From positions 36,828,001-36,892,000 of the forward strand of contig OZ024759.1 in NCBI GenBank assembly GCA_964016885.1: a stretch of 64,000 nucleotides of DNA. Reading direction: 5' to 3'. The DNA is from Eledone cirrhosa. Lineage: Eukaryota. Below, one piece after another: positions 1-64,000 of this stretch. The translations under genes were made by a program, and so were the position numbers. Below the pieces are notes generated by a model, which saw nothing but the letters and a program-made list of their open reading frames with translations, was not told the origin of the DNA and did no database searches. Every line of letters begins with the position of its first letter. Positions within the stretch are counted from its first letter, which is position 1.

Positions 1-275
1 CCAGATGAGCTTTGTGGTGAACGGGGAACAGGAAAATCATTTTTTGCATCATGGTGGTTTCTAGCATATGTTTGATTTCCCATGGGAGAAAATGACAGAT
101 ATTATCTCGCTTGCACATTGAAAGGAGGGGGAGGTGGAGGAGGAGGAATTGGGCAGTAGTGAAAATGTTTCCGATCTTTAAAGAGGTCTGTGGGAGTACC
201 CAGTTTAAGGGTCAAGCCCACACCTTTGTTACAACTCAACGTGTGTACAATGAGACGAAACGACCCGCACTATTG

Positions 276-301
276 CACACACTCACACACACAAACACAC
301 A

Positions 302-354
<53 letters not shown>

Positions 355-388
355 ACACACACACACACACAGACACACACACAGACAC

Positions 389-435
<47 letters not shown>

Positions 436-837
436 GACTTGCAGACTCACTCAAACATTGATATACATACGTTCCTATACACATTCATACATATACTGAC
501 ATACTAACATATACACACACACATATATATATATGTATATATGTATATATATATACATATGTGTGTGTGTATATGTTAGTATGTATATATATATATATAT
601 ATATATAGTGTGTGAGTGTATATATTCATATGGATGCATGTGTATATATATATATATATATATATACATATATGTTGTTTACATGAACATAATTTGTACA
701 TATATATATTTATATATTCATATGGATGTATATATATATTTATATATATATAGATATATATATATATACAAAATATGTCCATATAAACGATATATATGTG
801 AGTGTGTGTGTGTCTGTGTGTGTGTGTCTGTGTGTGT

Positions 838-884
<47 letters not shown>

Positions 885-890
885 TGTATG
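276..890. repeat. Compound (CA)n/(TA)n/(GT)n microsatellite block
   Basis: Dinucleotide runs visible directly; they give rise to the TH/YI/CV ORFs. Confidence 0.95.
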
Positions 891-1347
891 TAGGTCGGTG
901 TGTCCAATGCTAATGAAACGTTGATAATAAAAACAACAAAAAGAATTGAAAACAAAGGCTAATGAATATCGTTGGTTGACATTTTAGGATCACCTTATTG
1001 TAGCTTATACTGTTGTTGTTATTGTTCTAATCGTTAGCACTGTTGTTGTTCTTCTCGTTATTGTTGTTTCCTGGGTTTCAACGTTGCTGTTGTTGTCGCT
1101 ACTGTTGTTGCTTTTACCCACCCATCCGAGAGATGTGTTCGCTCAGCAGGATTTGAAAGCCATGAAACCTTTGATGATAGGGAATACAAAAACATATTGA
1201 AAGGAATGGAAAGGTCTTTGCTGATCCCATATAAATATAAATATATAGAATTGAGTTAGATCTGCTGCAGAGAAAGGCTTGAAAACAGACGTTTAGAGAG
1301 GCAGATAGATAAATAGACAAATATATATATATACATATATAAAACCA

Positions 1348-1670
1348 AAGAATAATATGGTACATTGATTACTCAATGAATATAGTTTTACAATAGATTA
1401 AAAGCACTCTACAATACTGGAATTGAACCATCAAGACCGTTGAGATATGTCATACATCAATTCGTGTATTTTATCTGACGAGGACGTACTGAAAAAAAAA
1501 CAGCACAGTACCTTTAAAATATATATAATAAAACATATTTTGATTATGTGAATGTATCCATTTATTAATATTTTGAATAATATTAATAACTCAAGAAAAA
1601 ATAACTGTAGAGTGCTTTTAATCTATTGTAAAACTATATTCATTGAGTAATCAATGAACCATATTAATCT

Positions 1671-1671
<1 letters not shown>
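1348..1671 (+). mobile_element. Non-autonomous PLE-like fold-back element, family A, with degenerate hammerhead
   Basis: ~65-bp inverted arms (1348-1413 / 1606-1671). The spacer holds ATTTTAT-CTGACGA-GGACGTACTG..CAGTACCTT-TAAAA-TATATA-TA-ATAAAA (GAAA mutated). Ends in (TA)n; homologous to 24000-24260 and 36628-36935. Confidence 0.75.
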
Positions 1672-1701
<30 letters not shown>

Positions 1702-2114
1702 AAATGGCGTGCTGCGTGGTTGCAAATGGGTTAGATATGAATAAAATTAATCCTTCATCAGTGATCTTCCAGCCTTCATTGGTATTTCATCGCTTTAAAG
1801 ATCATATACCTCTGGTTGGTGCGAGCAACGGCTAAAGAAAGTCGTTGGGACACGTAAATACTCCAAAACTTGTTGAGTGCTTTATATCAGTTATAAAATA
1901 TTTACTTGTTGTAACCCAACAATTTTAAATAAAACTTTGCATATATATATATATATATATATATGATGTAGGAGGTGAGTTTTATTGTAGCACAATAAAG
2001 CAATGCAAATATCGGATAAGTAGCACTCTACAGTTTATAGGACTGGAGTATATATATGTTGATTTAAAACTTCACTGCTCACAAGTGTTTTTTAAGCTTC
2101 ATATCATGTCTCCC

Positions 2115-2185
2115 TATTTTATCTGATGAGAACGCAAATATCATCCCATGATGATATTTGTTTTTGAAATGTGCGTAATAAAATA
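2115..2185 (+). ncRNA. Type I hammerhead ribozyme motif
   Basis: TATTTTAT-CTGATGA(2123)-stem II CAAATATCAT/ATGATATTTG-GAAA(2166)-T GTGC G-TA-ATAAAATA; stem I fully complementary. Confidence 0.8.
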
Positions 2186-2263
2186 CTTGGAACTCTTTTA
2201 ACCATCTGTTAATCTTATATATATATATATATATATTGTTATACTTTGGGAGGGTCATGTTGC

Positions 2264-2327
<64 letters not shown>

Positions 2328-2394
2328 GAATCAGAACCCCGACGGCATAGCTCAAGCCGTTTCGACAGCTATTTCTGGACTCCATATATATATA

Positions 2395-2643
2395 TGAATG
2401 AAGGAGTTACAAGCCGTTAAAATAAGTTCTTTATAAAGAACTTATTTTAACGGCGTGTAACTCCTTCATTCATTTGCTTATTCCTGCTCTGCTTAAACTC
2501 TCCGCTAAATATTAACTTCCTCTAATATTTAACTCTGCTAATCCAAGCATTGAGTGCACCACGCTTCGGTGAGTGGCATTTAGTCATCTGTATCGCACCT
2601 CTTTGTCACTCTCTGCTTCATCCTCTCTTACGATTCTTATACC

Positions 2644-2645
<2 letters not shown>
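2395..2645 (+). mobile_element. Palindrome plus tail, PLE-like fragment in (TA)n
   Basis: Near-perfect ~78-bp palindrome 2395-2473 centred on TTCTTTATAAAGAA, then a tail with TTGAGTGC (2550); TA tracts on both sides. Confidence 0.55.
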
Positions 2646-2734
<89 letters not shown>

Positions 2735-2741
<7 letters not shown>

Positions 2742-3168
2742 TAACAAATGGAAACTATATTTATAAAACCTTATTTATTCTATTATACATATTTCAAGGG
2801 CCACCAAGGCAGATTATGGTGCGCTTTCATCAAATAAAATATAATACAGATTAGTTTTATAAATAAATGTTGACATACCCTGAAAAAATGCAACCTTAAC
2901 GGTTGGAGCTTCCTGGATAAGCTTCCGTTAAGGTTGCCAATATTTATTTATAAAACTAATTAGTATTATATTTTATCTGATGAAAGCGCACCATAATCTG
3001 CCTTGGTGGCCCTTGAAATATGTATAATAGAATAAATATGGTTTTATAAATATAGTTTCCATTTGTTAATATATTGTATATTTACTCAAATAATTTGTTG
3101 AGTGCTTTATATCAGTTATAAAAATATTTTAGCTTGTTGTATCCCAACAAATTAAATATAACCTCTGC
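2735..3168 (+). mobile_element. Fold-back hammerhead element, family B
   Basis: Long inverted repeat ~2735-3075. HHR on + at 2969-3034 (CTGATGA 2977, GAAA 3015); mutated TTGATGA copy on - at 2776-2841; tail TTGAGTGC then (TA)n. Confidence 0.8.
2969..3034 (+). ncRNA. Type I hammerhead ribozyme motif
   Basis: TATTTTAT-CTGATGA-AAGCGCACCA..TGGTGGCCCTT-GAAA-T ATGT A-TA-ATAGAATA. Confidence 0.78.
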
Positions 3169-3169
3169 A

Positions 3170-3205
<36 letters not shown>

Positions 3206-3455
3206 CATTGTTGCTTCTAACTTCGATTTTGTACTGAATTACGTGTAGTTAACTATATGTCTAGTCAATTTCTACAGGCTAGAATGAATATTAGGTAAAT
3301 ATCATATGGCTGATCATCGCGGAAAAGAAGATATATCATTTGTCTATTATTTCTTCATGAGTACATTTTAAACTAATAGCCTCGTTTAAATGTGGTTGAT
3401 TTATACTGAATGGGAGAGGAAATACTGTATATATTTTATCTAATGATTCTTTGGA

Positions 3456-3498
<43 letters not shown>

Positions 3499-3584
3499 AA
3501 CAATCAAAACAACATAAACTGACCAACATATAAACGTTAGACTTTTTATATGCCATATATATTCATTCTATCTACAGAGGTCCT

Positions 3585-3705
3585 ATGAGCTTAAGATTCC
3601 AGAGTCGGGCCAGATCGATACAGATCGAACGTTCAGCTGATCAGTTGCGAAACGCACGTCCCCAACCAATAAACATAATGAAGGAGTAACCATTCTTCCT
3701 TGTAT
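3585..3705 (+). mobile_element. PLE-like fragment with hammerhead 3' half, homologous to 30640-30745 (-)
   Basis: AGATCGATACAGAT..CTGATCA..GCGAAACGC.C.TC..CAATAAAC.TAATGAAG is shared with the reverse complement of 30650-30740. Confidence 0.55.
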
Positions 3706-3708
3706 TAT

Positions 3709-3709
<1 letters not shown>

Positions 3710-3770
<61 letters not shown>

Positions 3771-4066
3771 ATATATATACATATATATATATATATATAT
3801 GGATATATATACATACATATATATATGGATATATATACATACATATATATATATATATGGATATATATATCGATATATATATGGATATATATACATATAT
3901 ATATGGATATATATACATATATATATATATACATATGGATATATATATATGGATATATATATATGCATATATATATATACATATATATATATACATATAT
4001 ATATATACATATATATATATACATATATATATATATATGCATATATATATATATATGCATATATAT

Positions 4067-4097
<31 letters not shown>

Positions 4098-4125
4098 GCA
4101 TATATATATATATATGCATATATAT

Positions 4126-4156
<31 letters not shown>

Positions 4157-4206
4157 GCATATATATTATATATATATGTATATATATATATATGTATATA
4201 TATGCA

Positions 4207-4238
<32 letters not shown>

Positions 4239-4461
4239 GCATATATATATATATGCATATATATATGCATATATATATATATGCATATATATTATATATA
4301 TATATATATGCATATATATATTATATATATATATATGCATATATATTATATATATATATATGCATATATATTATATATATATATATGCATATATATATAC
4401 ATATATATATATACATATATATATATATGTATGCATATATTATATATATATATATATATAC

Positions 4462-4519
<58 letters not shown>

Positions 4520-4540
4520 TATATGCATGCATATATATAA
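3710..4540. repeat. Interrupted (TA)n array
   Basis: TA runs with GG, C and GC interruptions. Confidence 0.95.
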
Positions 4541-5010
4541 ACTCACTTTGTTATCCATGTGTATCTAGCCACGATTTCTAATCCTACTAATGAGTGACCA
4601 CCTCCCCCTCCACCTACCCTTACTAGGGTGAGGTAGGGTGTCAGGTGGGAAGGGGTGGGCTATGCTGCCCTTATCAAAAGCAGCATCTTCGATTGCTATG
4701 TAAAAGTTTAAAGGTTAACAATGCCGACTCTCCTCTTAAAACATTTTCAGTTTTATATTGGATAATAAGCGAAAAGCTAAAATGTTCCGACTATAATGGC
4801 GTTGATGATGGTGGTGGTGGTGGTGGTGGTGGTCAGCGAGAAGGATGATGATGGTGGTGGTGGTGATGATGGTGGTGATTGTGGGGTGGTAGTAATGGTG
4901 GTGGTGGTGGTGTTGATAGTGGCGTTGATGGTCAGTGAGAGGGATGATGATGGTTGTGGTGATGGTGATGTTAATGCTGATACGGATAGTAGTGGTGGTG
5001 GTAGCGATGA

Positions 5011-5200
5011 TAATAATTGTTTCTACTTTAGGCACATGGCCAGCCATAACCCCCAGTGTATTACTGGTACTTTATTTTATTGACTCCGTAAGGATGAAAG
5101 GCAAAGTCAACCTCGGCAAGATTTGAACTCAGACCGTAAAGGGACGTAACTGTGCTAGAAAGCATGGCGTCCGACCCTCTACCCATACTGCCATTCCACC
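5011..5200 (-). mobile_element. tRNA-derived SINE (family 1)
   Basis: Reverse strand has TGGCAG..GG A box, GAGTTCAAAT B box, CCGAGGTTGACTTTGCCTTTCATCC core and a (TAT)-type tail; more than 12 copies in the window. Confidence 0.9.
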
Positions 5201-5989
5201 GAATGATGAATATGATGATGATGATGGTGATGTGTATTGGTAGACAGATAGATCATCATCATCATCATGGTGATGACAATTATTAGGCTTTCTAATATTA
5301 TTACCGTTATTACCATGGCGATAATTACGATCACAATCCTTATCATCATCATCATCATCATCTCCGTCGTCACATCACCGTCGTCATGGTCGTCATCATT
5401 GCCATCTTAACTCACCATCATCATCACAAACCTTCATAACTTTAGCATTACCACCAACACCACCACCACCAACACCATCACCACTACCCCAACAACCACC
5501 ACCACCCTCCCCACCACCACCCACGCCACCACCACCCTCATCACCACCACCACCACCACCACTACCACAACAACCATCATCATCATCATCAACAACACTC
5601 TACCAATATAAAACACCAGTTTTATCCTGACTCATTCATTAGTCATCTATGATGTCACCTTCATTTTTATCGTCTCTTCTCCTTGTTGTTGTGGTGGTTG
5701 TTGTTGTGGTTGGTGTTGTTGTGGTTGTTGTGGTTGTTGTTGGTGTTGTTGTTGGTGTAGTAGTAATATTAGTAGTAGTAGTAGTAGTAGTAGTAGTTAT
5801 TGTTGAAGTTCCTCCTCAAACAAAATGAATTCCAGCCAGGATACTCCAGTCTCTTTAGCGATATTTATCTAACAAACAAGTTTACATTATATAATAAACA
5901 ACCTTCCATATTTACAGACTCTACCGTTTCATTTGTGGAGCTGTTAAATATGTCAAATATCCACATTAACATTACTTATTTTTATTCAA

Positions 5990-6260
5990 CTTATGGTTAC
6001 TCGGGTAACCAACGTCGGCAGCCCATCTGAGGAAGGATCCTCGCAAGGTGCGGTGGCTGTTGCAGCAGGTGTCACTGGCCATTGTCCGCAGAAATGCTTT
6101 TGTGGTCTTGTCCGCGAGGGATGCAGCCCCAAGACGGCCTCGTCTTGGGTGTGGGGGCGAGAGAGATGGATGTGAAGACAGTGGGAGTTCGGTTCTTCCA
6201 CGTTCGGGCCATATCCTTGTGTTTTTGTTCATTATATTTATATCTATCTATCTATATAAG
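5990..6260 (+). pseudogene. 3' remnant of a CRE-like (RLE) non-LTR retrotransposon
   Basis: DPRKVRWLLQQVSLAIVRRNAFVVLS resembles the DPR..FL.QRISLAIQRGNA C-terminus of CRE-clade ORFs; GC-rich island. Confidence 0.55.
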
Positions 6261-6642
6261 CACGTAGTGAGTTTCATTTTATCTATATTTTAAACTTTAT
6301 CTGAAAAGAAATGGTATTCAGAACAACTTAGAAATAGTTAGAGCTGTTTAGAAATTATTTTTATAGTCATTCATTCGTGCAGTTACTAATTATTTTATTA
6401 AAGAAATATTTCTGTTAAAGTAGAGGAAGATATTTAATTCTAGAATATAACTATTAAGATAAGTCAACCCTGCCTAAATCTTCTCTTTGATATCGATATT
6501 AATGGCAGATATAGGAAGATAATATAGTATACAGTTAGAGAGATGAAATGGCTGTGTTTCCTTGTGTGTATATATATATATATATACATACATACATATA
6601 TATATATTATATACACGTATATATGTATGTAGATATATATAT

Positions 6643-6694
<52 letters not shown>

Positions 6695-6823
6695 GTATGT
6701 GTGTGTGTATATGTATGTATATATGTGCATGTATGTATGTCTATGTATCTATATACATATGTATTTATATATATATGTGTGTGTGTATATACATGCATAT
6801 ATATACATGATTGTATATATATG

Positions 6824-6882
<59 letters not shown>

Positions 6883-7239
6883 TTGTATGTATATATATTG
6901 TGGGTGGATCTGTTCAGACATCATAGAAACTGATATGTTGATGGTAATGCTTTGGGAGTAAACCATGTGTGACGTATTGAGGTAACGACAATCTCTAATC
7001 ACACACACACACACACACACGCATATATATATGTGTGCGTGTGTGTCTGTCTGTGTGTGTGTGTGTGTGTATGGGTGTGTGAGAAGAGAAAGGGTTATAT
7101 AAGGTGAAGGCAGCGAACTGCATCACAACTCTGCCTCATCAACCACTATGTGGTGAACCATTTCGTGCATTAAGGTGTTATTGGGCTTGCAATGGGTAAC
7201 AGTGGAAGACCGCTCTGTTGATTAGATTCGTATGTGTGT

Positions 7240-8393
<1,154 letters not shown>

Positions 8394-8644
8394 TTTCGTT
8401 TCTGAATTTGTTTAGCAAGATTCTTTATCTGAAATCGTGTGTTGAAACCGATATTGTTATACTTTGGGAGGGTCATGTTGCCAATAAGAAACACACGCAC
8501 CAGTTGCTTTCACTTCAATTTAATTTAATATATATTTATAAATTTACAAATTTATAAATTTCTGGTTGGTTGGTTGGTTCCACAACCAGATAGTTGTTTA
8601 TATATATATAGTCATAGTTCTTTCGTCACACACTGAAAATGGCG

Positions 8645-11450
<2,806 letters not shown>

Positions 11451-11454
<4 letters not shown>

Positions 11455-11634
11455 TGAGATTCTACAGGACTAGAACTGTTTCATTCTTTAGAAATCATCA
11501 GGGATTCCTGATGATTTCTAAAGAATGAAACAGTTCTAGTCCTGTAGAATCTCATCTATATTAAAACTTTTATACTCTGCTATGTATTGAGTACCTTACT
11601 TACTGTGGTTACCTCCGATTCAACCCGGAATAAC

Positions 11635-11635
<1 letters not shown>
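11451..11635 (+). mobile_element. Fold-back hammerhead element, family C
   Basis: Perfect palindrome ~11451-11558 centred on GATT (11503-11506), then a tail with TTGAGTAC; embedded in (TA)n; near-identical inverted copy at 38285-38478. Confidence 0.85.
11501..11553 (+). ncRNA. Type I hammerhead ribozyme motif
   Basis: GGGATTC-CTGATGA-TTTCT AA AGAAT-GAAA-CAG TTCTAGTC CTG-TA-GAATCTC. Confidence 0.8.
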
Positions 11636-11709
<74 letters not shown>

Positions 11710-12059
11710 CATATATAGTATATAGTATTTATCTATATATATATATATATGTTTGTCATAAAATTCTCTGAAAGGCTACAAAATAAATTCCCAAATACGG
11801 GCGCGAAATTTGATGAATTACATTTATTACATTGAATTACATGAAATTACATTTATTTAAAAAAAGCCTTCGTGAGCCCCTTTTTTTAAGTAAAAAGAAA
11901 TTTAAACATTCATATATGAAAAAAACAACCTGATTTCCCCCCCCCCCCCCCCCCCCCACCCCCACCCCCCCCCCTTGTTTGAAGAACTTTGTAGCGCGAA
12001 ATTTATTATACTTATTGACCAACCAATCAAATTACTTCTCGAGCCACTTTTTTCCATTT

Positions 12060-12293
12060 AAAACAAATAACATTCAAAGACCAACCAGATGTGAGAAAAA
12101 CCACAGACCCTCCATCTCAACTCTACTTTTGAAAAGCAGAAGAACTGCGAAACCGGTAAAGGAACCAAATAAATATATATATATTTTTTTTTAAATAAGA
12201 CTCCAGTTGCATTTTCGATTTCATCTTTTTTTCTTTATAATTTCACTCGTGTAGGACACCTCGGTTATTTTTCATTTTGTAAAAAAACCTCAC

Positions 12294-12300
<7 letters not shown>
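12060..12300 (+). mobile_element. PLE-like fragment with degenerate minimal hammerhead; second copy at 24803-25015 (-)
   Basis: CTT-TTGAAAA-GCAG AAGAA CTGC-GAAA-CCGG-TA-AAG at ~12124-12163; homologous to the reverse complement of 24803-25015; both end in (TA)n. Confidence 0.6.
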
Positions 12301-12370
<70 letters not shown>

Positions 12371-12393
12371 GTATATACATATATATTTGTATG

Positions 12394-12431
<38 letters not shown>

Positions 12432-12759
12432 TATATATATATCTCTCTCTCTTTCATACCAACACCCCACTCTCCAGAGCGTGAAATTAATAAACATTCG
12501 TTGTACTGCCTCTCTGTTTTGTCCCTGTTCAAATTTTTCCATTATATATATATATATATATAACATACTGTAGTATGCTAACTGTACTGAATGTCAATCT
12601 ATTTAGATATCTCTATAGCAATAAGAGTATCAGGATATCAGAGTATCGGATAACTATTAATCAGTATTATGTCATCATCTTATTGAAATGGATATAACCT
12701 ATAGTATAACGGTGGATAGGGTGAGGATATCGACATTGTAGACTGGTAGAGATATAGAG

Positions 12760-13262
12760 TGTGGTGGTGGTGATGGTGGTGGTGGTCACGGTGGTGGTCA
12801 CGGTGGTGATGGTGGTGGTGACGGTGGTGATGGTGCTGGTGGTGGTGGTGGTGGTGTTAGTGAGGTTGGTGGTGGTGGCGTTGGTGAAGGTGATGGTGAT
12901 GGTGGTGGTGGTGTTCATGATGATGCTGATGATCTTGGTGAGGTTGATGGTGATGATGGCGTTGGTGATGTTGACGATCTTGATGTTGTTGTTGTTGTTG
13001 TTGTTGTTGTGTTAATAATGGTGGTAGAGCTGGTACTTCTATATATTTGCCTGCTGGTCTCAATAATGTCTTGGTTGTTGTTGTAATAGTTGCTGCTGCT
13101 GTTGTTACCGTGGTGTTGGTGTTGGTGTTGTTGTTGTAATAGTTGCTGCTGCTGTTGTTACCGTGGTGTTGTTGGTGTTGGTGTTGTTGTTGTAATAGTT
13201 GCTGCTGCTGTTGTTACCGTGGTGTTGGTGTTGGTGTTGTTGTTGTAATTGTTGTTGTTGTT
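12760..13262. repeat. (GGT)/(GTT) trinucleotide tract and ~55-60-bp unit x3
   Basis: GTAATAGTTGCTGCTGCTGTTGTTACCGTGGTG occurs three times at 13083-13225. Confidence 0.85.
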
Positions 13263-13403
13263 GCTGTATTTTCTGACATTAGATAATGTTTGTACTACAT
13301 GACAATATTTTGGTTTTTGTTTTGATTGCTTTTAATATACACACTATTTTATGAATATACACGCATACACACACATATACACATACACACACACACATAT
13401 ATG

Positions 13404-13454
<51 letters not shown>

Positions 13455-13657
13455 CCACTCACACATACATATATATATATAGTTACATATTTATACATAT
13501 ATATATATATATATACACACACACTTATATATATATATATATATTTCTTTGCTCTTTTTTTCTTCTTGACGGTGTTGTTCTTATCACCATCACCAGTTCT
13601 GTTTTTTCTGAAAATACAAAAATAATTCTTAGTTTTATACCTGTGTAGCGTGTGTGC

Positions 13658-13696
<39 letters not shown>

Positions 13697-14440
13697 GGGG
13701 GGGTGACTTTGTGTATTATAGAGAGGGAGAGAAAAACATATGAGACTGGACTTTCCATATATATATATATATATATATATACAGACACACACGCACACAC
13801 ATATATGTATATATATTGGCGGGAATGTGTCTAAGATTCTTTCCGTATTACATATGTGATTGGGTGAAATCCCTTGTGTAATAAGAAGAAAGCTTAGTTG
13901 GAAAACTATTTCACTTGTGTACCAATATGTCTATGTTTCTGTGTATGTACATGTGTGTGTGTGTGTGTGCATAATGTTTGTGTATACATATGTATATGTG
14001 TTTGGCTATTTTGGGCCGTGTATATTTTTTTATTTGTGGGCTGGAAGGTCGGTGTGGGGGGTGAGGTGGGGTGATCATTCATTTGTATTCTGAGAGAGTA
14101 AATATACGTATTTTTATCACCATTATTATTGTTATTATTATTAGTATTATTATTAAGGTGCATATATGTTTCCCCTCCATGTCATATATACACATATATA
14201 TATATATATATATATAGTGTGTGTGTGTGAAAGGCAAATAGAAATAACAACACAATCGGTACAGTATATGGAAGGAATGTATTAGTTTAACGCTTGAAAT
14301 AGTAGGAAGAGTGCCATAACTTTTCGGATGATAGTCCTTTATCATTCATCAGAAGATAGAATGAGAAATTAGAAAGATTGGAGGGACAAGCAGGGCGGAA
14401 TCGGAAAATTTGTTTTTAGAGAAAACTAGCAGGTTTAAAG

Positions 14441-14798
14441 ATGGTGAATGGGTGCTACACGAGAACGCTGAGGATGGCTCTGAACATTAATCAGTACACA
14501 CTGAGGATGAAGTACTCAGAGCTGTACGGGAGCCTCCCCAAAGTCAGCTCAAAAGTAACACAGGGGAGGCTGAGGTTAGCTGGACATGCTCACCGACATC
14601 CAGAGTTGACACTGCACTCAGTGCTCCTGTGGGAGCCCCTGCATAGACACACTGTAAGAGGGAGACCAAGGTTAACATATGTTGATGCCCTAAGGACAGA
14701 CACTGGTCTGTTGGAGACACAGGACATGGCAGCGATAATGAAGGACAGAGACCGCTGGAGAGAACTCGTCCATGGATCTCTGGAATGTTACCCGCCCT
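14441..14798 (+). pseudogene. 3' end of an RTE/RTEX-like LINE ORF2
   Basis: RLRLAGHAHRHPE..LLWEP..RGRPRLTYVD..DRDRWR, a typical post-RT C-terminus; (TA)n tail; second copy at 37994-38267. Confidence 0.8.
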
Positions 14799-15099
14799 AT
14801 ATATATATATATATATATATATGAGCTAAGGTTGCTTGGATACGTCCATAGGCGGTATGACGGTTGAGCACTCTATGGTGCTTCGGAGCAGAGTATGACA
14901 ATATGGAAAACGATGAATCAGTGATGCAGCGAACAGCTGAGGTGTGATCTGTTTGTGGATCGAACCTGACTCTGGATTCGCAAGTTCCTCAGATACGTCT
15001 AGTGACCTGGAAGCTGTTCGCCGGAGAAACAATTGTAATACGTAATAAATTGTGTTCCGAAGCATCACTAATTCTTCGGTTTCTATATTATATGTATAC

Positions 15100-15220
<121 letters not shown>

Positions 15221-15487
15221 GTGTGTATACATACACATACATACATATATATATATATATATCTGTTGTGTAGTAGTGTGGAGGTTGTATGGCAGATCTA
15301 TGAAGGGAAGTGTAAAGACGAACCAACTAAGCTAGTATTTCGAGGGAGGAACCAAATACTTTTTAATCTCTTTCCGATGACAGATCAAGATAGAACACTG
15401 TCGCAGTCGTGAAACCATTTTCAATTATATTCTCTCTGTGTTTCCAGTGTGTAGAGTGGGAGAGTTGGGTGTATACGCGCGTTAAAA

Positions 15488-15539
<52 letters not shown>

Positions 15540-15626
15540 AGATGGTAAAAAAAACCCATATGAGACGAATGACCATAGTATGTGCACCTAGAAAGTTTTT
15601 CTTCCAAGACACAAGTTCGGACAAGG

Positions 15627-15698
<72 letters not shown>

Positions 15699-15795
15699 CA
15701 CACATACGCATAAGCATGCATACAAATGTGTGGTGTGTTGTATGTGTTTGTGTATATGTATATATGCATGTATATGTATATATATATATGTATGT

Positions 15796-15897
<102 letters not shown>

Positions 15898-15960
15898 ACA
15901 TATATAGGCGTACATGTGTGTGTGTCCTGGATTCAATCGGGGGGAACCACACACACACTG

Positions 15961-15996
<36 letters not shown>

Positions 15997-16156
15997 GAAG
16001 ACTAAGGTTATAGATATGTATATACGTGTGTCAATGATGTATGAATGCGTACATGAGCATATATATATGTATATACATACATTACATACATACACGCAAA
16101 TAGACAAAGAAACACACACGCATACATATATGTACAGACACACCTACAAACACACA

Positions 16157-16198
<42 letters not shown>

Positions 16199-16299
16199 TG
16201 TGTGTGTGTGTGTAAACTTATACATTTATATCTGTCTCTGTTTTTTTTTTATCATAATGTTTGGTTTCTAATTACGATCACTCCAGTCAGACACCCATG

Positions 16300-17250
16300 T
16301 ACCACCACCACCACCACCACCACCACCACCACCACCACCCCCCAACGACCCTCCCCCCACAACCACCACCACCACCACCACCACCTCACAACCACCACCA
16401 CCATCACCGCACAACCACTACCACCACCACCACACCACCACCACCACCACCCGACAACCACTACCACCACCACCCGACAACCACTACCACCACCACCACC
16501 ACCACCACCACCCGACTAGCCATCACAACCATCAACTCCACCGTAACACCCGACTGAGCCACCTCCCTGACAGGCAGACCAACACTACCACCACTACCAC
16601 CACCACCCACCACCCACCACCACCACCATCACCAGACAACCACTATCACCACTACCACAACTACCACCACTACCACCAGTACCACTACCGCCACCACCAG
16701 ACAACCACTACCACCACTACCACCACTACCACCACTACCACCACAACCACTACCACCACCACGATTACCACCACCACCACCAGACCAACACTACCACCAC
16801 CACCACCACCACCACCACCAGACAACCACTACCACCACTACCACCATTCCATCTCCATCACCACGACAATGCCACCCGACAAAGCCACCACCTTGACAAG
16901 TACACCGCCATACCACCACCACCACCATCACCACCCGACTAAGCAACCATCCTAACAACCCCACCACCACCACTACCATCCCCACCACCACCACCATACC
17001 ACCCCGACAACGACACCAACAACATCGCTGTTACTTCATTTCATCTGAAACTGACTAAATGTGTTGTCATTGTTGTTGGTGGTGGAGATGGTGGAGGTGG
17101 TGGTGGAGGTGGTGGTGGTGGCGGTGGTGACGGTGGCGGTGGTGGTGGAGGTGGTGGTGGTTGTGCTGCTGCTGCTGTTGTTGTTGCTGTTGGTGGTGCT
17201 GTTGCTGCTGTTGTTATTGTTGTGGTTTGTGTTGCTGCTGTTGGTGGTGT
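16300..17250. repeat. (CAC)n then (GGT)n/(GCT)n low-complexity tracts
   Basis: Seen directly. Confidence 0.9.
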
Positions 17251-18040
17251 TTCCTATATTTCTATGTGTGTATGTATATGTGTATGTATGTGTATATATA
17301 TGTATGTTATCTGTATGTATATGTGTATATATGTATATATATATGTATGTCTATGTGTATGTATATATATATATATGTGTATATATGTATGTTTATATGT
17401 ATGTATATGTATATATATATATATGCATATATGTATATTTGTATGTATGTGCCTATATATCCATATATATATGTATATTTATGTGTATGTATATATATGT
17501 ATGTTTGTATGTATGTATATATATATATATATGTATGTTTATGTGTATATTTGTATATTTATATATTTTCCTTGTGTCAACAGTTTTCTTTTTATAATCT
17601 CATTATCAATGAAAACCGTATCGCTTACATTATTGATAAGAGGTTAATGTAAACACATACACATACACATACACGCACACACACACACGCATACATACAC
17701 ACATACAAGCACACGCGAGTACACATACACGCGTGCACACAGAAACACAAAATATACACACATACACAGACACACATACACACACATACACACACATACA
17801 CACACATACACACACATACACACACTCTCAAAAGGTGAACTTCTAATAAAGGATTCGAACATATAGTTCAAATATACATGCATTTATTATATTAGTATAT
17901 ATATATATATATATATATATGAGCGTGTATGTATATGCGTATATATGTCTGTATATAAATATAAATGTATATATCTACATATATATGTATATATAAATAT
18001 ATATGTATATATACATATACATATATATACATATATATAC

Positions 18041-18420
18041 ATATGAAATATAAGAATCAAAGAACTGTTCAAAACATTATTGTGCTTACAGCTGTTTCCT
18101 CCAAACCGAGGTTTGGATTCTTCGGAGCAATTTATTAATGAATGGACAGTTATATGACCTCCTTTTCAGCCAAGAGACATACCGATACATATGCAAATAT
18201 TGTGGGTCAACATTCAACTGTCCATTCATTAATAAATTGCTCCGAAGAATCCAAACCTCGGTTTGGAGGAAACAGCTGTAAGCACAATAATGTTTTGAAC
18301 AGTTCTTTGATTCTTATATTTCATATAACTGCTCTGTAAATCATCTGATGTTTTTACATTGAGCTACTTAACTTACTGGTAATAAGGTAGTAATACATTA
18401 CTGCCTACCACTATTTAGGG
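18041..18420 (+). mobile_element. Fold-back hammerhead element, family D
   Basis: Perfect ~111-bp inverted arms 18041-18151 / 18216-18326 with a 64-bp spacer; each arm carries an HHR-like motif. Confidence 0.8.
18237..18284 (+). ncRNA. Hammerhead-like motif (CCGAAGA core variant); mirror copy 18083-18130 (-)
   Basis: TGCT-CCGAAGA-ATCCAAACC TC GGTTTGGAG-GAAA-C AGCT G-TA-AGCA; palindromic loop III. Confidence 0.65.
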
Positions 18421-19029
18421 TTTGTATAAAAAATACATATAACTGCATAAGGTTTTTGTATTTACATAACCATAAATAGTATAATTAATACTATATATAC
18501 ATATATATGTACATATGTACATATGTACATATGTACATATATATATATGTATATATGTACATATATGTACATATATACATGTATATATATACATATATAC
18601 ATGTATATATATACATATATACATGTATATATATACATATATATGTATATATGTACATATATACATGTATTTATATACATATATACGTATATATATACGT
18701 ATATATGTACATATATATATATATACATTTATATGTCCATATATACGTATATATGTATATATGTACATATATACCTTACATAGGTACGTATATATGTATA
18801 TATACGTATATAGGTACATATATATGTATATATACGTATATAGGTACATATATATGTATATATACGTATATAGGTACATATATATGTATATATACATATA
18901 TATGTACATATATATGTATATATACATATATATGTACATATATATGTACATATACATATAAATGTATATATAGATATATATGTATAGGTAAAAAAACAAT
19001 GTTTTCAACGTTGAAATTAATTGCATAAA

Positions 19030-19190
19030 TATTTATTTCTACTATAGACACAATGCCAGAAATTTGGGAGAAGGGCAAGTCGATTAAATCGACCCTAGAG
19101 TATTACTGGTACTTTATTTTATTGACCCGACCCCGTAAGGATGAAAGGAAAAGTTAAGCTCGGCGGGATTTGAACTCAGAACCTAAAGCA
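19030..19190 (-). mobile_element. SINE family 1, partial
   Basis: TTACTGGTACTTTATTTT..GGATGAAAGG..GGATTTGAACTCAGA. Confidence 0.85.
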
Positions 19191-20011
19191 CAATAATGTT
19201 ATGCTGCAGCACGGAAAATCGATAACCAAATTCTTTGGTACGATGTTTATGATACGTGTAGAAAGATTTTCTTAAATTATTAGATATTTTCGACACATCA
19301 TAACTATTAAACAATTTCTGAAGGGAATCTTAATGCAAGCTTCAGTTGAAATACAACTTTACTACATAAATAGCTAATATTCTCAGTAAATACCTTAAAT
19401 AGCTATATACATACAATGCTTCGCTTTGGAGCAATTGTTTTAGTCACTCCTCGTAATTATAATTAAGTTATTCCTTTCCAAATCCATAGTTTATTGCGCG
19501 AATATATTTGCAATACATAATATAGTTTCTATTGAATTGACTAAAAATGGTTTCAAATTAAGCTTCAATCAACATTATCATACTTTCAGAAATGCCACAA
19601 GTTTCTCGACGTACGTTTTGTCAGTATGACGTTACAACTAGTTTGTCTAATAGACTTTAGAACATTTCAAACCTTACATTTATTGTACCAATGATTGTGG
19701 TCCTTGAATTGAAGAGAAAATGAATATATTGATCAAAAGGAAGTCTCTTTGATGTACCAGTTCAGAGCTAAAGGCTTTTAGTTGTCATAAATCGTAATAT
19801 TTCTACAAAATATTTTAAAGGGCTTACTACATTGTTACATGTTCCAAAGAAATGAAGAATGTTATTTTGCTAACGTGTACTTCATGTTCAAATGTTGTCA
19901 TCATAGATCTTCATTTTCTGTTGAAATATAAAATTGTTAATAGTTGAAGTGCCTCTTACAATATTGCTTATCATAAAATATATAAATATATTTATATATA
20001 CATATATATAT

Positions 20012-20064
<53 letters not shown>

Positions 20065-21909
20065 TACTTACAAACCATATATATACGAGTATTTATATAT
20101 GCTTATATATGGTATATATATATATATATATGTCTAATGGTAGCTAAGATGCTTCCATAGGCGCTATGCCGGTTGAGCACTCTATGATTTACCTGTCTTT
20201 GTATACATTTTATGATTTATCTGTCTCTAGGAATTGTGTGTGCGTGTGTGTGTGTGCATCTGTGTGTGTTTATGTATGCTATGTAATACATAGTTTCATT
20301 TACATATATACATATGTGTTATATACACATATATATATTGCATGTATATATATATGTAATGATTTATAATTTTATAAAATGTAAAGTCTCGTAACATTCT
20401 CATCTAATAAAAAACAATTATGTATATACACACATGTGTGTGTATATGTGTATATATTTGCTCTTATATATATGTGAGGGTGTGTATATTTACGCAGATA
20501 AATGTGTGTATTTGTGTGTATGTGTGTATACTTGCGTATATATATATGTATATATATGTATGTATATGTATGTATGTATGTATATGTATTTATGTGTGTA
20601 TATGTATATATTTATATGCATGTGTATATGTATGTATATCTATGTGTATGTATGTATCTATATATGTGTACGTATGTATGTATATATGGACGTATATTTA
20701 TTTATATATATGTGTGTGAGTATGTGTGTGTATCGCTTTGTGTGTCTATATACATATATATATATGTGTGTGTGTGTGTGTGTAGCTACCTCTATTAGTG
20801 TGTAGGTATATATATATATATATATGTGTGTGCAGATACCTCTATTAGGGTATCTTATTTCAGTGTTTCCCTGGGGTACAGCGGCAATTCAGCTGGGTTT
20901 GAATATTGTAAAGTTGGCATGTGCCTCCTGAGAACATTGTGTGTCGGATTGGTAATAAAACAACAACAACAACTATAAGGAGTATCAGTGCTGAAACGAT
21001 AAAAGGTCGAGTTTGTGACTTGTTGGTATTGATGGTGATACTGATGGTGATGGTGATGATGGTGGTGATAGTGATGGTGGTGGTGGTGGTGATGGTGATG
21101 ATGATGATGGTGGTGGTGGTTTTGTAACTGAAGTGATGATGCTGGTGGTGGTTATGGTTATTTGTTATGCTATAATGTTGGTGGTGGTGGAGGTAGCGGT
21201 GGTAGTGGTGGGGGTGGTAATGGTGGCGGTGGTAGTGATGATATTCCGGGATTTGTTCTTTTTGTTTTCTTCTCTTTTGTTCCTTTGTTCTATTTCATGT
21301 TTATGATTGTAATTATATTTCGGGGGAATGTAACCCTTTTTAAAGGATTGATGATTATATAATACTCCTTCTGGTCTTCTTTCGTTCCACCCTCGTGTTG
21401 TAGGGACGCCTTCATTACATACGACCTGTCTTGGGAGTGGTTGAAGCCTGGTGGGAGCCCACCCCTCCATTGGGGCTTTCCACGGCCAATTTATTACTGA
21501 GAGAGAGAGAGAGGGGGGGGGGAGAGAAGGTAAGAAAGATATAAACAAAGAGAGAGAGACGGAAAGAAAGAGCAAGAAAGAAAGAGAGAGAGAGATGGTG
21601 TTAGAGAGAGAGGTGGAAAGAAAGAGACGGAAAGGAGCAAGGCAGAAAGAAGAGAGAGAGAGAGGGGTGGAGAGAGAGAGAGAGAGAGGCAGAGAGAGAG
21701 AGAGAAAGAGGATAGCAGAAGACTAATCAATCAGAGCAATCGACTGGTAGTTTATTTATCGACCCCTAAAGGTGACCTGACTGGGATTTGAACTCCCAGT
21801 ACAGGGAACCAGAACGATAAACTCACGTCATGTTATCACACTATCTAAAGACTGATAACAGCCTCGTTATATTTAATATATTATTGATATGTCAACATAG
21901 AATAGAATA

Positions 21910-22710
21910 TGGCGGTGGTGGGGAGATAGTGTTGAGAGGGTTGTGGTGGGAGAGTTGTGGTGATGGTGGGGGAGATAGTGGGGTGGGGGTGGGGGAGATG
22001 ATGGTGGTGGTGTTGTTGGTGGTGCTAGTGCTGGTGGGGGTAGTGGTGGTGTTGTTGTTGGTGGTAGTAGTGCTGGTGCTGGTGGGGGTGATGGTGGTGT
22101 TGTTGGTGGTGGTAGTAGTGCTGGTGCTGGTGGGGGTGATGGTGGTGTTGTTGTTGTTGGTGGTGGTAGTGGTGGTGGTGGGGGTGGTGGTGTTGTTGTT
22201 GTTGGTGGTGGTAGTAGTGGTGGTGGTGCTGGTGGGGGTAGTGGTGGTGTTGTTGTTGGTGGTGGTGGTGGGGATAGTGGTAGTGGTGGTGTTGTTGTTG
22301 GTGGTGGTAGTGGTGGTGCTGGTGGGGGTAGTGGTGGTGTTGTTGTTGGTGGTGGTGCTGGTGGGGATAGTGGTAATGGTTGTGTTGTTGTTGTTGGTGG
22401 TGCTGGTGGGGGTAGTGGTAGTGGTGGTGCTGGTGGTTGTGGGAGGTGTTGCAGTTGTTGTTGCTGTTGTTGTTGGTGGTGGAGGTGGTGGTAATGGTGG
22501 TTGCGGTGGGGGTAGTAGTGTTGGTGGTAGTGTCGGTGGTAGTATTAGTTGTTGTATAGGTGGTAGTATTGGTGGTATTGTTGGTGGTAGTGGTAGTATA
22601 GGTGTTGGGGGTAGTACTGGTGGTAATATTGGTGGTAGTGGTGGTGGTAGTGGTAGTATAGGTGTTGGGGGTAGTATTGGTGGTAGTATAGGTGGTAGTG
22701 GTAGTGGTGT
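21910..22710. repeat. (GGT/GTT/GTA)n tract
   Basis: Seen directly. Confidence 0.9.
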
Positions 22711-22794
22711 AAGTTATAAATATATTCCAAGATACCATCAGGAACTCCACTGTTTCCTCCTCTTCATTAATGTTTAATTTTACAACCACACCTG

Positions 22795-22942
22795 GTCTCT
22801 CTCTCTCTCTCTCTCTCTCTTCAACACTCCGTCTCTCTCTCTCTCCCGCTCTCTCTCTCTCTTCCACACTCCGTCTCTCTCTCTCTCCCGCTCTCTCTCT
22901 CTCTTCCACACTCCGTCTCTCTCTCTCTCCCGCTCTCCTCTC
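22795..22942. repeat. (CT)n-based ~42-bp unit x3
   Basis: ACACTCCGTCTCTCTCTCTCTCCCGC repeated. Confidence 0.85.
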
Positions 22943-23143
22943 TATATGAATATATCATTGTGTACGTGTATATAACTAACTAATCTATCACACATTCTAC
23001 ACCTAACTCTCTATATATATTTACCTAGGAGTGTATGTGCCGCACTATATATTGCTAGAAAACAGTGCAATCAAACTTTTGCGGAAATATCTTACCTTCT
23101 CCAATAAAAAATATGATTTTTGCGAAATCCAGAGACTTTCAAT

Positions 23144-23606
23144 AATGACCAGAAGTCGACCCTAAATAGTACTAATAGCTCTAGGAAAGCCATGAACGAC
23201 AGCACATCTTTTTAACTTTGATTTTGAAAGTAGGTTTATAATAATCAAAATTCATTATACTTATGTAGATGTCTCGGTGGTCGAGTGGGAGGAATCATAG
23301 ACGGTGGTGATCCTGGTCCGAAGTTCGATTCTAGTCGGGAGTTGGGTTCCCGGTAAAACTTTTCATTTTTCTTTCTATGGGTAAAATAAAAACTGTAAAA
23401 GGTTTCTTTTGACCAGGATCGAACCCAAGGCCAGGATCTTCACCGTCTCCAGTACTTCCCGCTAGGCCACAGAGACTACTACAAAAATCTTCTGAAAATT
23501 CATACCTATAAACCTACTTTCATAATTTTCAAAACAAAGTGTTGTGGTGTCGTTCATGCCTTTGTTAATGTTATTGCTGCTACTTAAGGTCGACTTCTAA
23601 ATCATT
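23144..23606. mobile_element. Diverged fold-back (MITE-like) element with two convergent tRNA-like heads
   Basis: Arms 23144-23340 and 23410-23606 align as inverted repeats (AGAAGTCGACC, CATGAACGACA, GAAAGTAGGTTTATA, GACGGTG..GATCCTGG); each arm has A and B boxes. Confidence 0.7.
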
Positions 23607-23719
23607 TGGGTGTTCCATAGCCTACATCCTCGTTTTGTTTCACATCTATCTAGACTATATTTTAACCTGTAAACCTGTAATCCATGTTTCATTTCTGTTC
23701 CACCTCATTTCTACTTCTA

Positions 23720-23852
23720 CTTCTACTTTTGACACAAGACCAGCAATTATTCCAGTGTATTACTGGTGCTTTATTTTATCGACCCCGTATGGATGAAAGG
23801 CAAAATTAACCTCGACGGAATTTGAACTCGGACCATAAAGGGACGTAACTGT
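23720..23852 (-). mobile_element. SINE family 1, 5'-truncated
   Basis: Matches other copies. Confidence 0.85.
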
Positions 23853-23999
23853 CAAAATCCATATCAACGGTTTCTGTGTCTTTAAAAATTGAATTTCGTT
23901 TTGCCTTGTTTTTCGTTCGTTTTCTTCTCTTCTCTTTGTTAATTTTCCTAAGTATATATATATGTGTGTGTGCGTGTTATATATATATATATATATTTA

Positions 24000-24260
24000 A
24001 AGGTTAAACAAGGTTCAATGAATAAATCAAAGAATGAGTTTTACAATAGATTGGAAGCACTTAACAGTTATGGTTTTCCGGAGTTATTAATATTAATTCA
24101 AAATATTAACAAAAATATACATTCGTGTGATCAAGTATATTTTATTATACATATTTCAGAGGTACTGAGCTATCTTCAACAGTACGTCCTCATCAGATAA
24201 AATAAGATGATGCATGACATACCCTGACTTAGTAGATGGTTAAGATTCAGTTATGGTAGT
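24000..24260 (-). mobile_element. Family A hammerhead element
   Basis: Reverse complement of 36770-36935; HHR at 24138-24204. Confidence 0.8.
24138..24204 (-). ncRNA. Type I hammerhead ribozyme motif
   Basis: rc: TATTTTAT-CTGATGA-GGACGTACTG..CAGTACCTCT-GAAA-T ATGT A-TA-ATAAAATA. Confidence 0.8.
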
Positions 24261-24699
24261 AATATATATTTTCTCTATCTTCACTACTCTTTCTTTCTAT
24301 CTAAATTTATTTCCCCCAACATCATTTTAACACGTGTCAAATATATATACCACATGACCGATTTCCAATCTCATTTCCGGATTTCATTTCAACAGCAGCA
24401 GCAACATCTGTTCTTACTACTACTACTTCTACTACTACTACTACCTATACTACTACTATTACTACTACTAATACTACCACCACGACCACCGCCGCCGCCG
24501 CCACCACCACCACTACCACCACTACTACCACCACCACCACCACTAATACTAATACTACTACTACTAGGTTTTTCAGACTGTCTAATGTTGCCCCTCTTGT
24601 GGAAATAAAACCAGGAGGACCCACTTTCTCTTGTTTTTATTATCCTTTATTAAAATAAATAGCAGCTCAATCAATTACTGGGGTCAATTAAATCGATAG

Positions 24700-24768
24700 T
24701 ACTTTTCTATATATATATACATAGAACCTGTATCATTTCTACATGCATACATAGTACCTCTGTCATTT

Positions 24769-24812
<44 letters not shown>

Positions 24813-25013
24813 GAGGGATTTTTTCAAAAATGAAAAAGAAACGAGAAGTCCTACACGAGTGAAAGTATAAGGAAAAAAGATGAAATCGAAAATGCAACTG
24901 GAGTCTTTTTAAGAATATTTATTAGGTTCCTTTACCGGTTTCACAGTTCTTATGTAAAAGTAGAATTGAGATGGAGGGTTTGTGGTTTTTCTCGCATCTG
25001 GAGTTCTATGTAT

Positions 25014-25060
<47 letters not shown>

Positions 25061-25420
25061 CATAGTACCGCTGTTGTTTCTATAAATAGACATAATAGTG
25101 CCTTTGTCATTTATGCATATATACATGATAGTACCTGAGTCAATTCTACGTAGTAACCCTGTCATTTCTATATATATACATAGTGACCCTTGTCATTTCT
25201 CTCTATATATATATACATAGTAACTCTGTCATTTCTATATATATATATATACATAGTAACCTTGTCATTTCTATATATATATACATAGTGACCCTTGTCA
25301 TTTCTATATATATATACATAGTAACACTGTCAATTCTACATATATATATATATATACTAACCCTTGTCCTTTCTCTCTCTATATATATATTCATAGTACC
25401 TCTGTCAATTCTACATATAT
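24700..25420. repeat. Compound minisatellite CATAGTA(C)CC(TC)TGTCATTTCT-(TA)n, interrupted by a PLE-like fragment
   Basis: About 13 units with variable TA length at 24716-24775 and 25058-25420. Confidence 0.75.
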
Positions 25421-25554
25421 AGAGGGAGCGTCTGTACAGGCAATATTTATTAGAATGCTGTTGAAGTGTGTATATATTTTGTGGGGGCCTCCTATATATA
25501 TATATATATATAAAGAGAGAGAGAGGGGGAGAGAGAGAGAGAGTATGTGTCGTT

Positions 25555-25589
<35 letters not shown>

Positions 25590-25869
25590 AGTGATCGTCG
25601 TGGTGGTAGTGGAGTGCAGGTAGTGGTGGCGGTGGGAGTGAGAGTTAAGGTTTTCTTTGTCGTTCAGTTGGGTATAGATGGCGTTAGTGGTGGGCGAGGG
25701 ATCACTCGGAGAGGCGTTGGCTTTTTACCTAGTTTTTGTTGTTGTTTTGTTGTTGTTTGTTGGGAGAGGAGGAGGTGGGTACAGAAGTCCATCACCTCCC
25801 CTCCCTCTTTATCTTTTACAATATATATAAATCTTTCAAAATGTTTATTTATTTATTTACATTCTATGT

Positions 25870-26630
<761 letters not shown>

Positions 26631-27151
26631 TACAGTGGAAGATATGTGTACAATCAGACACAAGGGAGAAATTTTAAAGTAAAATCGAAAAATGTATGTG
26701 TATGTGTGTGTGTATGTGTGCGACTACTTGTTTTTACCACGCGTACACACACACACACATACACACACACGCGCACACACACATACACCTACACACACAC
26801 ACAACCACATACATCAACACAGACGTGCCCTTCCACACATACATGCAAAGAATCACAGACACACACATTTAAATCCAGATTAAGACCATCTGATGCTGCA
26901 AAGAACCTTACCCTCCCCTCTTTCAAAATGCTGTTTCCTGGGCCCCTTCTATTGTTTCATTGACATAATTAAATCTTAATTAAGGGTCAAATATTTAATA
27001 ATATATTAAAAAGTTGATTTCCCTCTAGGACATAGCCCAGACTAGATACCGGTAAATATATTTCAAAACCCTTATTTTTAAATGTATTTATTCAGTACCA
27101 TTTATTATATAATTATTCATTTATTTATTCTATTTAAACGTCTGTATAGAG

Positions 27152-27515
27152 CTAGTTTATATACTACAGGGGATCAGGGACTGGAAAGTTTAACCCCGTC
27201 CCGTACCCTCTAGTTTATATACTACAGGGGATCAGGGACTGGAAAGTTTAACCCCGTCCCGTACCCTCTAGTTTATATACTACAGGGGATAGGGACTGGA
27301 AAGTTTAACCCCGTCCCGTGCCCTCTAGTTTATATACTACAGGGGATCAGGGACTGGAAAGTTTAACTCCGTCCCGAACCCTCTAGTTTATATACTACAG
27401 GGGATCAAGGACTGGGAAGTTTAACCCCGTCCCGTCCCTCCTATATTATATACTACAGGGATGAGGGACTGGGAAGTTTAACCTCGTACAGCCCCACCCT
27501 CCAAAGTTTATATAC
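27152..27515. repeat. 58-bp tandem minisatellite, ~6 copies
   Basis: Unit CTAGTTTATATACTACAGGGGATCAGGGACTGGAAAGTTTAACCCCGTCCCGTACCCT starts at 27152, 27210, 27268...; degenerates toward the 3' end. Confidence 0.95.
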
Positions 27516-28086
27516 TTGGGTTGGACTGTCATATAGTCATATACACACAATTACTTAACTTTGATGAAACCGGGTAAAAATCCGGTATGGTGAACCTGTC
27601 GGTTTTTGGACACACAAAATAACAACCAGTAATATCAGTCATTTATCTACATACAACAACTGTAACAGAAACAAATATAAATTTTCAAAAAAAATTTTTT
27701 TTAGTCGTTTCAAAAAAAAAATATAATGGAGAATTTACAATTTGCACAGCGATGAATCCGGCACTGGGAAAAAAAAAAAAAAAAAAGGAAAAGCGCTGCG
27801 GTGTGTTATGTCCCTTGGCGCCATAAGCACGTGCTTGTTTTGTTTAATGGTTAATTCAACACTGTATATATTCATTACGACACAAATATACATAAAATAT
27901 TCTTATTTATATTTTGCACACGCGTTTACTCTCACCCTCACTGCCACCCTCCTAAATAACACACTCCCTTTTTTATATACTGTCAATTTTATACACAGGG
28001 AAAAAAAAAACATGCGTACATGAATCATTTATATTCATATACATATCTATACATAAAGAACAGCTCAGATATTTAAATACATACAT

Positions 28087-28119
<33 letters not shown>

Positions 28120-28173
28120 AATACCACACACATATATATATATATACACACACACATATATATATATATATAT

Positions 28174-28294
<121 letters not shown>

Positions 28295-28427
28295 CGGATA
28301 CAGTGATTCCGCTATTCAAAGACTGATATACACAGATTTCTCATAAAACTACCTATTTCAACATGGTCTTATTGAATTATACATACATTTAAGAACCACA
28401 AATTCACATACTTGTAAATGCATAAAA

Positions 28428-28499
<72 letters not shown>

Positions 28500-28599
28500 T
28501 TAGGAGGTACAAATGCATATATATATACATACATATACGCATTTAAAAAACAGATGTATATATGTTTATAAACACACATGCACACTTTTAAGGGAACAC

Positions 28600-29025
28600 T
28601 TGCCTTTCATCCTTCCCAGACAATATAATGTTCCCAATTGCTGGCCTTGTCCCTGAACCAGAAACCCTTATTGTTATTAATATTATTATTGAGGGCGGCG
28701 GAAATGGCGGTATTGGTAGAGGAGGGTCGGACGCCATGCTTTGCAGTATAGAGTTACGGCCATTTATGGTCTGAGTTCAAATTCTGCCGAGGTTAACTTT
28801 GCCTTTCTTCCTTACGGAATTGATAAAATAAAGTACCAGTAATGCACTGGAGTAATTGCTGGCCATGTGCCTAAAGTAGAAACAATTATTATTATTGTTA
28901 TTTTTTTCTGGGTGGTGGATTGGCAAAGTCGGTAGAGTATCGGATAACAAGTCCTGTGACGTTTAGTTACGTCCCTTTCTGTGTTCTGTGTTCAAATCCC
29001 ACCGAGGTTAGCTTTGCCTGTCAAA
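28600..29025 (+). mobile_element. Cluster of three SINE family 1 pieces (full copy ~28692-28895)
   Basis: TGGCGGTATTGG A box, GAGTTCAAATTC B box, conserved body. Confidence 0.85.
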
Positions 29026-29063
29026 GTACCTAACATATATATATATGTATATATATATACATA

Positions 29064-29102
<39 letters not shown>

Positions 29103-29121
29103 ATATATATATATATATATA

Positions 29122-29180
<59 letters not shown>

Positions 29181-29183
29181 GTG

Positions 29184-29232
<49 letters not shown>

Positions 29233-29247
29233 ATATATATATGTGTG

Positions 29248-29297
<50 letters not shown>

Positions 29298-29537
29298 TGT
29301 GTGTATATATATATATATGTGTATATATATACACACACATTCAAACTATCCACAGTATAAGAAGAAACATTTTTAATATCTGACGAGATTTAAATATCAA
29401 TCTAAGCTGGTAATATTTGACATTTAAATCCATTTAATGAAACAAATATTAAAAATATTCAATCTTTAATCTGTTGTATTAAAGAAAAAATGAATCGTTA
29501 AACATGCCACAATGGTTTTTCACTTTTACTTTCTATA

Positions 29538-29980
29538 TAAATATACAATATATTAACAAATGGAAACTATATTTATAAAACCATATTTATTTCATTATAC
29601 ATATTTCAAGGGCCACCAGAGCAAACTATGGTGCACTTTCATCAGATAAAATATAATATAGATTAGTTTTATAAATAAATATTGCCATACCCTTAAAAAA
29701 TGCAACCATTCTGGTTGGAATCTCCAGAATGGTTGCATTTTTTAAGGGTATGTCAATATTTATTTATAAAACTAACCTATATTATATTTTATCTGATGAA
29801 AGTGCACCATATTTTGCTCTGGTGGCCCTTGAAATATGTATAATGAAATAAATATGGTTTTATAAATATAGTTTCCATTTGTTAATATATTGTATATTTA
29901 CTCCAATAATTTGTTGAGTGCTTTATATCTGTTATAAAAATACTTTGCTTATTGTATACCAACAAATTAAATATAACCTC

Positions 29981-29985
<5 letters not shown>
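29538..29985 (+). mobile_element. Fold-back hammerhead element, family B
   Basis: ~360-bp near-perfect palindrome 29538-29900 (loop ~29715-29723). HHRs at 29785-29850 (+) and 29588-29653 (-), both CTGATGA/GAAA. Tail TTGAGTGC then (TA)n. Confidence 0.85.
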
Positions 29986-30049
<64 letters not shown>

Positions 30050-30205
30050 CGGCCCGTCTATCGGTCGGTGTATTTGATTTGCAAAGCTGTCTAAACGTAA
30101 TGTTATAACTCTGGGGTAATATTCTCCATTGAGTGCTTAGCTGTACACCGAAACTGCATTCGTTAGCTTGGCTGCTACCAAAGCTTCGTTGATGCTGTAC
30201 TAAAA

Positions 30206-30246
<41 letters not shown>

Positions 30247-30480
30247 TTGTCATTTATTTTTTATTATTTATTTTGTTTTGACCTGTTTAGCTTGGTTTGG
30301 TTTTTGGCTTGGGTGGTTAATGCCTTCTTGACCACCTTTTCAGTTTTGTATGGCTTCTTAACACATTGTTTAGCTCTGGTTTTTAACTATTGAGCACTTT
30401 GCCAGTATCATTTCTGATTTTTGCGTTTCGCTTCGCTTTTTCCTGCCCGCCGAAAATGCGATTCTCGCTGAATATTTATT

Positions 30481-30525
<45 letters not shown>

Positions 30526-30604
30526 TATATAATGTGAATCTTTATTTGTATATATATATATATATATATTTATATAATATATATATATAATGTGAATCTT
30601 TATT

Positions 30605-30641
<37 letters not shown>

Positions 30642-30767
30642 AAAGGGCGATTTGTTATGTCTTCATTACGTTTATTGAGTAGTGATGAGCGTTTCGCTAT
30701 TGATCAGATCAAGGTCCAATCTGTATCGATCTACTTCCTTCGATAAAATGTCGATTACATATATATA

Positions 30768-30925
30768 TAAAGAGTTGGGGCCCGACGGCTGAGCTCTTGC
30801 CGTTTCAACAGCTAGTTCCAGATTGGAACCAGCTATTGAAACGGCAAGAGCTCAGCCGTCGGGGTCTCGATTCTTTATAATATAACCATATTCTACTACC
30901 CCAAATATCGAGTATATCCATCCTT
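30768..30925 (+). mobile_element. Fold-back of a hammerhead 3' half, family E; related pieces at 2325-2382 (-) and 36966-37075
   Basis: Palindrome ~30781-30863 containing GAAA-CGGC AAGAGCTCA GCCG-TC-GGGG; no CTGANGA half. Confidence 0.6.
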
Positions 30926-30934
30926 ATATATGTG

Positions 30935-30986
<52 letters not shown>

Positions 30987-31017
30987 GGTGTGTGTGTGTG
31001 TGAGAGAGAGAGTGTGA

Positions 31018-31195
31018 GTCCCGGGTTAAATCGGGGGTAACCACAGTAAATAAAGTACTCAATACATTTGTAGAGTTTATACAAAATATAATATAGAAAT
31101 GGTTTCTACAGGACTAGAACTGTTTCATTCGAAGGAAATCGTCAAGAAAGCCTTCGAATGAAACAGTTCTAGTCCTGTAGAAGCCATTTCAATAT
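31018..31195 (-). mobile_element. Family C variant with TTGACGA-core hammerhead and inverted arm
   Basis: GAAACAGTTCTAGTCCTGTAGAA on both strands; tail homologous to 11580-11630. Confidence 0.75.
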
Positions 31196-31754
31196 ATCAT
31201 TTATGTTAGGCTGTTCACCAATGGGTATATATATATATATATTACATAAATTTTAATAAAATGGCAGACTTTACATATAAAAGAATGGTTTAAAAATAAA
31301 AAAAATGGCAAAAGAAGTCTTTAAAAAAAGGGGGTGGGTAGGTGGTGTGATGATATCAGAAGTCAGTAATATGACATTATAACACTGCAACTTCTTTGTA
31401 CATAAAGCTTCCCGATCACGGTTTCAAATCCCACGGGAGTCATTTTTCAAGTCGTTCTACTCCTTTTCCAAAAGAAAATAAAAAACCTACAAAAATAAAA
31501 AAAATATTAATGTGATAATAATAATAATAATAATATTAATAATAATAATAATAAAGTAAAAAAAATCTTCTTCTTTCGAATGGAACGTGGCAAGTGGCTC
31601 ATATTGCTCTAAACTCCATCCTAGTTCACTTCTAATAACTTTCTAAAACATTTGACCTTAAGAACTGAAGTTTCGGTAGACGGCAGAGTACAGGCGCTAA
31701 TTTGGTGTGGATTTCATAGTGGTTGCTAAGATGTGGACTTCGTTTAGAAGAGAC

Positions 31755-31945
31755 GGGGTTGAGGGTTTGGGGGATGAGGGTTTGGGGTGAGGGTTTGGGG
31801 TATGAGGGTTTTTGAGTTGTGGGTTTGGGGAATGAGGGTTTTGAGTTGTGGGTTTTGAGGGTTTGGGTGTTGGGGGTTTTGGGGATGAGGGTTTGGGGGT
31901 TGACTGCTAGTGGTTGGAAGTTGGTGGTTAGGGTTGGGGTTGTTT
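31755..31945 (+). repeat. G-rich degenerate (GAGGGTTTGGG) tract
   Basis: Many GGG runs with short spacers. Confidence 0.75.
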
Positions 31946-32215
31946 AAAAGAAAACGAGCGGAGAGGCGGAGAGGGGGATAGTAGGTCTAGGGAGGATGGG
32001 GTTACGGTTAGGGTTTGTTGAAGTGGTTGTTACAGTCGGTTGTGTTTTGTGTGTGTTTTGTATGATTGTGTGTGCGCTCACAGACAGTGTGCGTTATGTA
32101 TGTATGTGAGAGAGAGTGTGTATGTGAGAGAGAGACAGTGTGTATGTGTATGTATGTGTGTGTGAGAGAGAGAGAGAGGTGCAAGCGTATAAATATATAT
32201 TTATATATATAGGTA

Positions 32216-32246
<31 letters not shown>

Positions 32247-32881
32247 TTACATATGTGTATGTAATTGTATATATATACATATATATATGTGTGTGTGTGC
32301 GTGAATATGCATGTATGTGTGTGTATATATATATTATAATACATATGTCCCTGTTCGTATATACACACTCGTGTGTCATACATTTCATTTATTTTATTAA
32401 ATATACAAATGTATATATTTCTATAAATATTCATTTATAAGAGTGTGTGTGTGTTTGTGTATATGTGTCTGTGTGAGTGTGTGAGTGTGTGTTTGTGTGA
32501 GTGTGTGTGTGAGTGTTTCAATATGATTTCTTCTATATGTGTATAGGTGTGCTTACAAGGGTGTGACTTTGTTCATGTAGGTTTACATGGTGTGGTGGTG
32601 GGGTTGGGGTGTAGTGGTGGTGTGATGGTTGTGGTGGTGGTGGTTGTGATGGTTGTGGTGGTGGTGGTGGTTGTGATGGTTGTGGTGGTGGTGGTGGTGT
32701 AGGTGATGGTTGTGGTGGTGGTGATGGTGGCGGTGGTTGATGATTGTGGTGGCGGTGGTGATGGTTGTGGTGGCGGTGATGGTTGTGGTGGTTGTAGTGG
32801 TGGTGATGGTTGTGGTGGTTGTAGTATACTGTTGCAATCAGTATTACAGCGTTTTTTATTGTTTGCATGAGCGTATATACG

Positions 32882-32986
<105 letters not shown>

Positions 32987-33189
32987 TCTTTTGAAGCATA
33001 CGTATTTGTGTATTAACTAATGTGTTATTGTTGTTGATTAACCCAATATCGATTCTAATCGATACTCCACTGATCAAGGGAATAGCAAAAGAATCAATTT
33101 AGTGCTCTGAATGGAAATCTAGAGTTCTTGTTGCGTCAGAAAATATGCTCTTACCGTACACGTCCTGATCCATCGAAGTCACATTTTCA

Positions 33190-33315
33190 TTCTGGTGGCA
33201 AAGCATTAGATAACACAGGGTTATAGTAGAAAAAGACTTGTCTAAGGTGCCAGACGGTGGGACTGAAATTAAAGACAAGTGGTTGTGAAGCAAAACCCTG
33301 AAATACACAGCCATA
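33190..33315 (-). mobile_element. tRNA-derived SINE family 2, degenerate
   Basis: GGGTTATAGTAGAA..CTTGTCTAAGGTGCC..GTGGGACTGAA..ACACAGCCA resembles an abundant octopus SINE (from recollection). Confidence 0.6.
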
Positions 33316-33429
33316 TGTATGTTTGTATGTATGTGTGTATGTATGTGTGTATGTATTGTGTGTATGTATTGTGTGCGTGTGTGTGTATGTATGTATGTAT
33401 TATGTGTATGTGACTCTTAAGAGCTCCTT

Positions 33430-33990
33430 TGCTCTTTGACAGGTTTTGTTTTTAGACCTGCAGGATGTCCAAATCCACCCTCCTCACCAAGAAACCTTGG
33501 TGGGGTTGCCAGTTTAGTCGCCAACGACCCGACCATGAGACAGGTTGTACTGGGATACATGTTACCAGTAGCACCAACTGGTGACCTGACATCATCACCG
33601 GGAGAGATGACCCCTTAGCCTTTGTCAAGGCAGAATTCTAGGAGAAGGAAAACTCTGATATAACACCTGCAACCCTGATGGTATCCAATGATGTTGATTT
33701 GTTCTTCTTTTTAGTAAATATCATCTTGGTTAAGAGAGTGGGACTGGCTTTGTGCAGTGCCTTTGCTCACTACAAAAGCTTCACGGCACAGGCATTGCTT
33801 TATATCTGGAGATCTCTCTACACTTGTCGTCACATGGTACCATGGGCCCAGCACTGTGTGTCAATAATTGTCACAAGTGTAGTGTTTGTACCAGAGTTTT
33901 CAAGTCGCTGGCTGGACTAAAAAGTTACACTCGTTCAGTGCATCGGTAGGGGTTCTCCTACATGGATATAAAGTAGTGGCCGTACTCGAA
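33430..33990 (+). mobile_element. RTE-like LINE fragments (5'UTR-like piece and C-terminal zinc-finger piece)
   Basis: CTAGGAGAAGGAAAACTCTGA, an RTE 5'UTR-like motif (~33638); [22 protein letters not shown], a degenerate C2H2. Confidence 0.5.
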
Positions 33991-34171
33991 AACGAGTTGG
34001 CAGCCACCATGTATGTATGAATGTGTGTACGTGTGCATGTATAGAGGCAGAGCTGTATCTGTCTGCATTCATGCAATATGCAACTATGAGTGTATACATA
34101 GGTGTATATATGTGCGTGTATATGCACGTATTTATATGTATATATATATATATGTGTGTATGTGTGTGTTA

Positions 34172-34206
<35 letters not shown>

Positions 34207-34377
34207 TATATATATATATTATCTGTATATATGAATATATATGAATATATATGAATATATATATATATATGATTGTATGTATGAACATATATATATACTT
34301 ATGTATGCATGTATGCTTGTGTGTATGTATGAATATATATATATACATATATATGTATATATATATGTATATATGTA

Positions 34378-34419
<42 letters not shown>

Positions 34420-34759
34420 TGTGTGTATATATATATATATGTATGTATATATATATATATGTATGTATGTGTGTATGTATGTATACATGTTTGTATGTCC
34501 GTATGTATGTATGAATATATGTATCTGCCTATGTATTTCTGTGTGTATATAAGTGTGTGTATGAGTGTGTTAGTGTGTATATGTCCTGCTCCAGAATTTG
34601 ATCTGTCTGACGTCTGTTGTGTTCATGGCACCACAGAAATGAACTGAAAGAAATGGCGGGCAACACTAAAAATAATGTTGCCATGTCTTACCAGGATAAA
34701 TGATCTCTATTCCAATATGAATTCCTCGTATTACTTACCACAAATAACTTCAACAACGA

Positions 34760-34960
34760 TAACAACAATAATTACAATAACAACGACTAGAACTACAACA
34801 ATAATTACAATAACAACGACTAGAACTACAACAATAATTACAATAACAACGACTAGAACTACAACAATAATTACAATAACAACGGCTACAACTACAACAA
34901 CAACATCAACAACAACATCAATTACAATAACAACGGCCAGAACTACAACAACAATCGCAA
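34760..34960. repeat. 33-bp tandem repeat
   Basis: ACAACAATAATTACAATAACAACGACTAGAACT x3 plus degenerate copies. Confidence 0.85.
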
Positions 34961-34962
34961 TA

Positions 34963-35410
34963 ATTGTTTCTGCATTTGGCACAAGGCCAGCAAATTTACA
35001 CCAGTGCATTACTGGTACTTTATTTTATCGACCCCGTAAGGTTGAAAGGCAAAGCTAACCTCGAAGAGATTAACTTTCATCCTTACAGGGTCGATAAAAT
35101 AAAGTACCAGTAATACACTGGTGTAAATTGCTGGCCTTGTGCCAAATGTAGAAACATTTATTAACATCATCATCATCATGGCCATTTATTACTTATCTAT
35201 TATTGTTATTTATATCATCAATGTTGTTCATGACGATGTTAATAATTATTTCTACTTTAGGCACAAGGCCAGCAATTACCCCAGTGTATTACTGGTACTT
35301 TATTTTATCGACCCCGTAAGGTTGAAAGGCAAAGTTAACCTCGGCGGGATTTGAACTCAGAACGCAAAGGGCCATAACTATGCTGGAAAGCATGGCGTCC
35401 GACCCTCTAT
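34963..35410. mobile_element. Head-to-head inverted SINE 3' halves (34963-35157) plus a SINE copy (35240-35410, -)
   Basis: SINE body followed directly by its reverse complement. Confidence 0.85.
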
Positions 35411-35572
35411 GACAAGAATAGGTTGGGAGTGTTGATGGTGGTGGTGGTGGTGGTGGTGGTAGCGGTGGTGGTTGTAGTGGTGGGGGAGCTGATGGCAGTG
35501 GTATTGGTGGTAGAGGGGTTGAAGTAGGAATGGTGGGGAGGTGTAAACTGAATTATGTTTATGAGAAACATG

Positions 35573-35625
<53 letters not shown>

Positions 35626-35708
35626 ATGTGTGTACACACCACAAAAAGTAACCAAAGCGTTTGACAATTAATCACACAAGTGTTATACAATACCTACATG
35701 GGTGTTAA

Positions 35709-35739
<31 letters not shown>

Positions 35740-36487
35740 TTAAATATATATATATATATATATAGAGTATCGCATGTTATATATATATACATACATACAT
35801 ATATATAAGGCAGGGTGCCTTTGTGGCGCTATATCACTGGGTGTATGCATGCTTTTCACCATCTATAAATTAATTTGGATTATTTGGCTTATACACACAC
35901 ACACACATTCATACATACACACATATACACACATGCCCACATATATACACACATGCACACACACATATACACACATGCCCACACATATACACTGATGGAC
36001 GCACATATACACACATGCACACACACATATACACACATGCACACACATATACACACATGCACACACATATACACACATGCACACACACATGCACACACAT
36101 ATACACACATGCACACACACATGCACACACACATACACACATGCACACACATATACACACATGCACACACACATATACACACATGCCCACACATATACAC
36201 ACATGCACACACTTATAGTAAAATTAGGTCTGTGAAATTACTGTAAATTTTGTTATTCTTGTTAATTCTGTTATTATTTTGCTGGGTGTATATTGAACAG
36301 TTTACATATATATTCATATATATTCATATATATTCATATATATACATATATATACATATACCTTTTGTGTATAATTTGCACCTATTTATATATATAAAAA
36401 TTCTTATTTGGCACCTTGTTTATGTGTGTCTAAGTATGCGTGGCTGTACCCGGGTGTGTCTATGTCTCTTCATAATATATATATATA

Positions 36488-36569
36488 TAGTGGTGGAACA
36501 CTGGAAGGTAATATCCGTAGTGGTAGAGCACTCAGTCCAAGGGACGAGTTAGGTAGAAGTGGTTACACA

Positions 36570-36572
<3 letters not shown>
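36488..36572 (-). mobile_element. PLE-like tail fragment; second copy at 43140-43228 (+)
   Basis: ACTTCTACCTAACTCGTCCC.TGGACTGAGTGCTCTAC.ACTACGGATAT is shared; both lie between TA tracts. Confidence 0.65.
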
Positions 36573-36623
<51 letters not shown>

Positions 36624-36627
36624 TATG

Positions 36628-36930
36628 AAGGTTAAACAAGGTTCAATGAATAAATTAAAGAATGAGTTTTCTCACACGCACCCTCTCTATTATATGTATT
36701 ATATGTAGGTTTTTTTCATGTTTCAATATTAAGGTATATAAATATTGAGTTTTGTCATATCTTACTCACTACCATGACTGAATCTTAACCATCTACTATG
36801 TCAGGGTATGTCATGCATCATCTTATTTTATCTGATGAGGACGTACTGTTGAAGTTAGCTCAGTACCTCTGAAATATGTATAATAAAATATACTTGATCA
36901 CAAGAATATCTATTTTGTTAATATTTTGAA

Positions 36931-36935
<5 letters not shown>
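36628..36935 (+). mobile_element. Family A hammerhead element with inverted tail piece
   Basis: HHR at 36824-36890 (CTGATGA 36832, GAAA 36871); 36628-36670 is an inverted tail matching 24000-24042. Confidence 0.8.
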
Positions 36936-36967
<32 letters not shown>

Positions 36968-37089
36968 CAAAAGAGTTAGGACCCCTCTTCTCCTATTACC
37001 CACTCTACTACCCTAATTATCGAGTACTCTGGTGCGTTATGGTCCACCTGGTATCTCTTACCACACCTTCTTTGTTATATATATATAAT

Positions 37090-37700
37090 AAAGACCCTTC
37101 GAAGTAACCCCATTTCGGCGGCTTGTAGTCGCAATAGTATACTTTCAGTCATAACCCAATATTTGTGACCTTAGGTAAGAGTTTCACAAATACCGGAATG
37201 AAAATAGCGAATTTGGCTTTTACATCAACCTCTCTTCTTCTGGTTACTGAATATTGAAGCTGGGACATTATAGTATCAGCTCCTGCAATTCTTGGAATTA
37301 ATTCAGACCCCTGCATTCACTCGTGAGAACGACCCTTAGATCCATGAAGCTGCTTCAGTAGAGCTGCAATCACGTGTAATCTGCACTGTATATATCTTTG
37401 AGTGGATCAGTGTCTCAGGCTTTGCAGCACAGATTCTGACGAGTTAAGTAATACCAAGTCTTCTGCAGATTCCAACCAACTGATACTTCACCCGCCAGGC
37501 GTGATATCACTTCCAACACGATATCACTTCCAACACATATGCGTATATCAATCCTGTTCATGAAGATTATAAACAGGATCTGCGACAGTACACACCCTTG
37601 GCGGATTCCTACACTCACAATGAATGGTTTCAACTTAGTACCATTTATCCAGACACAAATACTACTGCTTTTACATAACGACGAACATTTGTCATATGCT
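37090..37700 (-). pseudogene. RTE-like LINE reverse transcriptase remnant
   Basis: VGIRQGCVLSQILFIIFMNRI (RT motif) and RLQAAEMGLLRR; frameshifted. Confidence 0.75.
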
Positions 37701-37719
37701 TTCCATTATATCATCTAAT

Positions 37720-37950
37720 ATAGGGTGGTGAATTGGCAGTATCGGTAGAGGGTGGGACGCCGTGCTTTGCAGCATAGAGTTACGGCCCTCTATGATCTGA
37801 GTTCAAATCCTGCCGAGGTTAACTTTGCCTTTCATCCTTACAGGGTCGACAAAATAAAGTACCAGTCACGCCCTGGGGTCGATTCCATCGACCCCCCCCC
37901 CCCCCCCGTAAAAAATTGCTGGCCTTGTGCCTATATAAAAAAGCATTATA
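37720..37950 (+). mobile_element. SINE family 1, full length
   Basis: TGGCAGTATCGG A box, GAGTTCAAATCC B box. Confidence 0.9.
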
Positions 37951-37993
37951 TAGTATAATATAAAAGATACACACATACATACATACATATATA

Positions 37994-38267
37994 TACGGGA
38001 GCCTCCCATAAGTCAGCTCCAGAGGAGCACAGAGGAGACTGAGGTTAGCTGGATATGCTCACCGACATTCAGAGTTGACACTGCACTCAGTGCTCCTGTG
38101 GGAGCCCCTGCATGGACACACTGGAAGAGGAAGACCGAGGTTATCAAATGTTGATGCCCTAAGGACAGACACTGGTCCCTTGGAGATGCAGGACATGGCA
38201 GCGATAATGAGGGACAGAGATCGCTGGAGAGAACTCGTCCATAGATCTCGGGAATTTTACCCACCCT
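37994..38267 (+). pseudogene. Second 3' fragment of the RTE/RTEX-like LINE
   Basis: High identity to 14525-14798; same 3' end into (TA)n. Confidence 0.8.
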
Positions 38268-38284
38268 ATATATATATATATATA

Positions 38285-38475
38285 CGTTATTCCGGGTTGA
38301 ATCGGAGGTAACCACAGTAAGTAAGGTACTCAATACATAGCAGAGTATAAAAGTTTTAATATATATGAGATTCTACAGGACTAGAACTGTTTCATTCTTT
38401 AGAAATCATCAGGAATCCCTGATGATTTCTAAAGAATGAAACAGTTCTAGTCCTGTAGAATCTCATCTATATTAA

Positions 38476-38478
<3 letters not shown>
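38285..38478 (-). mobile_element. Family C fold-back hammerhead element (HHR 38367-38419, -)
   Basis: Nearly exact reverse complement of 11451-11635. Confidence 0.88.
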
Positions 38479-38520
<42 letters not shown>

Positions 38521-38526
<6 letters not shown>

Positions 38527-38682
38527 AGATAACTTCCTCAGGAATAGAACTGTCTTATATGCAAGCAATCACCAGGAATGAAACAGTTCTAGTCCTGTAG
38601 AAGTCATTTCTATATTACAATAAAGATATCTATATCCTTCTCCAGTATTGAGTACCTCATTTCACTGCGGTCACCTCCCGAC
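38521..38682 (+). mobile_element. Older, diverged family C fold-back
   Basis: GAAACAGTTCTAGTCCTGTAGAAG plus TTGAGTACC tail; decayed inverted arm. Confidence 0.65.
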
Positions 38683-38877
38683 ATTTTCAAATTTCAAGTC
38701 ACTGAACCGTTCAAATAATCCGTATAATTTACTCACATAGAAAAACACACACACACACACACACACAGGAAAACACCTACACACACATACATATATATGC
38801 ATAGTAACTAGACATGGATAGTATATATCTTTGCAGGGAGACACATACACTCATTCATTCATATATATATATACATT

Positions 38878-38916
<39 letters not shown>

Positions 38917-38917
38917 T

Positions 38918-38965
<48 letters not shown>

Positions 38966-39529
38966 TTGATTGTAGCTATATCAGTAGGTCAAACCTCCAT
39001 TGTATAATCAAAAGAAATCGTCAGTGCAACATAAACAGTGTGGTAATGGTGAGGAGGGGTGTTTGTCTCCGAAATATAGGGGAGGGACAGAAATACGTAG
39101 GCTAGGAGAGGGGGTAAGGGGGTAAATCTATAACAAAACAAAACTAAAGTTAGTTTATTAACTAAAAATATGAACACAAAGAAAACGATTAACTTAACCA
39201 AACAATGAAGCTGAGATAATAGTATATGTATATATATGTGTGTGTGTATATATATATATGTGTGTATATGTATATATATATATTTATATATATATATATA
39301 TATGTGTGCGTGTATGTATATATATATATGTGTGTGTGTGCGTGTATGTATATATATATATGTGTGTGTGTGTGTGTATACATATGTGTGTGTGTGTGTA
39401 TATATATATGTATGTGTGTGTATGCATATATATATATATATGTATGTGTGTATGTATGTATATATCTGGGTGTATGTATATGTATATATATATAAATGTG
39501 TGTATATATGTATATATGTGTACATATAC

Positions 39530-39562
<33 letters not shown>

Positions 39563-41150
39563 CACATATATATATACACACACATATACACATACACACA
39601 CACACTTTCATATATATATATATATAAGTGTGTGTATGTTTATAGAAATTAAAATGAGATGATAATGATTATACAAGTCCAGAGTGGTTTCTGTATTGAC
39701 CCCAGGAGGATGGTAGTCTAAAAGAAGAACCTCAGGGGAAGACCGTGTGGAAATAGAGCCGACCAAACAACGCCCACCTTTTACTGACTCCAGGGTAGAA
39801 GAAGGCGTGGTGGTGGTGGTGGTGGTGTTGATGGTGTTGGTGGTGGTGGTGATGGTGGTGACGGTGATGGTGGTGTTGGTGGTGGTGGTGTTGGTGGTGG
39901 TGGTGTTGATGGTGATGGTGGTGGTGGTGGTGGTGGTGGTGGTGGTGTTGATGGTGGTGGTGGTGTTGATGGTGGTGGTGGTGTTAATGGATGTGATGAT
40001 GGTGGTGGTGTTGATGGTGATGGTGGTGGTGGTATGGTGGTGGTGGTATGGTGGTGGTGGTGGTGGTGTTCATCCACGTCTCTCGTCGACATCACTTGTT
40101 GCAGTCATCTACACTAGACACGCGGCAACACACACATCCACACACATCCACACACACACACACACATCCACACACATCCACACACACATATACACATGCA
40201 CACACATACACACACACACATACACATCCACACACATAGACACACACACATCCACACACACACATCCACACACATCCACATACACACACACACACATACA
40301 CACGCCCACACACATCCACACACATCCACACACACACACACATCCACACACATACACATCCACACACACACATACACATACACACACACACCCGCACACA
40401 TCCACACACATACACACACACACACACATACACACACATACACGCACACACATTCGCACGCACACAAACACAGGATAAATATAATATTATAATACAGGCG
40501 CCATTGCGGACACGTGAATACGAATATATATATATATATATATATAAAATACCTATATGCGTGTATAAATAATACATGCATATATTTATTTTGTTTATAT
40601 CCAATTGAGTTCTTCACGCATGGTTAAAATTATTGAAAGAATTGATTGACCCGCGTGCATATTATTTTATGTTTTGCGATAACCTCCCCTTTCCGCTTTT
40701 TGGCAGTGTGAGATCTCGCATTGTGAGACTGCTGGAATTTCAAATTTGGCGGTCATTCTGGCACGGAGGAGTACCATCGTTGAATATTAATATCGGTAAG
40801 GTTATTTTTTTTATCGATATTTGTCGGGCATTCACTGATAATTTATAAGTGGGTACCTACATATATTCCTATGGACTATGTGTAGGCTTCTACATAACCT
40901 GGACACTATTTTCCTAATTTGTAGAAAACCTATAATGATACGATCGTTTGGAAAGAGAGATGTATTTTAATTATGTCTCATATAAAATAATACAACTGGC
41001 TATCCGCAAAATACGTATAGTTAGCACCCCAAATGTATAATTGGGATTATACTAAGGTATATCCTAATGTTTGTTGAGTGAGACGGAAGCCGGTCGGAGT
41101 ATTGCTTAAAGCTTTCTCTGTTAATGTATTAAATATATATATATATATAT

Positions 41151-41333
41151 CCTGGAGCTTCCAACAGTAATGGTTGCATTTTTTTTTAAGGGTATGTCAA
41201 TATTTATTTATAAAACTGATATATATTGTATTTTGTCTGATGAAAGCATACCATAATTTAACGTGGTGTCCTTGAAATATGTATAATAAAATAAATATGG
41301 TTTTATAAATATAGTTTCCATTTGTTAATATCG
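41151..41333 (+). mobile_element. Family B hammerhead element, single arm (HHR 41229-41293)
   Basis: TATTTTGT-CTGATGA-AAGCATACCA..TGGTGTCCTT-GAAA-TATGTA-TA-ATAAAATA; TA on both sides. Confidence 0.8.
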
Positions 41334-41390
41334 TATATATATATATGTATGTGTATATATATATATACATACATATATATATATATATAT

Positions 41391-41426
<36 letters not shown>

Positions 41427-41554
41427 CTTATATATCTGTAATCTATTGTTAGTTAATCAAAGAGTTGATTTTATCTTGTGGTGTAATGTGGTATCTTTGT
41501 TGGAGTGGTGATGTGGTTGGTGTTTAGGGTTTTGGGTGTGGTCTGTCATATGAC

Positions 41555-41980
41555 CCACATAAACCTTTTTAAAGCAGAACACCCTTCTTCTACTTCTTGA
41601 GAAGGTCGGGGGGGGGGGTCCTCAAATACTCTTTCCAGCGGTTTCTGTCAGAACCAACCGTCTCCAACTGATCTGGCTGGATCCCCAAGCGTGACCAGCC
41701 GAGCCCATAGATGTTATCAAACCATCTTACTCGGGATCTACCTCTGGGTCTCCTGCTGGTTGGTTTTGCACACAAAACCTATCCAGCGATTCTTTCCTGA
41801 AACATTCTAACCACGTGATCATAGTATCGGAGCTGTGATCTCTCAATTCGGAGAAGTAGCGGCTATATCTGGAGTGAGTATCCGATCTCCAAGCCACGCA
41901 CTCTACCGAATAACATTACTCCCTAGTCCCGTCGGGGGAACCATATTTCTGCCGCTCCTATTCACGATCGTATTCCAATA
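41555..41980 (-). pseudogene. 3' remnant of an RTE-like LINE
   Basis: RRPRGRSRVRWFDNI..LGWSRLGI..DRNRWK. Confidence 0.75.
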
Positions 41981-42253
41981 TGGTAAAATATTTCGATAAT
42001 GCATTCGATAGTTAAGTCTATTTAAGGCATAACATTAGAGTTTGTTCTATTATTACTCTTTTAATAGTTTCATTCATTTGACTGTGGCCAAACTGGAGCA
42101 TCTCCTACAATAAGTACTTATTTTATCACTTTGTTTTATTTTTGTCGAACCACTATATATATATAAATATATATATATAGAGGTTCGACTAAAATATTGC
42201 TAAGGAGTTACTTGAAGGAAGCAGAATTCGCACGCACACACACACATACACAT

Positions 42254-42284
<31 letters not shown>

Positions 42285-42286
<2 letters not shown>

Positions 42287-42690
42287 CTAGAGTAAAACAT
42301 GTCCAGAGAATTATTTGATAATATATATACATCATCTCTATTCCCAATCAGCATAATTAACCACCAATTAATTAATTTCCACGTGCTGTTGAAATGTTGG
42401 GTAAATATTCTATAGCGGTTGTGCGCGAAGACACCGCAATGGTATATTTATTTACTATTTCTTCATAGATGCCTTTTATTCTTATAGCCTGGTCTAATTG
42501 ATTTTTTGTGTGATTAATTATGCTTATTGGGAATAGAGATGATGTATATATATTATCAAATAACTCTCTGGATATGTTTTACTCTAGTATTTTGCTCTGA
42601 TTGTTTAATTTATTAATTCGTCTTTCAGCCACAACGTGAAAAGTTACCAAAACACATATATACCTCTGACTTTGTTTAATTGGTGTATGT
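42285..42690 (+). mobile_element. Inverted-repeat island in (TA)n, no clear hammerhead
   Basis: ~77-bp arms 42285-42362 / 42511-42589 with a few mismatches. Confidence 0.65.
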
Positions 42691-42691
42691 G

Positions 42692-42728
<37 letters not shown>

Positions 42729-43073
42729 GAGAGGGGGAACATTAAATGACAAAAGTACCATTAACGAGTTCGTTGGAATGTCAACTTAGATATATAATTA
42801 GATCTTGATATATTTTCAACTCTTAACGAATTAATGTGCCATCATAAAAAACACACTATATGTTCTGCTGTGAATTACTTACACTTTTCTAAGGAGAGTT
42901 TAATGAATGTTTTCCTCGCCAAATATACCAAGGCCTATATAGATATTTCCAAGGTAACATTCCAGCATTGTTTACTTATTTTTAATATTTCAAGTCCTAT
43001 TTAGATTTCTCTGGTAGCTCCATCTAATCTTCCTCTAAGCTTTTGCTCAAAACTTCAAAGCGAACTTTTACAC

Positions 43074-43111
<38 letters not shown>

Positions 43112-43223
43112 CGTGAACATTTGTTTTCGGTATGGTGAACTAACTGTTGTGTTACACTTCTACCTAACTCGTCCCATGGACTGAGTGCTCTACTACTACG
43201 GATATAAACCTCCAGTGTTCTAC

Positions 43224-43257
<34 letters not shown>

Positions 43258-43310
43258 AAATATTTCGTATCTCCAAAGCCGTAGCTATGCAAACACCAGG
43301 GGGGGGGGGG

Positions 43311-43600
43311 CTAACGCCCTCTGGTGATGTCCAGCAGAAGCAAGGGGGACAACCGTCTATGCATTTCAGGATTAACTGGCCTTCGTCAGGACGGTTAGAC
43401 GGTTGTCCCCCTTGCTTCTGCTGGACATCACCAGAGGGCGTTAGTTTCAGAATATCCCGTTAAGGGTGAAAGCAGCGATTCTTTGCTTAAACTTTAATTT
43501 GTTATTTTAATAAATATTTGCTCTACGGTTCTTATATATTTGATATATATTTATCCTTATCGAGCCCTCTTTGGATTTTAGTCTTTACATTTATTATTAT
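43311..43600. mobile_element. Fold-back element family F with minimal hammerhead
   Basis: Perfect 49-bp arms 43311-43359 / 43396-43444 bracket the HHR core. Confidence 0.8.
43351..43396 (-). ncRNA. Minimal type I hammerhead ribozyme motif (PLE-type)
   Basis: rc: AACCGTC-CTGACGA-AGG CCAGTTAAT CCT-GAAA-TGCA-TA-GACGGTT; 7-bp stem I and palindromic TGCA loop. Confidence 0.88.
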
Positions 43601-43604
43601 TACT

Positions 43605-44375
43605 ATATATATATATGTGTATATATATATATATGTGTATATATATATATATGTGTATATATATATATATGTGTATATATATATATGTGTGTATATATAT
43701 ATATGTGTGTATATATATATATATGTGTATATATATATATGTGTGTATATATATATATGTGTGTATATATATATATATGTGTATATATATATATGTGTGT
43801 ATATATATATATGTGTGTATATATATATATATGTGTATATATATATATGTGTATATATATATATATATGTGTATATATATATATATATGTGTATATATAT
43901 ATATGTATATATATATATGTATATGTATATATATATATATGTATGTATATATATATATATGTGTATATATATATATGTATGTATATATATATATATGTGT
44001 ATATATATATATATGTGTATATATATATATATGTGTATATATATATATATGTGTATATATATATATATGTGTATATATATATATATGTGTATATATATAT
44101 ATGTGTATATATATATATGTGTATATATATATATGTGTATATATATATATGTGTATATATATATATGTGTATATATATATATGTGTATATATATATATAT
44201 GTGTATATATATATATATGTGTATATATATATATATGTGTATATATATATATATGTGTATATATATATATATGTGTATATATATGTGTATATGTATATAT
44301 ATATGTGTATATGTATATATATGTGTATATATATATATGTGTATATGTGTGTGTATATATATATATATATATATA
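43605..44375. repeat. (TA)nTGTG compound array
   Basis: Seen directly. Confidence 0.95.
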
Positions 44376-44790
44376 ATAGAAAAAATATTATAAACAAACA
44401 TATTATATAAAATAACATTGAAATCATTTAAAAAATGAACTCATTTTAGCCGAACCACCTGTTTTTAAAGGCGAAACGAAAGAAGTTAACGTACCGCTCC
44501 AATTTCTTTAAGAATCCATATTGGAAAAGATCTTTCCATTTTGAATATATTGGGTTAAGTCTTAACCAGTGTCAGAATGATGTATTAGTGTATCGCTAAC
44601 AGCAGACTCTCTGATCTCCGCATCAAAATCTTGACATTTGTTTAATTAATGCTGATAGTAAAGGTGATAATCGCTTTCTCTTGCTTACCCTGCACCAGCC
44701 ACCACTACCACCACCCTCACACACACACACACACACTCTCTCTCTCTCTCTCTACCCCCTCTCTCTATATCTATCTCTCTCTCTCTCTCA

Positions 44791-44839
<49 letters not shown>

Positions 44840-44909
44840 AATCTTTCAAATTTCTTTCCATTCTATGGACCGGAAAATTCCTTATGGTTAACAATATCAA
44901 CAAAAGAGA

Positions 44910-45565
44910 ATAATTGTTTTTGATTTAGGCACAAGGCCAGCAATTTTTTAGGGAGTGGGAAAGTCGATTAAATTGACCCCAGTATTTTACTGGTATTTTA
45001 TTTTATTGATCCAGTAAGAATAAAAGGCTAAATTAACCTGAGCAGGATTTGAACTCATCACTACTTAATAATTGTTTCTACTTTTGGCACAAGGCCAGAA
45101 ATTAACCAGTGCATTACTGGTACTTTATTTTATCGACCCCGTAAGGATGAAAGGCAAAGTTAACCTCGGCAGGATTTGAACTCAGAATGGCAAGGGCCGT
45201 AACTCTATGCGTCAAAGCATAGCGTCCGACTCTCTACTGATACTGCCAATCCATGGTTTCTGATTTAGATAGGCCAGCAATTACCCCAGTGCATTACTGG
45301 TACTTTATTTTATCGACCCCGTAAGCATGAAAGGCAAAGTTAACCCCGGCAGGATTTGAACTCAGACCGCAAAGGGACGTGACTCTATGCTGCAAAGCAT
45401 AGCATCCGATCCTGGTTTCTGATTTAGGCACAAAGCCAGCGATTTTGATGAAAGGGGAAAGTCGATTAAATGGACTCCAGTACGTTACTGGTACTGTATT
45501 TCATCGACCCAGTAAGGGTGAAAGGTAAAGCTCACCTCAAACGGATTTAAACTCAAAACGTAAAA
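44910..45565 (-). mobile_element. Tandem stack of four SINE family 1 copies
   Basis: GGCCAGC..TTACTGGTA..ATTTGAACTCA repeats at ~44930, 45086, 45272, 45427. Confidence 0.88.
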
Positions 45566-46301
45566 GGCCACAATTCTAATTCCTTCGTTGCAATAAGAAC
45601 GATTAATGACCTGTAATGTCAATGATCAAAGCAATGTGTTGTGTTTTGGGTAATAACTCCAGCCTTGAGAGAAGCAATCAAACGTGTTCTTGGGTTGTGA
45701 GGAGGACAACCCAATCAACCTCTTCCTCTTATCATCGAACGTTGGGTCTAATCGGATCACATTCTGTGTGATAGAAAAGATGATGGTTAAGGCAAGGAAT
45801 TTGACGAGTCATTGTAGCGTTGAATTAAAGATGTATTGGCATTTGTTCCAGATTTACTGCGATCTGAGTTCAAATCCCACCAAGGTCAACTTTACTATTC
45901 GTTATTTCGGGATCAAGAAGTAAAATAAATACGAAAGTAGTACTTGAGAGTCGAGACTTATTATATCTTCATTTTTTTTCTGGAAGGGATCCGTAGTGTT
46001 CCGATCTGATGGACCTCGTCAGGTTTAAACTGCGCATAACATGGCGTGAGATTCATGACTGTGACATTAAGATTAGATTACGAGTTGAGGACCATTTCTT
46101 TACTTTTTATAGCTAACTATGATGGTCAGGTGACAGCAGTCTTTCTCATAGTCTGAAGTAAATATTTGGACCAATATTATTGACGAAACATGAGAAGTTC
46201 GTACCTCAACATAGGAACGTTCCGATAGAACTAGTAATGGAATACAAACGAAATTAAAATAATACACATATATACGAATATATATATATATATATACATA
46301 C

Positions 46302-46353
<52 letters not shown>

Positions 46354-46739
46354 GTATATATGTGTATGTATATATATATATATATATATCCATTTTGACC
46401 GTGGGAACGTATCTAACTGTATTTACTCAGATATAGAGAGATAGAGAGAGAGAGAGATAGAGAGAGAGATGGTTAGAGACCCATACAAACATGGATATAT
46501 TTAATTGCTTTTCTTGTTATAAGAAAATTTACATATATTTCACATATTTGTACACACGCACATGTATATATACATGTATACACACATATACATAGATGTA
46601 TACACACATACACACATACATACATACATAATATACAAAACTATAATTACACCTTATATATAAATACACACCCACATATATAATATACAGTATATATATA
46701 AATATTTATATATTAACACTTATATATATATATTTTAAC

Positions 46740-49090
<2,351 letters not shown>

Positions 49091-49961
49091 ACACACAGTA
49101 GTATATATACACAGTGTGTATATTGTTGTCAGTTTTTATTGCTTTAATCAACACAGTCCTTTCCGTTAATCCTTCACCAAACCTTATCCGAAATTATTAA
49201 AGCGGTTGTGAACCTTAAATCTTTCCAGATGTCCTGCTCCGCCCTTACACACCCTGTTTTCTCTTCCCTTCTCTCTCTCTCTCTCACACACTATTTCTTT
49301 CTCTCTCTGTCTCCCCTTCTCTCTCACTTTCTTTCTATCTATCTCTCTCTCTCTAGATATCTCTTGAAAAGTCTCTGTCTGTCAAGATATATATGTATGT
49401 ATGTATATATATATATATATTTATATATTTGTGTGTATATATAGGTATATATATATATATATACAAACATACATATATATATATATGTGTGTGTGTGTGT
49501 ATATAGGTATAATTATGTTTGTGTGTTTTCGGAAGGTAAAATTCTGTTTCTCCCACCCCTTAATCCTGTTTCTCTCAACAAAAGCACGGGGTGTGCAACA
49601 TTTCAGCTCAATCAGACAATCAAATGCCTTAAAGTTGCAACATAGTATACGCAACGATTAATTCTGTTCAAAAGCGGTATATCGTTCACTATCTTGACCA
49701 TTTTCTTTTTTCTTCTTAGAAAAATTTATATGGACACATCTAGACAACCCCAGTAAATGTTTAAAAACGTTCTGAATCAAATTTACCAATAGTTAATTTG
49801 AAAAATTCCTGAAATCACATGAAAAACTTAAATATTGGGTTTTCTTAATAAAGCACACGTCTTCTATAGGAGAAACATATTTATTTACAACAATAATTTC
49901 TATAGATTCAAAAATATAATGTCAACACTGAACACTGAATATTGAACATTATTTTTGCATA

Positions 49962-50148
49962 GGGCTGTGGATTGGCAGTTCCGGTAAAGGGTCGGACGCC
50001 ATGATTTGACGCATAGAGTTACGGCCCTTGCCATTCTGAGTTCAAATCCAGCCGAGGTTAACTTTACCTTTCATCCTTATGGGGTCGATAAAATAAAGTA
50101 CCAGTAATGTACTGAGTAATTGCTGGCCTTGTGTCAAAAGTAGAAACA
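49962..50148 (+). mobile_element. SINE family 1, full length, with 14-bp TSD
   Basis: ATTATTTTTGCATA at 49948-49961 and 50149-50162. Confidence 0.92.
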
Positions 50149-50169
50149 ATTATTTTTGCATAAGAGAGA

Positions 50170-50500
50170 ATTTAGTGGCAGTTGGGTATATTTTACGGTT
50201 TTCGGTAAGAATCTGTAAAACAAATTGTTTCTCAGTTTCATCTTTTGTGTGAATGTTATTGTAATCCTGAATGAGTTTGACACCTCTTTCTGCAACATCA
50301 TTCACAACAACTGTCTTCTCAAGTTTTTCAAGTCCACTTTTGTAACCAGGATCATCCTTCCATTTTGAAGGGTCTTTGTCGAGGAAATCGGTGCTGATAG
50401 AAAATTCTTGTGAAGAAAGTTTTTGTACCAGGAGTTACAAAAGAGGGAAACTCGATGTTTGTAAAGGAAGAAAAGTCAGACTGGGGGATGGAAGGAAGTG
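50170..50500 (-). pseudogene. DNA transposase C-terminal remnant (Sola2-like)
   Basis: VVVNDVAERGVKLIQDYNNIHTKDETEKQFVLQILTENRKIYP; the superfamily assignment is from recollection of the VND.AERGVKL motif. Confidence 0.55.
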
Positions 50501-52190
50501 GAGAGGATAGAGGGGTTATCTGACATAGAACTGCAGTAGAGTGGGGGGGGGGGATTGTTGTTACTGTCATTGCCGTTGTTGTTGTTGTTGTTATTATTGC
50601 TATTGTTACAGTTGTTGTTGTTGTTGTTATCACCTCTCTACAATGGTAAAGTGTCAGCCATGAAATCTCTTCTCAGTCAGTTTTATGACCGACCACCAAA
50701 TATCTGATGGATCACTTCTTTGGGACCTCTTATCTTGTTGTTGTTGTTGTAGCCCTATATAACCACCACCACCATCCCCATCTTAATCTCCACCACCATC
50801 TTAAATTTCACCACCACCACCACTATCCCAAACACCGCCATCATCATTATCGTTATCATCGCCGAATTCTTCGTCGCCATGTTCTTGAAGTTAATGTTGT
50901 TGTTGTTGTTCTTCTTCTTCTCATCACACTAATAGAACCATAACCATCATCATCACCATCATCATCACCATCTCCATCATCACCATCATCATCACCATCA
51001 TCATCACCATCTCCATCGTCCTCATTATCACCATCTTCATCATCGCCATTTCCGTTCTTCACCGTTACAAACTTCGTCTATCACGACACCACCGCCACCA
51101 CCATCATCAACACCGCCACCACCATCATCAACACTAATACCACCACGACCAACATTATCAGCACCACCACCACCACCACCACCACCACTATCAACACCAC
51201 CACCACTATCAACACCACCACCACCATCAACACCACCACCACCACCATCAATACCACCGCCGCCACCACCGCCGCCACCATCAACACCACCACCACCACC
51301 ATCAATACCACCGCCGCCACCATCAACACCACCACCACCACCATTATCAACACCACCACCACCACTATCAACACCACCACCACCATCAACACCACCACCA
51401 CCATCAACACCATCAACACCACCACCACCACCATTATCAACACCACCACCACCGCCTCCATCAACACCACCACCGCCACTATTTTAGTGAGATGATAGAA
51501 TTATGATGTGTAGCCAGGACAAAACATTGATTTGTTGAGTCAACAACATTTATATGGAATAAATGGTGGGGGGTAGTAGTGGTGGTGGTGGTGGTGGTGG
51601 TGCTGGTGGTAGTGGTGTTGCTGGTAGTGGTGATGGTGTTGCTGGTGGTGGTGGTGGGTGGTTGTGGTGGTGGTGGTGGTGCTGGTATTGACCATACTGA
51701 GAGTGGATGAGGATTAAAGAAGGAAGAAGCGAAAGAAAGGAAATGGAGAGGTGATGATGATGAGGAGGAGGGGGAATAGGAAGAGGTGGGGGCTAGCGAG
51801 GCAGGAGGGGGCGATGGTATGTTTGTAATGGTGGCTAGTCTGTGAGAGGTGTCAATTGTTTTATGACTTTTAATTGCCGTACTGATAAGGTGAATGGCTT
51901 CTCTTACTGATGAGAGCTGATCATGTTGTTGTCGTTGTTATTGTCGTTGTGGTTGTTGTTGTCGTTGTGGTTGTTGTTGTTGTTGTCGTTCTTATTGTGG
52001 TTGTTGTTGTTGTTGTCGTTCTTATTGTGGTTGTTGTTGTATTCGTAGCACTATACAACCACCATCTTAAACTTCACCATCACCACCACTACTACCGCCA
52101 CCACCACCATCTTAAACTTCACCGCCACTATCACCACCGTCGTCATTATCGTTATCATCGCTGTCTTCTTCGCTGTCTTCTTCGCCGCCA

Positions 52191-52272
52191 TGTTCTAGTC
52201 CTGTAGAAGCCATTTCTATATTAAATATTTATACTCTCTGCTATGTATTGAGTACCTTACTTACTGTGGTAT
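52191..52272 (+). mobile_element. 5'-truncated family C fragment
   Basis: GTTCTAGTCCTGTAGAAG..CTATGTATTGAGTACCTTACTTACTGTGGT. Confidence 0.75.
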
Positions 52273-52998
52273 ATATATATATGTGTGTGTGTGTATATAT
52301 ATAAGTAACTTACTTACTGTGGTATATATATGGTAGATATATATAGACAAGATGGCGGCCACTTGAATAACATTGTAAGAAATAAGTAACGACGACTGGA
52401 CATTTCTAAGAAGGTGGATGACGATGTGGATAAGGATTATGAGGACGAGGGGGGGGGGGGGTGACGACAACGATGAAGACGATGTCGATGACGACGATGT
52501 CGATAACGACGATGACAGTGATGATGATGGTGATGACAACGACAATGGCGAACATGAAGAAGAAGAAGCAAATAAGGCACAAAATAAATAAATAAAATAA
52601 ATAAATAAATAAAATAAAATAAAAAAGAAAGAAAAAAAGAGAAAGAGAGAAAGTAATAAAGTAGTTAGAAGTCAAATAAAAACAAAGCCGAGTTTCAAAT
52701 TTCATAAGTATTTATTCTGAAGAAATTTTATTTTTTCCCTTCGACCTGTTTTAGTGCGGGATTCCATTCTTGTTACCAAAGTGGAATTCTTCATGGTACC
52801 AAACTATGGAATCACAGTAGAGTGTTGCTCTCTTATCTTAACCAATCTTTCACTGTGGTATCAATTTACATAGTTTATTAATTCTGCTATGATGTATGAG
52901 AGGTTTTTCTACAATTGTGTACAATATATTTATATTTATATATGGCATGCTGTATAGATGTGTGTTTTTGTGTATATATATATATACAAATATATATC

Positions 52999-53056
<58 letters not shown>

Positions 53057-53269
53057 TGTATGTATATGTGTATGAGTGGTTTTTCTACAATTGGTACAAT
53101 ATATTTATATATTTATATATGCCATGCTGTATGGATGTGTGGATGGAATTGTGTTTGTATGTATATATGTGTGTGTATATGTATGTATGCATATGTATGT
53201 GTTTATATATGTATGTAATATGTATGCTTGTCTATGTGTATATATATTTGTTTGTATATATTTGTATGT

Positions 53270-55325
53270 GCGTATCTTAGTCTTAGTTCCTCCAGACCCT
53301 TGTGGAACATTGGGCGACGAGCATCCTCCACTTGATCCTGTCACTGGCGGCCCTTCTAGCACCTCTCCAGGTAATTCCCATCTCCCGCAGGTCCTCCCTG
53401 ATAGATTTTTGTGTCTATTGTGACAATCTTCCAGTATCATTTTGTTAACCAAAAGCTGATCCTTACAGCCATAGCCTCGTTTACACCCTTTCTGCTCATT
53501 AGGAAATAGGTCTTTTGTTATCAGGTGGTCATATGTATATACAGTTAGGACTGATGTTAAAATGTTATACATTGTGGTCAAGCAAGTTATCGGTCTATAA
53601 TTTTTGGGATTGTTTGTCTCATCATTCTTCGGAAGCAGGAATGTAATGCCGTTAACTAGCCATGATGGTATCTTTTCTGGCTCCTTAACTATTTCATTGT
53701 AAAGTTGGGCTAACAGCTCATGAGACTCTGTGAAGGCATTTATCCAAAAATGTGGTATTTTGTCTTTTCCTGGGGATTTCCATTTGCTGGTTTTTCTAAA
53801 AGCCAAACGCAACTGTTCAACTGTTATATTTTCCCATATTTGTTCCTCAAGGTGAGCTGTATCTTTCATTTGTTTGTCTATCGATGGGGCATGTATATTA
53901 TGAACTTTTTCTTCGGCCCAGATCTTTTCCCAGAATTCTTGCACTTCCTCCTTGGGTGGTATTGATTTAGCAGTTATGTTGACTTGCCAATTTTTCTGTA
54001 GAAGTTCCTTATAGAATCTAGATCGTTTTTCAAAGCGCCTTATACGAGCAGCTTTCTCCGACACTTTTTGCTTGGTTATTTCTATCAGCATGTCTATGTC
54101 ACTTGTTGAGTTTATACTGCATTTTCTTTTCAATTTTCTAAGTTTAGTTTGTTTAACATGTTCACCTACTTTGTAGTTTGTTAAAATTTCTATGTCAGAT
54201 CGGAGAAGGTTTATTTGGCGATTGATGTTCTCTTGCCAAGTAGATTTCTTGTTGGAATTCCTTTGTTTATTCATTTTCACTCCACATAAGTGAGTGGTGA
54301 CTTTAGCCGATGCATAATAGAGATGATTTAAATCAGTAATGTTTAGTTTGTTTGTGATGATAATGTTTTTGAGAATTATGTTAGTCTTGTGTATTATCTT
54401 TTGGTTTTGTTTGGAGTTCTGGATCTTAGGGAGGGTGTCTCGTTCCCCCATGTCAGATTCTTTCATTTTCATCCATTCGATCATAATTTCATCCTTCAAG
54501 TTGGCAAGTTCATTCTCATTCATTTCTTTATCATTTACGATCTCATTGTTTTCATTTTGAGTTTCATCTTGAGCATGCACTCTCTCCACTTTTTCGATCC
54601 TTTCTTTAATTTGTTCTGTTGTCAGTGATTCCGCCCCAACCCTGGGATTCGAAGTGTTACAATTTACCTCGTTTTCACTGACACATGTTTCATTTTCCCT
54701 TCGCTGACTTTGTGCTAATAGCTTGATCTGATCAATTTCTATATCAGTTAGTAACTTTTTTTTAACAATATTTCTTCGTATATTGACTAGTTTGTTACTG
54801 TCAATATAGCTTCTGTTTTCGGGATGTTTCTTTTTTCAGTTGATATATGTCTGTTCTGTATTCGATGTATTTGATGGGTAGTACATGGCAGTGTAGAAAA
54901 CCTCAAGGACTTCTTTATTATCTTCCCTTGACCATTTTTCTCTCTTTTTCTTTGGATTGCTTGGTGGTGAGCATGGAGGTCCAACAGTAGGAGTATTCCG
55001 GTTATGGGAGGTCTCCAGCTCTGAAGTGATGGGAACGTTTGAACCATTAGCTGATTTTTCGACCCCAGTCTGGTTCCTCTCTGAGGGACGCGGCCCTTTT
55101 TTACCCGGGTGACGGCCGATCCGGTATGAGATTTTATCATTTGACATTTACTTTATTTTGTCGCGTTTTATCCTTATCCGCCAAGGGGTAATCATTTCGT
55201 GTTACCATTTCTAAGACGAGTGTCAACCAGACTAGAGGCGTCGTCCTCCCCTAGAGACACGGCTATTCCCCGCCGGCCGCCATCCCGGTATTTCTTGGTC
55301 ACGGGTTTTCTTTTTTGTTGTTTTT
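53270..55325 (-). mobile_element. R4/Dong-like non-LTR retrotransposon, truncated within RT
   Basis: WKSPGKDKI..FW, NYRPITCLTTMYNILT, EQKGC..GCKDQLLVNKMIL..KNLS; N-terminal REKWSREDNKEV; homology ends at ~53400, before the catalytic motifs. Confidence 0.82.
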
Positions 55326-56864
55326 TAAATTATTATTATCATGAGTGGTTCCTTAATGTGAGCATTGCATGGCTTAAGAATGAAATTATTAATAATATAA
55401 TATACTTTTTGCTGAAGTTGCCTGTTATTGTTGTTGGCTATGTCGGTGGTGGTGCTGGGGCTTTTTCTATTGTTGGTGGGGAAGGGGGGAGCCAGCAGTG
55501 CCATAGTCGTTGACATTTGACAGTCACTAAGTCAATCTATTTATATCTTTTGCTAGCCTCTCCCTTGTCTAGTGATACCGCCACCTTTCCCTTTCTTAAG
55601 TTAACAGAAGGTAATGGGGCAATAGTGGTGGTAGCAATGAAGGAGTGGTGGCGGCGGTGATGGGATAGTGGTAGTAATGATGGATGGAGTGGTGGCGGTG
55701 GTGACTATAGTGATGGCGTTGTCGTTACTGAGTTTTGTTGAATGGACTGTAGTTTGTTTGATCTGTGTATCTATGTGGTTTGTCGCGTATGTTTAATATG
55801 TGTTGACATATTTTCTTAATATTTGAATTAAACATTTTGAGAAAACTTGAGACACAATAATAATAATAATTATTATTATGCTGGGATTGGTGGTGGTGGT
55901 GGTGAAATTGCCGTTATCTGGCTGTTGTATTTAGTGTACACAGAGGGGTGATGGGATAGGTGGTGTATCTAGTTTGTGGTGTTGGTGAAATTGCTGTTAT
56001 TTGGCTGTTCTATATAGTGTAGACAGAGGGGGTTTTTTTCTTCCATTTATAACCATTTTCTTTTTTGAATATAAAATTTATAATACAAAATTGAATATTT
56101 GAACGATATAACAAGATATTATGGATCCGAATTTTCTGAGAGTTGAGTCTGGTGCTTTATGTATCATTTGTACTAAGAATTGTTATATCACAATTGTTTT
56201 AAATATGTTAAAAATCAAAAACTTACGGGAGCGATTTCATGACCTTCTATCCACCACGTGCGTCTTCTTCCCTTATTCTTCTTCTTCTTATTCTTCTTCT
56301 TCTTATTATTATTATCATTACTTACAGACAGACATATATATGTGTGTATGTAATTATACATATGTAAATGAGTGTGTGTCCACGCATATGCATATGAAAT
56401 ACATGTATATATATATATATATACATCGATACATATATACATATATATATATATATATGTATATATAACTATATATATATATAGATAGATATAGATATAT
56501 ATATATAGATATATATAGATATAGATAGATATAGATAGATATAGATAGATATAGATAGATATAGATAGATAGATATAGATATATATAGATATAGATAGTT
56601 ATAGATATAGATAGTTATAGATATAGATAGATATATACATATATATATACATAGATAGATATATACATATATATATATATATACATATATATATACATAG
56701 ATACATATATATATATATAGATACATATATATATATATATAGATATAGATAGATATATACATATATATATACATAGATACATTTATATATAAATATATAT
56801 ATATAGATATAGATATATAGATATAGATAGATATATACATATAGATATATATAGATATAGATAG

Positions 56865-56909
<45 letters not shown>

Positions 56910-57058
56910 TATATATATATATGTACTAACGTAATGTATAATAACATTTAATCTTTTTAAAAATTCTAGGAATGTAATTACAGCTTAATTGCTCAGAATC
57001 CAATCCTTTTCGCGTCGCTGTCTGAGGAATTTCAGATTTCTCTTTTATTCAAAATACC

Positions 57059-57235
57059 CATACATACATACATACATACATACATACATACATACATACA
57101 TACATACATACATACATACATACATACATACATACATACATACATACATACATACATACATACATACATACATACATACATACATACATACATACATACA
57201 TACATACATACATACATACATACACATACATACAT
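57059..57235. repeat. Near-pure (CATA)n
   Basis: Seen directly. Confidence 0.95.
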
Positions 57236-57427
57236 GCACTTAGAGATATAGAAATATATGGATATATATACATGTAATTATGTAAATATATATATATATA
57301 TACAGTATATACATCCCGTACATTCATCCCGTATACATATATATATATATTCATATACACACATATATATATATATATACATACATACATCTATATATTC
57401 ATATACACACATATGTGTATATATATA

Positions 57428-57468
<41 letters not shown>

Positions 57469-57521
57469 ATACATACGTATATATTTATATATAAGTATAT
57501 ATATTCATATATATATATATA

Positions 57522-57580
57522 CATACATCTATACATATATTGATATATATATATATATATATATACATCTATACATATAT

Positions 57581-57621
<41 letters not shown>

Positions 57622-57672
57622 TATACATATATTGATATATATATATATATATATATACATCTATACATATAT

Positions 57673-57711
<39 letters not shown>

Positions 57712-57722
57712 TATACATATAT

Positions 57723-57773
<51 letters not shown>

Positions 57774-57784
57774 TATACATATAT

Positions 57785-57827
<43 letters not shown>

Positions 57828-57840
57828 TATACATATATTG

Positions 57841-57860
<20 letters not shown>
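57522..57860. repeat. CATCTATACATATATTG-(AT)n minisatellite, ~7 units
   Basis: Constant 17-mer separated by variable AT runs. Confidence 0.9.
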
Positions 57861-57897
<37 letters not shown>

Positions 57898-58120
57898 GTC
57901 AATATTTAGTTCTTCTCTGTACAACACAATGTCTATAAATGATATTAGGCCAATATAAATAATTCTGCTAATCTTCATGTTATCATCATGTCAAGTTATT
58001 TTGTCGACTCACCATTAATCTTCGCTTGGATATTATGTTCTTCGTAGAATACATATATATATATATATATGACATATATATATATACATGCATATATATA
58101 TATATATACATACATACATA

Positions 58121-58165
<45 letters not shown>

Positions 58166-59039
58166 GCATACATACACTTACAAACATACATACTCTCTCA
58201 CATAGATAAATATAAATAAATAATTACGTACGTACATGTATATATATATATAATATATATATAATATATATAATATATATATATATATATATTCATACAT
58301 GTGAATAAATAAATACATACATACGAATATATAAACATACATACATATATGTGTGTGTATATGTGATTGTCTGTATATTTTTTTCGGACAGATTTCCGAA
58401 TATGTCTAGCCACGTAAATCGTCTGATCTGATGCTGTGTGTGTGTGTCTGTGTGCGTGTGAGAGAGAGTGTGTGTGTGTGAGTGAGAGAGAGAGAGAGAG
58501 GGAGAGAGAGAGAGAGATATGATGATGATTGATAATTCTCACTTCCTGGCAAAAATCTAACAGCAATAAAATCTAACTGTATTCTTTCCAGCTTTTATAT
58601 CAGTTTAAATTCGGCCGAGTTATATTTTGTCTTTCATACTTTTGAAGGTCGATAAATATGTTAACAGTTTGGGTCAGTGGATTGGAGAGAATATATGTCT
58701 ACACGTGCTTGTTCCAACTTTTTTCTGTTCTGTGTTTAATAAACCACCGCGGCCAACTTATTTGGGAAAGTTTAACCGTCGGTCGCTTTAAAACTACCCC
58801 TGGTAGTTGCGTACCTTCAACGTGTTCAAATCTTTTGATGGCATTGGAGCCTGATCACAATTCAGAGGTTACCTTCTCCATCGTCTCCTATCAATGTCTG
58901 TGGACTTGGGGAAAGAAAAGCACCGGCTAACTGTTTCTTGTCATCTTTCCGAGTTCGATAAAATAAAGCTAAATTGTGGTCCTTGTGAAACCATTTCATC
59001 TTGTCTTAATAAATGCAACTTATGTGGGTTCCTTTTTCC

Positions 59040-59225
59040 TTTTATCTTAATGTAGCTGTCAGGCTCTTGGATTGAACAACGGGCAACCTTTGCATACGTT
59101 TTACGTTTGGCTACTGTTGTAACATCAGAAGCTTCCAGCTCTTTGTTTTAAAATTTGTAAACTCTAACAATAAAAGCCCGTGCCACTTTCAGGAAGCGAG
59201 TAATCTCTGAATCACTCTCCAATGC
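59040..59225 (-). pseudogene. Possible Tc1/mariner-type transposase N-terminal remnant
   Basis: SDSEITRFLKVARAFIVRV..KELEASD..VAKRK, HTH-like; heavily decayed. Confidence 0.4.
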
Positions 59226-59227
59226 CT

Positions 59228-59881
59228 TTAACCCTTTAGCATTTAAACCGGCCATATCCGGCCAGAATTCTCTCACCTCTTTCTGTTCTAACTGGCTGTC
59301 ACTCATACTGATGTTAAGATATTGTTCTCAAAATAAACAATATCAAAATCTCATAGATTTTAATTTATTGTTTCTACTTTTGGCACAAGGCCAGCAATTA
59401 TCCCAGTGCATTACTGGTAGTTTATTTTATCGACCACGTATGGATGAAAGGTAAAGTTAACCTCGGCGGGATTTGAACTCAGAATGGCAAGGGCCGTAAC
59501 TCTATGCGTCAAAGCATGGTGTCTGACCCTCTACCGATACTGCCAATCCACTATTATGTGAGATAATTATGTGAGGTAAAGCCTTAACTGTAAAAATACA
59601 ATAGTATGTGTGTGTGCAGGTTCAGCTGGCCTCCTCCAAGGTATATCTCGTTGGAGGTATCGTGGGTAATTTAATGATAGGGACCCCAGTCCTATCATCT
59701 CATTTCTACAGCTGAGTAAACTGGAGCAACGTGAAATAAAGTGTCTTGTTCAAGGAAACAACACATCACTCGGTCCGAGAATTGAACTCACAACCGTTCG
59801 ATTGCAAGCCAATGCTCTAACTACTAAGCCATGCGCCTGCACAATGGTATACATAGAGTAATGTAAATACTAAAGGGTTAA
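59228..59881. mobile_element. TTAA-flanked piggyBac-like MITE with two nested SINEs
   Basis: TTAA|CCCTTTAGCATTTA ... TAAATACTAAAGGG|TTAA. SINE family 1 at ~59365-59552 (-); SINE family 3 at ~59608-59840 (-) flanked by ACAATRGTAT. Confidence 0.78.
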
Positions 59882-60626
59882 GACAACGATTATTTTATAA
59901 CCCTTTGAACTTATATTTGTTACGATGCGAGGGTACTTACAATTTTATCTCGGGTGTAACTTCCGACAACAAAACGTGAGATTTTCAAGCGAGACTCCAA
60001 CCGAACCGCTGACAACGAAACACGTTGCTTATTCCTAATAGTCCACCGAATCCGTTTCTTTAATCCCAAAAGGGTGTTCACCACAACAGACTATTACATG
60101 TCTTGCTGACTTTGCTTAGTTTGCTTGATGTTTCATTTATCTGAAGAGAAATGATAATCAAAACAAGTTAGAATAAAGTGTTAGAGCAATTAAAAGAAAC
60201 TAAGTGACCCTGTATATATTAAGTCTGGTTGAGGGTATTTTAATACCATGCCATCAGATTGTGTTACACCACATCAACAGTAGATCAAGAACGGTGGATA
60301 CATATATTTCACTGTCATTACATGTCGTCAGCAGTTGCTTACTTATGCTACATCACGCTATGTTAGTGCTTCTAGTTTGACAATAATCTGGCAGTTCGTC
60401 CTTTTTTTATGGTGGTGGTGGTTGTGGTGGCGTTGGTGGAGGTGGAGTGTTTATTTATAACTTTGTAGGATTGTTTGTAAAACACATGTATATTTAAATT
60501 TTAAACTAAGAGTGTATATGGTATTATATAGACACGTACGCAAACAGACATAAATATACATTCACCCATATCCACTGACATTTATATATATGTATATATA
60601 TATTTGTTTATATATACATATATATA

Positions 60627-60666
<40 letters not shown>

Positions 60667-60674
60667 TATATGTT

Positions 60675-60732
<58 letters not shown>

Positions 60733-61075
60733 TATGTTTATATGTTTGTGTGTGTGTATATATATATATATATACATACAAGTGTTTATCATGTTTCTGC
60801 TGAACATTATTCCTTTTCAGATATCAAATGTGTAAATATTTTTGGTGGGGCAGGGATTGATTTCTTTCTGTAGTCTCATACTACTACCTCTACCACCTCC
60901 TCCACCTCTACCATTACCACCACCTCCACTACTACCACCTTCACTACCACCACCTCCGCTACTACCACTTCTACCACCACCTCCACTACCACAATAACCA
61001 CCAACGGCAATGCAACTCTAACACCGCAATTACAAAAACTGCCACCACAACAACTACCAAAACAACCACAACCAT

Positions 61076-62050
61076 CTCTAGGTGTTTCACAACACTTTAG
61101 TGTGTCACAACACTCTAGTATGTCATCAATAATCTGTTGATGTGTCACAACACTTTAATAACACCAATAATCTCTAGATGTGTCACAACACTTTAGTATG
61201 CCACCAATAATCTCTAGATGTCTTACAACACTTTAGTATGTCACCAATAAACTCTAGGTATGTCACAACACTTTACTGTGCCACCAATAATCTCTAGATA
61301 TCTCACAACATTTTAGTATGCCACCAATAAACTCTAGATGTCTCACAACACTTTAGTATGCCACCAATAAACTCTAGATGTGTCACAGCAATTTAGTATG
61401 TCACCAATAAACTCTAGATGTCTCACAACACTTTAGTATGCCACCAATAAACTCTAGATGTGTCACAGCAATTTAGTATGTCACCAATAAACTCTAGATG
61501 TCTCACAACACTTTAGTATGTCACCAATAAACTCTAGATGTGTCACAACACTTTAGTATGTCACCAATAATCTCTAGATGTCTCACAACACTTTAGTATG
61601 TCACCAATAAACTCTAGATGTGTCACAACACTTTAGTATGTCACCAATAAACTCTAGATGTGTCACAATACTTTAGTATGCCACCAATAATCTCTAGATG
61701 TGTCACAACACTTTAGTATGTCACCAATAAACTCTAGATGTCTTACAACACTTTAGTATGCCACCAATAAACTCTAGATGTCTCACGACACTTTAGTATG
61801 CCACCAATAAACTCTAGATGTGTCACAACACTTTAGTATGCCACCAATAAACTCTAGATGTGTCACAGCAATTTAGTATGTCACCAATAAACTCTAGATG
61901 TGTCACAACACTTTAGTATGTCACCAATAATCTCTAGATGTCTCACAACACTTTAGTATGTCACCAATAAACTCTAGATGTGTCACAACACTTTAGTATG
62001 CCACCAATAAACTCTAGATGTGTCACAATACTTTAGTATGCCACCAATAA
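61076..62050. repeat. 40-bp tandem satellite, ~23 copies
   Basis: CTCTAGATGTGTCACAACACTTTAGTATG(T/C)CACCAATAA(A/T), period 40, no unique spacers. Confidence 0.97.
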
Positions 62051-62739
62051 TATTTAGGTTTGTTCTAAAATTAAATGAAATCATATCAAATGTTTATATT
62101 TTTACTTACAAATGTTATTGTTGAGATTTCTTATAAGGGTTCCGCAATAAAATAAATTTGTGGATGACTGGGAACTTCAATCGGGGCTGATGACCTGGTA
62201 ATGATGAGGGACTAAACTACCACAAACATCTCCACCACCACAACAACAACCACTTCCAACGGTCCATCTTTGCCATCTCCACCCTTACGTTAATTCAACC
62301 TGCAATTTAGACAAGTGTGTTAATACATACAGTATGTTCTGGTGTAAAACAACACATGTTAGAGATTTCACGTTTTTTTATTCCATCAAGAAATTCAATA
62401 CTTGAAGCAGTTTTTTGTGTTTATTTAAAAAACTAGTAAAGAACTGTTAGTCGCCATTTTTTATTGGTTGGCTTCATTTTAGTCATTGTTGTTGTTTAGC
62501 CCCAGGTCAATCTTGATTGAGCAGAACTAGGATTAAAAAAGCATTCCAACAATCCTATAATGTTCTTTCTTTCTTTCCTTCCTTCCTTTCTTTCTTTTTT
62601 CTTTCTTTCTTTTTTTCTTTCTTTCTTTTCTTTGTTTTCGAGTTTAGTAATTATCAAGCAAGCCTGTTGCCAGATCAGAGGCATTCTAGATATGACCAAC
62701 TCGCCATTTAGTATATTATTGACTACAATAATGATTATA

Positions 62740-63292
62740 GTGATGGTGATGCACGAAGCGCACAGATGAATATAGGTTGCCTGGGTTGGTAAATATATAT
62801 AATCCGACCAAATCACATACTCCGTTCCATCAAACGAGCCCATGCTCACGTCAAAGGGGCCACTTGGGTCGGTCTTTTTTAAATATTCAATGTCCTCGCT
62901 AAAGAGCAGTGGACTTCTGGCATGCTTGATAACCATGCGGTATTCGATGTCTATAGGAAAGATGGTGCTAGCGAAGTCTTGTGTTCAATCTGATTGATCT
63001 TTAGAAATCGAAGAGTAGGCGTCTATATATCCCACTGTATAAATCTGGCTTGTTTCATGTGGTTAATGTTATTGAACCATTTAATTACACCGTCACTGTT
63101 CGTCCATTGTGCTAAGTTAGTGGCCTTCCTAACATTAGTATTGATATGTTTTAGTATGTGTTTGCTAATCATACCCATTTCAGTTTTAGCTGAGTTTATT
63201 AAGCAACATTTAGGGCTGGAGGTGAAGTTGTTTTTATGGTCCTTAAGGGTAATAAAAGCAATTCGTTTACGCGGTGTCTCTATTCTATCATA
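62740..63292 (-). pseudogene. Penelope-like element reverse transcriptase remnant
   Basis: AFITLKDHKNNFTSSPKCCLINSAKTEMGMISKHIL..QWTNSDGVIKWF..FIQWDI* and FDVSMGSFDG; stops and frameshifts; abuts (TA)n(GA)n. Confidence 0.8.
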
Positions 63293-63294
63293 TC

Positions 63295-63362
<68 letters not shown>

Positions 63363-63661
63363 GCTTATTCAATAATTTCATTTATTAATTAATATATACA
63401 GTCTTGATAAGTTAAGACACCTGTTAAGGAAATCTTAAAAAGAAACAACAACAATAACAGCAGCAGCAACAGCAATAAAACAACAGCAGCAACAATAACA
63501 ACAGGAATAACAAAAACACCAGCAGCAGCAATAACAACAACAGTAGCGGAAGTTAGGAGCACACCCATCGACACACCACATACCCCCCACACCCGCACCT
63601 AAGATAAAAGTCTTTGATTATGAAATATGGACGGAAGAGTGTAGTCCTTACTAACATCCTT

Positions 63662-63663
63662 TA

Positions 63664-63701
<38 letters not shown>

Positions 63702-64000
63702 GTTACTACTACTGCTACTACCACTACTGCTACTACTATTACTACTACCACTACTACTACTATTACTACTACCACTACTACTACTGCTACTACAGCTACT
63801 ACTAATACTACTGTTGCTACTACTGTTGCTACTACTACTACTACTGCTACTACTATTACTACTACTACCACTACTACTGCTACTACTACTACTACCACTA
63901 CTGCTACTACTGCTACTACTATTACTGCTACTACTACTGCTACTACTACTACTACCACTACTGTTACTACTACTACTATTATTATTACTACTGCTACTAC
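63662..64000. repeat. (CTA)n tract
   Basis: Seen directly. Confidence 0.95.

Follow-up and report, generated by a model that had tools for sequence, protein, structure and literature searches.

Head-to-head insertions with a predicted ribozyme in the genome of Eledone cirrhosa and their probable derivation from a Penelope-like retrotransposon

Results

Two palindromic insertions on opposite strands

The stretch of Eledone cirrhosa DNA analysed here (64,000 nucleotides of contig OZ024759.1, positions 36,828,001 to 36,892,000; hereafter the window) contains two near-identical palindromic units on opposite strands, copy A (+; Table 1) and copy B, whose matching part lies at 38285-38469 (-). They differ at one of 185 bases (unit position 106, C/A). 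The original prediction, made from the letters alone, had described this pair correctly: the fold-back junction and the end of the tail are identical in the two copies, and a complete stem I is confined to one arm, 7 bp being possible in the long arm and 1 bp in the short arm. Both copies sit in (TA)n and share one layout: a short inverted arm is followed by a 4-base loop, and the long arm beyond it is made up of a hammerhead motif and about 70 further bases. The palindrome arms are perfect over 55 bp in copy A, where the outer bases overlap the TA repeat, and extend over 62 bp with one mismatch in copy B, the short arm of which continues to 38478. Positions in the element are counted from the first loop base (+1, window 11503). 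The two G that precede the loop of copy A would represent either untemplated 5' bases or the end of the short arm, that is, a 2-bp overlap.

Table 1. Insertions of the family and their parts in the window
Feature	Position	Strand	Basis or remark
Copy A, whole head-to-head mini-insertion in (TA)n	11451..11635	+	sequence
Copy A, short arm	11451..11502	-	element +5 to about +59; hammerhead core without full stem I, no tail
Copy A, putative type I hammerhead	11501..11553	+	core 11508-11514 and 11527-11530
Copy A, 4-base palindrome loop	11503..11506	+	element +1 to +4
Copy A, tail	11569..11635	+	stretch between the family's short end and long end
Older-subfamily palindrome, one long and one short arm, different junction	31021..31195	-	sequence
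Copy B, long arm (putative hammerhead and tail)	38285..38417	-	sequence
Copy B, short arm	38418..38479	+	ends at element +66
Older decayed relative, adjoins copy B in the same TA tract	38521..38678	+	sequence
Single-arm truncated relative, element +31 to +107	52192..52270	+	sequence

The hammerhead call relies on the core and stems as read from the letters, an Rfam scan of the window having given no match. Stem I would pair 11501-11507 with 11547-11553 (7 bp), stem II has 3 bp and stem III 4 bp with a palindromic loop; the core is intact and the cut is predicted after 11546. This fold (-7.7) is not the lowest-energy fold of the long arm (-11.1), and RNA of the whole unit would fold as one long hairpin burying the ribozyme (-101 kcal/mol). 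The fold of a 'parent' copy was uninformative, that copy having a changed stem I.

The original prediction had named a junction unique to these two copies, with flanks showing a local segmental duplication, as grounds for its refutation; the junction is not peculiar to copies A and B. Its 28 bases recur at 172 places in the genome, against none for the reversed control, so the likeness of the two copies is not due to chance. The immediate flanks of copy A, copy B and a third copy 165 kb away are unrelated, which argues against the segmental duplication that the same prediction had considered. A census of the exact junction on contigs C1-C6 yielded 74 places, or 72 once a duplicate had been dropped in each of L056 and L059. 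Within these copies, 55 of 2969 sites compared between arms show a difference, and the arms are non-identical in 26 of the 72; such private differences indicate real, ageing palindromes and not an assembly fold-back. Assembly is difficult where a perfect palindrome lies in TA repeats, and local duplication accounts for some close pairs elsewhere (L056, L057). However, the independent divergence of the arms, a strict short/long rule for their ends (see below) and the unrelated flanks of the window copies make an artefact of assembly or library, or a local duplication, exceedingly improbable. Junction copies paired about 2.15 kb apart were considered as a master tandem and rejected, as they are the duplicated TA-rich blocks of L056 and L057. 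All 11 sampled words of the unit were present in three runs of one sample, possibly the assembly's own; no RNA run figured among the matches listed. Contigs and reads over the copy B region formed a whole-family pile-up with no spanning piece, and provide no test of the locus.

A large family with young and old members

The 31-base ribozyme core occurs at no fewer than 16,398 places (arms) in this 3.0-Gb genome, and the ribozyme start with other upstream bases at 3208, under a pattern that omits one of the two parent subfamilies. The 40 best matches to the unit are 99-100% identical. The 80-base tail alone, used as a query in a DNA search, gave no match, which is uninformative. The window pair are ordinary members, a small sample of a very large family, and theirs is one of many junctions that recur. 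That the family is very young, as originally proposed, fits its many near-identical copies, and the repeated waves suggested in the same place fit the diverged relatives of the same design. In the window, more diverged copies lie at 31021-31182, 38576-38678 and 52192-52270 (Table 1).

With an even spread of the 172 copies, we calculate by hand about 0.3 64-kb windows holding two. The region around copies A and B is dense, with 9 young places in 264 kb, among them 7 compact palindromes, 3 of which have the exact junction. These three, two of them in the window, lie within 165 kb and share polarity and haplotype class (a class of 7 of the 72 census copies). Their likeness exceeds what independent formation easily gives and is not fully explained; a nearby common source or local conversion could be involved.

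Ribozyme matches show a plus-strand excess of about 2,000-2,500 (9189 versus 7209; 6426 versus 3870), which hints that a single variant forms a large tandem array at some place in the genome. At L054:700-1500 (minus strand), ribozyme, tail and ORF start form a 222-bp head-to-tail tandem, a retrozyme-like derivative of the same element. Retrozymes are tandem repeats, unlike the 185-bp unit; a non-LTR retrozyme was rejected for the window copies, which are single head-to-head pairs and not head-to-tail tandem units. A MITE or foldback DNA transposon was likewise rejected, the arms being unequal, the outer ends variable and the tail found on either arm. L068 holds an array of at least 12 units of about 1.07 kb, each with promoter region, ribozyme and tail. 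Frames of several other Penelope-like families lie near copies at L051, L053, L056, L105 and L112, often in the same TA tracts.

Other repeats share the window. Minimal motifs resembling a hammerhead, from two or more other families, were seen at 1475, 2123, 2977, 24196, 29645, 29793, 36832 and 41237; the one at 29645 (-) is paired head-to-head with that at 29793 (+) in a palindrome whose spacer is longer. LINE-type reverse transcriptase frames are present as fragments at 53105-54835 (-) and 14420-14824 (+), and a high-copy short repeat at 37770-37900 is presumably an octopod SINE.

A parent element with Hydra-clade motifs

The 185-bp unit reads as the ribozyme end (pLTR hammerhead and tail) of a Penelope-like retrotransposon (PLE). 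The original prediction had described a ribozyme unit and had not named such a retrotransposon. The window's own ORF list contains no ORF of this element; the parent was read elsewhere, from 186 places at which the tail is not directly followed by TA. We read 20 of these, whose tail continues in one recurring sequence, and in 17 the start of an ORF is visible; at L101-L117 the tail runs on into this ORF. One locus, L106, has the arrangement pLTR-ORF-pLTR with a hammerhead motif in the pLTR (ribozyme at 871, ORF from 1046, ribozyme and tail at 4371). Among the matches listed, no ribozyme pair 5-6 kb apart flanks an ORF of this family.

The single ORF, pieced together from broken natural copies, shows motifs of RT YxDD type followed by motifs of GIY type at the C-terminal side. 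Pfam gave GIY-YIG with an E-value of 0.0008, under its cut-off, in one of three ORF pieces and nothing in the other two, and Atlas look-alikes of the ORF carry PF26215, RVT_1 and GIY-YIG. None of the 17 starts read leads into an intact ORF, the longest open stretch being 583 aa, and no active parent was seen among them. RWR or RWK is present in all seven loci read for motifs, DKT in six, CxxC in five and the CxCX5C linker in four. A CxH in the endonuclease, missed by the script's pattern, was seen by eye; a CCHH motif was not seen by eye in these sequences, read unaligned to reference PLE endonucleases.

PLEs typically carry inverted 5' copies and tails (PMC8557442). The RWK-type motif, DKT, CxCX5C linker, CxxC and CxH are shared with the C-terminal EN+ PLEs of the Hydra clade (Craig et al., 2021, PMC8557442), as are a hammerhead in the pLTR, insertion into (TA)n, an inverted 5'-truncated copy and a tail at one end. 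Here, too, insertions sit in (TA)n, where a target-site duplication is unreadable because both insertion ends fall in the repeat, and the tail at one end with an inverted 5'-truncated copy was found in 32 of 33 pairs, each short plus long. The tail is about 70 bp long, versus 30-40 in the Hydra clade (PMC8557442). Two further figures to be set against that clade are the distance from ORF start to 3' ribozyme, about 3.5 kb in L102 with microsatellites included, and the at least 16,398 ribozyme arms. Judged by its motifs, the parent element would be a new family of a known kind.

The predicted ribozyme also has known counterparts. Hammerheads in pLTRs have been described (PMC4209133), and those of PLEs and of non-LTR retrozymes are likewise of type I, with a weak helix and a palindromic loop III; opposite-strand pairs 100-700 bp apart have been noted as well (PMC4209133, PMC7229834, bioRxiv 10.64898/2026.07.22.740005).

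Evidence for one template and for two syntheses

The census copies are not uniform. Of the 72, 56 carry the tail on the loop-bearing arm and 16 on the other, the outer ends vary, and 24 polarity-haplotype classes can be told apart. In 67 of these copies (five with other letters at +20 being dropped), the variant T at +20 occurs in 29 long arms, against 30-36% of all genomic arms: 0.43 versus 0.36 (p 0.20) with the suspected tandem array subtracted, or versus 0.30 (p 0.016) unsubtracted. With both tail polarities, 24 classes and a +20 frequency like that of the family, the copies do not go back to one master. Of the two options offered by the original prediction, 'moves as a unit' is not supported. 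A non-autonomous mobile palindrome, with one or a few masters whose transcripts are inserted again in full, might explain the 172 exact junctions, the near-identity of the best matches and the common haplotype and polarity of the three local copies. Nevertheless, the same mixture of polarities, classes, family-like variants and outer ends speaks against it, as does the unit itself, which has no TATA box and whose RNA hairpin would bury the ribozyme, and we regard this explanation as decidedly improbable.

The two arms of one copy are closely connected. They agree at +20 in 64 of 67 copies and disagree in three, versus 33 disagreements expected for random pairs, which indicates that both arms derive from one template. 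In addition, 43 changes are mirrored in both arms; 58 differences confined to one arm, together with the three copies that disagree at +20, count against the reading proposed below.

The ends of the arms were read in a second sample, the first 100 core matches on C1, of which 99 were covered (the place near 41.167 Mb is missing). Both samples consist of the first places listed on C1 or C1-C6, chosen by exact patterns. Of 33 head-to-head pairs with a close junction, 32 combine one short and one long end, the former at +51 to +86 (alignments overrun into TA) and the latter at +130 to +138. In 14 of the 33, the short arm reaches further 5' and the long arm further 3', even with overlaps charged against the short arm; L238 and L241, which are among these, look like mutual duplicates. 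Such non-nested arms cannot be copies of one another, so two syntheses are needed.

A common 5' end at a putative start site

Compact junctions respect a sharp limit: none of 83 places passes position -2 (counted by eye among 100 listed of 1778). The commonest has a 3-base loop (23 of 83), and the junction of the window copies accounts for 6 of 83 among the matches listed. Upstream of the A at -1, 62 of 71 parent-type arms, from both subfamilies, have a TATA box whose first base lies 30, 32 or 33 bases away; some tandem copies enter this tally more than once. The bases around this A fit the initiator consensus.

Where the element is joined to TA at this A, the preceding base is G in 64 cases, C, the parent's base, in 20, A in 15 and T in one (100 listed of 143, by eye; the TA-joint patterns miss in-phase TA joints). 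Outside the one context in which stem I could supply the G, it is still found in 23 of 32. Within that context, 8 of 14 fetched G copies are short-ended, so the extra G is not a remnant of the short arm. The 5' form of the window copies, with two G before +1, occurs at 13 of 46 places; in 11 of these the join to TA is direct, an inverted arm being absent, and 10 of the 13 have the tail, the same bias as in the census (56/72). At L314-L320, G at -2 is followed by T or C where the A at -1 would stand, which would fit frequent misreading of the first RNA base beside the extra G; L318 belongs to a different family.

We infer from these letters that a transcription start site lies at -1/+1 and that the extra G reflects a cap; untemplated C addition by the reverse transcriptase is an alternative that would leave the same base. 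The proposal that the palindrome is 'produced at a stereotyped site (fold-back at stem I)' is supported in its first half. Stem I as the cause is not favoured: the site is better explained by the 5' end of the RNA, which coincides with the 5' strand of stem I.

The ribozyme itself, or a splice site, could be thought to define the limit. The intron of Drosophila virilis Penelope ends at helix I (PMC4209133), and in both subfamilies a T-rich tract and CAG stand just before +2. However, no recurrent upstream exon is joined at the site, and the A and G at -1/+1, which would be lost in splicing, are still present at the ends. TA joints starting at the predicted cut number 12, versus 143 and 46 at the start site (the patterns are not exactly matched). 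It is therefore very unlikely that the hot spot arises from 3' splicing or from a stop at stem I linked to the ribozyme, and cleaved RNA would be at most a minor template. The single-arm copies at L291-L300 start exactly at the predicted cut and may be a minor class from cleaved RNA or a result of TA microhomology; 11 of the 12 joints at this site end in TA, which plain microhomology fits too.

Self-priming deserves more attention. One strand, cDNA or antisense RNA (PMC3846280), would fold back at the site, be extended to a hairpin and be integrated. This would readily give arms that mirror each other's variants, as in the 43 mirrored changes, and a loop-bearing arm that is the long one in 56 of 72 copies; for the commonest junction, a hairpin with a 3-base loop, one templated base pair would be enough, and some junctions carry small fold-back inserts. 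Yet fold-back of a cDNA cannot yield the 16 of 72 copies of opposite polarity or the 14 of 33 non-nested pairs, and an antisense template does not account for extra-G 5' ends where a sense TATA box and initiator lie, or for the presence of such ends in single-arm copies that abut TA. As a general explanation self-priming is thus unlikely, although it may be the source of some junctions.

Discussion

We think it probable that the 185-bp unit is a promoterless head-to-head insertion whose junction is remade at each insertion, by two cDNAs joined at the 5' end of a sense RNA. The parent element, paired ends, both polarities, shared template, 5' wall and extra G demonstrated above form the basis of this reading; to these we add the suppositions that the site is transcribed, that a cap supplies the G, that the element's protein carries out twin priming and that the products are joined where they overlap by 2 bp. 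In L1 twin priming, both target strands prime cDNA on one RNA. There the outcome is an inversion without duplication, whereas here both cDNAs would copy the same stretch.

The RNA would start at the 5' edge of the ribozyme (-1/+1) and would likely be capped. The element's protein would cut (TA)n on both strands, and one target 3' end would prime near +59-66, the other near +131-138, on one sense RNA. With priming sites so near the RNA start, both cDNAs would be tiny; they would run off the RNA 5' end and be joined head-to-head through 1-2 paired bases. Two extra bases, once copied into cDNA, could pair with +5/+6 of the partner cDNA and give the exact junction observed, and joining through such a 2-bp overlap may explain why this junction recurs. 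Templates with upstream sequence would give the long-armed pairs seen alongside. The product is likely a dead end, as it has no TATA box and its RNA would fold into one hairpin.

Biochemical work on PAc Poseidon in vitro bears directly on these steps. Two internal RT start sites bound the tail, both target strands are cut and extended, targets are AT-rich, and RNA that has not been cleaved serves as the chief template (Frangieh et al., 2024, PMC11167929). Pairing of a short with a long end is the trace expected from two such start sites, and cleaved RNA appears to be at most a minor template here as well. By contrast, no difference in start site between strands was found in vitro (PMC11167929), whereas 32 of our 33 pairs have one short and one long end; this strict pairing has no shown cause, which counts against our reading. 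A word search of the available text of PMC11167929 found no treatment of inverted or palindromic insertions.

Penelopes of the rotifer Adineta vaga also form head-to-head palindromic junctions, with a putative TATA/initiator, and the palindromes were put down to antisense self-priming, other models being left open (Arkhipova et al., 2013, PMC3846280). Copies are few there, as against thousands here, and in the present family the non-nested arms and the extra G point instead to two cDNAs on sense RNA. A TATA box also distinguishes this family from D. virilis Penelope, whose internal promoter is TATA-less (PMC2377424). No account of twin priming or of cap-derived bases in PLEs was found in the literature searched, subscription journals lying outside its scope.

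The element itself is ordinary; its interest lies in the mechanistic evidence that counts can provide. The origin of the inverted repeats and tails of PLEs is named as unresolved in PMC3846280 and PMC8557442, and the insertions described here are tiny, young and numerous enough to be counted, so that the models become separable: by one template for both arms, by arms of which neither is consistently copied from its partner, and by a common, apparently promoter-defined 5' end. The family also yields exact predictions, namely start sites near +59-66 and +131-138 and an RNA start at -1/+1.

In a more general form, to which we incline only slightly, PLEs would integrate by asymmetric twin priming, of which the thousands of copies in this genome would be a natural record. 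Each half of the enzyme would use its own start site on a single capped sense RNA and its own target strand, and their products would be joined at the cap. If this is true, the tail, the inverted pLTR and the junction palindrome would fall under one mechanism, and the antisense self-priming proposal would be overturned. Single-arm copies lying behind a TA tract might, in addition, regain a promoter and serve as SINE-like sources.
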